Assembly: GCF_004765795.1 (NCBI RefSeq)
Contig: NZ_SBIV01000001.1
Location: 186,001-250,000, forward strand
Origin: Halorussus marinus
GTDB taxonomy: Archaea; Halobacteriota; Halobacteria; Halobacteriales; Haladaptataceae
Length of the DNA stretch: 64,000 nucleotides
Direction: 5' to 3'
Shown here: positions 1 to 64,000 of the stretch, in pieces
Position numbering within the stretch: position 1 is the stretch's first letter
Layout of the letters: each line of letters starts with the position of its first letter
The notes under the pieces: generated by a model
What the model saw: only the letters and a program-made list of their open reading frames with translations
What the model was told of the DNA's origin: nothing
The model's database searches: none
Program-made: the position numbers and the translations under genes

Positions 1-473
1 CCGAGATGAGCGACGTGGGCGCGGACATCGCCAAGGACCACAAGAAGCTGTTCAAGCAGTACAAGACCGAGGTCCGCGAGGAGATCGACAACCCGATGCT
101 CCGTCGGCTCGCGCCGGCGGGGACCGTCCTGCCCGACGTCCACCTCGAATACCACCGCGACGGCCGGACGTTCGGTCGACAGCTCGGCACCTACCCCCTG
201 CTCGTGGGCATCCCGGGCGAGCGCGAACTCGGCCGGACGATCGACGTGGCGGTCGTCGACCACGGCTACCGGTCGGTGACGGGCGTGCCGTATCCGCTCG
301 ATCTCAACAGCGCGACGATGGACGAACTCACCGCGATCCCCGGACTCGGCACTCAGCGGGCGGGCAACGTCATCGTGAACCGGCCGTACGAGTCGCCGAC
401 CGAGCTCTCGGCGGACGTGAGCGTGAATCTCGACTCGTTCGCGACCGCGGAGAACCCGGAAGGCGCGGACTGA
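1..473 (+). CDS. C-terminal part of a radical SAM protein with TRAM-like and helix-hairpin-helix domains (5' truncated by window edge)
   Basis: Acidic ORF with TFGRQLGTYPLLVGIPG and HhH-type DLNSATMDELTAIPGLG; frame is open to the window start. Confidence 0.75.
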   Translation, partial: EMSDVGADIAKDHKKLFKQYKTEVREEIDNPMLRRLAPAGTVLPDVHLEYHRDGRTFGRQLGTYPLLVGIPGERELGRTIDVAVVDHGYRSVTGVPYPLDLNSATMDELTAIPGLGTQRAGNVIVNRPYESPTELSADVSVNLDSFATAENPEGAD

Positions 474-1091
474 CTACCCGACTCGCGCGACGATCTTTCT
501 GGCGACGATCCCGGTCGAGACCGAACAGCCGACGTACCACGCGAGCCACACCTGGAGCGGGCCGACGATCGTCGCGGTCCACGCGACGTGTCCCACGACG
601 GGGAGCGCGAGCGCGGCGGGCGCGACGGCGGCGCTCGGCGCCAGAAACACCCACCGCAGGTAGAGGAACGCCGGCACCGAGACGAGCATGCTCCAGACCA
701 TCGGCCGGAACTGGGTCTTCATCTGGGCCAGCCAGTCGCCCATCAACTCTTGCTGTTCGGCGCGCAGTTCCTCGACGGCGTCGTCGTCACCGCGGTCCCG
801 GGCGTTCTCGACGCGGTCGCGGATCTCGGTCATCCGATCGCGAAGCTCCGCCATCCGCTCTTGGTTCCGGAGCTTCGCGTTGAGTAGCGCCGACGACAGC
901 CCCGCGGTGCCCGCCAGCAGGAAGACGAGCACCGAGAAGGGGACGAACGACGCCGCCGGCGCGAGCGCCGCCTGCATCCCGGCGCCGACGGCGGTCCCGA
1001 TCGGATCCACGAAGTACCCCGACAGCATGACGAGCGCGCCGACCCCGGCGAGCTTGTCGCGTGCGGTCCACCCCGCCGATTCGGTTGCCAT
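474..1091 (-). CDS. DUF106 / EMC3-TMCO1 (Oxa1 superfamily) membrane protein
   Basis: TM helix, coiled-coil (MAELRDRMTEIRDRVENARDRGDD), QFRPMVWSMLVSVP and WLAWY motifs; ATG at 1091 chosen. Confidence 0.75.
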   Translation of the reverse strand: MATESAGWTARDKLAGVGALVMLSGYFVDPIGTAVGAGMQAALAPAASFVPFSVLVFLLAGTAGLSSALLNAKLRNQERMAELRDRMTEIRDRVENARDRGDDDAVEELRAEQQELMGDWLAQMKTQFRPMVWSMLVSVPAFLYLRWVFLAPSAAVAPAALALPVVGHVAWTATIVGPLQVWLAWYVGCSVSTGIVARKIVARVG

Positions 1092-1307
1092 ACCAACAGG
1101 TTCCGGGCGAAGCGTTATCAATGCTTTCCCGCCACGGGGCGTCGGCCCGTCGGGACCAGATCGGCCGCGACGGCGTCCCACGCGTCGTTTCGGTGTCGGC
1201 GACGAGTCCGACCGGGCCGACCGCGAGCGAAGGTCGGCGGTGGCTCTCCGACGGGCGTCCCAAAGAGAACCCCGGGACGCGCTCGCGGCTCCGATCGCGA
1301 GCGAGCC

Positions 1308-1724
1308 CTAGAACTCTTCTTCGATGATCTCGCCGACCGCGAAGTTCGACTTGACTTCGGTGATCTCGACTTTCACGCGCTCGCCGATCTCGGCGTCGGG
1401 GACGATGATGACGTACCCGCGCTCGACGCGGGCGATGCCGTCGCCCTGCTTGCCGATGTCTTCGACCTCGACGTAGCGAATTTCGCCCTCCTCGACGGGG
1501 GGTTGCGGTTCCGACGACGTGGAAGTGCCGGAGCTTTCGCTCTTCGAACTCGACTCGGCGCTCGACGACTCGGAGTCGTCCGCGATGAGTGCGACCCGAT
1601 AGGTCTCGCCCGGCTCGACCGAGCCGGTTTCGATCTCGCGACGCGGCACCTCTACGACGTACTTGTCGTCCTCGATAGTGACATCAGCACTGAACAGACA
1701 CAGGAGTTTGTCAGAGATCTCCAA
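1308..1724 (-). CDS. TRAM domain protein
   Basis: C-terminal PPVEEGEIRYVEVEDIGKQGDGIARVERGYVIIVP; probable TTG start at 1724 (MEISDKLLCLF). Confidence 0.85.
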   Translation of the reverse strand: MEISDKLLCLFSADVTIEDDKYVVEVPRREIETGSVEPGETYRVALIADDSESSSAESSSKSESSGTSTSSEPQPPVEEGEIRYVEVEDIGKQGDGIARVERGYVIIVPDAEIGERVKVEITEVKSNFAVGEIIEEEF

Positions 1725-1931
1725 GGTTATATGCCTCCGTTCGGACGCAAGGGAGTAGGCCATAAAGAACTTTACCACCGACCTTTCAAATCCCCGAGAG
1801 TATCTGGCCGAACGAGCGCCGCCGGGCGGCCCAGCCGCGGCCAGCGAGCGCCTGTCGGCAGTTCCGCGACCCGGCGAGACTCGCGGCCGGACTGTCAGAT
1901 GCCGGAGTTGAACGGCGATCGGCGATCGCTC

Positions 1932-2657
1932 TCAGCCGTCGTAGGTCGAGCCGTCCGGTCGTTTGGCGCCCTCCGAGTCGTGGACGACCACGCCCCCGTC
2001 GGGGTCGATCGGCTCGTAGGCGTCCCGGACGCCGATCGCCTCCCGTAGCTCCCGGACCGCTCGGGCCTTGAGCGCCGCCGCGAGCTCCTCGGCGTCCTCG
2101 CGGGAGATCTCCCGGCCCAGCCCCTCACACTCGTGGGCCCGTACCGCTCCGGCCTCGTCGTCCCCGGTCGCGTCCGTCCGGTCGCCCAGCGCGACGCTGT
2201 CGACCGGTTCGCCCATCGGTTGGCTCGTCCCCCCGAGCGCGACCGAGAAGGGGTAGGTCTCGCAGATGAGCGGGCGGTCGGCGTGGACCGAACACGCCCC
2301 GGTGCCGTCCTCGCTCTCCTCGTAGAACGTGCAGTCGCCGCAGGCGTCGGTCTGGAGCGCCCACTCGAACGTCTCGCCCGCGCCGTCCTCGACGCCGTAC
2401 GGCATGGGACGGGCGACGTCTCGCCACTCGCGGGGAGCGTCCGGGAGATCGTTCGAGCCGTCGGGGTCCCGACTCGGGGCGTCCTGAAGCGCCCGCACCT
2501 CGTCGGGGAAGACGGTCGCGGTGTGGGGATCGTCGGCCTCGGACTTACAGCACGCGCCACACCGCGTACACTCGAACCCGATCGTCTCGATGGCGTCGGC
2601 CAGTTCGGCGACCTCGAGCCCGCGGGCGCGTTCGAGTTCGGCTTCGAGACTCTCCAC
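1932..2657 (-). CDS. YkgJ family cysteine cluster protein
   Basis: FECTRCGACC, CTFY, CSVHADRPLICETYPF and HECEGLG motifs. Confidence 0.85.
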   Translation of the reverse strand: MESLEAELERARGLEVAELADAIETIGFECTRCGACCKSEADDPHTATVFPDEVRALQDAPSRDPDGSNDLPDAPREWRDVARPMPYGVEDGAGETFEWALQTDACGDCTFYEESEDGTGACSVHADRPLICETYPFSVALGGTSQPMGEPVDSVALGDRTDATGDDEAGAVRAHECEGLGREISREDAEELAAALKARAVRELREAIGVRDAYEPIDPDGGVVVHDSEGAKRPDGSTYDG

Positions 2658-2691
2658 GCCTCACACTTGGGCCCCGCGACCAAAAGCCGTG

Positions 2692-3456
2692 CTATCGCGG
2701 CGCCGCCCGCCGCCCGTCCCAGCGGACCGCTCGCTCGACGGCGAGCTTTTCGAGGTGGGCCGCGACGGTCCGGCGGGCGGCCTCCCGGACGTCCGAGACG
2801 TCTTTCTCGTAGGCGGCGTCGGTGACCGCATCGAGCGTGCACGCGCCGCCTCTGACCGCGGCCAGCACCTTCGACTCGCGGTCGAGCCGGTGGGCGAGCA
2901 GTCGCTCGATCCTCGCCCGCGGGTCGTCGATCGCGGGACCGTGGCCCGGGTGGAGTCGGCCGGGGTCCCGGGCGTAGAGTCGGCGGAGCGACGCGAGGTA
3001 CGCCCGGAGGTCGCCCTCGTCGGCGCCGACCAGCACGCTCCCCTCGGCGACGACGAGGTCGCCGGCGAGGACGGCCTCGCCCGCGACGAGCGCGACGTGG
3101 TCGGGCGCGTGGCCCGGCGTCTCCATCACCGTCGCGGGGCCGACCCCGGTCCCCTCACGGAACGTCCGGTCGGGCGCGACGCCCGTCGCACGCTCGAAGC
3201 GCGACTCGCGGCCCGCCCGCGCCCAGACGGTCGCCTCGCAGGCGTCGGCGTAGTGGGCGACCCCGTCGACGTGGTCGGGATGGGCGTGGGTGACGAGGAC
3301 GTGGTCGACCTCCCGCGCGTCGACCGCGCGGTCGAGGGCGTCGGTCCTGCCGGCGGGGTCGACCAGCACCGCCGGCTCGCGGCCGACGAGGTAGGCGTTG
3401 GTGACACCGTATGGCGACAGCGTCTCGGTCGGAACCGGAACGCGCTCGACGTTCAC
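2692..3456 (-). CDS. MBL-fold metallo-hydrolase
   Basis: THAHPDHVDG, TPGHAPDH, GD and PGHG motifs; GTG start at 3456 inferred. Confidence 0.85.
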   Translation of the reverse strand: MNVERVPVPTETLSPYGVTNAYLVGREPAVLVDPAGRTDALDRAVDAREVDHVLVTHAHPDHVDGVAHYADACEATVWARAGRESRFERATGVAPDRTFREGTGVGPATVMETPGHAPDHVALVAGEAVLAGDLVVAEGSVLVGADEGDLRAYLASLRRLYARDPGRLHPGHGPAIDDPRARIERLLAHRLDRESKVLAAVRGGACTLDAVTDAAYEKDVSDVREAARRTVAAHLEKLAVERAVRWDGRRAAPR

Positions 3457-3494
3457 GTCCCGAGCGAGGGGCCGCACAGAGAAAAGCGTGGGCG

Positions 3495-3764
3495 TTACCG
3501 ATCGAGGAAGTACACCTGCTTGCGCGCGTCCTGGAAGCTGTACCGCGAGTCGACGAGACTCTCTTCTTCGAGCCGATTCAGCGCGTACCGGACCGTCCGG
3601 TCGGGCAACAGCGATTCCTCGGCGAGCTGGCCCTGCGAGAGCGGCGAGTCCGTTTCGAGGACCTTCGCTACCAGTTTCGCGCTCGGGGGGAGGTCGCGGA
3701 GGCGCTCGCGGTACTCGTCTGCGGACTGTTCTGCGACCGGGGGCTCGTCCGTGGTCGTGCTCAT
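3495..3764 (-). CDS. Small winged-HTH (MarR-like) transcription regulator
   Basis: LPPSAKLVAKVL...LSQGQLAEESLLPDRTVRYALNRL...DARKQVY. Confidence 0.85.
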   Translation of the reverse strand: MSTTTDEPPVAEQSADEYRERLRDLPPSAKLVAKVLETDSPLSQGQLAEESLLPDRTVRYALNRLEEESLVDSRYSFQDARKQVYFLDR

Positions 3765-3915
3765 ACAGACACGACTCCGTGAACCCCTAGTAAATGTTGT
3801 CTATATGGCCGACTGTATTGTTTAAACACCTAATACACGAATCGGCGTCCGCGACGTTCGTTCCGGCGCTATCGGCGCCACCAAAAACTACGTGGCCGGA
3901 ACCCCGAGAGCCGAT

Positions 3916-4317
3916 ATGGAGGAAATCCCCGACGCGTTCTCGGACCTGTTCGAGCGCGAGACGTTCGCGAGCTTCGCCACGCTGATGCCGGACGGGACGC
4001 CGCAGGTGACGCCGGTCTGGATCGACGAGGACGACGGCCACCTGCTCGTCAACACCGCGCGCGGCCGCCGGAAAGAGCGCAACGTCGAGCGCGACCCCGA
4101 GGTGGGCGTCTGCGTGCTGGACCCCGACGACCCGTATCGGTACGTCTCGGTCCGTGGCGAAGTCGTCGCGGTGACCGAGGACGGCGCAGGCGACCACATC
4201 GACGCCCTCGCCCGACGGTACATGGACGTCGAAGAGTACCCCCACCACGGCGAGGAGTCGGGGCCGCGAGTGATCGTCCGGATTCGCCCCGACCGCGTCG
4301 TCACGAGCGGGGAGTAA
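3916..4317 (+). CDS. PPOX-class putative F420-dependent oxidoreductase
   Basis: ATLMPDGTPQVTPVW, RKERNVERDPEV and YRYVSVRG motifs; ATG at 3916. Confidence 0.85.
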   Translation: MEEIPDAFSDLFERETFASFATLMPDGTPQVTPVWIDEDDGHLLVNTARGRRKERNVERDPEVGVCVLDPDDPYRYVSVRGEVVAVTEDGAGDHIDALARRYMDVEEYPHHGEESGPRVIVRIRPDRVVTSGE

Positions 4318-4451
4318 TCGCCGACGGCCGCCGCGAGCGCCCCGTTCGGGACGTCTCCGATCGGGCCCCGGTGTCGGCGTCGGGAGTGGTCGGCGTCGAG
4401 ACGTATCCCTACCGTTTTAGTCCCCCGGTGGACTACGGGAAGACGAGAAGC

Positions 4452-5159
4452 GTGAAAGGAGAGGAGTGGTACCAGGCCGACGAGGTCGCCGAGGAGTACG
4501 AGGAGAAGCGATTCTCTCGGGGTGGGCGACTCATCGACCGCCGTGAGAAGCAGGCCGTTCTGGACGCGATCGGGCCGGTCGACGACCAGAACGTCCTCGA
4601 GATCGCGTGCGGCACCGGACGATTTACCGTCATGCTCGCCGAGCGGGGCGCCGACATCGTCGGACTCGATATCTCGGCGGCGATGCTCCAGCAGGGCCGC
4701 CAGAAGGCCCGCGACGCCGGTGTCGCCGACCACCTCGAGTTCATGCGCGGGGACGCCGCGCGCCTCCCGTTCCCCGACGACCACTTCGATACGGTGTTCG
4801 CGATGCGGTTTTTCCACCTCGCGGACACCCCCGCCGCCTTCCTCTCGGAGATGTGCCGGGTCGCCGCCGACAGGGTGGTCTTCGACACGTTCAACGGGAC
4901 GAGCACCCGAAGCATCTACAACTGGTTGCTCCCGATGGGGTCGCGGCTCTACGCCCGCTCGGAGGTCGAGAAGCTCCTCGAGGGCGCGAACCTCGAACTG
5001 GTGAACGCCGAGCACGACTGGATCCTCCCCTACGGATTCTACCGGAAGATTCCGGGGTCGATCGCCGACCCCATCCGCGACGCCGACACGACGATCGGCG
5101 ACCTCCCGTTCGCGGACCGGTTCGCGTCGGTCTCCTACTGGACCGCTCGGGTTCGGTGA
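4452..5159 (+). CDS. Class I SAM-dependent methyltransferase
   Basis: VLEIACGTG, GLDIS and GDAARLPFPDDHFD motifs; GTG start at 4452. Confidence 0.85.
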   Translation: MKGEEWYQADEVAEEYEEKRFSRGGRLIDRREKQAVLDAIGPVDDQNVLEIACGTGRFTVMLAERGADIVGLDISAAMLQQGRQKARDAGVADHLEFMRGDAARLPFPDDHFDTVFAMRFFHLADTPAAFLSEMCRVAADRVVFDTFNGTSTRSIYNWLLPMGSRLYARSEVEKLLEGANLELVNAEHDWILPYGFYRKIPGSIADPIRDADTTIGDLPFADRFASVSYWTARVR

Positions 5160-5278
5160 CCCGCGATCCCGCGGTCCCGCGGTCGGTGTGCCATTCTCTG
5201 GCCGGACGCGGTTCGGTCGGGACGACCCCGCGACGAAGGCCGAACCGTTTTTAAACTTCCGTCGGGACGTTGCGTGGT

Positions 5279-6229
5279 ATGAAGCTATCCGTGGTGGTTC
5301 CGACGCTCAACGGGCGCGAGCGCCTCGCGGTGTGCCTCGACGCGCTGGCGCTCCACGCCCCCGACGCCGAGGTCATCGTCGCCAACGGGCCCTCGGCCGA
5401 CGGAACCACCGGGATGGTCCGGGAGCGCGAGGACGTCGACGTGCTCGTGGAGGTCGCAGACAGGAAGCTGAACGTCGCTCGGAACGCGGGCATCGCGGAG
5501 GCGACCGGCGACGCGATCGCGGTGATCGGGCAGGACACGATCGTCGAGGCGACGTGGGCCGACGCGGTCCGGGAGGCGCTGGCCGACGCGGCGGTCGTCA
5601 CCGGCCCGGTCCACCGCGCGGTGCGGGCGGGGATGACGACCGAGTCCGTCGAGCGCCGCACGATCCGGGGCCGGGAGGTCACCTACTTCGACGGGGGCAA
5701 CGTCGCGTTCACCCGGGAGGCGATCGAGGCCGTCGACGGGTTCGACGAGTATCTGGCGACCGGCGGCGCCCGCGACTGCGCCCACCGGCTGGCGGGCGCC
5801 GACTACGAGGTCGTCTGGTCGCCGACCGCCTGCGTGACCCGCGAGGACGAGGAAGACGACCGAGACGACCGCGACTGGGGCTGGAAGTACCGCGCGCTCG
5901 CCTACCGCCTGGTCAAGAACTACGGCCCCCGTCCCGGAATCTTCGGGCGGACCGGCCGCGACGCGGCCGCCGACGCGATCGAGAGCGCCGCCGACGTGGT
6001 CCGGGGCGACGGTGCGCCGTCGACGTGGTTCGGCAACGGCAAGCGCGTGCTCGTCAACGCGGCCATCGGCTCGAAGGACGGGTTCGTCGCCCGACTCCGG
6101 GACCGCACCGAGACCCACAACCCCTACGGGTTCTCCTCGCGGGCCGATCGGGCGGTCGAGCGCTACGACTGGCGCGAGTCGGATCGATCGGACGCCTCGA
6201 CGGTCGCGTCCGACGCGTCCGGGCGGTGA
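5279..6229 (+). CDS. Glycosyltransferase family 2-like protein
   Basis: LSVVVPTLN, ARNAGI and GFDE motifs; the usual DxD position reads GQD. Confidence 0.8.
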   Translation: MKLSVVVPTLNGRERLAVCLDALALHAPDAEVIVANGPSADGTTGMVREREDVDVLVEVADRKLNVARNAGIAEATGDAIAVIGQDTIVEATWADAVREALADAAVVTGPVHRAVRAGMTTESVERRTIRGREVTYFDGGNVAFTREAIEAVDGFDEYLATGGARDCAHRLAGADYEVVWSPTACVTREDEEDDRDDRDWGWKYRALAYRLVKNYGPRPGIFGRTGRDAAADAIESAADVVRGDGAPSTWFGNGKRVLVNAAIGSKDGFVARLRDRTETHNPYGFSSRADRAVERYDWRESDRSDASTVASDASGR

Positions 6230-6464
6230 CGCGGTCGGGACCGACCCGACCGCGCAGTCGGCCTTTTGAGTGACGGTTCGGGCGGTCGAGACGCTCTCGG
6301 ACGGCCTCGAACGCCGGTATTCGGCCCACACCCCGGCGGCGTTTCGGGGTCTCTCGAAGCGACTGCGCGGGGTGAAACGGTCGAAACGAACCGAAGATTT
6401 AAGTGACGAAACGAATGGGAACGAACCGCGAAGTTAAGTCCGCACTCGGGGAAAATACGATCGA

Positions 6465-6833
6465 ATGGCGCTCGCAAATATAGATGCACACGAGCGAATC
6501 GACCGGTCCTATCGGCTTCTCGCCGACGTCCGCCGGCGACGCGTCCTCTACGCGCTGGAGGCGAACGACGAGATCACCGTCGACCGCCTCGCGGAGCGAC
6601 TCGCCCGGTCGGGGGTCGCCGAGAGCACCGAACGGGCGGCCGCGTCGCTCGTCCACACTCACCTCCCGAAACTCGCCGACGCCGGCGTGATCGAGTACGA
6701 ACGCGAGGCGGGCCTCGTCGCGGCCGACGACGGCGTCGCCGTGCTCGAACCGTTTCTGGACCGACCCCGCGAGATCGAACCCGACGTAGAACAGTGGTCG
6801 GTCGCCGACCACGCCTCCAGAGAAGTCTCGTAG
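6465..6833 (+). CDS. Haloarchaeal ArsR-like winged-HTH protein (DUF7344-type)
   Basis: LLADVRRRRVLYAL and SLVHTHLPKLADAGVIEY motifs; TTAAGT TATA-like box about 26 nt upstream. Confidence 0.8.
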   Translation: MALANIDAHERIDRSYRLLADVRRRRVLYALEANDEITVDRLAERLARSGVAESTERAAASLVHTHLPKLADAGVIEYEREAGLVAADDGVAVLEPFLDRPREIEPDVEQWSVADHASREVS

Positions 6834-7658
6834 TCACTCGCTCTCGGGCGAGAGGCCGTCGATGACTCGCGAGGGGTTCTTGTCGAACACTTTCCGCATC
6901 GCGTCTTCGGGCACGTCGAGGGTGAGTATCTCCATCACCGCCACGTTGGGGTGGGCCGACGGCGCACCGCTCCCGAACAGGACCCGATCGGGGTGTTCCA
7001 TCACCGCCCGCTCCAGCAGGTCCCGGTAGCGGACGTAGCTGGTGTCGAGATACCACTCGTCGTGGTGTTCGAGCATGTCGATGGCCTCGGTCATGAGTTC
7101 GCGGTTCAGCGGGTGGCCGCCGAAGTGTGCGAGCACGAGCGGGAACGACCGCGAGAGGAGCGTGTCCGCGACCGCACCGGGCGTGAACCCCTCGCCGGCG
7201 TGGACGAGGACCGGAAGGTCGACCGCCTCGAGCCGGTCGAGGGTCTCCTCGTCCGGGAGGCCGTCGGCGACGGGGTCGAGCTTGAACCCGTGAAACCTGT
7301 CGTCGTAGGCGTACTGCTCGACGTCCTCCGGCGAGGTGTGGTGTTCTTTTCGGCGCGCGGTCAGGTTTCGAAGCCGCGAGGAGGCCGTCTCACCGGGGTC
7401 TCGCGGTCCGTTGATCCGGGCGAAGGTGAGAAACGGTCGCTCGACGCTCCGGCGAGCCACCGCGTTGTTCGCGCTCACGTACCCGCCGTCGGGGCGCTCG
7501 CCCGGGAACACGACCGACCGCACCACGCCGGCCTGGTGCATCTCTCGTTCGAGTCGGTCGGGGCTGATGGCCCGTCCGAGCGTCTGCACGCCGCCCGCGT
7601 CCGCGTTCAGGCGGGCGTGAACGTCCACCACCCGAAACCGGTGCTCCAGCTCCAGCAT
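6834..7658 (-). CDS. Amidohydrolase_2-like TIM-barrel protein
   Basis: VVDVH, GFKLDP, PVLVHAG, LAHFG, YLDTS and RVLFGS motifs. Confidence 0.8.
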   Translation of the reverse strand: MLELEHRFRVVDVHARLNADAGGVQTLGRAISPDRLEREMHQAGVVRSVVFPGERPDGGYVSANNAVARRSVERPFLTFARINGPRDPGETASSRLRNLTARRKEHHTSPEDVEQYAYDDRFHGFKLDPVADGLPDEETLDRLEAVDLPVLVHAGEGFTPGAVADTLLSRSFPLVLAHFGGHPLNRELMTEAIDMLEHHDEWYLDTSYVRYRDLLERAVMEHPDRVLFGSGAPSAHPNVAVMEILTLDVPEDAMRKVFDKNPSRVIDGLSPESE

Positions 7659-7808
7659 CGAGTGAGAGTTGGGAGCTACGCTATTTTTCAGTGTCGGTTG
7701 CGCCCGATACGGAGAGAACGGATCGGCGATCCGGACCCGGCGGGGGCCTCGTAGCCGAGGACGGAAAAATCGAGTCGTCGCCGTCCCGGGTGTCGCCCGG
7801 ATCGGCGG

Positions 7809-10036
<2,228 letters not shown>

Positions 10037-10064
10037 TTGTAGGTTTCACTCGTTCCAAAAAGAG

Positions 10065-10108
10065 AACCGCGACTACAAAAAAGTAGGTGATTTCGGGTAG
10101 TCTCGGTT
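10065..10108. promoter_or_regulatory. Inverted repeat (candidate operator) upstream of the katG unit
   Basis: AACCGCGACTAC-N20-GTAGTCTCGGTT with 11/12 pairing, plus nested CTAC-AAAAAA-GTAG, in an AT-rich tract. Confidence 0.4.
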
Positions 10109-10326
10109 GCCTTAAGGAAAAATTTCTTTTGGATATCTGAAATGCGGGGCGACCGGCGGCGGTCCTCGGCCTCGGGGACGGCGACCGAAACGGGCCCTCC
10201 GAGCGATCGTGTCGGCGTGTCACACACTGGTCCGTCGGATTATCGGTCACAGTGTACCCGCCGGTCCGACAGCGGCGTCGCTGGTGGCGCTTGATCCGCT
10301 CGCCGAAGAAGACCGCCGGTCGGGCG

Positions 10327-10635
10327 CTACGCCACGCGCTCGAACCGGTGGAGGACGACCTCGCTGTCGTCGTCCCACTCGAAGTTGTCGTGGGCGCGAT
10401 CGAGTATCTCGCGGTACTGATCCAGATCCCGCATTCCCTCGGCGCGGGCGTCCTCGTCGGTCAGGTCGCCGAGCCGGCGCTCGCGGACCGCGACGACTTC
10501 GAACGCCTCGCCGTCGATTTCGAACCGATCGCCCTCGTCGGCGTACTGGTCACCCCGGTGGATCTGGGTCACCTCGCCGTCCAGCGCGCCCTGTCGCATC
10601 CGCTCGTTCGGCAGGATCGTGTCCGGATCTACCAT
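10327..10635 (-). CDS. ASCH domain protein
   Basis: GEVTQIHRG and LGDLTDEDARAEG motifs. Confidence 0.8.
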   Translation of the reverse strand: MVDPDTILPNERMRQGALDGEVTQIHRGDQYADEGDRFEIDGEAFEVVAVRERRLGDLTDEDARAEGMRDLDQYREILDRAHDNFEWDDDSEVVLHRFERVA

Positions 10636-10677
10636 ACCGGGTTCGAGGGACGCCACCGGCAAAGCTGTTGGGTCGGA

Positions 10678-11043
10678 CTACTTCGTCGCGATCCAGCCGC
10701 CGACTGCGCCGGCGAGCGCGCTCTCGACGCCCATCACGACCGCGACGAACAGCGCGAACAGGAAGACGCTCCCGCCGAGTATCGGCCCGAGCGGGCCGAG
10801 CCCCACCGCGCCGACCGCGCTGACGAGCGCGCCGAGGATCACCGCGAGGACGATTCCGCCGATCGAGCCGGCGAGCAGGCCGTGCCACGCGCCCCTCGCC
10901 CAGCCGCCGCCCGCGAGCACGCCCGCGACGAGGCCGCCGAACAGTCCCGCCGCGAGCTGGCCGACGCCCGGGAACAGCGCGCCGATCCCGCCGACTACCA
11001 GTTCGACGAGGAAACCGACCGCGACCGCGTACCAGTTTGTCAT
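10678..11043 (-). CDS. DUF5518-like membrane protein
   Basis: Gly-rich hydrophobic helices; NWYAVAVG and GAWHGLLAGSIGG. Confidence 0.7.
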   Translation of the reverse strand: MTNWYAVAVGFLVELVVGGIGALFPGVGQLAAGLFGGLVAGVLAGGGWARGAWHGLLAGSIGGIVLAVILGALVSAVGAVGLGPLGPILGGSVFLFALFVAVVMGVESALAGAVGGWIATK

Positions 11044-11086
11044 CTCGACCGTCGGTAGGTCCCGAAGCGAGATAAGGCTACTTGGG

Positions 11087-11755
11087 CTACTCGAAGGTCA
11101 CGCCCACGTCGTGCATCCCCTCGTTCTCCATCGCGATGTTGATCAGAAGCGGCGTCAGGCTCTCGACCTCGGCGGCGTTGGCCGCCGGCCCGGCCGACAG
11201 CGCTCGGAGTCCTTCGATCTGGTCGGCGAGGGTCCCGACCGTCTCGACGGCGTCCTCGTCGTCGCCCACCACGAGCGTGTCCAGATCGAGTTCGACGTCG
11301 AGGTTCGCGAGCCGGTCGGCCGAGAGATTGTGGAACGCCCCCACCACGGGCACGCCTTCGGGCGCGGTCTCGGCGACCAGTTCGGTGACCGAGCCGACTC
11401 CGGGCGGCTTGTAGTGAAAGCCCGACTCGTCGCGGTCCATCCCGACCGCGGGGCTCACCAGCGCGTCGGCGTCCCCGATCCGGTCGGCGACCGCCTCGAC
11501 CGTGTCCCGGACGTGATAGGCCGGCACCGCAAGCACCACCACGTCGGCGCGGTCGGCCGCCATCTCGTTGGCGAACCCCTTCACCTCGCGGTCGACGCCG
11601 CGGCTGTCGAGTTCCGTCACGTACTCGTCGGCCTTCTGGCGGGCCCGACCCGCGTCCCGAGACCCGATCAGGATCTCGTGGTCGGTGTCCTGAGCCCACC
11701 GCAACGCGAGGGCCTGTCCGATGTCGCCGGTCCCGCCGAGGAGTGCGATTCGCAT
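11087..11755 (-). CDS. npdG: NADPH-dependent F420 reductase
   Basis: MRIALLGGTGDIG, IGSR, VGAFHNLSA and EVESLTPLLINI. Confidence 0.92.
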   Translation of the reverse strand: MRIALLGGTGDIGQALALRWAQDTDHEILIGSRDAGRARQKADEYVTELDSRGVDREVKGFANEMAADRADVVVLAVPAYHVRDTVEAVADRIGDADALVSPAVGMDRDESGFHYKPPGVGSVTELVAETAPEGVPVVGAFHNLSADRLANLDVELDLDTLVVGDDEDAVETVGTLADQIEGLRALSAGPAANAAEVESLTPLLINIAMENEGMHDVGVTFE

Positions 11756-11884
11756 ACCGGCTGTTCGGGCCGGGGACGGATTAAGTATTCCTCACCGCGG
11801 CGAGCGTTCCGACGCCCGCTCGGTCGGTCCGCGGGGACGGATACCACCTGTGTTCTCCGGGAACGACTCGTCGGCGGGCGATCG

Positions 11885-12793
11885 CTATTCGAACAGGTCG
11901 GGCAGGTCGTTGACCGAATCGACGACCGCCTCGGCGCCCGCCTCCTCGTACTTCCGGCGGCCCGCCTCGCCGGTGAGGCCGCCGGTCAGCACGCCCACGC
12001 CGTAGTAGTCCCGGTCGGGGTCGGCCTCGGCGGCGTTGCGCGCCGTCTTCACGTCGTCGAGGGTGTCGCCGACGAACACGACCGTCTCGACGCCGCCGGA
12101 CTCTCCCCGGTCGCTCGAAGCGCTCGCGGCGTCGGCCTCGAAGCGCTCGGCCAGCGTCACGAGGGCGTGCGGGTGGGGTTTGCCCCGCTCCCAGTCGTCC
12201 ATGGTGAACCGTCGGTCGTCGGGCACGTCGAGGTTCGCCCGGCGCTGGGCGATGTCGGCCTCGTCGGCGGGTCGGCCCGTGACGATCCCGAGCGGGTAGT
12301 CGGCCAGCGCGTCGAGGGTCGCCCGTTCGAGGATCACCGGCTCGTCGTGGATGAATCCCGGCGCGTCGATGTCGGGCTCCTCGCCCTCGATGTCGGCGTA
12401 CAGCTCAGCGCCGAGGTAGAGCTGTTGGAACACCGCCCGGAGCGCGTCGGTGTCCCAGTCGGCGCGAGCGCGCTCGCGGGCCGCCGACGGGAGGGCGTCG
12501 TCGACGACCGCCTCGGCGGCCGCGAGTCCGCCGCCGCGCGCTTCGATCCGGTCGGTGTACGCCTCGACGTCCATCGCCAGCCCCTCCCGGCCCGCGAGGA
12601 CGTAGAGGGCCGCGGCGTAGGTGAGTTCCCAGTCGTTGTTGAACCCGCCCGCGTCCTTGAACGCCTGCACGTCGGCCTTCTCGACGGTGTCGCCGTGGAC
12701 GCGCTCGATCGACTCCACGATCGCTCGCCGGTAGGAGTCGGCCACGTCTACGACCACGCCGTCGATGTCCAGTACGACCGCGTCTACCTGCAT
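11885..12793 (-). CDS. HAD-superfamily hydrolase (TIGR01548-like)
   Basis: [25 protein letters not shown] and VGDTLDD motifs. Confidence 0.85.
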
Positions 12794-12853
12794 GCGTGGC
12801 GGTTGTGAGCCGTCGGTCAAGGTTCTTCCGACGCCGGACGGCGGTCGCGGCGC

Positions 12854-13642
12854 TCACTCGCCGGACTCGCGGGCGCCTTTCACCTGCGCGACGTGGCTAA
12901 ACGTGACCAGTCCGAGCCCGCCGACGAGGTTCCCCGCCGTGACGACCGCGGTCGTCGCCGCCAGCGCCCCGAGTCCCACCTCCGCGCCCAGAAAGACGCC
13001 GAACAGGACGTGGAGCACGGTCACGATGACGTGGTCGAAGGGGCCGAGGGTCAACAGCACCCCGACGACGTACGCGAGCGCCATCCGACTCCCGACGGTG
13101 TCGACCGCCGAGAGCAGAAACGAGAGCAGGGCGACGAGCATCCCGCCGGTGAGCGCCTTCACGAACTCGGCGGCGGCCGTCCGGTGGACGATCTCGGCGC
13201 CCGTCGTTCGCAGGACCGCCGGCGCGCCCGACGGGAGCGCGCCCTCGACCGAGAGGAGATAGACGAACGGCGCGCCGCCGACGAGGTTGAACACGAAGGT
13301 GAGCGTCCACAGTCGGACGAGCGGGCCGGCCTGCCACGAGTCGGCCCGGTCGGCCACGTACGCGGTCGGGTCGAAGAAGTTCTCGCTGAACAGCTCGGTC
13401 CGGCCGACGACCAGAAACACGACGCCGACGCCGAACGCCAGCGCCCCCGCGACCTTCGCGGCCTCGCCGATCGCGGGCTCGACCGCGGCCTCGACGATCC
13501 CGAGCGCGACCATCCCGAACACGACGGTGAACCCCGCGATGAAGCTCGTCGAGATCAGTTCGAGCGCCGACTGGTCGAGTCGGCGCTCGCCCTCTTCGAC
13601 CGCCCGGTCGAAAATCTCCGACGGGTCTGGTGGGACGGACAC
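12854..13642 (-). CDS. Formate/nitrite transporter family protein
   Basis: ELFSEN, NLVGG, FDHVIV and GNLVGG motifs; start approximate (GTG 13642). Confidence 0.8.
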   Translation of the reverse strand: MSVPPDPSEIFDRAVEEGERRLDQSALELISTSFIAGFTVVFGMVALGIVEAAVEPAIGEAAKVAGALAFGVGVVFLVVGRTELFSENFFDPTAYVADRADSWQAGPLVRLWTLTFVFNLVGGAPFVYLLSVEGALPSGAPAVLRTTGAEIVHRTAAAEFVKALTGGMLVALLSFLLSAVDTVGSRMALAYVVGVLLTLGPFDHVIVTVLHVLFGVFLGAEVGLGALAATTAVVTAGNLVGGLGLVTFSHVAQVKGARESGE

Positions 13643-13708
13643 GACAGTACGGGCGTCGGACGGGCTGAAAAGCGTTGTAGCCGGGAGCGCCGCCACCGGC
13701 GTCGGCGA

Positions 13709-14809
13709 CTACCCGAAGTAGTCGGCCAGCCGGTCGGCGGCCTCCTCGACGCGCGGGCTCACCAGCGCGAACCGGAGCCAGTCGGCCCGCGACTCGCCGA
13801 ACGCCTCGCCGGGCATCCCGGCGACGCCGGCGCCGTCGATGAGCGCCTCGACGTTCTCGATCGTGCCGGGGAACTCGGGGAACCGCGCCATCACGTAGAA
13901 CGCGCCGTCGGGACTGGAGTAGTCGGCGCCGGCCGCGTCGAGCGCGTCGGTGAACGTCTCGACGCGCTCTTCGAGGAGCTTGCGGTTGGCCTCGTAGTAG
14001 GCCGGGTCGGTGTTCCGGAGCGCCGCCAGGACCGCGTACTGGCCCGGCCGTGTCGTGGCGACGTTGGTCAGCATGTGACGGGTCTTGGCAACGTCGACGA
14101 GCGACTCGGGGAAGACGGCGTATCCGACCCGAAAGCCCGTGATGGCGAACGTCTTCGAGTAGGAGTTGGTGACCACGCGGTGGTCCGAATCGAACGCCAG
14201 CGCCGAGGTGAACTCCCCGGAGAAGTCGAAGTGGTCGTACACCTCGTCGCTGATCAGCAACGCGTCGTTGGCCTCGGCGATCGCCACCAGTTCGGCCATC
14301 GTGTCCTCGTCGTACACCGCGCCGGTCGGGTTGTTCGGCGTGTTGACGACGATGGCGGCCGTCTCCTCGCTGGCGGCCTCGCGCACGGCCGCGGGGTTGA
14401 GGGTGCCGTCCTCGGCGACCGGAACGTACCGGGCGCTCGCGCCCAGCATCGTCGTCTTGCCGGGGTAGTAGGGGTAGACGGGGTCGGTGAGCAGGAACTC
14501 CGAGCCCCGCTCGCGCTCCAGGGCGCGGGCCATCGCGAGGTAGTTGGCCTCGCCGCCGCCGTTGGTCACGACGATCTGGGACTGGTCGACGTTCCGGCGC
14601 TGGGCGATCTCCTCTCGAAGCTCGAACAGCCCCTCGCTCGGCGGGTACTGGAAGTCGGCGCCTCCGAGGTCGGCGTACTCGCGGAGGCCCTCGCTTATCG
14701 CGTCGGGCGACCCCCAGTCGGGGTTGCCGCTCACCATGTCCACGACGTCGCGATCGGCCTCGGCCGCGTACTGCATCACGCGGAAGAACAGCGGCGTGTC
14801 GTACTCCAT
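13709..14809 (-). CDS. PLP-dependent aminotransferase class I/II
   Basis: NTPNNPTG, SDEVY and SYSKTFAITGFRVGY motifs; ATG at 14809. Confidence 0.9.
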   Translation of the reverse strand: MEYDTPLFFRVMQYAAEADRDVVDMVSGNPDWGSPDAISEGLREYADLGGADFQYPPSEGLFELREEIAQRRNVDQSQIVVTNGGGEANYLAMARALERERGSEFLLTDPVYPYYPGKTTMLGASARYVPVAEDGTLNPAAVREAASEETAAIVVNTPNNPTGAVYDEDTMAELVAIAEANDALLISDEVYDHFDFSGEFTSALAFDSDHRVVTNSYSKTFAITGFRVGYAVFPESLVDVAKTRHMLTNVATTRPGQYAVLAALRNTDPAYYEANRKLLEERVETFTDALDAAGADYSSPDGAFYVMARFPEFPGTIENVEALIDGAGVAGMPGEAFGESRADWLRFALVSPRVEEAADRLADYFG

Positions 14810-14902
14810 ACAGGCTCCTCGGACGCCGAGCAAGTCTTTCTTTCGCTCGGTCCGGCTTGCCACTTCCGTAAGCGACTCCCCGCCGCCGTCCGATCTCCCG
14901 GT

Positions 14903-15259
14903 ATGGCAACTGCCGACCCGCAAGTCGTTCGGGACTACTACGACCACGTAGACGAGGAAGACTACGAGGCGGTGTTCGCGCTGTTCGCCGACGACGTGAC
15001 CTACGAGCGGCCCGGTCAGGCGTCGCTCGACGGGATCGAGGCGTTCCGGGAGTTCTACCTCGAAGACCGGCCCCTCGACGACGGGAGCCACGAGGTCCAC
15101 GACCTCGCGGTCGACGGCGACACGGTCGCCGTCCGGGGCAGTTTCACCGGCGAACAGGACGGCGAGGCGGTGTCGTTCGGGTTCGCGGACTTCCACCGGT
15201 TCGACGGGGAGGGCCGGATCGCCGAGCGGTGGACCTACACCGACCGTGACGCGGTTTGA
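14903..15259 (+). CDS. NTF2/SnoaL-like protein
   Basis: VRDYYDHVD...LFADDVTYERPG, VAVRGSF and FADFHRF. Confidence 0.85.
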   Translation: MATADPQVVRDYYDHVDEEDYEAVFALFADDVTYERPGQASLDGIEAFREFYLEDRPLDDGSHEVHDLAVDGDTVAVRGSFTGEQDGEAVSFGFADFHRFDGEGRIAERWTYTDRDAV

Positions 15260-15263
15260 ACCG

Positions 15264-15386
15264 CGACGTTTTTGACGGGGTTCGAGCGCGCGAAGCGAGC
15301 GAGGACCCCGCCAAAACGTCGACGAAAAAGCCGACGGCGAGGCCGCAGGCCGAGCCGTCGGGGAACCGCCTCGCTACGCTCGGCGG
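15264..15386 (+). repeat. Hairpin-rich intergenic repeat, copy 1
   Basis: TTTTGACGGGGT...ACCCCGCCAAAA stem, then CGTCGACGAAAAA core; ends CGCTCGG. Confidence 0.55.
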
Positions 15387-15468
15387 AGACGGCCGGCCCG
15401 ATCCAGCCGCCGGCGCCGGCGACTGCCCCTTCGCGGGGACTTACGTACCCGGCCCTCTCAGCACGACT

Positions 15469-16428
15469 ATGGTCGGCAAACTCGACCCCGACGACCTGGC
15501 GGCCTTCGTCCTCTCGCGGACGGGCGCGCCCGACGACGACGTGGAGATGGGCCCGGCGTACGGCGAGGACGCCGCCGCGATCCGGTTCGGCGACCGACTG
15601 CTGGTCGCCAGCTCCGACCCCCTCTCGCTGGCCCGCGAGCGCCTCGGAACGCTGGCGGTCAACGTCGCGTGCAACGACGTGGCCGCCTGCGGCGCGGACC
15701 CCCGGTGGCTCACGAACGTCGTCTTCCTCCCCGACGACGACCCCGAGACTCTCGACGTGCTCACCGACCAGATCGACGCCGAAGCCCGGGAGCTCGGCGT
15801 CTCGATCGTCGGCGGCCACTCGGAGTACGTCCCCGCGCTCGACCGGCCGATGGTGTCGATGACCGCGCTCGGGGCCGCCGACGCGTACGTCCCGACCGGC
15901 GGCGTCGACCCGGGCGATCGCGTCCTGCTGACCAAGGGCGCGGGGATCGAGGGGACCGCGATCCTCGCGACCGACTTCCGCGAGGCGACCGGCGCCGACG
16001 CGGCGACGCTCCGGCGGGCCGAGGGCTTCTTCGAGGAGATCAGCGTCGTCCCCGAGGCCGCCGCCCTCCGGGGGACCGCCACCGCGATGCACGACCCGAC
16101 CGAAGGCGGCCTGCTCGCCGGGGCCGTCGAGATGGCGACCGCCTCGGGCGTCCGGATCGACGTCGACCGCGACGCGGTGCCGGTCCGCGAGGAGACCGCC
16201 GCGCTCTGCGCGACGATGGACGTCGATCCCCTCCGGATTTTCGGCTCCGGGGCGCTGTTGGCCGCGGTCCCCGAGGAAGCGGTTGACGACGCGCTCGCGG
16301 CGCTCGACGACGCGGGCGTCGCGGCCAGCGAGATCGGCGTCGCGCGCGAAACTGACGCTCCGGGCGTCGACCTCGACGGCGAACGCGTCGGGAGCGTCCG
16401 CGACGACCTCTACGACCTCTGGGAGTAG
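15469..16428 (+). CDS. AIR synthase family protein (HypE/ThiL-like)
   Basis: GEDAA, SSDP, NDVAACGA, GGHSE and MHDPTEGGL motifs. Confidence 0.85.
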   Translation: MVGKLDPDDLAAFVLSRTGAPDDDVEMGPAYGEDAAAIRFGDRLLVASSDPLSLARERLGTLAVNVACNDVAACGADPRWLTNVVFLPDDDPETLDVLTDQIDAEARELGVSIVGGHSEYVPALDRPMVSMTALGAADAYVPTGGVDPGDRVLLTKGAGIEGTAILATDFREATGADAATLRRAEGFFEEISVVPEAAALRGTATAMHDPTEGGLLAGAVEMATASGVRIDVDRDAVPVREETAALCATMDVDPLRIFGSGALLAAVPEEAVDDALAALDDAGVAASEIGVARETDAPGVDLDGERVGSVRDDLYDLWE

Positions 16429-16442
16429 CCGAACGGCGAACG

Positions 16443-16469
16443 TTTACTCGTAATAGAATAAATCTTTTA
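16443..16469 (+). promoter_or_regulatory. gdh promoter with a TrmB-like site next to the TATA box
   Basis: TACT-N7-GAATA at 16445-16460, one mismatch to TACT-N7/8-GAGTA; TCTTTTA 25 nt before the ATG. Confidence 0.45.
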
Positions 16470-16493
16470 CCGGCCGGGTTCCAACTGCTATCC

Positions 16494-17564
16494 ATGCACG
16501 CTGTCGTCATCCGCCGCGGCGAAAGCGCCCCCGCGGTCGTCGAGAAGCCCCGTCCGAGCCCCTCGGCGGGCGAGGCGCTCGTCCGGACCCTGCGGGTGGG
16601 CGTCGACGGGACCGACCACGAGGTCATCGAGGGCCGCCACGGCGGGGTCCCCGAGGGCGAGGACCACCTCGTCCTCGGCCACGAGGCGGTCGGCGTCGTC
16701 GCCGAGCCGAACGACACCGACTTCGAGGAGGGCGATGTCGTCGTCCCGACGGTCCGACGGCCCCCGCCCGAGGGGTCGAACGAGTACTTCGAGCGCGGCG
16801 AGCCCGACATGGCCCCGCCCGAGGCCTGCGTCGAGCGCGGCATCGACGGCGCTCACGGCTTCATGGCCGAGTACTTCGCGAGCCCGGCCGAGTACCTCGT
16901 CCCGATGCCCGACTCGTACGCCGAGTGGGGCTTTCTGATCGAGCCCATCAGCATCTCCGAGAAGGCGATCGCACACGCCGCGGCCTCGCGGTCGGCGTTC
17001 GACTGGACCCCCGAGTCGGGACTGGTGCTCGGCAACGGGAGCCTCGGACTGCTCACCCTCGCCATGCTCGACCAGCGCGGGTACGACCGCATCTACTGTC
17101 TCGGCCGGCGCGACCGCCCCGACCCGACGATCGACGTCATCGAAGCGCTCGGCGGGACGTACGTCGACTCCCGGGAGACGCCGGTCTCGGAGATCTCGGC
17201 GGCCCACGAGCCGATGGACTTCGTCTACGAGGCGACGGGGTACGCGAAACACGCCTTCGAGTGCGTCCAAGCGCTCGCGTCCGGCGGGGTCGCGGCCCTG
17301 CTCGGGGTCCCCGAGCCGTGGCGCTTCGAGGTCGACGGCGGGCGCCTCCACAAGGAGCTTGTGATGCACAACAAGGCGGTCGTCGGGAGCGTCAACTCCA
17401 ACCGCGAGCAGTTCGCCGCCGCGGTCGAAACGCTCGCGGAGTTGCCCGAGTGGTTCCTCGAAGACCTCGTTACCGGCGTCTACGACCTCGACGAGTACGA
17501 GACCGCGTTCGAGGACCACGACGAAACGACAATAAAGACCGCCGTCCAATTCGATCAGATATGA
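16494..17564 (+). CDS. gdh: Glucose 1-dehydrogenase (Zn-dependent MDR, haloarchaeal type)
   Basis: VGVDGTDHE, LGHEAVG, GNGSLG, LGRRDRPDPT and GSVNS. Confidence 0.92.
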   Translation: MHAVVIRRGESAPAVVEKPRPSPSAGEALVRTLRVGVDGTDHEVIEGRHGGVPEGEDHLVLGHEAVGVVAEPNDTDFEEGDVVVPTVRRPPPEGSNEYFERGEPDMAPPEACVERGIDGAHGFMAEYFASPAEYLVPMPDSYAEWGFLIEPISISEKAIAHAAASRSAFDWTPESGLVLGNGSLGLLTLAMLDQRGYDRIYCLGRRDRPDPTIDVIEALGGTYVDSRETPVSEISAAHEPMDFVYEATGYAKHAFECVQALASGGVAALLGVPEPWRFEVDGGRLHKELVMHNKAVVGSVNSNREQFAAAVETLAELPEWFLEDLVTGVYDLDEYETAFEDHDETTIKTAVQFDQI

Positions 17565-18211
17565 AGAACATCGACGACCTCATCGAGAGCGCGGCGGAGC
17601 TGGCCCAGCAGGGGCTGTCGAAGGGCGAGATCGCCGACGAGCTCAACGTCTCGCGAGAGACCGCGAGCTGGCTGGTCGAGCGAAGCGGGGGCGCGGACGG
17701 CGCCCGATCGGTGTCCGAGCCCGGCCCCGCCGCGGGCGGCGGCCCGCACGACATCCACGTCGACTGGTCGGCGCTGGGTCGGGACAGCGCCCGGCTCCAC
17801 CACGCCGCGGCCGCGATGGCCGATCTGCTCGCCAAGCAGGGCGAGGAGATCGATCTCACCATCGGCGTCGAGAAGGCGGGCGCGCCGCTCGCCACGTCGG
17901 TCGCGCGCGAACTCGACACGGACCTCGGGACCTACGCGCCCCGCAAACACCAGTGGGAGGAGGGCGACATAGACGACCTCGGGGGCACCTTCTCCCGGAA
18001 CTTCGCCCAGATCCGCGATCGGGAGTGTTACGTGGTCGACGACACCATCACCAGCGGCACGACGATGACCGAGACCGTCGAGGCGATCCGCCAGGAGGGC
18101 GGCGAGCCGGTGGCGTGCTGTGTCCTCGTCGACAAGCAGGGCGTCGACGAGATCGAGGGCGTGCCGGTCCACTCGCTCATCAACGTCGTCCGGGTGGGCA
18201 ACGACGACTGA
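17561..18211 (+). CDS. gfcR: Transcription regulator GfcR (HTH plus phosphoribosyltransferase domain)
   Basis: GLSKGEIADELNVSRETASWLVER HTH and VVDDTITSGTT PRT motif; ATGA overlap with gdh. Confidence 0.85.
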   Translation: MKNIDDLIESAAELAQQGLSKGEIADELNVSRETASWLVERSGGADGARSVSEPGPAAGGGPHDIHVDWSALGRDSARLHHAAAAMADLLAKQGEEIDLTIGVEKAGAPLATSVARELDTDLGTYAPRKHQWEEGDIDDLGGTFSRNFAQIRDRECYVVDDTITSGTTMTETVEAIRQEGGEPVACCVLVDKQGVDEIEGVPVHSLINVVRVGNDD

Positions 18212-18251
18212 CGTCGCAACTTCTTTCCACGCCGGGCACCTATCGGAGCGC

Positions 18252-18593
18252 ATGACGTTCCAACCCGAGAGCGACCTGACCGACGAAGAGGTCCGCGAGC
18301 GCGTCGACTCGGCGATCGCCGACAACGACGTGGTGCTGTTCATGAAGGGCAACGAGCTGATGCCCCAGTGTGGCTACTCCCAGAAGGCCCTGGAGCTCAT
18401 CTCGGCCCACCGCGACGACTACGAGACCGTCGACGTGCTCGAGGCGCTCGACGCCTATCGGGCGGCCCTCGAAGACCACAGTGGGTGGGAGACGATCCCC
18501 CAGACGTTCGTCGACGGGGAGTTCGTCGGCGGGAGCGACGTGCTGGCCGAACTCGACGAGCGCGGCGAACTCGCGGCGGAGCTGTCGGCGTAA
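18252..18593 (+). CDS. Monothiol glutaredoxin (Grx4-like)
   Basis: LFMKG...PQCGYS, WETIPQ and GGSD. Confidence 0.9.
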   Translation: MTFQPESDLTDEEVRERVDSAIADNDVVLFMKGNELMPQCGYSQKALELISAHRDDYETVDVLEALDAYRAALEDHSGWETIPQTFVDGEFVGGSDVLAELDERGELAAELSA

Positions 18594-18701
18594 GTGTTTT
18601 TACGTGATCCAGAAACGGGACCAAAAGAGTAGCTCATATATGTTCGGACCACCTACATACCCGCGTACCGCGTTGTCAGCCGGGAACCTTCAGTACTACA
18701 A

Positions 18702-19283
18702 ATGACGGGGCAAGTATATCGACTTCACTCGACGCTCGAACTGCCGCTAGAAACCGTATACGACTACTTCGAGGAGGACCCGGACCTCCCGCCCGAGATC
18801 GCGAGCGTCGACATCACGCGGCGCAAGAACACGCTGATCATCAGCGCCGTCGCGGACGACGAGACCATCAGCAAGTACACGCCGACCGCACAGCTCAAGG
18901 CCAGCATCTCCGAGACCCGCGTCTACACCGAGGAAGAACAGGAGCTTCGAAACGGGCCCCGATGGAACGACGACCTCGACGAAGACGAGGAAGATCAGGA
19001 ACCGCTCGGCGAACTCATCGAGGTCGCGGCGTTCAAGGGCGACCGCGAGACCGTCCTCCAGAACACCGCGGTCCAGTACCCGATGTTCCTCGTGCTCTGT
19101 GACCTCGCGCGCCAGGCCGAGAAGGGCACCCTCACCGCGATCACCGAGGTCGACGGCGAACTTCAGGCGACCCGGATCGTCGACGGCGAGGACCGTCCGG
19201 CCTCCATCGAGGTCGTCGAAGGCCCCAACGCGAACTCCTCGGGCGACAGCGGCGTCAACTGGCGGGACAACGAGTTCATCTAA
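18702..19283 (+). CDS. Acidic hypothetical protein, probably conserved in haloarchaea
   Basis: Typical host codon bias; VYRLHSTLELP and FKGDRETVLQN; C-terminal WRDN. Confidence 0.8.
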   Translation: MTGQVYRLHSTLELPLETVYDYFEEDPDLPPEIASVDITRRKNTLIISAVADDETISKYTPTAQLKASISETRVYTEEEQELRNGPRWNDDLDEDEEDQEPLGELIEVAAFKGDRETVLQNTAVQYPMFLVLCDLARQAEKGTLTAITEVDGELQATRIVDGEDRPASIEVVEGPNANSSGDSGVNWRDNEFI

Positions 19284-19285
19284 GA

Positions 19286-19373
19286 CGACCTTTTATTGGG
19301 GGCGGCGCATGAACGCGCCGCCCTTGCAAAAGCTCGATCAAAAACCGGCGCTTCTCTCGCCGTTCGCTCGCGG
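19286..19373 (+). repeat. Hairpin-rich intergenic repeat, copy 2
   Basis: CTTTT..GGGCGGCGC/GCGCCGCCC..GCAAAAG stem, GCTCGATCAAAAAC core, ends CGCTCGCGG. Confidence 0.7.
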
Positions 19374-19400
19374 TAGAGCGGCTTCCGACAACTGCACCGC

Positions 19401-19520
19401 TCAGTACTACGACCGCATTTGCAGTATCGCGACCGCACCATCAGCGCCGCGACTGCACCAACAGCGCCGCGACCGCACCATCAGCGCCGCGACCACACCA
19501 TCAGCGCCGCGACCGCACGC
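19401..19520. repeat. Tandem repeat, six units of 20 nt (consensus TCAGCGCCGCGACCGCACCA)
   Basis: Period of 20 nt read directly; four near-perfect and two degenerate units. Confidence 0.9.
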
Positions 19521-19665
19521 GACTACCGCCGCGTTCTCGGGTGCGAACGGCGCCGAAAGCGTGTTCCGACATCCCAACAGAGAGACCCTGAGATGCGAGT
19601 ACACGGGGCCTGACGGGGTGGAGGCTCGGCCTGTCGTCGCGGAGAGCCGAAAAGCACTTTAGGCG

Positions 19666-19685
19666 CGTAATTAGATGTAATTACG
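19666..19685. promoter_or_regulatory. Perfect inverted repeat CGTAATTA-GATG-TAATTACG between TATA box and start of the CysD-like gene
   Basis: 8-bp arms with 4-nt spacer; AAAAGCACTTTA just upstream; ATG at 19690. Confidence 0.6.
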
Positions 19686-19689
19686 AACG

Positions 19690-20661
19690 ATGCCCGAAGA
19701 CTTCCCCGACTACGTCGACGTAGACTACACCGACGGCGAAGGCGAGAACCCCGAGGACTACGCCTCGATGGAGCACAAGATCGAGAAGGCGATCGAAGTC
19801 ACCCGCCAGGGGCTCGAACAGTACGAGAACCCCGCGGTGATGTGGACCGGCGGGAAAGACTCGACGCTGACGCTGTACTTCATCAAGGAAGTCGCCGAGA
19901 AGTACGGCTACGACACCCCGACCGCGGTGTTCATCGACCACTACCAGCACTTCGACGAGATCCACGACTTCGTCGAGAAGTGGGGCGACCGGTGGGACCT
20001 CGACGTCGTCTACGCCCGCAACGAGGACGTCGGCGAGTACGTCGAGGCCAACGACCTGACGCCGGGCGACGACATCCCGATCGACGCGCTCAACGAGCAC
20101 AACCAACACCACGTCCGGGAGATCCTCGAGTACGAGGAAGACACCTTCCCGTTCCTGCTCGACACCTACGTGGGCAACCACCTGCTGAAGACCGTCGCGC
20201 TCAACGATGCCATCGAGGCCGAGGACATCGACGGCATCATCTCGGGCGTCCGGTGGGACGAACAGGAGGCCCGCGCCGACGAGACGTTCTTCAGCCCGCG
20301 CCACGACCCCGACATCTACCCGCCCCACGACCGCGTCCAGCCGATCCTCCAGTTCGACGAGCGGGCGGTCTGGGACACCTTCTGGCACTACGTCGTGCCG
20401 GACACCGTCGAGGAGTTCCCCGACGAAGGCTACGTCCCGCAGACCGACGACGACCTCCCCAACGGACTCACTCAGGACGACATCCCGGTCAGTCCGAAGT
20501 ACTTCGCCGGCTTCCGGTCGCTGGGGAGCGAAGTCAGCACCGAGAAATCCGACGAGGAGCCCGCGTGGCTTCAGGACCTCGAAGACACGACCGAGCGGGC
20601 GGGCCGCGCCCAGGACAAAGAAGACCTGATGGAGCGCCTGCGCGATCTGGGCTACATGTAG
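19690..20661 (+). CDS. PAPS reductase family protein, CysD-like (sulfate adenylyltransferase subunit 2)
   Basis: PP-loop WTGGKDS, LKT, GVRWDEQEAR..FFSPR and ERAGRAQDK..MERLRDLGYM; no Cys residues. Confidence 0.75.
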   Translation: MPEDFPDYVDVDYTDGEGENPEDYASMEHKIEKAIEVTRQGLEQYENPAVMWTGGKDSTLTLYFIKEVAEKYGYDTPTAVFIDHYQHFDEIHDFVEKWGDRWDLDVVYARNEDVGEYVEANDLTPGDDIPIDALNEHNQHHVREILEYEEDTFPFLLDTYVGNHLLKTVALNDAIEAEDIDGIISGVRWDEQEARADETFFSPRHDPDIYPPHDRVQPILQFDERAVWDTFWHYVVPDTVEEFPDEGYVPQTDDDLPNGLTQDDIPVSPKYFAGFRSLGSEVSTEKSDEEPAWLQDLEDTTERAGRAQDKEDLMERLRDLGYM

Positions 20662-20807
20662 AACCTTTTGCAGTGGTCGGCGCACAAACGCGCCTCCCTT
20701 GCAAAACGTTCATGAAAAACGCGTCGTCGCCCCCTCAATCACGCGCCAAGGCGCGTGATTTTGAGGGCTCCTCGGTCCGCTCGCTCGGGCTACGCCCTCG
20801 CTCGCGG
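20662..20807 (+). repeat. Hairpin-rich intergenic repeat, copy 3
   Basis: TTTTGCA..GGCGC/GCGCC..TGCAAAA stem, CGTTCATGAAAAAC core, internal AATCACGCGCC/GGCGCGTGATT hairpin, ends CGCTCGCGG. Confidence 0.7.
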
Positions 20808-20957
20808 CGGTTGTGAGACCGCGTCGAACGTCCAGAGCGGCTCCGATTTCTTCGTCCCGATACACGACGCCCTCCTTCTCGAAATTCGCTCCCGAGGGAC
20901 CGGCCGAATCCGGCCAGCGTCGGGCGCGGCCACAGAAGCTGAGCTCGGGTCCGCTCG

Positions 20958-21149
20958 TCAGTGGGTCGCCCGGTACTCGCCGTGCTTGACCCCGACGAAC
21001 AGCGCCACGAGGCCGAACGCCAGCATCGAGGGGGTCACCATCATCAACACGGTGCTCGTCGCCATGAATCCCATCCCGATGAGCGCCGCGGTCCCGACGG
21101 CGACGATCGCGAGCAGTACCCCGACGGTCGCGCCAAGCGTGAACTCCAT
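20958..21149 (-). CDS. Small two-TM membrane protein
   Basis: 63 aa, hydrophobic, C-terminal GVKHGEYRA. Confidence 0.75.
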   Translation of the reverse strand: MEFTLGATVGVLLAIVAVGTAALIGMGFMATSTVLMMVTPSMLAFGLVALFVGVKHGEYRATH

Positions 21150-21186
21150 ACCCGGACGTGGGGACGACACCGCCAAAAACGTTGCT

Positions 21187-21936
21187 CTACGCCGACTTCG
21201 GCCGGACCACGTCGGCCAGAGTCACCAGCAGGCCGACCAGCCACCCGACCGGCACCGAGATGCCGAACCACATCGCGACGTAGTTGGCGCCTTCGAGCGT
21301 GAACTGCTCGCGCAGGAGGGTGTTGAGCCCCCAGAGGTCGAGCGGGTTGTCGAGGATCCAGATCGCCAGCGTGTAGCTGTTGTCGAGCACGACCGACGAG
21401 AGAGTCGGCGAGTACAGCGCCGCCACCACCGGCGGCAGGAACAGCGCGCTCATCGCGAACGGGTATGCGAGCAGGACGGTGCTCGCCCGGCCGCCTCGGG
21501 TGCCGGTGAGGTACGCCAGCGCGGCCGCGACGGTCGCGATCCCGCCGGCGGCCCCGACCGCCAGAAAGCCGGTCGTCGAGAACCGGAGTCGGGCCAGCGC
21601 GGTCAGCCCGCCCCAGACCAGGATCGAGACCAGAATCACGCCGAGCGCGCCGAGCCGGGTCGCGGTGCCGTCGATCCGCCGGGTGTAGTACCGGACGGCG
21701 AACCCGACGAGAGCGAGGGGGTAGAGCGCCGCGACCACCGGCGCGCCGAGCGCGCTCCACGCCCGATACGCGATCTTGCCCGAGGTCGACGAGGGCTCCC
21801 ACTTGCCGAGGACGCCGGTCTCGGTCCCTCGCTGGCGCGGGAAGAAAAGCGCCATCCAGCTCTCGTGCAGTCGCTTCAGGTCGTACCGTATCGCCCCCGC
21901 GAAGCCCGTGGTGGTTCCGCCGTGCATCTCCACCAT
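21187..21936 (-). CDS. Multi-pass membrane protein of unknown function
   Basis: DLKRLHESWMALFFPRQ, several TM helices, host codon bias; start approximate. Confidence 0.75.
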   Translation of the reverse strand: MVEMHGGTTTGFAGAIRYDLKRLHESWMALFFPRQRGTETGVLGKWEPSSTSGKIAYRAWSALGAPVVAALYPLALVGFAVRYYTRRIDGTATRLGALGVILVSILVWGGLTALARLRFSTTGFLAVGAAGGIATVAAALAYLTGTRGGRASTVLLAYPFAMSALFLPPVVAALYSPTLSSVVLDNSYTLAIWILDNPLDLWGLNTLLREQFTLEGANYVAMWFGISVPVGWLVGLLVTLADVVRPKSA

Positions 21937-22343
21937 TTCATACGAGATGGCCGATATGAAGTTTCGGGATTGGAGGCGGCGCGGGCGGGTCGTGAACGCC
22001 GCGGCGGACGGTCGACGGTGCCGATGCGCGGGAGCCACACCGGCCGGCGAACCACGAGGTCGGACGCGAACGCCGACGGTTCCAGTAGTCGCGGGGCGCA
22101 GTCGACGAGGTCTCGCTGTTTGCTGAGCCTGCGCGGGCGGGTCGCTAACAGAACCCCACGTCCCTGTCGAAATTATCTTCTTCAGATGCGTTCTCGTCCG
22201 AAACAGCTGGTCGCTGAAACGTACGAACTTATCCGAGTTCACCGATAAGACGTGCCGATAGACTACGATCCTGCATCGACCGCAACCGGATCAGAATATG
22301 TCACTGCTCAATATTTTAACGGTCCCGGAAATACGGAACAACA

Positions 22344-23201
22344 ATGGAGTTTACAGAGGGGTTCGATGCTACAGAACCGACACATAGACTCGTCACTCGG
22401 AATCTATCCGGTGTTACGGACTGGGACGATCTCGGCAGTGTGACAGTCGAGAACCGGGCGATTAGCGTTCTGATGGACTACGGAACCGTCGTCCATCTGG
22501 GGCTTGATCCAAACCACGCTCAATTTGAGACGGTACAACGGGAGCTCATGCAGGTCCCCGACTCGAAACGTATCTTTGTCGGTTCGGGGCACGAATTTCG
22601 AGCGTCGCTTCCCGAGGACCGACCGTTGATCGAGTCATTACTCGAAATCCCGGACGGTGATACTGATGGGTGGACGGACCGTCTGTTCTCCGTCGTCGAA
22701 CTTGCAGTTCTGACCAACCACTCGTGGCTGTATCGCTCAGTGCCCCACGAGGCCCATATCCGAGAAATCAACGCGGGGGGCCAGGAGGAAGTGATTGAGA
22801 AACTGAACGAGACACTTGCTCAGGTGCAAGGTTCGGCTGTTGTTCCGTTCGGTGGGGTCGCCTCTTGGACTGCTGGCGGTACCACGTACGATCTGAAATG
22901 GGACTCGCTCTATTGCTCCGATACCGAGAAGAGCGCGTCGTACGATTTAGAACGATTGAAGCAGGTGATTGGACTGTTTTCTGCGGGTGTCCTCCGTCTC
23001 GATTGGAAGCCGGTATCCGAGGGGTCGTTACTCGGTCGAATGGTTTGGCGAGTCGTAGATTCAGAGAGCGCTACTCCACCAGCACGAGTCGAGATACCTA
23101 CTGGTGAAGCCGGAGAACGGATACTGGATGCGTTCCGTCAGCTCCGTGCGGAACTCGGATATGAATACGCTGTCGAGACGGCTTCGGATCAGCATCCCTG
23201 A
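22344..23201 (+). CDS. Hypothetical protein in a lower-GC segment
   Basis: 285-aa acidic ORF with many A/T-ending codons; TATTTTAA about 25 nt upstream. Confidence 0.7.
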   Translation: MEFTEGFDATEPTHRLVTRNLSGVTDWDDLGSVTVENRAISVLMDYGTVVHLGLDPNHAQFETVQRELMQVPDSKRIFVGSGHEFRASLPEDRPLIESLLEIPDGDTDGWTDRLFSVVELAVLTNHSWLYRSVPHEAHIREINAGGQEEVIEKLNETLAQVQGSAVVPFGGVASWTAGGTTYDLKWDSLYCSDTEKSASYDLERLKQVIGLFSAGVLRLDWKPVSEGSLLGRMVWRVVDSESATPPARVEIPTGEAGERILDAFRQLRAELGYEYAVETASDQHP

Positions 23202-23293
23202 TCAGCGTAGAGTCGCTAATTGGTTCGTCTGTACCGACCGATCGAGGATACAAACCGATCACCTACTAAGCGGTCCAACAGAGCCAGACGCAC

Positions 23294-23692
23294 CTATTCG
23301 AGATACGAATGGTGATACGAAGCCCCGTAGACGATAACGAACAGGACGAACCCGAGACCCCCGAAGAAGATCCGGCCCGAGACGTTTGTTGGCGTGATCA
23401 GGTGTCGCAGACGCACGTCGAAAAGGAGGCCGGCGACGACGGATAACACGACGGACGCGACGAGGAGGCCTTTCCAGACTCGCCACGCCAGATCCCACAA
23501 TCGGGAAAGAGAGTACGACCGGCGGGTGTAGAGCAGACCGACGAGCACGCTATACCCGAGAGCGATCGCAAGCCACCACCGCGGCCTCAGTACTGCGATG
23601 GCGCCGAGAAAGTACCAGAACAGTGGAACGGACACGACGAAAAAAGCCGCGAGCGAAGAGAGGAATCGATAGTTCTGGCGGTCGTCTGTCAT
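23294..23692 (-). CDS. Hypothetical four-TM membrane protein
   Basis: 132 aa with four hydrophobic segments; atypical codon usage. Confidence 0.6.
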   Translation of the reverse strand: MTDDRQNYRFLSSLAAFFVVSVPLFWYFLGAIAVLRPRWWLAIALGYSVLVGLLYTRRSYSLSRLWDLAWRVWKGLLVASVVLSVVAGLLFDVRLRHLITPTNVSGRIFFGGLGFVLFVIVYGASYHHSYLE

Positions 23693-23888
23693 TTCACTAC
23701 ACCATCCTCGGTGGAATCACGTCAGTTTGTCGTACGATCTACGAGCAGGCGAGATTCGGACAGAAAGGGCGGCGACTGCGCTACCCCCGGCGATGAATTC
23801 CCAAAACGTCCACAAACGGCGTTGATTTACTGAATCCGCGGAAACGCAACGCGGCGTGCGAAAGCCGTCACCGGTCCGACCCTCCGGC

Positions 23889-24719
23889 TCAGTTCCAGGG
23901 GCCGAAGTCGGGGTCGACCTGTCGCTCACGGGTGTCGATCGACTCGATCTTTGCGACGTCTTCGTCGTCGAGGTCGAGGTCGCGGGCGCCCCAGTTGTCG
24001 AGGATGTGCTCCTCGCTGGTCGCCTTCGGGATCGCGGCGACGCCGTCGCGCTGGAGGAGCCACGCGAGGCTGACCTGCGCGGGCGAGGCGTCGTGCTTCT
24101 CGGCGACGTCCTGAATCTCGGGCACGTCGAACACTTCGCCGCGGGCCAGCGGCGAGTACGCCACGAGGTTGATGTCGTGTTCGCGGCCGTACTCGACCAG
24201 TTCGTCCTGCGGGAGCAGGGGGTGCATCTCGACCTGATTCGCGAATACGGGCGCGTCGAGGATCTCGCGGGCCTCGTCGAGGTGGCGCGGCTCGAAGTTC
24301 GAGACCCCGACGTTCTCGATCAGTCCCTCCTCGTAGAGCTGATCGAACGCCGAGAGGGTGCCCTCGGGGTCGTACTCGTTGGCGGGCCAGTGGACGTACA
24401 GCAGGTCGACGTAGTCGACCCCGAGCTTGTCGAGGCTCTCCTCGGCCGTCGAGAGCACGTCGTCGTGGGCGAGGTTGCTCGTCCAGATTTTGGTGGCGAG
24501 GAACACGTCCTCGCGGTCGACGTCGGCGGCGGCGATCCCCTCGCCGACCGACTCCTCGTTGTCGTAGGCCTGCGCCGTGTCGATGTGTCGGTACCCCGCT
24601 TCGAGCGCGGTCCGGACGCTCTCTGCACACTGGTCGCCCTCGGTGTTCTGCCACGTTCCGAGACCGAGTCGCGGCATCTCGTCTAACATCTCGTCGTCGG
24701 TGAGTTCAGTCGAAGCCAT
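23889..24719 (-). CDS. Aldo/keto reductase
   Basis: LGLGTW, GYRHIDTAQAY, DLLYVHWP, GVSNF, NQVE, AYSPLARG and IPKAT. Confidence 0.92.
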   Translation of the reverse strand: MASTELTDDEMLDEMPRLGLGTWQNTEGDQCAESVRTALEAGYRHIDTAQAYDNEESVGEGIAAADVDREDVFLATKIWTSNLAHDDVLSTAEESLDKLGVDYVDLLYVHWPANEYDPEGTLSAFDQLYEEGLIENVGVSNFEPRHLDEAREILDAPVFANQVEMHPLLPQDELVEYGREHDINLVAYSPLARGEVFDVPEIQDVAEKHDASPAQVSLAWLLQRDGVAAIPKATSEEHILDNWGARDLDLDDEDVAKIESIDTRERQVDPDFGPWN

Positions 24720-24872
24720 AGCGTCCCGGTCTTGGATCAGCCGGGGGAAAGTGGTTTCGACAACGGAAATCCGCGCCGTGAGCCGTCGGCGCCCGCTCGC
24801 AGTACCTGCCGGAACCGAAGGAAATATTTTTAACCCGGCTACCGTATGTGGCTCAATAGCAAGGTCAGAGCG

Positions 24873-25574
24873 ATGATAGACACCACGCTGGACATCGAGC
24901 AGTACGACTGTCCCTTCATCGCCACCACCGACGAGCACGGCGTCGGCTTCTCGGCCATCCAGTGGGACTTCGACCGGGTCGAAGACCGACTCGAGACTCG
25001 GATGGTCGTCGAGGCCGACGACCGCGAGGCGCTCACGGTCGGACTCTCGGCGCTCCGGGACCGGGAGAACGTCCGCGAGTACGGGCTGTTGACCCGCCGG
25101 GGGAACGTCGCGCACATCCGCACCGTCATCGGCGAGACCGACGCGATGGCCGCGATCAGGGACAACGGCGGCTACATCACGGGGCCGTTCTACATCGAGG
25201 ACGGTAGCGAGATCTGGCACGTCGGCTTCGACGACGTCGAGGCCGCCGACACCACCCTCTCGGAGCTCGAACGCGACAACGAGTTCGACGTGCTCGACCG
25301 CGAGAACACCGAGCTCCCCGAGATGCAGGACTTCGTCCAGAACGCGGGCGCGGCGATGACGCTCATCGAGGGGTGTCGGGACCTCTCGGACGTCGAGCGC
25401 CAGACCCTCGAGACCGCGGTCTCGGACGGCTACTTCGAGAGCCCCCGCGGGGCGACGCTGGGCCACCTCGCCGACGAGTTCGACGTCTCGAAGCCCGCGG
25501 TCTCGAAGAACCTCCGGCGGGGCCAACAGAAGATGATCCAGCGAGTCATCGAGGCGATGGACGAACTGGAGTGA
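24873..25574 (+). CDS. Bacterio-opsin-activator-type (HTH_10) transcription regulator
   Basis: C-terminal LSDVERQTLETAVSDGYFESPRGATLGHLADEFDVSKPAVSKNLRRG. Confidence 0.85.
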   Translation: MIDTTLDIEQYDCPFIATTDEHGVGFSAIQWDFDRVEDRLETRMVVEADDREALTVGLSALRDRENVREYGLLTRRGNVAHIRTVIGETDAMAAIRDNGGYITGPFYIEDGSEIWHVGFDDVEAADTTLSELERDNEFDVLDRENTELPEMQDFVQNAGAAMTLIEGCRDLSDVERQTLETAVSDGYFESPRGATLGHLADEFDVSKPAVSKNLRRGQQKMIQRVIEAMDELE

Positions 25575-25576
25575 GC

Positions 25577-26425
25577 CTACTCGTAGGTCAGCGTCATCCC
25601 GCCGTCGAAGCGCAGGTCCCCGCCGTTGAGGTGACTCGCGTGCCGGGAGAAGCCGAACGCGAACAGGTTCGCGACCTCCGCGGGCGCCATCATCTCGTCG
25701 GTCCGCGACTGGCCGAGCATCACGTCCTCGACGACCTCCCGAACCGAGACGCCCCGCTGGTCGGCGGTCTCCGGTATCTGGTCGGTCACGAGCGGCGTCT
25801 TGACGTAGCCCGTACTGACCGAGAACGACCGCACGTCGCCGTCGCCCTCGGCCGCGATCGACTGGGTGAGCCCCCGAAGTCCGAACTTCGCGACGTTGTA
25901 CGCGACCTTGTCGGCGGTCGTGTAGTGGCCGTGGACCGACGCCATGTTGCCGACACAGCCGAACCCGCGCTCGCGCATCCGGGGCAGGCAGTGCTTGGCG
26001 AGTTCGACCGGCGCGCGCACCATCACGTCCTGCATCGCGTCGTAGACGTCCATCGGAAACTCCTCGATGGGATCGACGTGTTGCATCCCGGCGACGTTCG
26101 CGAGGAAGGCGACGGTTCCGTGGTCGGCGGCCGCCTCGACGATCTCGGGAACGTCTTCCCGGAGGTCGCCCGCGACCGTCTCGACCCGGCCCTCGACGCC
26201 GAGTTCCGCGGCCGTCTCGACGGTTCCGTCGAGCCCGGCCTCGTCGATGTCCGTGGCCACGACGGTGAGCCCGTTCGCGGCCATCGCGAGCGCGGTCGCC
26301 CGCCCGATGCCGGAGGCCGCGCCCGTCACCAGACAGACGTTCTCCGGGGTGAATCGGTCGTCCTCGAGCACGAGAAAGTCCTCGAGCGAGAGTTCCGGCA
26401 CGTCGATGTGGTCGGCGTCGGACAT
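25577..26425 (-). CDS. SDR oxidoreductase, 3-hydroxybutyrate dehydrogenase-like
   Basis: TGAASGIG, AGMQHVDPIEEFP, MASVHG, KVAYNVAKFG and GYVKTPLV resemble BdhA-type motifs. Confidence 0.75.
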   Translation of the reverse strand: MSDADHIDVPELSLEDFLVLEDDRFTPENVCLVTGAASGIGRATALAMAANGLTVVATDIDEAGLDGTVETAAELGVEGRVETVAGDLREDVPEIVEAAADHGTVAFLANVAGMQHVDPIEEFPMDVYDAMQDVMVRAPVELAKHCLPRMRERGFGCVGNMASVHGHYTTADKVAYNVAKFGLRGLTQSIAAEGDGDVRSFSVSTGYVKTPLVTDQIPETADQRGVSVREVVEDVMLGQSRTDEMMAPAEVANLFAFGFSRHASHLNGGDLRFDGGMTLTYE

Positions 26426-26453
26426 ACCTCCCTACGCGAACCGAATCAGTGAA

Positions 26454-26506
26454 TAACCGCGGGTTAATTGATGAATGCGAGACAGTGCTTCACATGTTAA
26501 CCCCGC
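26454..26506. promoter_or_regulatory. Divergent promoter with TAACC/GGTTA inverted repeats
   Basis: TAACC-GCG-GGTTA at 26454-26466; GCGGGTTAA ... TTAACCCCGC. Confidence 0.4.
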
Positions 26507-26543
26507 AAACTTTGCCGGATAGAACGCCTCTGTTCGACTCGTC

Positions 26544-27971
26544 ATGGTGGACGACAGCGTTTCACGGCGGCGATGGCTCACTGCACTCGGCGGGGCCGGT
26601 GTGGCCGGACTCGCCGGCTGTACGGGCGGCGAGGGCGAACAGGAGACGACGACCGACGGGACGACTACGGAAGGCGACTCAGGCATGACGGAAACGACGG
26701 CGACGACGACCGAACAGGCGACCGCGTCGGGCGCGGTCAAGATCGGGGTGCTCCAGCCGACCTCCAGCGACCTCCAGTACTACGGGAAACAGGCGCTGTG
26801 GGGATTCTACTCCGGGCTGGCGTACAAGGGCGACACCGACCCGATCGACAGCGCGAGCACGGGGACCTACACCACGTCGGTCGGCGACGTCGACTACGAA
26901 CTCGTGGTACGGGACACCCAGTTCGCGGCCGATCGGGCCCAGTCGCTCGCGACCGATCTCGTCCAGAGCGAGGACGTAGACATGCTGTTCGGCTGTGCGT
27001 CGTCGGGGGCGGCCAACCGCGTCATCAACACGGTCGCGAAGCAGGCCCAGGTGCCGTACATGGTCGGGCCCGCGGCGTCGGCCGACGTGACCGCGAGCGG
27101 CGAGACCTGCGGCGACCTCGTCTTCCGCGCGAGCGAGAACACCGCGATGGACGCCCGGTCGGGCGGCAAGTACGTCGCCGAGGAGACCGACGTGAGCTCG
27201 GTGTACCTGTTCGGCGCCGACTACTCGTTCGGCCGGGCGGTCGTGAACAACTACGAGCAGGTCCTCCGCGAGGAGGGCGTCGAGATCCTCGACAAGAAGT
27301 TCGTCCCGCAGGGGTACTCCGAGTGGGAGGGACTGCTCGACAACGCCCAGGACGCCGGGGCGGAGGGCATCGTCGGCGGGTTCACCGTCGCGACGCTCCC
27401 GAAACTGTTCACCGCGTTTCTCAACGGCGACTACGACTACCGGGTGTTCGGCGGCCTCGCGACCCGGATCACCAATCAGGTCGTGGGCCAGACCCTCCAG
27501 AAGGCGCTCGGGGACCTGACCGCCGAGAAGATCGCCGACGCCAAACTCGGCCCGTTCACGACGCGGTACCACTGGAACCAGTACGAGAACGACATCAACG
27601 CCGAGTTCGTCGAGACCTACACCGACACCTACGGCGTGGTGCCGGACCTGTTCACGTCGGGGTGTTTCACCGCGGCGTCGGCCATCTCGCAGGCGGTCAC
27701 CGAGAGCGGCTCGACCGAGGGCGCCGACATCGCTCAGGCCCTGCGCGGGATGACCGTCCGAGACACCCCGAAGGGCGAGGGCGGCTACACGTTCCAGGAG
27801 TACAACAATCAGGCCCGGTCGGCGATGACCGTGGCCGATCTCGTGCCGACGAGCGACGAGTGGGCCGACAACTGGGACGCGGCCGTGATGCCGAGCGAGC
27901 CCCTCTCGACTATCGGGAAGGACAAGACCACGATCCCCGCCGAGGGGAACCAAATGGGCTGTTCGCTGTAG
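26544..27971 (+). CDS. Liv-type ABC transporter substrate-binding Tat lipoprotein
   Basis: SRRRWL twin-arginine motif, LAGC lipobox, Thr-rich linker; [14 protein letters not shown] and DYSFG. Confidence 0.9.
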
Positions 27972-27973
27972 GC

Positions 27974-28789
27974 ATGCTGCGGACTGCCGGACTGACGAAG
28001 GAGTTCGGCGGCCTCACGGCCGTCGACGACGTCGATTTCGAACTCGAAGACGGCGAACTCTGCTCGCTCATCGGGCCGAACGGCGCGGGCAAGACGACGT
28101 TCTTCGACCTGCTGACGGGCGTACTGACCCCCACGCGGGGAACCATCGAGATCCGAGCCGACGAGGGGTGGCGCGACGTGACCGACGCGACGCCCTACGA
28201 GGCCGCGAACCTCGGACTCCACCGGTCGTACCAGATCACCAACGTCTTCCCGACGAGCACGGTGCTGGAGAACGTCCGGATCGCGGCTCAGGCCGCCAGC
28301 GCCGACGGCGCGAAGCTCTGGCGCAACGCCGGGGCGTTCGACGCCCACATCGAGGAGGCCCGCGCCATCCTCGACCGGGTCGGGCTCGCCGACGAGGCCG
28401 AGGCGACCGCCGACAGCCTGAGCCACGGCGCGAAACGCCAGCTCGAAGTCGCCATCGCGCTCGCGGGCGACCCCGACGTGCTCTTGCTCGATGAACCGAA
28501 CGCCGGCGTCTCCTCCGAGAGCGTCGACCGCATCATCGAGCTCATCGAGGACGTCGCGACCGACCACGCGGTCCTGCTGGTCGAGCACAACATGGACATC
28601 GTGATGAACGTCTCGGACCGCATCGTGGTCCTGAATCAGGGCGCGGTCATCGCCGACGGTCCTCCGGAAGACGTGCGGGGCGATCCCGCGGTCCAAGAGG
28701 CGTACCTCGGCGGCTACGAGGCCGGGAGTCTGCGCCGCGAGGCCGAAAGCGAAACCGCCGGGACCGACCCGGAGGAGGGGACGGCGTGA
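27974..28789 (+). CDS. livG: ABC ATP-binding protein (LivG-like)
   Basis: [19 protein letters not shown] and VEHNM. Confidence 0.88.
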
Positions 28790-28829
28790 GCGCAGACGGA
28801 CCCACCGACTGCTCGAAGGAGCTGATCGA

Positions 28830-29528
28830 ATGACACTGCTCGAAGTCGAAGACGCCCACACCTACTACGGCGAGAGCCACATCCTCGAAGGCGTCTCGCT
28901 CGAAGTCGAGGAGGGCGAGGTCGTCGCGCTCGTCGGCCGGAACGGGGTGGGCAAGACCACGACGCTCCGAACCGTCCTCCAGCTCACCCCGCCCCGGCGC
29001 GGGACCGTCCGGCTCCGCGGCGAGGACGTGACCGGCCGGGAGACCCACGAGATCGCCGACCGCGGCGTCGGCTGGATCCCCGAGGAGCGACGCATCTTCG
29101 CACAGCTGTCGGTCGAGGAGAACGTCCGGGTCGCGGTCCCCGACGGGCGGGCGGTCGGCGCGGCGCTCGACCGCGCGTTCGAGACGTTCCCCGACCTCCG
29201 GGACCACCGGAGCCGGGACGCCGGCACCCTCTCGGGGGGCCAACAGCAGATGCTCGCGCTGGCCCGCGGGCTGGTCGGAGACAACGACCTGCTTCTGGTC
29301 GACGAGCCAAGCGAGGGGCTCGCGCCGCTGATCGTCGAGCGCGTCGCCGAGGCGCTGGCCGACGCGGCCGAGGACACCACCCTCCTGCTGGTCGAGCAGA
29401 ACCTCCCGCTGGCGCTCGATCTGGCCGACCGCTTTTACGTGATCGACAACGGCTCGGTCGTCGACGAGGGGGACGCCGCCGAGACGTCCGCCGACGACGA
29501 GCGGCTCAGGAGGTATCTCTCGGCATGA
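28830..29528 (+). CDS. livF: ABC ATP-binding protein (LivF-like)
   Basis: GRNGVGKTT, LSGGQQQM, DEPSEGLAP and VEQN. Confidence 0.88.
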   Translation: MTLLEVEDAHTYYGESHILEGVSLEVEEGEVVALVGRNGVGKTTTLRTVLQLTPPRRGTVRLRGEDVTGRETHEIADRGVGWIPEERRIFAQLSVEENVRVAVPDGRAVGAALDRAFETFPDLRDHRSRDAGTLSGGQQQMLALARGLVGDNDLLLVDEPSEGLAPLIVERVAEALADAAEDTTLLLVEQNLPLALDLADRFYVIDNGSVVDEGDAAETSADDERLRRYLSA

Positions 29529-30580
29529 CGGGGGTCGCCGTCGGCGCGGTCGGGCTCGACTCGGCGCTCGCCGACCCCGTCGTGCTCGCGGGCTTCGTCG
29601 ACGCGCTCGCGGAGTTCCTCCGGCCGCGCAACCTCGCGTCGGTGTTCGTCGACGGCCTCGCGAAGGCCGCGCTGTACGTGATGATCGCCGGCGGGCTCAC
29701 TCTCATCTTCGGCCTGATGGGCGTCCTGAACTTCGCCCACGGCTCGATGACGATGATCGGGGCGTATCTGGGCGGCCTGCTGATGGTGTTGGCGGTCGGG
29801 CAGGCCACCGGCGACGCGGCGCGGCTCGCGCTGTTTTTCGTCGCGCTCGCGGTCACGTTCGCGGCCCTCGCCGGGCTCGGGGGCGCGATCGAGATCGGGC
29901 TTGTCAGGCGGCTCTACGACCGGCCGCCGGTGTACCAGATCCTCCTGACCTTTGGGGTCACGCTCGTGCTCGACGAACTCGTCCGCATCGTGGTGCTGTT
30001 CTACGGGATGCAGCCCACCAGCGACTGGCAGGCCGCGCTCGCGACCAAGCCCGGCGTCCTCGACTCGTCGGTCGATCTCGGACTCGTCTCGGTGCCGGGC
30101 CTCGACCTGTTCGAGATCGCGATCGGCGCGCTCACGGTCGCGGGACTGTGGGCGTTCCTCACGAAGACCCGGTACGGGCTGATGATCCGGGCCGGTAGCG
30201 AGGACGCCGAGATGACCGAGGCGCTCGGGATCGACGTCCGCCGGGTGTTCACGGTGGTGTTCGCGCTCGGCGCGGGCGTCGCCGGCGTCGCCGGCACCCT
30301 GCTGATGTGGGACGGCTCGTGGGCCGCCAGCGTCCCGCTCGCGGCCGACACGCTCCTGCCGGCGTTCGTCGTGGTCATCATCGGTGGGCTCGGCACCTTC
30401 CGGGGCACCGTGGTCGCCGCCCTCATCGTCGGGATGGCCGACGCCGTCACGACGTGGTGGTTCGTCAACGAGATCGAGTTCTCGGGACTGCCCGAGATCA
30501 CCATCTTCCTCATCCTCGTGGTGATGTTGATCCTCCGGCCCCAGGGGCTGTTCGGCGTCGAGGAGGTGGGCGGCCATTAG
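29525..30580 (+). CDS. livH: ABC permease (LivH-like)
   Basis: GLTLIFGLMGVLNFAHG, IIGGLG and LRPQGLFG. Confidence 0.88.
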   Translation: MTGVAVGAVGLDSALADPVVLAGFVDALAEFLRPRNLASVFVDGLAKAALYVMIAGGLTLIFGLMGVLNFAHGSMTMIGAYLGGLLMVLAVGQATGDAARLALFFVALAVTFAALAGLGGAIEIGLVRRLYDRPPVYQILLTFGVTLVLDELVRIVVLFYGMQPTSDWQAALATKPGVLDSSVDLGLVSVPGLDLFEIAIGALTVAGLWAFLTKTRYGLMIRAGSEDAEMTEALGIDVRRVFTVVFALGAGVAGVAGTLLMWDGSWAASVPLAADTLLPAFVVVIIGGLGTFRGTVVAALIVGMADAVTTWWFVNEIEFSGLPEITIFLILVVMLILRPQGLFGVEEVGGH

Positions 30581-31868
30581 CGCCGAAACCGCGGACGCCC
30601 CGCCCGAGACCGACTCGGAGACGGCGGCGTCGTGGCCCGTCCGGTACCTCCGCGAGCACCTCGCGCACCTCGCGGTGATCGCCGTCTTCGCGGCGTATCC
30701 GGGGCTCTACTCGGTGCTGGTGAACTCCCCGGTCGGCGCGGAGATGGAGACGGTCCTGCCGCAGGTCGAGACCATGGTCGCGGTGCTTTACTTCGGCCTG
30801 TTCGCGATGTCGTTCGACTTCATCAGCGGCTACACGGGGTATCTCTCGTTCGGGCACGCCGCCTTCTACGGCACCGGGGCGTACTTCGTCGTGCTCGCGG
30901 CCAACGGCAAGATACCCCTGCTCGGGCCGGACACGTCGTTTGTCGCCTTGCTCGTGATCGGCGGGCTGATCGCGGTCGGGCTCGCGGTCCTCATCGGCGC
31001 GGTGTCGTTCCGGCTCACCGGCGTCTACTTCGCGATGATCACGCTCGGGTTCTCGCAGGTGCTGTACGTGCTGGTCCGCGACTGGGGGTATCTGGCGTCG
31101 AACCCCCGGGACGGCCCCGCGGTGCTCGGACGCACCGAGCCGTTCTCGATCGGCGTGCCGGGCGTCGACTCGCTGGACCTCGCGATCGGCCAACTCGCCG
31201 GCGAGAGCGTCGAGGGGCTGTTGGGCGTGCTCGAGTTCACCGCGACCGAGGTGTCGTACTACATGATCGGGCTCGTCGTGCTGGCGTCGTACTTCGCGAT
31301 GCAACGAATCATCCACTCGCCGTTCGGCAAGGTGCTGATCGCGATCCGGGAAAACGAGGAGCGCGCCGAGGCCATCGGCTACAACACCTTCTGGTACAAG
31401 CTCGGTGCGTTCGCGGTCAGCGCCTTCTTCGCCGCGGTGGCGGGCGGCCTGCTCGCGGGGTTCCGGCGGTCGGTCTCGCCCGACGGCACCTTCTACTTCC
31501 TGGTGACCGGCGACGCGCTGTTGGCCTCCATCATCGGCGGGTTCGGCACGCTCGCCGGCCCGCTGTACGGCTGGCTGTTCGACGAGGGGGTCACCGAGTT
31601 CCTCTCGAAGCGCGGGGAGGGCGGCGGCCTGCTCCCTTACCTCCGGGACAACCTCGGGGAGGGACTGCTCTCGACCGAGGTGTTCGACGGCCTCACGGTC
31701 GGGGAGGCGATCAACACCTTCCTCAACGGCCACGCCGAACTGTACATCGGCGTGCTGTTCGTGCTGTTCGTCCTCTTCGTGCCGAGCGGACTCCTCGGCA
31801 CCGTCCGCGACCGGGTCGGCGGTCCGGTCGGCGAAGCGATCGCCAGCCGGCTACGGGGTGAGCGATGA
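30576..31868 (+). CDS. livM: ABC permease (LivM-like); probable ATT start, first standard start codon (GTG) at 30675
   Basis: GYTGYLSFGHAAFYG, YFAMITLG and AIRENEERAEAIG; in-frame ATT overlaps the livH TAG and follows GGAGGTG. Confidence 0.85.
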   Translation: MSAETADAPPETDSETAASWPVRYLREHLAHLAVIAVFAAYPGLYSVLVNSPVGAEMETVLPQVETMVAVLYFGLFAMSFDFISGYTGYLSFGHAAFYGTGAYFVVLAANGKIPLLGPDTSFVALLVIGGLIAVGLAVLIGAVSFRLTGVYFAMITLGFSQVLYVLVRDWGYLASNPRDGPAVLGRTEPFSIGVPGVDSLDLAIGQLAGESVEGLLGVLEFTATEVSYYMIGLVVLASYFAMQRIIHSPFGKVLIAIRENEERAEAIGYNTFWYKLGAFAVSAFFAAVAGGLLAGFRRSVSPDGTFYFLVTGDALLASIIGGFGTLAGPLYGWLFDEGVTEFLSKRGEGGGLLPYLRDNLGEGLLSTEVFDGLTVGEAINTFLNGHAELYIGVLFVLFVLFVPSGLLGTVRDRVGGPVGEAIASRLRGER

Positions 31869-32896
31869 CCGACCCCGCGCCGACGGTCGGGCTCACCGGC
31901 TACGGTACCTACGTCCCGGACGGCGTCGTCACCGGCGAGGAGATCGCCGCCGAGAGCGGCGTCCCCGAGGACGTGGTGGTCGAGAAGATGGGCGTCCGCG
32001 AGAAGCGGGTCTGTCCGCCCGACGCCGACCACGCGACCGACATGTGCGTCTCGGCCGCCGAGGCGGCGCTCGCGGACGCCGGCCTCGCGCCCGCGGACGT
32101 CGATGTGGTGCTGTATCACGGGAGCGAGTACAAGGACTTCTACGTCTGGAGCGCCGCCGCCGACGTCGCCGAGCGACTCGGCGCCGACGAGGCGTTCGCG
32201 GTCGAGAGCTACGCGCTGTGTGCGGGCGCGCCGCTCGCGCTCCGACAGGCGAGGGCCCAACTGCGCGCCGACGCCCCCGAGACGGCGTTACTCGTGGCCG
32301 CGAGCCGCGAGGAGGACCTCGTCGACTACGCCAACGAGGACGCCTCGTTCATGTTCAACTTCGGGAGCGGGGCGTGCGCGATGGTGCTGGAGTCCGAGCC
32401 GGGCGAGCGCGCTCGCGCTACGCTCGGGGAGAGCGCCGCGATCACGGACGGCAGTTTCTCCGAGGACGTGGTAATGCCCGCGGGCGGCTCGCGGAACCCG
32501 CCGAGCACGGCGACGGTCGAGCAGGGACTGCACACGCTCGACGTGCCCGATCCCGACGGGATGAAAGAGCGCCTCGGGGCGGTGAGCCTCCCGAACTTCC
32601 TTCGGGTGGCCGACGACGCCCTCTCGCGGTCGGGCTACGACCGCTCGGACCTGGACTTCGTGGCGCTCACCCACATGAAGCGGTCGTTCCACGAGTTGCT
32701 GGTCGAGGAACTCGACGCGGCTGACTACTACCTCGACGAGTACGGCCACGTCCAGAGCGTCGATCAGGTGCTCGCGCTCGACGCGGCGCTCGACCGCGGC
32801 CTCGTCGAATCCGGGGACCTCGTCTGCTTTCTCGCGGCCGGGACCGGCTATACGTGGGCCGCGACGATTCTGGAGTGGCGCGGCGACGGTGCGTGA
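31865..32896 (+). CDS. 3-oxoacyl-ACP synthase III (FabH)-like condensing enzyme
   Basis: GTYVP, KMGVREKR, YALCAG, FGSGACA, THM, YGHVQSVD and GTGYTW. Confidence 0.85.
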   Translation: MTDPAPTVGLTGYGTYVPDGVVTGEEIAAESGVPEDVVVEKMGVREKRVCPPDADHATDMCVSAAEAALADAGLAPADVDVVLYHGSEYKDFYVWSAAADVAERLGADEAFAVESYALCAGAPLALRQARAQLRADAPETALLVAASREEDLVDYANEDASFMFNFGSGACAMVLESEPGERARATLGESAAITDGSFSEDVVMPAGGSRNPPSTATVEQGLHTLDVPDPDGMKERLGAVSLPNFLRVADDALSRSGYDRSDLDFVALTHMKRSFHELLVEELDAADYYLDEYGHVQSVDQVLALDAALDRGLVESGDLVCFLAAGTGYTWAATILEWRGDGA

Positions 32897-32953
32897 TCGC
32901 GTCGATCGCCGCGACCGCTCGAAGCTCGTGATCGCGTCGATCGCCGCGACCGC
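32892..32953. repeat. Perfect 27-nt direct repeat, two copies
   Basis: CGTGATCGCGTCGATCGCCGCGACCGC at 32892-32918 and 32927-32953. Confidence 0.9.
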
Positions 32954-33003
32954 CGGGCGACCGCTTCCGAAACTGCTTTTCGACCGGCACGCACCCTACC
33001 GGT

Positions 33004-34251
33004 GTGAACGAGGAGAAGTTTCAGTTCTACGCGCTGTATCTCACGCGGTTCGCCAGCGGCTTCGGGTTCATCACGCTGGTGACCCTGCTCCCGACGTACG
33101 TGAACCTCTTCGACGCCTCGAACCTCGTCGTCGGGCTGTTCACGACGGCGTTCACGCTCGCCCAGACCGCGGCTGTCGTCCCGCTGGCGTGGGCGGGCGA
33201 CCGCGGGGACAAGCGGCTGGTGCTGGCGGGCTGTCTCGGGCTCGCGGCCGTGACATACGTCGCGTTCGCGCTCGTCGGGTCGAGCCTCCAGTTCGTGGCC
33301 GCCCGGGCGCTTCAGGGCGTCGCGGTCACCGGCACCGGGCTGATGTCGCTCGCGCTGATCGGCGAACTCGCGCCCGCCGACGCCCGGGCGACCCACATCG
33401 GACGGGCAAACGCCGCCCGGTTCGGCGCGAGCATCCTCGGCAGTCTCGGGGCGGGGAGCCTCCACGGGCTGTACGGCTTCGAGGCGGTGTACGCCGTCCT
33501 CGTCGGCCTGCTCTTGCCCGCGCTGGTCGGGGTCTGGTGGTTCGTCGACAGCGACGGGACGACGATCGCCGGCAACCCCTTCGCCGGCCTCGCGTTCAAC
33601 CGACGACTGCTCACTCTCACGAGCTTTCGTGCCCAGTACGCGGTCGCGGTCACGCTGGTCCGGACGTGGGTCCCCCTCTACGCCGGGCTGGAGGTCGCCC
33701 GCGGCGGGCTCGGGTACACGGAGACGGCGCTCGCGGTGAGCCTGCTCATCACCGCCGAGAAGGCCACCAACATGCTGTGTCAGCCCTACACGGGCCGGCT
33801 CTCCGATCGGGCGGGCCGGTCGCTGTTCGTGTTCGTCGGCGGCGGCCTCTACGGGCTGGTCGCGCTCGCGGTGCCGTTCACCCCCGCGATCGGCTCGTTC
33901 GTCGGCGCGCCCGAGACGTTCCCGGTCGTCGGAACGCTGTCGGCGGCGTTCCTGCCGCTTTTGACCTGTAACGCCCTGCTCGGTGTGGCCGACAGCCTCC
34001 GCGAGCCCGCGAGCATGGCGCTGTTCGCCGACGAGGGCACCGAGGACGGCTCGGTCGCCTCCAGCTTCGGCATCCGGGAGCTGGTCTGGCGGCCCGGGAG
34101 CGTGCTCGCGCCGATGCTCGGCGGCGCGCTCATGGGCGTCGGGATGCAGTGGGTGTTCTTCGTCGGCGCGGGGGCGGCCTTTAGCGGGATCCTCACGTTC
34201 TTCGGCATCCTCGCGCGCGACCACGGCGCTCGGGCGCTCACGCAGTGGTAA
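33004..34251 (+). CDS. MFS transporter
   Basis: About 12 TM segments; AWAGDRGDKR and GRLSDRAGRS motif-A loops. Confidence 0.88.
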   Translation: MNEEKFQFYALYLTRFASGFGFITLVTLLPTYVNLFDASNLVVGLFTTAFTLAQTAAVVPLAWAGDRGDKRLVLAGCLGLAAVTYVAFALVGSSLQFVAARALQGVAVTGTGLMSLALIGELAPADARATHIGRANAARFGASILGSLGAGSLHGLYGFEAVYAVLVGLLLPALVGVWWFVDSDGTTIAGNPFAGLAFNRRLLTLTSFRAQYAVAVTLVRTWVPLYAGLEVARGGLGYTETALAVSLLITAEKATNMLCQPYTGRLSDRAGRSLFVFVGGGLYGLVALAVPFTPAIGSFVGAPETFPVVGTLSAAFLPLLTCNALLGVADSLREPASMALFADEGTEDGSVASSFGIRELVWRPGSVLAPMLGGALMGVGMQWVFFVGAGAAFSGILTFFGILARDHGARALTQW

Positions 34252-34347
34252 AGGCCGACCAAACAGTATTATTGGCCTTATGTGGCATTAATACGTCCTT
34301 AGTCATTCAGGGGTAGGCTCTTGTACGGCGTCCCGAATAGCACGCCC

Positions 34348-37300
34348 ATGACCCACGAGCACTCTACGCACACAGACGACCGCCGAGGCCTCGGTTCGCC
34401 CGACGACGCGCGCGCGAACTGCGGGGTCGGCGTCGTCGCGGACCTCCGCGGACGCGACCCGGGCGACGGCGACCACGAGGTCCTCGCCGACGGCCTCGCG
34501 CTCCTCGAACGCCTCGAACACCGCGGAACCACCGGCGCCGAGGAGAACACCGGCGACGGCGCCGGCGTGATGCTGGAGACGCCCCACGACTTCTTCGCCG
34601 AGGTGGTCCCGGACCTCCCCGCCCGCGGCGAGTACGCCGTCGGTTCGCTGTTCTTACCGACCGACGACGCGGCTCGGCGCGATCTTCGGGAGCGCATCGA
34701 GTCGGTGCTCGCCGACGACGGCCTCGACGTGTTCCACTGGCGGGCGGTTCCGACCGACGGCGCCGACCTCGGGGCAACCGCGCTCGACGCCGAGCCCGCG
34801 ATCTGGCAGTGTTTCGTCCGGCCCGAGGTCGATCTCTCGGCCGACGCGTTCGACCGGCGACTCTACGTCGCCCGCAGGGCCCTGGAGAAGGCCGTCGAGA
34901 CGCCCGAGGACCTCTACGTCTGCTCGCTCGACCGCGAGACGGTCGTCTACAAGGGACTGCTGAAAGGCGACCAGTTGGCGGGCTACTTCCCGGACCTGAC
35001 CGACGACCGCGTCGGGACGCGGTTCGTACTGGTCCACGCCAGATTCTCGACCAACACGCTCGGGGCGTGGCACCTCGCCCATCCGTACCGGAACGTCGTC
35101 CACAACGGGGAGTTCAACACGATCCGGGGGAACGTCAACTGGATGCGGGCCCGCGAGACCGACCTCGACACCGACCGGTTCGACCCCGACCGCGTGACGC
35201 CCGTCGTCACCGACCCCGAGGGAAGCGACACGTCGATGGTCGACGACACCCTCGAACTCCTGTTGCAGGCGGGCCGAGACCTCCCGCACGCGCTCAGACT
35301 GCTGGTCCCCGAGGCGTGGCGCAAGGACGACCGGATGGCCGACGACCGCCGGGCGTTCTACGACTACCACGCCTCGCTGGTCGAGCCGTGGGACGGCCCC
35401 GCGCTCGTGGCCGGGGCCGACGGCGGCCGGATCGGCGCGGTGCTCGACCGCAACGGGCTCCGGCCCTGCCGGTACGACGTGACCGCCGACGACCGGCTCG
35501 TGATGGCGAGCGAGGCCGGCGCGCTCGACCTGCCCGAGTCCGAGATCGTCGAGCGCGGCCGGCTCGAACCCGGCCAGCTGTTTCTGGCCGACGTGACCGC
35601 GGGCCGGATCGTCCCCGACGAGGAGGTGTTCGACGACCTCACCGAGCAACCGTACGGCGAGTGGGTCGACCGCGAGCAAGTCGAACTCGACGCGCCCGCC
35701 GATCCGACGCCCCGCGCCGGAGGGTCGGCGGGCGACGATCCGGCGGCGGCCGACGTCTCGCTCCGGGCCGCGCAGGCGGCCTTCGGCTACACGCGCGACG
35801 AGCTCGATCAGTTGCTCGAACCGATGGCGACCACCGGGAAAGACCCCGTCGGGTCGATGGGCGACGACACGTCGCTGTCGGTGCTCTCGGCGTTCGATCG
35901 CCCGCTGTTCTCGTACTTCAAACAGCTGTTCGCGCAGGTGTCGAACCCGCCGATCGACTACCTCCGGGAGGACTGTGTCACCAGCCTCGAAACCCGGCTC
36001 GGCCGCCAGCGAAACCTCCTCGGGGAGACGCCGGCCCACGCCCGCCAGCTCCGGCTCGACTCGCCGGTGTTGACCGACGCCGAGACGGCCGGCCTGCGCG
36101 AGTGTGACCTCCCGAGCGAGACCGTCGACATCACCTACGCGCCCGACGTCGACCTCGAAGCCGCGGTCGAGCGCGTCCGGACCGACGCCCGCGAGGCGAT
36201 CGAGTCGGGCGCCGAACTCGTGGTGCTGTCGGACCGCCGGGTCGGCGAGGACCGACTCGCGGTGCCGAGCCTCCTCGCGACGGGGGCAGTCCACCACCAC
36301 CTCGTCCGGAACGGCCTGCGCAACCACGCCGGCCTCGTCGTGGAGTCGGGCGACCCCCGGACGGTCCACCACCTCGCCTGCCTCGTCGGCTACGGCGCTG
36401 GCGCGGTCAACCCCTACCTCGCCTACCGGTCGATCGGCGACGTGGTGGCCGGCCCCGAGGGGGCCGACGAGGCCGACGCGGTCGACGCCTACGTCGGGGC
36501 CTTAGAGGACGGCCTCCAGAAGACGATGGCGAAGATGGGCATCTCGACGGTCGAGAGCTACCGCGGCGCCCAGATATTCGAGGCGGTCGGGCTCGATTCG
36601 GGCTTCGTCGCCGAGTACTTCGAAGGGACCGAGAACCGGACCGAGGGGATCGGGGTCCCGGAGATCGAGGCCGACCTCCGCGAGCGCCACGAGGTCGCGT
36701 TCGGCGACGATCCCGACGTCGAGCGCCAGGGCGAGTTCGAGCACCGCTCGGGCGGGCGCCACCACCAGTGGAACCCCGAGACGGTCGGGACCCTCCAGCG
36801 GGCGGTCCGAGAGGGCGACTACGACACCTACCGGGAGTTCGCGGCCCAGACCAACGACCGGAGCGAGCGACTCCAGACGCTCCGGGGACTGCTCGAGTTC
36901 GACGCGTCGGATCGGGAGTCGATCCCGATCGAGGACGTCGAACCGGTCGAAGACATCGTCGAGCGCTTTTCGACCGCCGCGATGAGCCTCGGGTCGCTCT
37001 CGCCGGAGGCCCACGAGAACAACGCCGTCGCGATGAACCGGCTCGGCGGAAAGGCAAACACCGGCGAGGGCGGCGAGCCCCCCGAGCGGTTCGGCACCGA
37101 GCGAGAGTGTTCGGTCAAGCAGGTCGCGTCGGGCCGGTTCGGCGTGACCAGCGCGTACCTGGAGAGCGCCGACGAGCTCCAGATCAAGATGGCTCAGGGC
37201 TCGAAGCCCGGCGAAGGCGGTCACCTGCCGGGCGGCAAGGTCGACGAGACGATCGCCGGCGTCCGGTACGCCACGCCCGGCGTCGGGCTCATCTCGCCGC

Positions 37301-38895
37301 CGCCCCAGCACGACATCTACTCGATCGAGGACCTGAAACAGCTCGTCCACGACCTGAAGGTCGCGAACGAGGACGCCGACATCAACGTCAAGCTGGTCTC
37401 TGAGGCCGGTATCGGCACCATCGCGGCCGGCGTCGCGAAGGCCAACGCCGACGTGGTCCACATCTCGGGCCACTCGGGCGGCACCGGCGCGAGCCCCCGC
37501 ACCTCGATCAAGCACGCCGGCCTGCCGTGGGAACTCGGGCTCGCGGAGGCGAACCAACTGCTCCGGGAGACCGGCCTGCGCTCGCGCATCCGGGTGAGCG
37601 TCGACGGCGGGCTCAAGACCGGCCGGGACGTGGCGGTCGCGGCGCTTCTGGGCGCCGAGGAGTACGTCTTCGGCACCGCGAGCCTCGTCACGTCGGGGTG
37701 CGTGATGGCCCGCCAGTGCCACGAGAACACCTGTCCGGTCGGGGTGGCGACCCAGCGCGAGGACCTCCGGGCGCGGTTCCCCGGCGAGCCCGACCACGTC
37801 ATCAACTACATGACGTTCATCGCCCGGGAGCTCAGGGCGGTCATGGCCGACCTCGGCTTCGAGACCGTCGAGGAGATGGTCGGCCGGGTCGACTGTCTCG
37901 ACCAGCGGACGGTCGACCACCCGAAGGCCCGCGGCCTCGACCTCTCGGCGGTGCTCGCCGAGCCGGCCGACCCCGGGCCGACCGACCCTCGACGCACCAA
38001 GACCCGCCCGCAGACCCACGAAATCGACGACCACCTCGACCGGGACCTGCTCGCGGCCGCCGGGAACGCGATCGAGCGGGGCGACCCGGTCGAGGTCGAG
38101 GCCTCGATCACCAACGAGGACCGAGCGGTCGGCGCGATGCTGTCGGGTCGGGTCTCCGAGCGCCACGGCGAGGGCGGGCTCCCGGACGGCACGATCGCGT
38201 GCTCGCTCCGGGGGACCGCCGGCCAGAGCTTCGGCGCGTTCCTCCAGTCCGGGGTCGATCTCAGCCTCGTCGGCGCGGCCAACGACTACCTCGGCAAGGG
38301 GCTGTCGGGCGGTCGGATCGCGGTCACCACGCCCGCCGACGCCGGCTACGACCCCGCCGAGAACGTCGTCGTCGGCAACGTCGCTCTCTACGGCGCGACC
38401 GGCGGCGAGGTGTACGTCAACGGCGTCGCCGGCGAGCGGTTCGGCGTGCGCAACTCCGGCGCGAAGGCGGTCGTCGAGGGCGTCGGCGACCACGGCTGTG
38501 AGTACATGACCGGCGGCGTCGTCGCGGTGCTCGGCGAGACCGGCAAGAACTTCGCGGCGGGGATGAGCGGCGGGGTCGCCTACGTGTACGACGACGACGG
38601 CGCGTTCGCCGAGAGGGCCAACACGGGGATGGTCTCGCTCGACGAGTCGCTGTCGGCCCGCGACGAGGCGGTGTTGGGCCGCCTCCTCGAAAACCACGTC
38701 GCCTACACGGACAGCGATCGGGCGGCGGCGGTGCTCGCCGACTGGGACCGGGCGGTCTCGCGGTTCGTGAAAGTGATGCCCGAAGCCTACGAGCGGGCCG
38801 TCTCCGAGGAGGGCCGCGAGGACGTTCGGAACGCGCTCCCGCCCCGAGCCGACGACCGGGAGGGCGCGAGCCTCGTCGCCGGCGGGGCGGACTGA
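34348..38895 (+). CDS. gltB: Glutamate synthase large subunit
   Basis: ANCGVG, HARFSTNT, HNGEFNT, KMAQGSKPGEGG and Fe-S motif CVMARQCHENTCPVG; no gltD adjacent. Confidence 0.97.
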   Translation: MTHEHSTHTDDRRGLGSPDDARANCGVGVVADLRGRDPGDGDHEVLADGLALLERLEHRGTTGAEENTGDGAGVMLETPHDFFAEVVPDLPARGEYAVGSLFLPTDDAARRDLRERIESVLADDGLDVFHWRAVPTDGADLGATALDAEPAIWQCFVRPEVDLSADAFDRRLYVARRALEKAVETPEDLYVCSLDRETVVYKGLLKGDQLAGYFPDLTDDRVGTRFVLVHARFSTNTLGAWHLAHPYRNVVHNGEFNTIRGNVNWMRARETDLDTDRFDPDRVTPVVTDPEGSDTSMVDDTLELLLQAGRDLPHALRLLVPEAWRKDDRMADDRRAFYDYHASLVEPWDGPALVAGADGGRIGAVLDRNGLRPCRYDVTADDRLVMASEAGALDLPESEIVERGRLEPGQLFLADVTAGRIVPDEEVFDDLTEQPYGEWVDREQVELDAPADPTPRAGGSAGDDPAAADVSLRAAQAAFGYTRDELDQLLEPMATTGKDPVGSMGDDTSLSVLSAFDRPLFSYFKQLFAQVSNPPIDYLREDCVTSLETRLGRQRNLLGETPAHARQLRLDSPVLTDAETAGLRECDLPSETVDITYAPDVDLEAAVERVRTDAREAIESGAELVVLSDRRVGEDRLAVPSLLATGAVHHHLVRNGLRNHAGLVVESGDPRTVHHLACLVGYGAGAVNPYLAYRSIGDVVAGPEGADEADAVDAYVGALEDGLQKTMAKMGISTVESYRGAQIFEAVGLDSGFVAEYFEGTENRTEGIGVPEIEADLRERHEVAFGDDPDVERQGEFEHRSGGRHHQWNPETVGTLQRAVREGDYDTYREFAAQTNDRSERLQTLRGLLEFDASDRESIPIEDVEPVEDIVERFSTAAMSLGSLSPEAHENNAVAMNRLGGKANTGEGGEPPERFGTERECSVKQVASGRFGVTSAYLESADELQIKMAQGSKPGEGGHLPGGKVDETIAGVRYATPGVGLISPPPQHDIYSIEDLKQLVHDLKVANEDADINVKLVSEAGIGTIAAGVAKANADVVHISGHSGGTGASPRTSIKHAGLPWELGLAEANQLLRETGLRSRIRVSVDGGLKTGRDVAVAALLGAEEYVFGTASLVTSGCVMARQCHENTCPVGVATQREDLRARFPGEPDHVINYMTFIARELRAVMADLGFETVEEMVGRVDCLDQRTVDHPKARGLDLSAVLAEPADPGPTDPRRTKTRPQTHEIDDHLDRDLLAAAGNAIERGDPVEVEASITNEDRAVGAMLSGRVSERHGEGGLPDGTIACSLRGTAGQSFGAFLQSGVDLSLVGAANDYLGKGLSGGRIAVTTPADAGYDPAENVVVGNVALYGATGGEVYVNGVAGERFGVRNSGAKAVVEGVGDHGCEYMTGGVVAVLGETGKNFAAGMSGGVAYVYDDDGAFAERANTGMVSLDESLSARDEAVLGRLLENHVAYTDSDRAAAVLADWDRAVSRFVKVMPEAYERAVSEEGREDVRNALPPRADDREGASLVAGGAD

Positions 38896-38974
38896 GAGTC
38901 GCCGCAAGCGGCCCGTCCGGACGACCGCCCGGGAAACTGCACCGCGCCGTTCGAAGTCGGCGAGAAAGAGCGAC

Positions 38975-39739
38975 CTACAGGTAGGCGGCGTCCCACCGCG
39001 CGGGCTTTTTCTGGTTGCCACAGTCGTTGCACTTCAGCCGCTCCATCGAGTCCATCGCGTTGTCGAAACTCTCGCAGTTCGAGCAGAACCACCCGAACAG
39101 GTCCTGGGCGTCCTCGTCGCTGTACGCCGCGTAGAAGGGAGCCTTCGACCCCCGGTCGCTCTCGGCCCAGTTGACGTAGAGGGTCCGCCCGTCGTACTCC
39201 CGGGACTCGAACTTGGCCCGGCCCTCGTGGCCGTAGACGTTCTCGACGTAGGTCTCGCCGCCGATCTCGGTCTCGCGGCTGTTCACCGTCTCGAAGCCGT
39301 TTGCCTCGTAGAACGAACACCCCTGCTCGTTGTCCGCGAGGACGGCCGCGGAGATCTGCTCGGCGCCCCGCTCGGAGAGGGCGGCCTGCGTCTGTTTCAA
39401 CAGAGTGGTCCCGACGCCCTTGTCGCGGTTACCGGGGTCGACGTGGAGCCAGAGGATGGTCGCGGTCCCGTCCTCGGGCAACACGAGGCTCTGGGAGAAG
39501 CCGACCACCTCGTCGCCGGCGACCGCGAGGAGGTAACACATCCCCTCCTCGTCGAGTTCGGCCCCCAGCGCGTCGTCGTCGTACCACCGTTCGACCGCCT
39601 GTTCGACCGTCTCCTCGCCGAGTACGTCGTCGTAGGAGGCGTGAAGCGACTGCAACGCGACCTCGCGGATGCCCGCGACGTCGCTCGACTCCGCCTCGCG
39701 GATCTCGATGCCGTCCGAGTCGGCCTCTCTCTGTCCCAT
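38975..39739 (-). CDS. GNAT acetyltransferase fused to a C-terminal zinc-ribbon-like domain
   Basis: LHVDPGNRDKGVGTTL and FYEANGF; C-terminal CSNC...CNDC. Confidence 0.85.
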   Translation of the reverse strand: MGQREADSDGIEIREAESSDVAGIREVALQSLHASYDDVLGEETVEQAVERWYDDDALGAELDEEGMCYLLAVAGDEVVGFSQSLVLPEDGTATILWLHVDPGNRDKGVGTTLLKQTQAALSERGAEQISAAVLADNEQGCSFYEANGFETVNSRETEIGGETYVENVYGHEGRAKFESREYDGRTLYVNWAESDRGSKAPFYAAYSDEDAQDLFGWFCSNCESFDNAMDSMERLKCNDCGNQKKPARWDAAYL

Positions 39740-39934
39740 ACCACCAACGTACGACGGTGTTCACAATAAGTGTTGTACCCGTCCGAAACAAACGCATAAT
39801 CGTTCGCGGACGCGACTCCGATCGGCGAAAAACTGCACGAACGTCATCGGCGCTCCCGGTCGTCCGGGGCGTCCGCGACGACGGCCGTTCGACGCGTCCG
39901 GTAGGATTTTTGGGCGGGCGGGTCATCGTGGCGT

Positions 39935-40924
39935 ATGGACACCGCACTCGTCATCGGCGGCACGCGGTTCGTCGGCCGCCATCTGGTCGAGCAACTGCGC
40001 GAGCACGACTACGACGTGACCATCTTCAACCGCGGAAACCACGACAACCCCTTCGCCGACGCGGCCGACGTCGACCGCGTCGAGGGCGACCGGACCAACG
40101 ACTCCGCGCTCGAACTCGCGGCCGAGCGGGTCGACCCCGACGCCGTCTTCGACTGCGTCGCCTACAAGCCCCGCGAGGTCCGGGCCGCGACCGAGATATT
40201 CGCCGACGTCGACGCTTACGTCTACGTCTCCAGCGGCGACGCCTACGCCAGCGAGGAGCTCCCCAAGCGCGAGGGCGAGACGGCGCTCCGGCCCTGCACG
40301 GCCGAGCAGGCGACCGACGACTCGGGCGACACCTACGGCAACCGGAAGGCCGAGGGCGACCGCGCGATCGCGGCCGCCGCCGACCGCGGGGTGAACGCTT
40401 ACAGCGTCCGGCCCTGCATCGTCTACGGCCCCTACGACTACACCGAGCGCCTCGACTACTGGATCGATCGGGTGGCGAACTACGACCGCGTGGTGGTGCC
40501 CGGCGACGGCGACAACGTCTGGCATCGTGCGTACGCCCCGGACGTGGCGAGCGCGCTCCGGATCGTCGCCGAGGAGGGGACGCCCGGCGAGGCGTACAAC
40601 GTCGGCGATCGGCGCGCCGTGACGATCGACGAGATGGTCGAACTGATCGCCGACGCGCTCTCCACCGACGTGGAGGTCGTCCACGCCGGCGACCGCGAAC
40701 TGGCGGCCGCCGATCTCTCGGCCGAGGACTTCGTGCTCTATCGGGAGTACCCCCACCTCCTCGACACCGCCAAGCTCGCCGATCTCGGGTGGGAGTCGAC
40801 GCCGCTCGACGAGGCGATGGCTCGAACGGTCGAAGAACACCTCGACAGCGACCGCGACGGCGCCGAGTGGGATCCGGGCCGGGAGGCCGAACGGCGAGTC
40901 CTCGGCGTGCTCGATACGCTCTGA
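39935..40924 (+). CDS. NAD-dependent epimerase/dehydratase family protein
   Basis: GGTRFVG, VSS, YGNRK and RPCIVYGP. Confidence 0.88.
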   Translation: MDTALVIGGTRFVGRHLVEQLREHDYDVTIFNRGNHDNPFADAADVDRVEGDRTNDSALELAAERVDPDAVFDCVAYKPREVRAATEIFADVDAYVYVSSGDAYASEELPKREGETALRPCTAEQATDDSGDTYGNRKAEGDRAIAAAADRGVNAYSVRPCIVYGPYDYTERLDYWIDRVANYDRVVVPGDGDNVWHRAYAPDVASALRIVAEEGTPGEAYNVGDRRAVTIDEMVELIADALSTDVEVVHAGDRELAAADLSAEDFVLYREYPHLLDTAKLADLGWESTPLDEAMARTVEEHLDSDRDGAEWDPGREAERRVLGVLDTL

Positions 40925-41070
40925 GCGATCGAGAAGACGTTAACCCCGCCGTTCGACCGTTCGAAGGCCCGTACTACCCGTTTCAGGTGGCTGATAACAA
41001 TCACCCCCGAGAGCGACTGGTAGCTCATGGCACGCACGCGTCGCAACCGAGCCGGGTCCGGGGGTCGGCG

Positions 41071-41742
41071 ATGATCCGCCACGCGCTCCGGGCGACGGTC
41101 CGGGCGTTCGGCGTCGTCGCCACGACCGCCGTCGAGGTCACCGCGCTGTCGGTGTGGCTCGGGCTCGTCGCCGACGCGTCCCCGCTGTCGATTCCGGCGG
41201 CCGTCGGCGTCGCCGCGCTCGGCGCCGGCCTGCTCGTGGCGGGGCTGGGCGCCCACGTCACCGTCAAGGGGTGGCGCCGCGAGGTACCGGCCCCGCCCGT
41301 GGTGGCGCTCGCGCTCGCCGAGACGGCCCTGTGGGTCGGGTGGTTCGGCGCCGTCCGGCGAGTCGGCGACCCCGTCGGGGTCGCGTTGGTCGGGGTCGCG
41401 CTCGCGGTCGGACTTGCGCCGCGTCACGCGATCGCGGACAACCTCCTCCGGAGTCGCCGGCCGCTCTCGACGCTGGTCGGGCGGGTGCCGGCGGGCCTCG
41501 CGCTGGTCGAGGCCGCGGGCGCGACCGTCTGGGTGCTCGTCGTCACCGGGTGGGTCGTCGTCCCGGAGTGGGTCGTCACCGTCCCGACGGCGGGGTTCTC
41601 GGCCGGCGCCGTCGTGGGCGGGGGCGTGCTCGCCGGCGCGCTGTTCGTCCGGCACGCGCTCGCGGTGCGGTACGCGCTCCGGGCGAACCGCGACGTCGGG
41701 ACCGCGGGCTGGCAGTCGTCGTGGGGGACGCCGCCGGAGTGA
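41071..41742 (+). CDS. Hypothetical multi-pass membrane protein
   Basis: Hydrophobic helices with repeated E-x3-W-like segments (EVTALSVW, ETALW, EAAGATVW). Confidence 0.65.
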   Translation: MIRHALRATVRAFGVVATTAVEVTALSVWLGLVADASPLSIPAAVGVAALGAGLLVAGLGAHVTVKGWRREVPAPPVVALALAETALWVGWFGAVRRVGDPVGVALVGVALAVGLAPRHAIADNLLRSRRPLSTLVGRVPAGLALVEAAGATVWVLVVTGWVVVPEWVVTVPTAGFSAGAVVGGGVLAGALFVRHALAVRYALRANRDVGTAGWQSSWGTPPE

Positions 41743-41835
41743 CTCGATCGGCGAGCCGACCGCGCCTCCGCGGGCGCCGGACCGACCCCGCCGGAGAGGG
41801 CAAACTGTTTCACCCGCCGCGAGAGAACCGTAGGT

Positions 41836-42885
41836 ATGTTCGACAAGTCGACGTGGATTCGGCTCCCGCGCAACGTGGTAGTCGGCCACGGCGTGCTCGA
41901 CCAGACGGTCGAGGCGGTCTCGGAGCTCCACCTCCGGGGCCGGCCGCTGGTCGTCACCAGCCCGACGCCCCGCCGGGTCGCGGCCGACCGGGTCGCCGAG
42001 GAGTTCGCGGCGGCCGGCGACGACCCCGAGACCGTCGTGGTCGAGGACGCCAGCTTCGACGCGGTCCAGCGAGTGATCGAGGTCGCTCGCGAGGCCGACG
42101 TCGGCTACCTCGTCGGCGTCGGCGGCGGCAAGGCCATCGACATCGCCAAGATGGCGAGCCACGACCTCGAAACCGGCTTCGTCTCGGTGCCGACCGCCGC
42201 GAGCCACGACGGCATCGTCTCGGGCCGGGGTTCGGTTCCGGAGGGCGACACCCGCCACAGCGTCGCGGCCGCGCCGCCGCTGGCGGTCGTGGCCGACACC
42301 GAGATCCTGGCCGACGCGCCGTGGCGGCTCACCACCGCCGGCTGTGCCGACATCATCAGCAACTACACCGCGGTCAAAGACTGGCGACTCGCCAACCGGC
42401 TCCAGGGCGTCGAGTACTCTCATTACGCCGCCGCGCTCGCCGAGATGACCGCCGAGATGCTGGTGGGCAACGCCGACACCATCAAGGAGGGCTTAGAGGA
42501 GTCGGCGTGGGCCGTCGTGAAGGCGCTCGTCTCCTCGGGGGTCGCGATGTCGATCGCCGACTCCTCGCGGCCCGCCAGCGGCGCCGAGCACCTCTTTTCC
42601 CACCAGCTCGATCGCATGGTGCCCGACGCCGCGCTCCACGGCCATCAGGTCGGGGTCGGCACCATCGTCGCCGAGTACCTCCACGGCGGCGACTGGCGCG
42701 GGGTCCGCGAGGCGCTCGCGACCATCGGCGCGCCCACCACCGCCGCGGAGTTGGGCATCGACGACGCGACCGTGGTGGCGGCGCTCACCTCGGCCCACGA
42801 GATCCGGGACCGCTACACCATCCTCGGCAACGGGATGAGCGAGGCCGCCGCGGTCGAGGCCGCCGAGACCACGGGCGTCATCTAA
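41836..42885 (+). CDS. egsA: sn-glycerol-1-phosphate dehydrogenase
   Basis: GGGKAID, PTAASHDG, SSRPASGAEHLFSH and LHGHQVG. Confidence 0.95.
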   Translation: MFDKSTWIRLPRNVVVGHGVLDQTVEAVSELHLRGRPLVVTSPTPRRVAADRVAEEFAAAGDDPETVVVEDASFDAVQRVIEVAREADVGYLVGVGGGKAIDIAKMASHDLETGFVSVPTAASHDGIVSGRGSVPEGDTRHSVAAAPPLAVVADTEILADAPWRLTTAGCADIISNYTAVKDWRLANRLQGVEYSHYAAALAEMTAEMLVGNADTIKEGLEESAWAVVKALVSSGVAMSIADSSRPASGAEHLFSHQLDRMVPDAALHGHQVGVGTIVAEYLHGGDWRGVREALATIGAPTTAAELGIDDATVVAALTSAHEIRDRYTILGNGMSEAAAVEAAETTGVI

Positions 42886-43313
42886 CGCTCGTCGTCGGCG
42901 ATCCCGAGGAACGCCAGCGCGCCGCCAAGCAACGCGAGGTTCTTGACGAAGTGGGCCTGCTGTTGGTCGCGCTCTGCCTCGTCGTCGATCGTCCAGAAGT
43001 CGTGCATCAGCGGCGTGGTCGCCGCGAGGAACGTCGCGACCGCGCCGGCCGCCAGCCGCGGGAGCTTCCAGACCGCGAGCCCGGCGCCGCCGAACACCAG
43101 CGCGCCGCTGATCGCGGGCACCGCGGCCTCGGGCCGGGGCGCCCCCTCGCTGTCGGCGTACGCGATCATCCCGTCGAGGTCCCGGAAGTTGTCGAGCGCG
43201 GTGAGCGCGAGCGCCCCGCCGAACAGCAGGCGGGCCAGCCTGAACGCCGTCGATTTCGTCGGTCGTTCGGTCGCCGCGTCGTCGCTGTCTCGCTCGGTGG
43301 TTTTCAGTGACAT
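42882..43313 (-). CDS. DoxX family membrane protein
   Basis: RLLFGG, HDFW and HFVKNLALLGGAL. Confidence 0.85.
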   Translation of the reverse strand: MSLKTTERDSDDAATERPTKSTAFRLARLLFGGALALTALDNFRDLDGMIAYADSEGAPRPEAAVPAISGALVFGGAGLAVWKLPRLAAGAVATFLAATTPLMHDFWTIDDEAERDQQQAHFVKNLALLGGALAFLGIADDER

Positions 43314-43630
43314 CGGCGACGATACGCCGGTGGTCGACTTACGTCTGTTCGCCGCCTTTCGGCGCCGACGGGGCCGGGTCGGGTCGGCGGTTCGGGGTGG
43401 CGGTCGCTTCCGGAGCGATCAGTCGGCCCGCCCTCGGTCGGTTAGCCGAAGCATATCTCCGAGCCACCGGCGTGGCGTTTCGGATCTCCGGACGTAGGTG
43501 CCGCCTACCTCCTCTCGCGAAGGCGATGATTTCGCGTCTCGGATAATTGTAAGATCGAGAACATATATTACGATTGCCACGAGTGCTACGTGTGCGACCG
43601 GCCCCGCCTCGCCCGCCCTCCGTGACCACG

Positions 43631-44233
43631 ATGAACACGGAACTCCTCGAACGAACCCAGTCTCAGGACGCGACCGACGAAGACAGCGATCGCGACCGCG
43701 ACCGCGAGCTCTCCCGGGAGGTGGTCTTCGAGATGCTGAGCAACCAACGCCGCAGGTACGTCGTCGATTATCTCCTCGCACGCGAGGGCCTCGCGGAGTT
43801 GCGCGACCTCTCCCGGACGGTGGCGGCGCGGGAGAACGACAAGCGACCCGAGGCGGTGACCGCCGAGGAGCGCCGGCGGGCCTACAACGCGCTCCAGCAG
43901 GTCCACCTCCCGAAGATGGACGACGCCGGACTCGTCGAGTACGACGCCGACCGGAGCACGCTCGCCGCGACCGACGACCTCGAAGAGCTACAGGTGTATC
44001 TCGAAGTCGTTCCCGGCAACGAGATCCCGTGGAGCCAGTACTACGTTCTGCTGGGACTGCTCTGTGGATCCGTGACGGTCGCGGCGTGGGCCGGGACCCC
44101 GCCGTTCGGGAGCCTGCCCGGCCTCGCCATCGCGGCCGGGGCGTCGCTGCTGGTGACGGTGTCGGGAGTCGCCCACGTCTATCACAACCGCGAGATGCGC
44201 CTCGGCGGGGGCGATCGGCCCCCGAGCGCGTGA
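43631..44233 (+). CDS. Membrane-anchored winged-HTH protein (DUF7344-type)
   Basis: LSNQRRRY, VAAREN and LQQVHLPKMDDAG; two C-terminal TM helices. Confidence 0.8.
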   Translation: MNTELLERTQSQDATDEDSDRDRDRELSREVVFEMLSNQRRRYVVDYLLAREGLAELRDLSRTVAARENDKRPEAVTAEERRRAYNALQQVHLPKMDDAGLVEYDADRSTLAATDDLEELQVYLEVVPGNEIPWSQYYVLLGLLCGSVTVAAWAGTPPFGSLPGLAIAAGASLLVTVSGVAHVYHNREMRLGGGDRPPSA

Positions 44234-44263
44234 CCGGCGCGACCGGGCGGTGTCGCTCGCCTC

Positions 44264-46081
44264 TCAGACGTGCTCGTCGAGGAACTCCGCGACGGTGGTG
44301 TAGGCCTCGATCCGGTTCTGGAGTTTCGTAAAGCCGTGGCCCTCGTCGTCGAAGATCAGCTTCTCGACCGGGACGCCCTGATCGGCGGCCTCGGCCGCGA
44401 TCTGTTCGGCCTCCTCGACCGGGACCCGGGGGTCGTTCGCGCCGTGGAGGACAAGCAGGGGCGCCTCGATGCGTTCGATGTTGTTGATCGGGCTGATCGA
44501 CTCCAGCAGGTCGCGGTCCTCGTCGAGCGAGCCGTACTCGGCCTCCCGGTGTTCGCGGCGCCAGTCGCCGGTGTTCTCGAGGAAGGTGACGAAGTTCGCG
44601 ATGCCGACGATGTCGACGCCCGCGGCCCACAGCTCCGGATACTCCGTGAGCGCCGCCAGCACCATGAAGCCGCCGTACGACCCGCCCATGGCGACGATCC
44701 GATCGGCGTCGATCTCCGGGCGGTCCCGGAGCCACTCGACGCCGGCCTCGACGTCCGCCACCGAGTCCATCCGCTTTTCGACGTCGTCGAGGTGGGTGTA
44801 GGTCGCGCCGTAGCCCGACGACCCCCGGACGTTGGGCTCGAAGTACGCGTACCCGCGGTTCAGGAAGTACTGCTTGACGGGGTGGAAGCTCGGGCGGCGC
44901 TGGCTCTCGGGGCCGCCGTGGATGTCGACGACGACCGGGATCTCGCCCGCCTCGGCGTCGCGGTCCGCACCGTCGGGCACCGAGAAGAACGCCGGGATCT
45001 CCCTGTCGTCGAACGTCTCGTAGCGCACGAGTCGGGGGTCGACGAACGACTCTTTCGGGAGTCCCGCCGCGGCGGCGTCGGTCCAGCGTTCGGTGTCGCC
45101 GGTCTCGACGTCGACGACGTGGACGTTCGCGTTCTCGGCGCTCCCCGTGACGGCGACCGCGAACCGGTCGGCGTCGCCGTCGAACGCCACGCCGTAGTGG
45201 ATTCCGCCGGGGAGGTCTGGCGCGGGGAACTCTCGGAACGACGTCTCGGCGGTGAGTTCGCCGACGGTCAGGTCGGTGTAGCCGTCGACGTTGCGGCCGT
45301 AGACGAACCGGCCGGTGTCGTCGTCGAGCCCGAACCGCTCGACGTTCCAGTCCCCGCCGTCCGCGACGAGGTCGAGGGCGCCGGTCTCGACGTCGAGGCG
45401 CGCGAGGTAGGTCGTGTCGGCGTCCCGGTCGGTCACCAGATAGAGCGCGTCCCCGTCGGGGCCCCACTCGACCTGCTGGTACCGGACGTCGCCGTCGTGG
45501 GGCGTGAGGTGATCGAGGTCGCCGGTGTCCAGATCGAGGACGTACACGTCGTAGTCGAAACTTGAGTGCATCTCGACCACCGCGAGCGCGTCGTCGTCGG
45601 GACTCCACCCCGCGACCGAGAGCCAGCCGTCGCCCTCGTGGACGCGCTCGGCGTCGTCGCCGACCTCGTCGCGGCCCTGAACGTAGATGTCGAACGCCGA
45701 CTCGTCGCGGCGGTTCGACGCGAACGCGAACTCCGAGCCGTCGGCGTTCCACCCGCCCCAGTAGTGGATCGCCTCGGGGGTGTCGGTCAGCGGCGTCACC
45801 GTCTCCCCGTCGCCGTCGAGCCGGAACAGCTGGGTGCGTTCGTCGCCGCCCTCGTCCATCCCGAAGACCAGTTCGTCGCGCTCGGGCGACCACGACGCGA
45901 AGCTGACCCGCTCGTCCTCGAAGGTGAGCTGGCGGGGCCACCCGGTCGGCTCGTCGAGTCCCCACACCTGCGGGACGCCCGTGGTGTCCATCAGCACAGA
46001 GAGGCGCTCGCCGTCGGGCCCGAAGGAGGGGCCCGATGCGGTCCGCACGTTGAGATACCGCTCGAAATCGTAGGTCGGCAT
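44264..46081 (-). CDS. S9 family (prolyl oligopeptidase / acylaminoacyl) peptidase
   Basis: Beta-propeller repeats, HGGP, GGSYGG, HGANDPRV and EGHG. Confidence 0.92.
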   Translation of the reverse strand: MPTYDFERYLNVRTASGPSFGPDGERLSVLMDTTGVPQVWGLDEPTGWPRQLTFEDERVSFASWSPERDELVFGMDEGGDERTQLFRLDGDGETVTPLTDTPEAIHYWGGWNADGSEFAFASNRRDESAFDIYVQGRDEVGDDAERVHEGDGWLSVAGWSPDDDALAVVEMHSSFDYDVYVLDLDTGDLDHLTPHDGDVRYQQVEWGPDGDALYLVTDRDADTTYLARLDVETGALDLVADGGDWNVERFGLDDDTGRFVYGRNVDGYTDLTVGELTAETSFREFPAPDLPGGIHYGVAFDGDADRFAVAVTGSAENANVHVVDVETGDTERWTDAAAAGLPKESFVDPRLVRYETFDDREIPAFFSVPDGADRDAEAGEIPVVVDIHGGPESQRRPSFHPVKQYFLNRGYAYFEPNVRGSSGYGATYTHLDDVEKRMDSVADVEAGVEWLRDRPEIDADRIVAMGGSYGGFMVLAALTEYPELWAAGVDIVGIANFVTFLENTGDWRREHREAEYGSLDEDRDLLESISPINNIERIEAPLLVLHGANDPRVPVEEAEQIAAEAADQGVPVEKLIFDDEGHGFTKLQNRIEAYTTVAEFLDEHV

Positions 46082-46436
46082 GAGACACCGTATCGAGCCG
46101 ACGGACAAAGCGCTTTGGACTCCGGCATCGGCGCGTCCGTCCGGGCGGTCCCCCCGAGTAGACTCGGCTTATACTCGCCGCGAACGGGTAACTACGGATG
46201 GAACTCGGGTAAGCCGAGATTCCGGCCCGTGACACCCTTACGCACGCTCCCGGCACGGGTCGACCCGGTCCGGCCTCGACCGACGCGACGCCGACCGGAA
46301 ACCGGTGGAGAACGCCGAGTTTCTACCGACGCGAGCCGACGCAATTTGATGTTACGTTTTTGAACAGTCTCGGGGAGTCCTAAACGGTCGAATCGGTTTA
46401 TGAGGTCTTCTAACTTCCGTTTCTGCCGAGATTCGT

Positions 46437-47051
46437 ATGGACTCTGGAACTACGCGCCGCGCTCGAAGCGACGCTCGTCTGTCCGGCACGGACGCCGACG
46501 GGGCCTCTCCCTCCCGGGACGAGGTGTTCGACGCCGTCAAGAACCTCCGGCGGCGATACGTCGTCTACTACCTCCAGCGATACGGGAGCCCGGTCGAACT
46601 CGGCGAACTGGCCGAACAGGTCGCGGCGTGGGAGAACGACACCACCGTCGGCGACGTGTCGCCAAGCGAGCGCAAGTCGGTGTACAGCGCGCTCCACCAG
46701 ACCCACCTCCCGAAGCTTCAGGCGGCCGGCGTGGTCCACTACGACGCCGACCGGAGTCTCGTGACCACCCCCGACCACGCGGCCCGCCTCGACCTCCAGC
46801 TCGCGAGCGACCCGCACACGTCGGTGCCGTGGCACCGGGTCTATCTCTCGCTCGCGGTACTGAGCCTGCTGGTGTTGGCCTCCGTCTGGCAGGGGGTGGC
46901 GCCGTTCGCGATGGTGTCGGCCGTCGAGGTCGCGCTGTTCGTCACCGCCGGGTTCGGTGCGATCGCCATCGGCCACACCTACGACCTGCGGCGCTGGCGC
47001 CGACGCGCCGACGGCGCCGCGCCGGACTTCATCCTCGAACTCGACGACTGA
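46437..47051 (+). CDS. Membrane-anchored winged-HTH protein (DUF7344-type), paralog of 43631-44233
   Basis: KNLRRRY, VAAWEN and LHQTHLPKL; PW followed by two TM helices. Confidence 0.8.
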   Translation: MDSGTTRRARSDARLSGTDADGASPSRDEVFDAVKNLRRRYVVYYLQRYGSPVELGELAEQVAAWENDTTVGDVSPSERKSVYSALHQTHLPKLQAAGVVHYDADRSLVTTPDHAARLDLQLASDPHTSVPWHRVYLSLAVLSLLVLASVWQGVAPFAMVSAVEVALFVTAGFGAIAIGHTYDLRRWRRRADGAAPDFILELDD

Positions 47052-47099
47052 CTGTCCCGAAGGGTTGGGTTTTTAATCGGGCGCTTCGTGGCGCTTCGT

Positions 47100-48239
47100 A
47101 TGCGCGTCGCGTTCGTCTCGGAGACGACGGCCCACCACCGGGAGACCGGGGCGACTCGGCGGACCCGACGCACCGCCGAGGCGCTGGTCGAGCGCGGCCA
47201 CGACGCGGTCGTCTGCTGTGCGAAGTGGTGGGACGGCGACCACGAGACCTTCGAACAGCGCGGCGTGACCTACCGCGCTGTCACCGACCGCCCCGCCCGC
47301 GACGCCCGACGATTCGCCGTCTCGCTCCCGGCCGCGCTCCGGGCGGCCGACCCCGACGTGATTCAGGTGTCGCCCGCCAGCCCCGGCCACGTCCTCGCGG
47401 CGAAGGCCGCGGGCGTCGCCGTCCGCGCGCCAGTGGTGGTCGACTGGTACGACTCGCCCGACCCCGGCGACAGCGAGGACCCGCTGTGGCGGCTCGCGGC
47501 CCGGCTCCCCGAACTCGTGTTGGCGCCGTCCGAGACGGTCCGGACGCGGATCCGCGAGTTGGGCGCCGACGGCGAGGCCGTCCGGGTGGTTCCGAACGCG
47601 ATCGACCTCGACGAGATCCGGGCGGCCGAGCCCCGCGAAGTCGCCGACGTGGTCTACTCCCGACGGCTCGACGAGGACGCCAACCTGGAGAGCCTCCTGC
47701 TCGCGCTCGCGGAGCTCCGGGACCGCGACTGGTCGGCGGTCGTGATCGGCGACGGGCCCGAACGGGACGTCTACGAGCGACAGGTCCGGGACCTCCGGAT
47801 CGAAGACCGGGTGTCGTTCGCGGGCGACCAGCCGCTCGAAAACCGGCTCGCGACGTTCAAGGGCGCCCACGTCTACGCACAGACCGCCCGCCGGGAGTCG
47901 TTCCCGACCGACCTGCTCCGGGCGCTGGCTTGCGGCTGTGCGGGCGTCGTCGAGTACCACGTCGATTCGAGCGCCCACGAGCTCGTCGAGCAGGAAGACC
48001 GGGCGTTCCGGACGACCAGCGAGCAAGAGCTCACCGACGCGCTGGTCGCGGCCGCCGAGATGGAGCCGATGACCTACAACGAGAACTTCACCGAGTTCGA
48101 CGAGAGCGCGGTCCTCGACAAGTACCTCGCCGCCTACGACGAGGCCGGCGAGCGGCTGAGCTGGGTCGAGCCGGCCGCGGTGGCCGGCGGCGTGCTGGTG
48201 GTCCTCGCGCTGGTCGCGCTCCTGATCGTCGCGCTGTGA
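47100..48239 (+). CDS. Glycosyltransferase family 4 (GT-B)-like protein with C-terminal TM anchor
   Basis: MRVAFVS, RGHD, VVPNAID, IGDGPER and ESF..LRALACG. Confidence 0.8.
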   Translation: MRVAFVSETTAHHRETGATRRTRRTAEALVERGHDAVVCCAKWWDGDHETFEQRGVTYRAVTDRPARDARRFAVSLPAALRAADPDVIQVSPASPGHVLAAKAAGVAVRAPVVVDWYDSPDPGDSEDPLWRLAARLPELVLAPSETVRTRIRELGADGEAVRVVPNAIDLDEIRAAEPREVADVVYSRRLDEDANLESLLLALAELRDRDWSAVVIGDGPERDVYERQVRDLRIEDRVSFAGDQPLENRLATFKGAHVYAQTARRESFPTDLLRALACGCAGVVEYHVDSSAHELVEQEDRAFRTTSEQELTDALVAAAEMEPMTYNENFTEFDESAVLDKYLAAYDEAGERLSWVEPAAVAGGVLVVLALVALLIVAL

Positions 48240-48255
48240 GCCGACTGTCGGCCCG

Positions 48256-48978
48256 TCAGCTTCGGATTCGCTCCCAGCCCCGAAACGTCAACAGGAGTCC
48301 CGCCAGTCGCGAGCCGAGCGTCACCGTCGAGTCGGTCCGTCGCTTCCAGTCGGCGTCGCTACAGAAATCGCCGCCCGACGCGACGCAGTGGGTTCTCTCG
48401 CCGCCGTACTCCTTGTGGCCCGTTCGGTGCACGAAGTAGTACCCGCCGTCGAACTGGAGTAACTGATTCGTCCGGGCCAACAGCCGATAGGTCACGATCC
48501 GTCCCGACTCGACGGCCCTCCGTTCGCGGGGCCGGAGATCGCTCGTCGCCACCATTCGAAGCGGATCGGAGTCGGTCACCGGTTCGAGCGCCAACTGCGC
48601 CTCGCCGGCGCGGTCGACGGTCGTCGGGCGGAAGAATCGGTCGCCGAGGGCGACGAGCCTGAACTCCGCGTGGAAGTCGACGCCCGCGCTGGCGCCTCCG
48701 GGGACGGGTCCGTTCCGCTGGACGGCGCCAAACACCCCGCACGTCCACCGATTCCAGTGGGCCTCGCAGGCGATTTCGTCGTCCACCGGGAGCGGTTCCT
48801 TTTCGGCGCCGTCGTCCACGCCGCGGAGTTCCAGCCCCGTTCCGCTCTCGTACTCGACCGAGACCGCGCTGTACTCGTACACCGCATCCGATCCGAGGTG
48901 GACGCCGGGGACCAGCGGATTGAGGAGGAGCGCGAGTCCGGCGGCGAGGACGGCCACCGACACCCATTCGGACTCCAT
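48256..48978 (-). CDS. Hypothetical membrane or surface protein
   Basis: N- and C-terminal hydrophobic segments; two Cys pairs in the central domain. Confidence 0.6.
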   Translation of the reverse strand: MESEWVSVAVLAAGLALLLNPLVPGVHLGSDAVYEYSAVSVEYESGTGLELRGVDDGAEKEPLPVDDEIACEAHWNRWTCGVFGAVQRNGPVPGGASAGVDFHAEFRLVALGDRFFRPTTVDRAGEAQLALEPVTDSDPLRMVATSDLRPRERRAVESGRIVTYRLLARTNQLLQFDGGYYFVHRTGHKEYGGERTHCVASGGDFCSDADWKRRTDSTVTLGSRLAGLLLTFRGWERIRS

Positions 48979-49027
48979 GCGTCTCCGTCAGGAGACCACG
49001 ACTACCCTCAAGAAAGTGTGGGACCGT

Positions 49028-51472
49028 TTACTCCTCGAACCGTTCGGGGTCGTCGGCCGCCGCGACCGCCCGCACCGCCGCGACGTTCTCCTCGACGTCG
49101 TGGACCCGGACGATGTCGGCGCCGCGCTCGGCCGCGATCGCGGTCCCGGCCACCGTCGCCGCGGTCTTGTCCTCGCCCGCGTCGACGAGGTCGAACATCG
49201 ACTTGTGCGAGTGGCCGATCAACACCGGACACTCCAAGGCGTGAAACTCGTCGGTCCGCCCGAGGAGTTCGAAACTCTCGGCGGCGGCCTTCCCGAAGCC
49301 CAGTCCGGGGTCGACGACGATCTGCTCGCGGTCGAGCCCCGCCTTCTCGGCGAGCAGGACGCGCTCTTCGAGTTCGTCGATCACGTCTTCGACCACGTCG
49401 TCGTAGTCGACGTCACGGCCGGGAACCACCGGCGCGTCGATGCTGTGCATCACGATCAGCGCCGCGTCGTGGTCCGCCGCAACGAACCGCATCTCGGGGT
49501 CTTCGAGCCCGGAGACGTCGTTCAGGATGTCGGCGCCGGCCTCGATCGCGGCCTCGGCGACCGCCGCCTTCCGGGTGTCGATCGAGATCGCGGCGTCGAG
49601 GTCGGCGATGCGCTCGATCACGGGCACCACGCGGTCGATCTCGGTCTCGACCGGGACCTCGTCGGCGCCCGGTCGAGTCGACTCTCCGCCCACGTCGACG
49701 ATGTCGACGCCCGCCGCGACCATCTCCTCGGCGCGGGCGACCGCGTCCTCGACCCGGTCGTACTCGCCGCCGTCGTGGAAGCTGTCGGGCGTGACGTTCA
49801 GGACGCCCATCACGGCGGTGCCGTCCGCCCACGGGTAGTCCGGATCGTCGGACTCGGTCTGGATGTCGAGCGCCGCCCGGAGGTCGTCGGCGAACACCGA
49901 CAGGCCGTACGGCTGGCCGTCGAGCTTCCCGGCGAGTCGCTTGAACTGCGCGAGCGTCCCCATCAACACGACGTCGACGTTCTGGTCGCTCTGTTCGTTG
50001 AGCCCCGAGATGGCACACTCCCCGCCGAGGCTCAGCATCTCCTCTTTGAGGTAGCGGGCCTGTCGCTCCTGCACCCGGGTCTTGAGCACGCGGTGGACCG
50101 CTTTCCCGCGCATCCGCCAGACGCCGGGGTCGGTGACGTGGGCGTCTTCGAGGGTCTCGCGGGCGTCGTCGATGTCCCGGACGTGCTTGGGGATCTCGGC
50201 GCGGGTCCACCGCGAGCGGGCCTCCGCGACCGCGAACAGCGAGCCGGCGACCAGCACCATGTCGTCGTCGCCGGCCGCCGACAGCGCGTTCTCCAGCGCG
50301 CCCTCGACCGCGCTCCGGGTCAGGACCTCGCCGGCGCCCGCCGCCTCGAACACCCGACCGACGACCGCCTCCTCTTCGGCCCGGTCGAGGTTGGGCCGGC
50401 ACGCGACCGCCCGGTCGGGCGTCGGGAGCGCCTCGGCCATCGCCCGGAGGTCCTTGTCGTGCATCGCGCCGAACACGAGGTGCAGATCGTCGTACTCGCC
50501 GTCGAACTCCGCGACGGTGTCGGCCAGCGCCTCGCAGGCCCCGGGGTTGTGCGCGCCGTCGAGCACCACGATCGGGTCCCGACCCATCACCTCGAACCGG
50601 CCGGGCCAGTCGGCCTTCCGGAGCCCGCGGGCCAGCTCGGTCTCGGTCACGTCTCCGACCTGTCTGGCGAGCGCGGCGGCGACGCCCGCGTTCCGGGCCT
50701 GATACTCGCCCAACAGCGGGATCGGGGTCTCGACCGACCAGTCCGGGCCGGCGAGCGCGACCTCCGCCTCGGTGTGGTTGGTCCGGCCCTCGTAGCTTGC
50801 CCGCACGTCGGCCTCGGCGTCGGGCCCGACCCGGACCACGTCGCCGGCCTGCATCCGGACCGCGTCGAAGGCCTCGCCGTCGGTGGCGGTCACCAGCGGC
50901 GCGTCGGCGGGCGCGACGTGGGCCTTGTCGTGGGCGATCTCCTCGATCGTCTCGCCGATGATGCCCGTGTGTTCGAGGGTGACGCTCGTGACCGCGCTCG
51001 CGACGGGGTCGACGACGCTGGTGGCGTCGTATTTCCCGCCGATCCCGACCTCCAGCACCGCGACGTCGACGTCCTCGCGTCCGAAGTGCCACAGCGCCAG
51101 CCCGGTCAGCACCTCGAAGAACGTCGGCGCGTCGCCGTCGGCCGCCCGGTCCTCGACGTACTCTCTGATCGACTCGACGTACGTCTCGACCGCCGCCTTC
51201 CGGACCTTTCGGCCGTTCACCTGGACGCGCTCGCGCACGTCGTCGAAGTGCGGGGAGGTGTACAACCCCACGTCGAGGCCCGCCTCCCGGAGGACGCGCT
51301 CGGTCATCCGGGCGGTCGAGCCCTTCCCGTTCGACCCCGCGACCTGCACGTAGTCGACGCCCTCGTGGGGGTCCCCGAGGTGCGAGAGGAGGTCGGCCGT
51401 CGACTCCGTCCCCGGCTTGGGACGGAAGCGACGCACGTCGAACAGGAAGTTCGCCGCCTCGTGGTAGTTCAT
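49028..51472 (-). CDS. folCP: FolC-FolP fusion (folylpolyglutamate synthase, linker domain, dihydropteroate synthase)
   Basis: GSNGKGS, EVGIGG and DGAHNP (FolC); LKEEMLSLGG linker; MGVLNVTPDSFHDGG and DPGLGFGK (FolP). Confidence 0.93.
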   Translation of the reverse strand: MNYHEAANFLFDVRRFRPKPGTESTADLLSHLGDPHEGVDYVQVAGSNGKGSTARMTERVLREAGLDVGLYTSPHFDDVRERVQVNGRKVRKAAVETYVESIREYVEDRAADGDAPTFFEVLTGLALWHFGREDVDVAVLEVGIGGKYDATSVVDPVASAVTSVTLEHTGIIGETIEEIAHDKAHVAPADAPLVTATDGEAFDAVRMQAGDVVRVGPDAEADVRASYEGRTNHTEAEVALAGPDWSVETPIPLLGEYQARNAGVAAALARQVGDVTETELARGLRKADWPGRFEVMGRDPIVVLDGAHNPGACEALADTVAEFDGEYDDLHLVFGAMHDKDLRAMAEALPTPDRAVACRPNLDRAEEEAVVGRVFEAAGAGEVLTRSAVEGALENALSAAGDDDMVLVAGSLFAVAEARSRWTRAEIPKHVRDIDDARETLEDAHVTDPGVWRMRGKAVHRVLKTRVQERQARYLKEEMLSLGGECAISGLNEQSDQNVDVVLMGTLAQFKRLAGKLDGQPYGLSVFADDLRAALDIQTESDDPDYPWADGTAVMGVLNVTPDSFHDGGEYDRVEDAVARAEEMVAAGVDIVDVGGESTRPGADEVPVETEIDRVVPVIERIADLDAAISIDTRKAAVAEAAIEAGADILNDVSGLEDPEMRFVAADHDAALIVMHSIDAPVVPGRDVDYDDVVEDVIDELEERVLLAEKAGLDREQIVVDPGLGFGKAAAESFELLGRTDEFHALECPVLIGHSHKSMFDLVDAGEDKTAATVAGTAIAAERGADIVRVHDVEENVAAVRAVAAADDPERFEE

Positions 51473-51521
51473 ACCTGCGTGGACTCACGCCGTTCGCTTA
51501 GGCGTGTCGGAACTCGACCTA

Positions 51522-51769
51522 CGACCGTTTCCAGCGGGCGGCCCGCGAGCGCGCCGCCCGTGCAAAACGTCGATGAAAACCACCGGGAGAGCGAAGCTCT
51601 CCGGAGCCTGCGTTCGCTCCGCTCACGCAGACGCGGCGCTCGCTCCGACGTTCGCTTCGCTCACTCCGGTCGTCGCTTGGTCCGCTCGCTCCTCGTGGTC
51701 CGAGACAGCGACGCTCTCTTCTCATCGCGAAGGGCGATGGCGTTCGACGACTTCGCTCGTCGCTCGCGG
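51522..51769 (+). repeat. Hairpin-rich intergenic repeat, copy 4 (longest)
   Basis: CGGGCGGC/GCCGCCCG stem, GCAAAACGTCGATGAAAAC core, GGAGAGCGAAGCTCTCC hairpin, ends CGCTCGCGG. Confidence 0.7.
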
Positions 51770-51806
51770 GACGACGACTCGATGCGAACCCGGAACGGCG
51801 CTCGGG

Positions 51807-52316
51807 CTACCGCTCGAACTCCCGTTCGAGTTCGCGGAGCTCGCGGTCGATTCGATCCTCGCTCGTCGTCTCGTCTTCCAGCAGTTCCCGGAGCCGGCGC
51901 TCGTATTCGAGTTCGGTGATCTCGCCGTCGACATACTCGCGTTTGAGCGCCTCGATCCGGTCCTCGGTGGTGGGCTCGAACCGGTCGGCGAGCCCGTACT
52001 CGCGGGCGTCCCCGGAGACGCGCTCGACCCCGCGGGCCACCCGGGCGAGTCGCTCGTCACGGGGGAGCGACGCCCGTCGGACGGCCGCGACCGAAGTCCC
52101 GATCAACAACAGGAACGAGAGCACGCCGACGAACCCGGCCGCGAGGAGGTACGGCGCGGCGGCGTCGAGCGCGACGAACACCAGCGGCGCGGTGCCGGTC
52201 GCTCCCGCGAGCGCCGAGGCGACCGCCAGCAGGCCGAACGCCGCGAGGCCGGCGATCGCGAACAGCGAGAGGGCGAAGGCCCCGAGGAGGAGCGAGACCC
52301 GTCGATCCATAGCCAT
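51807..52316 (-). CDS. Membrane protein with C-terminal SHOCT domain
   Basis: Two TM helices; IEALKREYVDGEITELEYERRLRELL. Confidence 0.8.
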   Translation of the reverse strand: MAMDRRVSLLLGAFALSLFAIAGLAAFGLLAVASALAGATGTAPLVFVALDAAAPYLLAAGFVGVLSFLLLIGTSVAAVRRASLPRDERLARVARGVERVSGDAREYGLADRFEPTTEDRIEALKREYVDGEITELEYERRLRELLEDETTSEDRIDRELRELEREFER

Positions 52317-52478
52317 CACCGTCGTTTGGGGCGGCGCGTACTTGAGTCCGTTCGTGCGATCGCCGCCCGCCGCCCGGAAGCCGTCGAGACTCCGTCGGCC
52401 GCGAGTCGATCGATCCCGTTCGCGAGGCGTCGAGCGCCCCGACCGGGACCGTCGCGTGACCGGTCACAGCGGGGCGGT

Positions 52479-54122
52479 TCAGTCGTGTCTGAAACACCGC
52501 GTCCCGGTGAACACCATCGCCATGTCGCGTTCGTTCGCGGTCTCGATCACGTCGTCGTCGTTGACCGACCCGCCCGGCTGGATCACGGCCTCGATGCCCG
52601 CCTCGGCGGCGGCCTCGATGGCGTCCGGGAACGGGAAGAAGGCGTCGCTCGCCATCACCGCGCCCTCGGCGGACTTGCCCTCGGCGTCGCTGTCGGCCTT
52701 CATCTTCGCGATCTCGACGGCGTCGACGCGGCTGACCTGTCCCGCGCCCACGCCGACCGTCTCGGTGCCGTCGGCGAACACGATCGCGTTGGACTTGACG
52801 TGCTTGATGGTCTGCCACGCGAACAGCAGGCTCTCGTACTGGTCGTCGGTCGGCTCGCGGTCGGTGACGACGTCGAGGTCGTCCCGGGTCGGCGCCTGCA
52901 GGTCGCGCTCCTGGACGAGTCGACCCCCGACGAGGTCCTTCTCGGTGGTCGGCTCGGTGACGTCGCCCAGTTCGCCGTCGGTCCCGCCCGCGCCGCTCGC
53001 GGAGACGTCGAGCACTCGGAGGTTGTCCTTCTCGAAGAGCACCGCTCGGGCGTCGTCGTCGTACCCGGGCGCGACCACGACCTCCTTGAACGAGTCGACG
53101 ACCAGCTCGGCGGTGGCCCGATCGCAGGTGCGGTTCAGCGCGACGATGCCGCCGAACGCGCTCTTGGGGTCGGTCGCGAGCGCGCGGTCGTAGGCGTCGG
53201 CGAGCGTCTCGGCGGTGGCACACCCCGCGGGGTTGGTGTGTTTGATGACCGCGGCGGCCGGCCGGTCGAACTCCTTGACGAGGTTCAGGGCGGCGTCGGC
53301 GTCGTTGTAGTTGTTGTACCCCATTCCCTTGGCGCCCTCGTTGCGTTGGGGGGCGTCGACGACGCTGGCCTCCTCGCAGGTCGCGTCGGCGTACAGCGCG
53401 GCGTCCTGATGGGGATTCTCGCCGTATCGCAACTCGGCCGCGCGGTCGGCGGTTTCGACTCGCCGGGCGGGGAACTGCCCGCCGGCGTCGCCCTCGACTC
53501 GGACCTCGCCCGCCGCCTCGTCGACGGTCGCGCGGCCCTCGGCGAACCACTTCACGGCGCGCGGGTAGGCCTTGAACTCGCCCTCGGAGAGGACCCGGTC
53601 TTTGAGCGACTCGCGGTCGTCGCCGTCGTAGATCGGAACCGGCTCCTGGGTCACGATCGGACCGGCGTCGACCTCGGACTCGACGACGTCCCCCTCGTCG
53701 TCGGTCGCGTCGGTGACGACGTGGACGGTACACCCCGTCACGGAGACCCCGGCGTCGAGCGCGTCGCCCCACGCGTCGGTCCCGGGGAACGACGGGAGCA
53801 GCGAGGGGTGGACGTTCAGCGTCGTCGGCGCCGCATCGAGGAAGGTGTCCGAGAGGATGCGCATGTAGCCGTCGAGACAGATCAGGTCCGCGCCGTGGCC
53901 GTCGAGCGCGTCGAGGACGCGGCGCTCGTGGTCCCGGCGCGACTCGTCGTCGCGGGGTTCCACGACCTCGGTCGGGATGTCGCGCTCGTCGGCGTCGGCC
54001 AGCACGGGCGCGTCCGCGTCGGTGGTTACCACGACGCCGATCTCGGCCCCGCCGGGCGCGAGGTCGTCGAGTCGGAGGAGGTTGCGACCGCGATTCCCGG
54101 CCAGTCCCGCGATTCGTGTCAT
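52479..54122 (-). CDS. purNH: PurN-PurH fusion (GAR transformylase plus AICAR transformylase)
   Basis: GYMRIL and NVHPSLLP (PurN); LRYGENPHQ, KHTNPAG, KSNAI, ASDAFFPF and IQPGGS (PurH). Confidence 0.93.
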   Translation of the reverse strand: MTRIAGLAGNRGRNLLRLDDLAPGGAEIGVVVTTDADAPVLADADERDIPTEVVEPRDDESRRDHERRVLDALDGHGADLICLDGYMRILSDTFLDAAPTTLNVHPSLLPSFPGTDAWGDALDAGVSVTGCTVHVVTDATDDEGDVVESEVDAGPIVTQEPVPIYDGDDRESLKDRVLSEGEFKAYPRAVKWFAEGRATVDEAAGEVRVEGDAGGQFPARRVETADRAAELRYGENPHQDAALYADATCEEASVVDAPQRNEGAKGMGYNNYNDADAALNLVKEFDRPAAAVIKHTNPAGCATAETLADAYDRALATDPKSAFGGIVALNRTCDRATAELVVDSFKEVVVAPGYDDDARAVLFEKDNLRVLDVSASGAGGTDGELGDVTEPTTEKDLVGGRLVQERDLQAPTRDDLDVVTDREPTDDQYESLLFAWQTIKHVKSNAIVFADGTETVGVGAGQVSRVDAVEIAKMKADSDAEGKSAEGAVMASDAFFPFPDAIEAAAEAGIEAVIQPGGSVNDDDVIETANERDMAMVFTGTRCFRHD

Positions 54123-54290
54123 ACCCGAACGAGCGCCCGCCGCGGCAAAAGAATTTGCGGTTGCGAACCGACTAATACCCACCAACGTGTATATCAATGA
54201 CCCATTTGTCGCCTCCCATCCCGGCTACTGTGCACGAGCGTGCGTTCTGCGACCGATACGCTTTTTGCCCGCGCACGGACACTCACTGTC

Positions 54291-55679
54291 ATGAACTCCC
54301 TGTACGCGGTTTCGCCGCTCGACGGCCGGTACGCCGGTCGAACCGAACCCCTCCGCGAGTACGCCAGCGAGGCCGCGCTGATGCGGGCCCGCGTCCGGGT
54401 CGAGGTCGAGTACCTCCTCGCGCTGGCGGACCTCGACGCGACCCCGCTCGAACTCGACGCCGCGGACCGATCGGACCTCCGGGCCCTCTACGAGGGGTTC
54501 GACGAGGCCGACGCCGGGCTGATCAAGCGGATCGAGACCGAGGGGTACGGCGACTACGCCGCGACCAACCACGACGTGAAGGCCGTCGAGTACTTTGTGC
54601 GCGAGCACCTCCCCGAGGGGTCCGAGGCCGCCTCGTGGATCCACTTCGGGCTCACGAGCGAGGACGTGAACAACCTCGCTCACCGCCTGCTCGTCCGGGG
54701 CGCGGTCGACGACGTGCTCGTGCCACAACTCCACGCGGTCCGGGACGCGCTCGCGGACTTCGCCCGCGAGCACCGCGACGTGCCGATGCTCGCCCGGACC
54801 CACGGCCAGCCCGCTACGCCGACGACGTTCGGCAAGGAGATGGCGGTGTTCGCCTCGCGGCTCGGGCGAGCGATCGGCCGCGTGAAGGCCGCCACCGAGG
54901 AGCTAGAGGGCAAGCTCGCGGGCGCGTCGGGCACCTACGCCGCCCACGTCGCCGCCTACCCCGACGTCGATTGGCCCGGCTTCGCCCGGGAGTTCGTCGC
55001 CGAACTGGGCTTCGAGCAGGCGCCGCTGACCACGCAGGTCAACCCCTGCGACGATCTGGCGGCGCTGTTCGACGCCCTTCGGGGCGCGAACAACGTCCTG
55101 CTCGACCTCGATCGGGACGCGTGGCGCTACGTCAGCGACCGCTACCTCGGCCAGGAGGCCGCCGCGGGCGAGACCGGCTCGTCGACGATGCCCCACAAGG
55201 TCAACCCGATCGACTTCGAGAACAGCGAAGGCAACCTCTCGAAGGCCAACTCGGATCTGGTCTTTCTGGGCGACTACGTGACCGAGTCGCGCCTCCAGCG
55301 GGACCTCTCGGACTCGACGGTCAAGCGGAACGTCGGCGCGGCGTTCGCCTACTGCCTGCTGGGGTATCTCAAGCTCCGGGACGGCCTCTCGAAGGTGGTC
55401 CCCAACGAGCAGGTGATGGCCGAGGAGCTCGAAGCCACCCCCGAGGTCATCGGCGAGGCCGTCCAGACCATCCTCCGGCGCGAGGGCCACGACGACGCCT
55501 ACGAGCGCGTCAAAGCGCTGACCCGCGGCCGGCGCGTGACGCTGGAGGACTTCCGCGAGCTGTTCGAGGAGTTAGCCGTCGACGAGGACACCCGCGAGGA
55601 ACTGCTCGCGCTGACGCCTGCCGGTTACACGGGCGTCGCGAGCGACATGGTCGACGCGCTCGACGCCGCCGACCGGTAG
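54291..55679 (+). CDS. purB: Adenylosuccinate lyase
   Basis: SPLDGRY, TNHDVKAVEY, HFGLTSED and GSSTMPHKVNPIDFEN. Confidence 0.96.
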   Translation: MNSLYAVSPLDGRYAGRTEPLREYASEAALMRARVRVEVEYLLALADLDATPLELDAADRSDLRALYEGFDEADAGLIKRIETEGYGDYAATNHDVKAVEYFVREHLPEGSEAASWIHFGLTSEDVNNLAHRLLVRGAVDDVLVPQLHAVRDALADFAREHRDVPMLARTHGQPATPTTFGKEMAVFASRLGRAIGRVKAATEELEGKLAGASGTYAAHVAAYPDVDWPGFAREFVAELGFEQAPLTTQVNPCDDLAALFDALRGANNVLLDLDRDAWRYVSDRYLGQEAAAGETGSSTMPHKVNPIDFENSEGNLSKANSDLVFLGDYVTESRLQRDLSDSTVKRNVGAAFAYCLLGYLKLRDGLSKVVPNEQVMAEELEATPEVIGEAVQTILRREGHDDAYERVKALTRGRRVTLEDFRELFEELAVDEDTREELLALTPAGYTGVASDMVDALDAADR

Positions 55680-55680
55680 C

Positions 55681-55854
55681 TCACCCGAGCCAGCGGTCGA
55701 GCGCGAACAGCGACCCGATGAGCACGGAGACCCCGAGCAGGTACGGGCCGACCGTCGCCAGCGTCCCGGTGGTCGCGGCGCCGGCGACCGCCACCCCGAC
55801 GAGTAGCGCCGCGGCGCCGAACCCCTTCGAGAGCGTCGTCGAGTCGGCCGCCAT
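55681..55854 (-). CDS. 57-aa two-TM membrane protein missing from the ORF track
   Basis: MAADSTTLSKGFGAAALLVGVAVAGAATTGTLATVGPYLLGVSVLIGSLFALDRWLG*; TTATTA box 24-29 nt upstream. Confidence 0.7.
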   Translation of the reverse strand: MAADSTTLSKGFGAAALLVGVAVAGAATTGTLATVGPYLLGVSVLIGSLFALDRWLG

Positions 55855-55896
55855 GTCCGGATGGGAGTGTCGACGGCTAATAAGTCCCGCCGGTCC

Positions 55897-56982
55897 TCAG
55901 CCGACCAGCGACGAGAGCGCCGTCTCGACCGCCTCGGCCGCTCGCTCGACCTCGCTCGCGCGGACGTACTCGCGGGGCGCGTGGGCGACCGCGCCCTCGT
56001 CGTCGGCCAGCGCGCCCGGTCCGAACACCACGGTCGGCGCCCGGTCGGCGAAGTAGGCGGCCTCGGTCGCCGCGCCGAACGGCCGGACCGCCCCGCCGCT
56101 GGCCGCGGCGAGCGCGCGTACGATCTCGGCGTCGGCGGGCGTCTCGAACGCCTCCAGAAACGGCATCTTCCACTCCGGGAGCGACACGTCGACGCCCGCG
56201 CCGTCGGGCGCGCGCTCGCGGAGGTGTGCCTCCAGCGCCGCCCGGAACCCCTCGGGGGTCTCGGGCGGGACGCTCCGGCGGTCGACCACGACCGAACACG
56301 TCGCCGGGACCTGATTCGCGGCCGAGCCCCCCTCGACGGTCGTCGGCGTCAGCGTGGGCGCCCCGAGCAGTTCGGTGGGATCGGGCGTCCCCTCGCGGTC
56401 GCCGAAGTCGTCGAACGACGAGAGCAGGTCGCCGGCCACCCGCACGGCGTTGACCCCCGATTCGGGCTCGGCGGCGTGGGCGCTCGCGCCCGCGACCTCG
56501 ACGGTCGCCTGAAATCGGCCCTTCGCGGCGGTGCAGACGTCGAGTTCGGTCGGTTCGCCGACCACGAACGCGTCCGGGTCGGGATCGAACGAGAGCGCGC
56601 GGGCGCCCGCGGTCTCGGTCTCCTCGTCTGGCGTGACCGCGAGGGTCACCCGACCGCGCTCGGGGTCGGTCCGGAGGAAGGCCGCGAGCAGGGCGGCAAG
56701 CGGGCCCTTCGCGTCGCAGGCGCCCCGGCCCCGGATCACGTCGCCCGAGTCCCGGGCGTACTCGACGTGGGGCGGGACGGTGTCGATGTGGGTGTTGAGG
56801 ACGACGTGCGGGCCGGACTCGCCCGACTCGCGGACCGCGAGGGTGTTGCCCGCCTGGTCGACCCGGGGGACGACCCCGCCGGCTTCGAGGGTCTCGACCA
56901 GCAGGTCGCGCATCTCGGTCACGTCGTCGTGTGAGGGCGTCCGGACGGCGTCTTCGAGGAACGCGACGGGGTCGAAGCTCAC
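55897..56982 (-). CDS. dapE: M20 metallopeptidase, probable succinyl-diaminopimelate desuccinylase
   Basis: NTHIDTV, GRGACDAKG, DEE, GEPT and AHAPRE; last gene of the dap operon, GTGA overlap with dapF. Confidence 0.8.
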   Translation of the reverse strand: MSFDPVAFLEDAVRTPSHDDVTEMRDLLVETLEAGGVVPRVDQAGNTLAVRESGESGPHVVLNTHIDTVPPHVEYARDSGDVIRGRGACDAKGPLAALLAAFLRTDPERGRVTLAVTPDEETETAGARALSFDPDPDAFVVGEPTELDVCTAAKGRFQATVEVAGASAHAAEPESGVNAVRVAGDLLSSFDDFGDREGTPDPTELLGAPTLTPTTVEGGSAANQVPATCSVVVDRRSVPPETPEGFRAALEAHLRERAPDGAGVDVSLPEWKMPFLEAFETPADAEIVRALAAASGGAVRPFGAATEAAYFADRAPTVVFGPGALADDEGAVAHAPREYVRASEVERAAEAVETALSSLVG

Positions 56983-57824
56983 GCCTCGCCCACCCGGCGC
57001 GGCTCCGGGGTCGTGGTGACCTCGCCGTCGAACTCCCGCTCGGTCGGGCCGGTGAGGGTCGCCCGGCCGTCCCGGAAGGTCACGTCGAGGCGGCCGCCCG
57101 GCGGGTGGACCGCGACCGAGGGGTCGGTCGTCCGGCCGAGGCGTCGGGCCGCCACCGCGATGGCGACCGCGCCCGTCCCGCACGAGCGGGTCTCGCCCTC
57201 GACGCCGCGCTCGAAGGTCCGTTGGTCGAACCCGCCGTCGGGCCGGGGCGCGGCGAGGTTGACGTTCGCGCCCTCCGGGAAGACGTCGGCGTGTCGGACC
57301 GCGGGCGCGACCGCGTCGAGGTCGACCGCGTCCACGTCGTCGACGAACGCCACGGCGTGGGGGACCCCGGTGTTGACCGCGGTGAGTTCGAGGCCTTCGA
57401 TCTCCTCGGCGACGAGCGGGTCGTCCCGGGCGGCCGGGACCGCCGCGGGGTCGAAGGTGGGCTCGCCCATCTCGATGGTGACCGCGCCGTCGCTGATCTC
57501 GGCCCGGCGAGTCCCGGCCTGCGTGTCGAGCATGATCCGGTCGGCACCGGTCCGCTCGGCCGCCCACTTGGCGGCACACCGCGCCCCGTTGCCACACATC
57601 GCGGCGGTCGAGCCGTCGGGCTGGACCAGCGTCATCACCGCCCGGGGCGGCGAGAACTGGGGTTCCAGCGCCAGAAAGAGGACGCCGTCGGCCCCGACGC
57701 CCTCCGTCGACGCGGGGTCACAGACCGCCCGCGCGAACGCCGCCCTGTCGGGGACGTACTCGTCTGCGTCTACAATTACGAAATCGTTGCCGGTGCCGTG
57801 GTACTTCTGGTACGCGATGCTCAT
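56979..57824 (-). CDS. dapF: Diaminopimelate epimerase
   Basis: KYHGTGNDF, MCGNGARC, GVPH and ERGVEGETRSCGTG. Confidence 0.95.
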   Translation of the reverse strand: MSIAYQKYHGTGNDFVIVDADEYVPDRAAFARAVCDPASTEGVGADGVLFLALEPQFSPPRAVMTLVQPDGSTAAMCGNGARCAAKWAAERTGADRIMLDTQAGTRRAEISDGAVTIEMGEPTFDPAAVPAARDDPLVAEEIEGLELTAVNTGVPHAVAFVDDVDAVDLDAVAPAVRHADVFPEGANVNLAAPRPDGGFDQRTFERGVEGETRSCGTGAVAIAVAARRLGRTTDPSVAVHPPGGRLDVTFRDGRATLTGPTEREFDGEVTTTPEPRRVGEA

Positions 57825-59059
57825 CTGTTGGTCTCCATCCTCGTCACGTCCGCCATCGTTTCGCGTCGCCGCGCCACCCGGGCCGAGCCGCCGTCGAGGA
57901 CGACCGAGGCGGGGCGGGGACGGGAGTTGTACTGGCTCGCCATCTCGTAGCCGTAGGCGCCGGCGTTACCGATCGCGAGCAGGTCGCCGCGCTCGGGGGC
58001 CGCGAGGTCGTGGTCGCCGAAGGTGTCGGCGCTCTCACAGACCGGGCCGGCGACCGTGACCGCCCGGTCGGGGCGGTCGGCGCCCGCGGCCGAGAGGTTC
58101 CGTATCGCGTGGTGAGCGTCGTAGATCGCGGGCCGGGCGAGGGTCGTCATCCCCGCGCCGACGCCGACGACCGTCGCGGTCGGCGCCTCCTTGACCGTGT
58201 TGACCGCGGTGAGCAACACCCCGGCGTCGGCGACGAGATACCGGCCGGGCTCGACCGCGAGGGTCGCCTCGACCGCACCGAGCGCCTCGCGGGTCGCCGC
58301 CGCGACCGAGTCGAGGTCGAGCGGTTGCTCGTCGGGGCGGTAGGGCACGCCGAAGCCCCCGCCGACGTCCACGAACTCCAGTCCGCCGACCTCGCGGGCG
58401 AGGTCGCCCATCCGGGCCACCAGTTCGCGGTGGGCCGAGAGGTCCTCGCCCGAGATGCCGCTCCCGGCGTGGGCGTGGAGCCCCACGACGTCGAAATCCG
58501 CGCGCGCCGACGCGACGAGTTCGGGGACGTCGTCGTAGGGCACGCCGAACTTGGCGTCGGCGCCGGTCGCCACCTTCTCGTGGTGGCCCGCCCCGACGCC
58601 CGGGTTCACCCGAACGCAGAGCCGGCCGTCGTAGCCGCGCTCGGCGAGCCGTTCGACGGTGTCGGGCGCGCCCGCCGTGATCGTGACGCCCGGATTCTCG
58701 GCGGCGAGGTCGACCGCCCGGTCGAGGTCCGCGTCCGGGGGGTTCACCGCGGTGTACTGGACGCGCTCGCCCGGCACGCCGGCGTCGAGCGCGCGCCGGA
58801 GTTCGCCGGGCGAGGCGCACTCGACGCCCGCGCCCTCCTCGGCGAGCGCCCGGAGCGCCGGCCGGACGGTGTTGGCCTTCGCGGCGTAGTGGACCTCGGC
58901 GTCGGGGAACGCGGCCGCCATCCGGCGATAGTTCCGCCGGACGCGGTCCAGATCGAGCACGTAGAGCGGGGTCCCGTGCTCGTCGGCCAGTTCCGCGAGC
59001 CGGTCGGCCGACCAGTCGGCGAGCCGTCGTACCGGTGGATCGTCACGTTCCATGGTCAC
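57821..59059 (-). CDS. lysA: Diaminopimelate decarboxylase
   Basis: YAAKAN, KFG, HAHAGS, GGGFG, EPGR, GPVCES and GAYG. Confidence 0.95.
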   Translation of the reverse strand: MTMERDDPPVRRLADWSADRLAELADEHGTPLYVLDLDRVRRNYRRMAAAFPDAEVHYAAKANTVRPALRALAEEGAGVECASPGELRRALDAGVPGERVQYTAVNPPDADLDRAVDLAAENPGVTITAGAPDTVERLAERGYDGRLCVRVNPGVGAGHHEKVATGADAKFGVPYDDVPELVASARADFDVVGLHAHAGSGISGEDLSAHRELVARMGDLAREVGGLEFVDVGGGFGVPYRPDEQPLDLDSVAAATREALGAVEATLAVEPGRYLVADAGVLLTAVNTVKEAPTATVVGVGAGMTTLARPAIYDAHHAIRNLSAAGADRPDRAVTVAGPVCESADTFGDHDLAAPERGDLLAIGNAGAYGYEMASQYNSRPRPASVVLDGGSARVARRRETMADVTRMETNR

Positions 59060-59889
59060 TCCCTGAGCGCCTCCTCGCGCTCGACGCCGTCGAGCGTGGT
59101 CTCCTGTACGTCCGTTGCGACGACCGCCGGCTTGAAAGCTCCGCCGTCGAACAGGTCGTGGTCCCCGACCGACGACTCCACGAACCGGGTGAACGCCCGG
59201 CGCTCGGGCGGGAGTCGGCCGTACAGAACCTCCTCCTCGACGAGGTCGTACACCGGGATTCGGGGGGTCAGTAAGGTGTTCTCCCCGACGACCGAGTCCT
59301 CGCCGACGACGAACCCGGAGGTGACCCGACAGCCCGCGCCGAGCGAGACGCCGTCCTCGATCACGACCGGCGCGCTCTCGACCGGTTCGAGCACGCCGCC
59401 GATCAGCGTGTTCGCGCCGAGTTTCACGTCCGCGCCGATCTGGGCGCAGGACCCGACCGTGTCACAGGAGTCGATCAGCGTACCGTCGCCGACGGACGCC
59501 CCGATGTTGACGAAACTCGGGCTCATCATGATGCAGTCGGCGCCCAGGTAGGCGCCCCGCCGGATCACGGTGCCGTCGGGGGTGTTGCGGGTCCCCCGGT
59601 CGGCGAGATCGTCGGTCGCCCGGAGGGGCAACACGTCGTGGTGGGTCACGCCGCCGTACTCGCGGCCCTCGGTCTCTCGGAGCCCGAAGTTCAGCAGGAT
59701 GCCACGCTTGACCCACTCGTTTGCCTCCCAGTCGCCGCCGCACTTCTCTGCGGCCCGGACCTCGCCGGTTTCGAGCGCGGTCAGAAACGCGTCGAGGGTC
59801 TCGCGCTCGCTCCGGCCCGCGCTCGCGGCCGAGAGGTCGCCCGCGTCGTAGCGCTCCCAGAGGTCGCCGATCTCGGCATCGAGGCTCAT
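59056..59889 (-). CDS. dapD: Tetrahydrodipicolinate N-succinyltransferase
   Basis: WVKRGILLNF, MMSPSFVNIGA, VGSCAQIG and GGVLEP. Confidence 0.93.
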   Translation of the reverse strand: MSLDAEIGDLWERYDAGDLSAASAGRSERETLDAFLTALETGEVRAAEKCGGDWEANEWVKRGILLNFGLRETEGREYGGVTHHDVLPLRATDDLADRGTRNTPDGTVIRRGAYLGADCIMMSPSFVNIGASVGDGTLIDSCDTVGSCAQIGADVKLGANTLIGGVLEPVESAPVVIEDGVSLGAGCRVTSGFVVGEDSVVGENTLLTPRIPVYDLVEEEVLYGRLPPERRAFTRFVESSVGDHDLFDGGAFKPAVVATDVQETTLDGVEREEALRE

Positions 59890-60668
59890 CGGTCCCCCTC
59901 CACGACCTCGGCGAAGTCGTACCGGCCGGGCTCGCGGCCCGCGACCCACGCCGCGGCGTCGAGCGCGCCCTCGGCGAACACGCCCCGGTCTCCAGCGCGG
60001 TGGGTCAGCCGAAGTTCCTCGCCGTCGCCCGCGAGCAGGACCTCGTGCTCGCCGTCGACCGACCCCGCACGCCGGGCGTGGACCCCGATCTCGCCGTCCT
60101 CGCGGGGGGCCTCGCCCTCCCGGCCGTGGACGCGCTCGGCGGGGGCGGCCGACTCGCGGGCGTCGTCGATGGCGTCCACGATCGCGTTCGCGGTCCCGCT
60201 CGGGGCGTCGCGCTTGGCGTTGTGGTGGGTCTCGGTCACTTCGGCGTCGTAGCCCGGCAGGCCGGCGACCGCCGCCTCGACCGCCGACAGTAGCGCCTGC
60301 ACGCCCCGCCCGAAGTTCGACGCTCGCAAGACCGGGGCACGATCGGCCGCGGCCCGGAGCGCTCGCTCGCCCTCGGCGTCGAAGCCGGTGGTTCCGACCA
60401 CGCTCGCGACGCCGGCGTCGGCGGCCGCATCGACGTACTCCAGACTGCTCGCGGGGACCGTGAAATCGACGAGCGCGTCGGGCGAGCGATCGGCGAGCAA
60501 CTCGCGGAGATCGTCGGCGGGGTCGAGCGCGGTCCCGGCGATCGGGCCGTCGCCGGGATCGCGGGAGACGGCGAACGCGACTGACACGTCCTCGCGGGCG
60601 CTCGCGGCGTCGAGCACCGCCCGGCCCATCCGGCCGGTCGCGCCCGTGACTGCGACATCGACACTCAT
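59886..60668 (-). CDS. dapB: 4-hydroxy-tetrahydrodipicolinate reductase
   Basis: GATGRMG, DFT, GTTG, ETHHNAKRDAPSGTA and GEH. Confidence 0.95.
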   Translation of the reverse strand: MSVDVAVTGATGRMGRAVLDAASAREDVSVAFAVSRDPGDGPIAGTALDPADDLRELLADRSPDALVDFTVPASSLEYVDAAADAGVASVVGTTGFDAEGERALRAAADRAPVLRASNFGRGVQALLSAVEAAVAGLPGYDAEVTETHHNAKRDAPSGTANAIVDAIDDARESAAPAERVHGREGEAPREDGEIGVHARRAGSVDGEHEVLLAGDGEELRLTHRAGDRGVFAEGALDAAAWVAGREPGRYDFAEVVEGDR

Positions 60669-61573
60669 GGGTGTACCTCACTCGGTTCGCCCTCTAATTC
60701 CCCGAGGATACCCGCAAGTTCTGCCCGATTACGATCCGAGAGGCGGGTCAACGGCGACCGCACCGCGGCCGGGCCGTACCCCCGAATCTCCATCGCCTCC
60801 TTCACCGGGATGGGGTTGGTCTCGGCGAACAGCGCGCGGAACAGCGGCGCGAGCGCCTCGTGGTGGTGGCGCGCCCGCTCGAACTCGTCGTCGCGGGCGG
60901 CCGCGACCATCGCCGAGACCCGTTCGGGCTCGACGTTGGCGGCGACGCTGATGGTCCCGGTCGCACCGAGCGACAGCGTCGGGAGCGTGAGGAAGTCGTC
61001 GCCAGACAGGACCGAGAACGCCCGATCTCGGGTGCGCTCGATCACCTCGCCGATCCGCCCGAGGTCGCCGCTCGCGGCCTTGTAGCCCGCGACGTTCTCG
61101 TGGTCGGCCAGCGACTCGACGGTCTCGATCGGGACGGGTCGGCCGGTCCGGGACGGGACGTTGTAGACGATCTGGGGGACGTCGAGCTCGTCGGCGATCG
61201 TTCGGTAGTGGCGCTCGATCCCCGCCGGCTCGGGCTTGTTGTAGTACGGCGAGATGAGCAACAGCGCGTCGGCGCCGGCGTCGACCGACCGCCGGGCGAG
61301 CTCGAGCGCCTCGCGGGTGGCGTTGCTCCCCGCACCCGCGACGACGGGCACGTCGACGGCGTCGGCGACCGTCGCCACCACCTCGACGTGCTCGTCGTGG
61401 GTGAGGGTCGCGCTCTCGCCGGTCGAGCCGACCGGGACGAAGCCGTCGACGCCGGCGGATTCGAGGCGTCGAGCGTCGGCTCGGAGCTGTTCGAAGTCGA
61501 TGCTGTCGTCGGGGCCGAAGGGCGTCGTCATCGCGGGGTACACCCCGCTGAACGGATCTGTGGGTCGTGTCAT
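60665..61573 (-). CDS. dapA: 4-hydroxy-tetrahydrodipicolinate synthase
   Basis: GSTGE, PYYNKP, YNVPSRTG, GYKAAS, SGDD and ETNPIPVK. Confidence 0.96.
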   Translation of the reverse strand: MTRPTDPFSGVYPAMTTPFGPDDSIDFEQLRADARRLESAGVDGFVPVGSTGESATLTHDEHVEVVATVADAVDVPVVAGAGSNATREALELARRSVDAGADALLLISPYYNKPEPAGIERHYRTIADELDVPQIVYNVPSRTGRPVPIETVESLADHENVAGYKAASGDLGRIGEVIERTRDRAFSVLSGDDFLTLPTLSLGATGTISVAANVEPERVSAMVAAARDDEFERARHHHEALAPLFRALFAETNPIPVKEAMEIRGYGPAAVRSPLTRLSDRNRAELAGILGELEGEPSEVHP

Positions 61574-61605
61574 CGTGGTGAGTCGGGCCGGTGTGCGCGC
61601 GGTGC

Positions 61606-61637
61606 GAGAACGAGAGTGGCCCGGGACGGGTCGCCAC
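61606..61637 (-). terminator. Candidate attenuator hairpin plus pyrimidine tract in the dapA leader
   Basis: Minus strand GTGGC-GAC-CCG-TCC-CGG-GCCAC followed by TCTCGTTCTC, between the leader stop and the dapA ATG. Confidence 0.35.
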
Positions 61638-61652
61638 GCCGCCGCGGACCTG

Positions 61653-61751
61653 CTAGTACCGGCGTTTTGTGCCTGTCAGCCCGACGAACTCGACCGCCCC
61701 ACCGGCGGCTGGCGAGCCGAACGTGCCAGCCGCGGCGGCGACGGATTCCAT
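61653..61751 (-). CDS. 32-aa leader peptide of the dap/lys operon
   Basis: MESVAAAAGTFGSPAAGGAVEFVGLTGTKRRY*; ATG 25 nt after BRE/TATA CAAAAGAGTTAAG; single Lys codon AAA. Confidence 0.65.
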   Translation of the reverse strand: MESVAAAAGTFGSPAAGGAVEFVGLTGTKRRY

Positions 61752-61774
61752 ATCCGGCACGGCGGTCGCGCCGA

Positions 61775-61789
61775 ACTTAACTCTTTTGA
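61775..61789 (-). promoter_or_regulatory. BRE/TATA promoter of the dap leader and operon
   Basis: Minus strand TCAAAAGAGTTAAGT at canonical distance from the leader ATG. Confidence 0.6.
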
Positions 61790-61851
61790 CCCGCGAACCG
61801 ACGGCTCCGGAGAGTCGGGGTTTTATCAACTCTCCGGACCAACGAAACGTG

Positions 61852-62493
61852 ATGCTCGTTCTCGGAGACGCTCACGCCGACGACCCCGACAATCGGCGCG
61901 GGCTCTTTGCGGCCTACCGGGCGGCCGACGCGGACGTCGCCCTCCAGCTCGGCGACCTGCTCTACTACGACCTGCCGATTCCGACCTACTTCATCGCCGG
62001 CAACAACGAGGACTTCGACGTCATCGACGCGCTCCGGAACGGCCGGGTCGACAGCGAACGGGTCACCAACGCCACCCTGCTCGCGGGCTCGACCGCGGAC
62101 GTCGGGGGAGTGACGGTCGGCGGGCTCTCGGGCAACTACGCCCCGACCCAGTACGAACGCCCGCGGCCGAACCTCCTCGGCGAGCGCCGGCGCCACTTCG
62201 TGAGCGACGACGTCGAACAGGCAAAACAACTCGGCGACGTGGACGTGCTCTTGCTCCACGAGGCACCCCACGGCCTGCCGGTCACCGAAGACTACGAGGT
62301 CGGCTGTGACCACATCGACGAACTGGTCGACGAACTCGACCCCGACCTCTGTCTCGTCGGCCACCACCACGAGCACGCCGAGGGGACCCGCGGAGACACC
62401 CGCCTCGTCAGCCTCGCGCCCGCGTGGGAGAGCTACTACACCCTCGATCCCGACACGCTCGAACTGACCCGCCACGAGACCCCCTCGGCGTGA
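61852..62493 (+). CDS. Calcineurin-like metallophosphoesterase
   Basis: GDAH, GDL, GNNE, LLHEAP and VGHHH motifs. Confidence 0.88.
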   Translation: MLVLGDAHADDPDNRRGLFAAYRAADADVALQLGDLLYYDLPIPTYFIAGNNEDFDVIDALRNGRVDSERVTNATLLAGSTADVGGVTVGGLSGNYAPTQYERPRPNLLGERRRHFVSDDVEQAKQLGDVDVLLLHEAPHGLPVTEDYEVGCDHIDELVDELDPDLCLVGHHHEHAEGTRGDTRLVSLAPAWESYYTLDPDTLELTRHETPSA

Positions 62494-62509
62494 TCGGCCG
62501 CGACGGGCG

Positions 62510-62605
62510 ACTCGCGGGGACACTCGCTTCGTCAGCCTCGCGCCAGCGTGGGAGAGCTACTACACCCTCGATCCCGACACGCTCGAACTGACTCGGTACG
62601 ATACT
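62510..62605 (+). pseudogene. Duplicated 3' fragment (32 codons) of the metallophosphoesterase gene
   Basis: 86/96 nt identical to 62386-62481; no own start codon. Confidence 0.85.
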
Positions 62606-62690
62606 GCGAGCGAAGCGACCGAGAGAGTGAGGCAGGTTTTTGATCGAGCCGTTGCAAGGGCGGCGCTCTCGTGGGCCGCCCCACCCCGGT
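62605..62690 (-). repeat. Hairpin-rich intergenic repeat, copy 5 (inverted)
   Basis: Reverse complement GGGCGGC..GCCGCCCTTGCAACGGCTCGATCAAAAACC..CTCTC..TTCGCTCGC closely matches copy 2. Confidence 0.75.
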
Positions 62691-62733
62691 CGAGGGCTTA
62701 CCCTTTTTATTACGGGGCGTTCCAACTGTGTCT

Positions 62734-63231
62734 ATGACCGAGATCCATCCGAATCAACGGGTCGCCGTCCTCGCGGACGCACAGAACCTCTATCACACGG
62801 CCCAGAGCGTCTACAGTCGGAATATCGACTACTCCGCGCTGCTCGAAAAGTCCGTGCAGGGCCGCGAGCTCACCCGGGCGATCGCCTACGTGATTCAGGC
62901 CGACAGTCCGGACGAAGAGCGGTTCTTCGAGGCGCTCGAGGACATCGGGTTCGAGACCAAGATCAAGGAGCTCAAGACGTTCGGCGACGGGTCGAAGAAG
63001 GCCGACTGGGACGTGGGGATGAGCCTCGACGCGGTGACGCTGGCCAACCACGTCGATTCGGTGATCCTCTGTACGGGCGACGGCGACTTCTCGCGGCTCT
63101 GCTCGCACCTCCGCCACGAGGGCGTCCGGACCGAAGTCACCAGCTTCGCCGAGTCGACGTCCGAAGAACTGCTTTCGGCCGCCGACGCATTCATCGACAT
63201 GTCCGAGCGGCCCGAGACGTTCCTGCTCTAA
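62734..63231 (+). CDS. NYN domain (LabA/DUF88) protein
   Basis: DAQNL, KKADWDVGMSLD, TGDGDF and ADAFID. Confidence 0.9.
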   Translation: MTEIHPNQRVAVLADAQNLYHTAQSVYSRNIDYSALLEKSVQGRELTRAIAYVIQADSPDEERFFEALEDIGFETKIKELKTFGDGSKKADWDVGMSLDAVTLANHVDSVILCTGDGDFSRLCSHLRHEGVRTEVTSFAESTSEELLSAADAFIDMSERPETFLL

Positions 63232-63398
63232 ACCGGGCGGCCGTCCTCGTCGGCGGTGCCCGAGAGGAGCGCGCCGCCCGCCATCAGGAGGACGGCGACC
63301 GACGAGAGCAGGTACGTCGTGGTGGTCTGTGTGGTCGAGATCGCGAAGACGATCGCGCCGGCCGCGAGGACGAGCGCCAGGCCGAGGTTCGCTTTCAT
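63228..63398 (-). CDS. Small two-TM membrane protein
   Basis: MKANLGLALVLAAG...GTADEDGRPV; TTTATA box about 25 nt upstream. Confidence 0.7.
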   Translation of the reverse strand: MKANLGLALVLAAGAIVFAISTTQTTTTYLLSSVAVLLMAGGALLSGTADEDGRPV

Positions 63399-63569
63399 TG
63401 TAGCCGCGAGTAATCGCTCCACGATTATAAATCTCGCCGTAACCGCCGGGAGAGAGCGTGATTAATCATTATATTGGTCTGGCATGTCTCGGTGTGTGAT
63501 AGCAAACAACACACAATCGGGTCGGCCGAGAGCCAAGGCTTTTCGCGGCCCGCCCCGAACTCGCGGCCA

Positions 63570-64000
63570 ATGAGTTCGACCGAGGATCTCCCCTCGCTCC
63601 GGACGACCGCGGACTACCAGTTCGGGGCGGGCGCAGGCGCCGCGCTGTTTCCCGCCGAGGCCGACCTCGAAGTGCGACGCTCCTCGTCGGGGCGGCCCCA
63701 GCAGGTCGTCGCGACCGACGGCCGGATCGTCACCTACGGCACCGACGGCCGATTCACGCTGGGTCTCGCCGGCGGCCGACGGCTCCTCGACGCCCTTGAG
63801 GCGCCCGCGGGTCGGGTCGTCGTCGGCGACGAGAGCGAACCGTTCGTCCGCGAGGGCAAGAACGTCTTCGCGAAGTTCGTCTCGGCGGTCGACCCCGACG
63901 TCCGGCCCGGCGACGAGGTCGCGATCGTCCACGAGGCCGACGGCGACCTCCTCGGCGTGGGCCGGGCGGAGCTGTCGGCCGACGCGATGGCCGACTTCGA
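63570..64000 (+). CDS. PUA domain protein (3' truncated)
   Basis: Hand translation: ADYQFGAGAG, DGRFTLG, EPFVREGKNVFAKFV and RPGDEV. Confidence 0.85.
   Translation, partial: MSSTEDLPSLRTTADYQFGAGAGAALFPAEADLEVRRSSSGRPQQVVATDGRIVTYGTDGRFTLGLAGGRRLLDALEAPAGRVVVGDESEPFVREGKNVFAKFVSAVDPDVRPGDEVAIVHEADGDLLGVGRAELSADAMADF

Follow-up and report, generated by a model that had tools for sequence, protein, structure and literature searches.

Does the short open reading frame (uORF) that lies between a promoter and dapA in Halorussus marinus let the translating ribosome report lysine supply to the operon behind it? The question bears on how archaea fit amino-acid synthesis to supply, and on whether the coupling of transcription and translation serves control there. 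To our knowledge, control by leader-peptide stalling is known from bacteria, and none has yet been shown in archaea. The initial annotation had proposed a lysine-sensing leader-peptide attenuator at this locus, which we analyzed within a window of 64,000 nucleotides (positions 186,001 to 250,000 of contig NZ_SBIV01000001.1, assembly GCF_004765795.1) and compared with related genomes and published data.

The dapA leader in the window and across Halobacteria

Rechecking the coordinates on the minus strand, we recovered the promoter CAAAAGAGTTAAG (61788-61776), the ATG at 61751, the 32-codon ORF and its AAA codon (61667-61665) as first claimed (Table 1). The uORF reads MESVAAAAGTFGSPAAGGAVEFVGLTGTKRRY* and closes with a TAG at 61655-61653; 24 nt separate the TATA hexamer from the A of its ATG, and its peptide matched no NCBIfam family. 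The dap operon downstream of the leader was likewise borne out by an NCBIfam scan of four proteins, all of which passed their cut-offs (dapA 305/206, dapB 207/122, lysA 354/298 and dapF 222/115 bits); two further genes we take to be dapD and dapE from gene order and recall. Among named organisms, the closest DapA sequences come from Halorussus species (77-82% identity).

Table 1 Features of the leader and the start of the dap operon in the window
Feature	Position	Strand	Basis
BRE/TATA promoter of the leader-dap transcript	61776..61788	-	Sequence CAAAAGAGTTAAG; TATA-to-start spacing across loci
Leaderless uORF, 32 codons (MESV...TGTKRRY*)	61653..61751	-	Conservation; H. volcanii homologue starts at a mapped TSS and has ribosome reads
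Putative sensing Lys codon, AAA	61665..61667	-	31 nt before the hairpin loop; spacing and AAA use kept across loci
Predicted P0 basal helix, 5' strand	61658..61664	-	Codons directly after Lys; cognate pairing and fold; footprint assumed
Conserved two-tier hairpin, URGCR loop, loop U at 61636	61618..61650	-	Covariation
Pyrimidine-rich linker, not a U-tract terminator	61604..61617	-	Sequence; U4 runs rare across loci
Predicted P0 basal helix, 3' strand	61596..61603	-	Cognate pairing and fold
C/A-rich spacer without Shine-Dalgarno before dapA	61574..61595	-	0/73 loci with an SD-like word
dapA, first gene of the dapA-dapB-dapD-lysA-dapF-dapE operon	60665..61573	-	TIGR00674 over cut-off; dapA ATG at 61573

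On the plus strand, a divergent metallophosphoesterase-like gene (61852-62493) has its own A/T-rich element, and an NYN-domain gene follows (62734-63231); both are weak NCBIfam matches. An NYN-like gene, HVO_1102, adjoins the leader in Haloferax volcanii too. An imperfect direct repeat of ~85-90 nt, seen by eye at ~62385-62470 and 62500-62592, duplicates the 3' end of the phosphoesterase-like gene.

We gathered 110 loci and made a nucleotide profile from 86 distinct seeds among them; the profile matches 107 of the 110, the misses being two distant DapA loci (~53% identity) and one paralogue. After dropping duplicates and one truncated locus, 103 unique loci were tested by picking the best TATA near the element first and then a start 21-28 nt behind it. 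An ORF of 22-38 codons with Lys among the last 13 was found in 98 of them, and in the five failing loci another A/T hexamer scored best. The TATA-to-start distance is 24 nt in 78 of the 98 and 22-26 nt in all; 37 leaders start with GTG. A further 50 loci (30 best model matches and 20 hand-picked weak matches or misses), 44 of them outside the training set, were run through a pipeline anchored on dapA alone, with the hairpin position unused. The pass rate of the held-out loci was 38 of 44, compared with 19 of 1158 genes of the H. marinus genome. These counts, which measure breadth and are not independent trials because the loci are kin and mostly model-selected, agree with the expectation that the uORF and its in-frame Lys would be conserved in relatives.

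A covariance model matches 132 of 141 Halobacteria genomes, that of H. marinus included. Of the nine unmatched genomes, two lack a DapA orthologue at E 1e-75, and in one a divergent leader satisfies the uORF test (locus L192); outside Halobacteria, one of 102 genomes gave a weak match (E 0.007). Reuse of the hairpin elsewhere in the H. marinus genome was not found (second-best nhmmer match at E 0.022, one covariance-model match). At two deep-branching loci with distant DapA, L028 and L029, the leader is absent and an A/T-rich promoter-like element lies directly before dapA. On this sequence evidence, the window uORF is one copy of a Halobacteria-wide conserved leader.

Within that leader, the Lys codons and their position stand out. 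The putative sensing Lys lies 29-35 nt before the hairpin loop in all 98 passing loci (30-32 nt in 87); the stop-to-loop distance is looser (-3 to 21 nt), and Lys is found at 11 different distances from the start, between 57 and 102 nt. Near-terminal Lys codons number 181 AAA and 11 AAG, against 9 AAA and 307 AAG in dapA of the same loci; held-out loci have 65 AAA and 7 AAG, and AAA occupies the sensing position in 69 of 73 non-redundant loci. Elsewhere in the leader peptides Lys makes up 2 of 1358 residues. Isolated AAA runs, with one, two, three or four codons between Lys, are in frame with the TATA-chosen start in 64 of 64 cases, a test that is partly circular because loci were kept for having Lys. 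Two Lys codons are present in 80 of 98 leaders, three in 7 and one in 11; the single Lys of the window uORF is a minority form, and its TGTK reads as a decayed KRTK of its genus. Arg directly follows Lys (+1) in 61 of 73 loci and Phe stands at -3 in 23 of them. Besides the Lys itself, only these two residues recur in the 73 loci, and a conserved nascent peptide is absent.

RNA structure and transcripts of the leader

Although a hairpin can be drawn at 61637-61616, as first annotated, the conserved fold is a different one: it spans 61650-61618, begins 2 nt after the uORF stop and stands on a basal helix, P0 (61664-61658 with 61603-61596). The hairpin covaries across loci, a check that the initial annotation had proposed: 9 of 12 pairs changed on both sides, 94.5% of cells are paired, and none of 500 shuffles paired as well, with slid controls at 41-56%. 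Because the leader alone is not unusually stable in single-sequence folding (z 0.09 and 0.14 against shuffles), it is covariation alone that argues for the structure. The window loop (61636-61632) carries UGGC, complementary to the GCCA end of tRNA-Lys.

The two strands of P0 are the bases directly behind the sensing Lys and a stretch 22-42 nt past the loop. Cognate pairing exceeds expectation in 43 of 50 loci of less than 80% similarity (0 of 2000 permutations, in a test that ignores kinship), a signal about equal to that of the outer stem as positive control (45 of 50); in the other 7 loci P0 is weak or absent. Four control pairings reached 85-1346 of 2000 permutations; over the seven pairings tested other than P0 and the outer stem the range was 85-1911. 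Candidate antiterminators and start-occluding pairings spotted by eye in individual genera failed across loci. We also folded 72 loci under an assumed ribosome footprint of -16 to +13 around the A site. With the footprint masked, P0 is predicted to have 4.6 expected pairs in the released state and 0.1 in the stalled state; the stalled ribosome would keep both apical stems unchanged and P0 open, a ribosome at the stop codon would melt the outer stem, and release would let all three helices form.

Published H. volcanii data, taken here from excerpts of the papers and their supplements, describe the transcript itself. The transcription start site (TSS) at 1006790, with a coverage of 855 and filed as sRNA HVO_1101s (PMC4983044 Table S1), is the G of GTG, the first base of a uORF (1006790-1006704) whose peptide ends in FFSKKRAY (PMC10117724 SuppTable6). 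Among three table rows naming HVO_1101, none assigns a separate TSS to the dapA start, in keeping with the initial annotation, for which a start directly at dapA would have been damaging. One transcript (1006782-1004090) runs from the leader into dapA (PMC6490895). In rich medium (YPC), RNA rpkm values are 712/668/888 for the leader and 16/85/64 for dapA (PMC10117724), a 44-, 8- and 14-fold step that, coming from one dataset, could reflect stability or short-feature bias. Ribo rpkm values are 311/139/532 for the leader and 96/92/124 for dapA. The evidence for uORF translation is thus mixed in these excerpts: the frame is conserved and ribosome reads are present (139-532 rpkm), yet translation efficiency (TE) is only 0.21-0.60 and the DeepRibo score low (-1.69, rank 7996), and among the rows listed the uORF is found only in the unfiltered table (PMC10117724). 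PMC4983044 cites reporters in which a leaderless GUG gave weak initiation. As for RNA ends, the only one listed is 1006572, 18 nt inside dapA, from an annotation-bound method (DSM) that forces a call behind every gene, and none is listed directly behind the hairpin (PMC7237163, as excerpted); processing sites are reported at 1006703 and 1006720 in the leader, with an uncertainty of 8-13 nt (PMC8303175 supplement).

Sister leaders for other amino acids

Leaderless-type uORFs also precede argG (C2:539208), pheS (C10:96950) and one trpS (C2:437728), all on the plus strand, in the H. marinus genome. The counts that follow draw on relatives, mostly of the same genus. The argG leaders end in Arg runs in 25 of 28 loci, a fragmentary and a weak locus being left out. 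Their terminal Arg codons are CGA in 73 of 84 cases, against 8 of 67 further upstream, and a short helix begins right after the last CGA, with a C/U-rich tract behind it. In H. marinus and at loci L111 and L118-L141, the argG uORF ends in CGA-coded Arg runs (RRRPG) with a hairpin over its stop. We regard the argG leader as a candidate arginine sensor. Phe runs occur in 22 of 30 pheS loci (the H. marinus uORF ends in FDFFFAA) and W-x-W in 16 of 20 trpS loci (WRW in H. marinus); at four more divergent trpS copies no such leader was seen. In H. volcanii, pheS and trpS uORFs in long 5' UTRs are listed without a regulatory claim in the excerpts of Babski et al. 2016 (PMC4983044).

Upstream of lysS, the leuA/ilvB cluster, the three amino-acid-kinase matches inspected and 11 PALP-family genes, we saw no leader of this type; two short ORFs are present among these upstream regions. 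That the leader codon tracks its own pathway is, experiments aside, the strongest argument that codons are sensed. One contig of the H. marinus genome carries, at 69255-69327, a tRNA-Lys(UUU) gene that is the second of its kind and atypical, close to an additional tRNA-Arg(UCG) gene. The pair, possibly borne by a mobile element, reads codons that occur in the Lys and Arg leaders.

Proposed mechanism, rival explanations and known systems

At the level of sequence, the uORF, the Lys frame, the hairpin covariation and the sister codons all support the initial proposal of ribosome sensing at the leader Lys codon, and we consider it very probable that a translating ribosome senses Lys there. For what follows from sensing, we lean slightly towards a ribosome-occupancy attenuator that responds to charged tRNA-Lys and acts through a premature RNA end. 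Transcription would start on the uORF start codon, as observed in H. volcanii and presumed for the window. A ribosome would load at the 5' end and come to the AAA codons, whose fixed distance from the RNA structure is conserved. When Lys-tRNA is short, it would wait with Lys in the A site and, as covariation and the assumed footprint suggest, cover the 5' strand of P0 while the apical hairpin stays; with P0 blocked, transcription would go on into dapA. With Lys-tRNA in good supply, the ribosome would move 2-5 codons further, terminate and leave, the full structure of P0 and hairpin would close on ribosome-free RNA, and most such transcripts would end or be cut in or just behind the leader. The leader peptide would be a by-product. 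The executor would most plausibly be the aCPSF1/FttA cleavage-termination route, or another nuclease. Mutual exclusion of ribosome and aCPSF1 is raised merely as speculation in the excerpt of PMC8116511, and that of PMC13675443 describes aCPSF1 as U-tract-binding. Such an enzyme fits poorly with the U-poor leader, in which a run of at least four U between the hairpin and dapA+40 occurs in only 17 of 73 loci. The occupancy model leaves the URGCR loop and the invariant G-U and C-G pairs unexplained.

The main rival, which we consider unlikely, retains the same lysine sensing and places the primary output at dapA translation initiation: initiation could proceed while a stalled ribosome keeps the region open and would be blocked once the structure closes, and RNA loss would follow as polarity. 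Mycobacterial leaderless Cys sORFs work so (bioRxiv 10.1101/834739, as excerpted), and the published 3' end inside dapA (PMC7237163) would suit it. However, an SD-like word before dapA is found in 0 of 73 loci, where positions -30..-1 are 45% C and 32% A; cognate pairing between linker and dapA start was not found across loci (1911 of 2000 permutations), and the distance from the loop to the dapA ATG varies from 43 to 289 nt. Moreover, the predicted access to the dapA start is nearly the same in all states (0.67, 0.64, 0.62), and dapA TE in rich medium is 1.1-6.0 in the excerpted data (PMC10117724).

A trp-type attenuator of the classical kind, in which terminator and antiterminator hairpins alternate, seems improbable to us. 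The locus has its outline, in that a cognate-codon uORF precedes a GC hairpin and a run of pyrimidines, and hairpins are able to support termination in Haloferax reporters (PMC7237163, as excerpted), but neither hairpin arm has a conserved alternative pairing (mean z -0.18 to 0.25; 1514 and 970 of 2000 permutations), no U-tailed terminator was found on the minus strand, and the excerpted list gives no 3' end behind the hairpin. With U4 runs as rare as stated above, the hairpin-and-pyrimidine terminator implied by the initial annotation finds no support. We give equally little weight to an independent sRNA (HVO_1101s) or basic small peptide acting in trans, with the Lys codons incidental. Its abundant RNA is indeed filed as an sRNA in the excerpted table, its loop is strongly conserved and Arg commonly follows Lys; against this, one published transcript runs on into dapA, the peptide varies freely in both sequence and length, the best model matches adjoin dapA in all 30 top loci examined, and the sister leaders follow their own amino acid. 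Least probable of all is a compact T-box-like RNA with AAA as specifier and a UGGC loop pairing with the GCCA end of uncharged tRNA-Lys: 64 of 98 loops begin with UGGC and in both canonical H. marinus tRNA-Lys genes the discriminator base is G, but in 28 of the 98 the loop sequence is UAGC, which mismatches CCA, the Rfam T-box search gave no match up to E 10, the argG, pheS and trpS leader folds inspected have no such loop, and a strict frame from a leaderless start would be needless.

The occupancy attenuator may extend beyond lysine. In a tentative generalization, to which we grant somewhat less than even chances, haloarchaea would possess several amino-acid sensors, for Lys, Arg, Phe and Trp, in the form of leaderless mini-genes with cognate codons, and in at least the Lys and Arg leaders the helix behind the codon would time ribosome occupancy and pass the RNA on to a cleavage-termination nuclease. 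That would amount to a form of attenuation lacking terminator and antiterminator, and to a direct in vivo use of archaeal transcription-translation coupling.

The literature searched holds no description of a haloarchaeal lysine leader that we could find, and an older one could be missed. The H. volcanii sRNA HVO_1101s is the RNA of the dapA leader, its uORF filed as an sRNA in the excerpted table (PMC4983044). The name was not found in the main texts of the literature searched, and the word attenuation is absent from the main text of PMC4983044. Gelsinger 2020 (PMC7261190) mentions conserved uORFs, the dapA leader not being among them in the excerpt, and its supplement text gave no match. The dapA leader itself suggests that among the sRNAs annotated in haloarchaea some are attenuated leaders.

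The leader is near-universal in sampled Halobacteria, occurs with a mapped start in the genetically tractable H. volcanii, and makes sharp predictions for single codons and base pairs. If the proposal is true, it would provide a lysine leader-peptide sensor in archaea, where the literature searched describes none.

By Rfam, the leader is neither a lysine riboswitch nor a T-box: the search gave no relevant match in the leader, and the nine chance-level matches of the lysine riboswitch model all lie elsewhere. Among archaea, the Methanothermobacter trpY Met-Trp mini-leader is a proposed ribosome-based amino-acid sensor, in which we know of no long conserved RNA structure; it has two codons and controls a repressor gene, whereas the haloarchaeal leader heads a biosynthetic operon. 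Among bacteria, trpL, hisL, thrL, leuL and pheL are uORFs with end-product codons ahead of a biosynthetic operon. The haloarchaeal leader resembles them in having conserved cognate codons before the operon (98/103 and 38/44 loci) at a fixed distance from RNA structure. Unlike them, it is leaderless, has mostly two Lys codons instead of long runs, and comes without U-tailed terminator or conserved antiterminator. In tnaC and mgtL, Rho-dependent attenuation is ribosome-gated; likewise, ribosome residence on the haloarchaeal leader would decide a factor-driven transcript end, with the difference that sensing would be by codon and not by arrest peptide, and that the executor factor would be archaeal. 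The leader would work like a leader-peptide attenuator, yet has neither the terminator/antiterminator pair of the trp type nor the SD sequestration of the Cys type.

Closest in build are the mycobacterial polycysteine sORF attenuators (Canestrari et al., bioRxiv 10.1101/834739, as excerpted). The haloarchaeal leader differs from these in being archaeal, in its probable sensing of Lys, with Arg, Phe and Trp sisters, in having no SD to sequester (0/73 loci, no start pairing) and a helix that stops short of the dapA start, and in the large RNA step between leader and operon. In both, a leaderless AUG or GUG sORF comes first, with the TSS on its start codon (1006790 in H. volcanii, TATA spacing elsewhere) and cognate codons near its end, and the design recurs at several operons; just as a stalled ribosome blocks a helix in the mycobacterial Cys sORFs, so we propose it does in the haloarchaeal leader.
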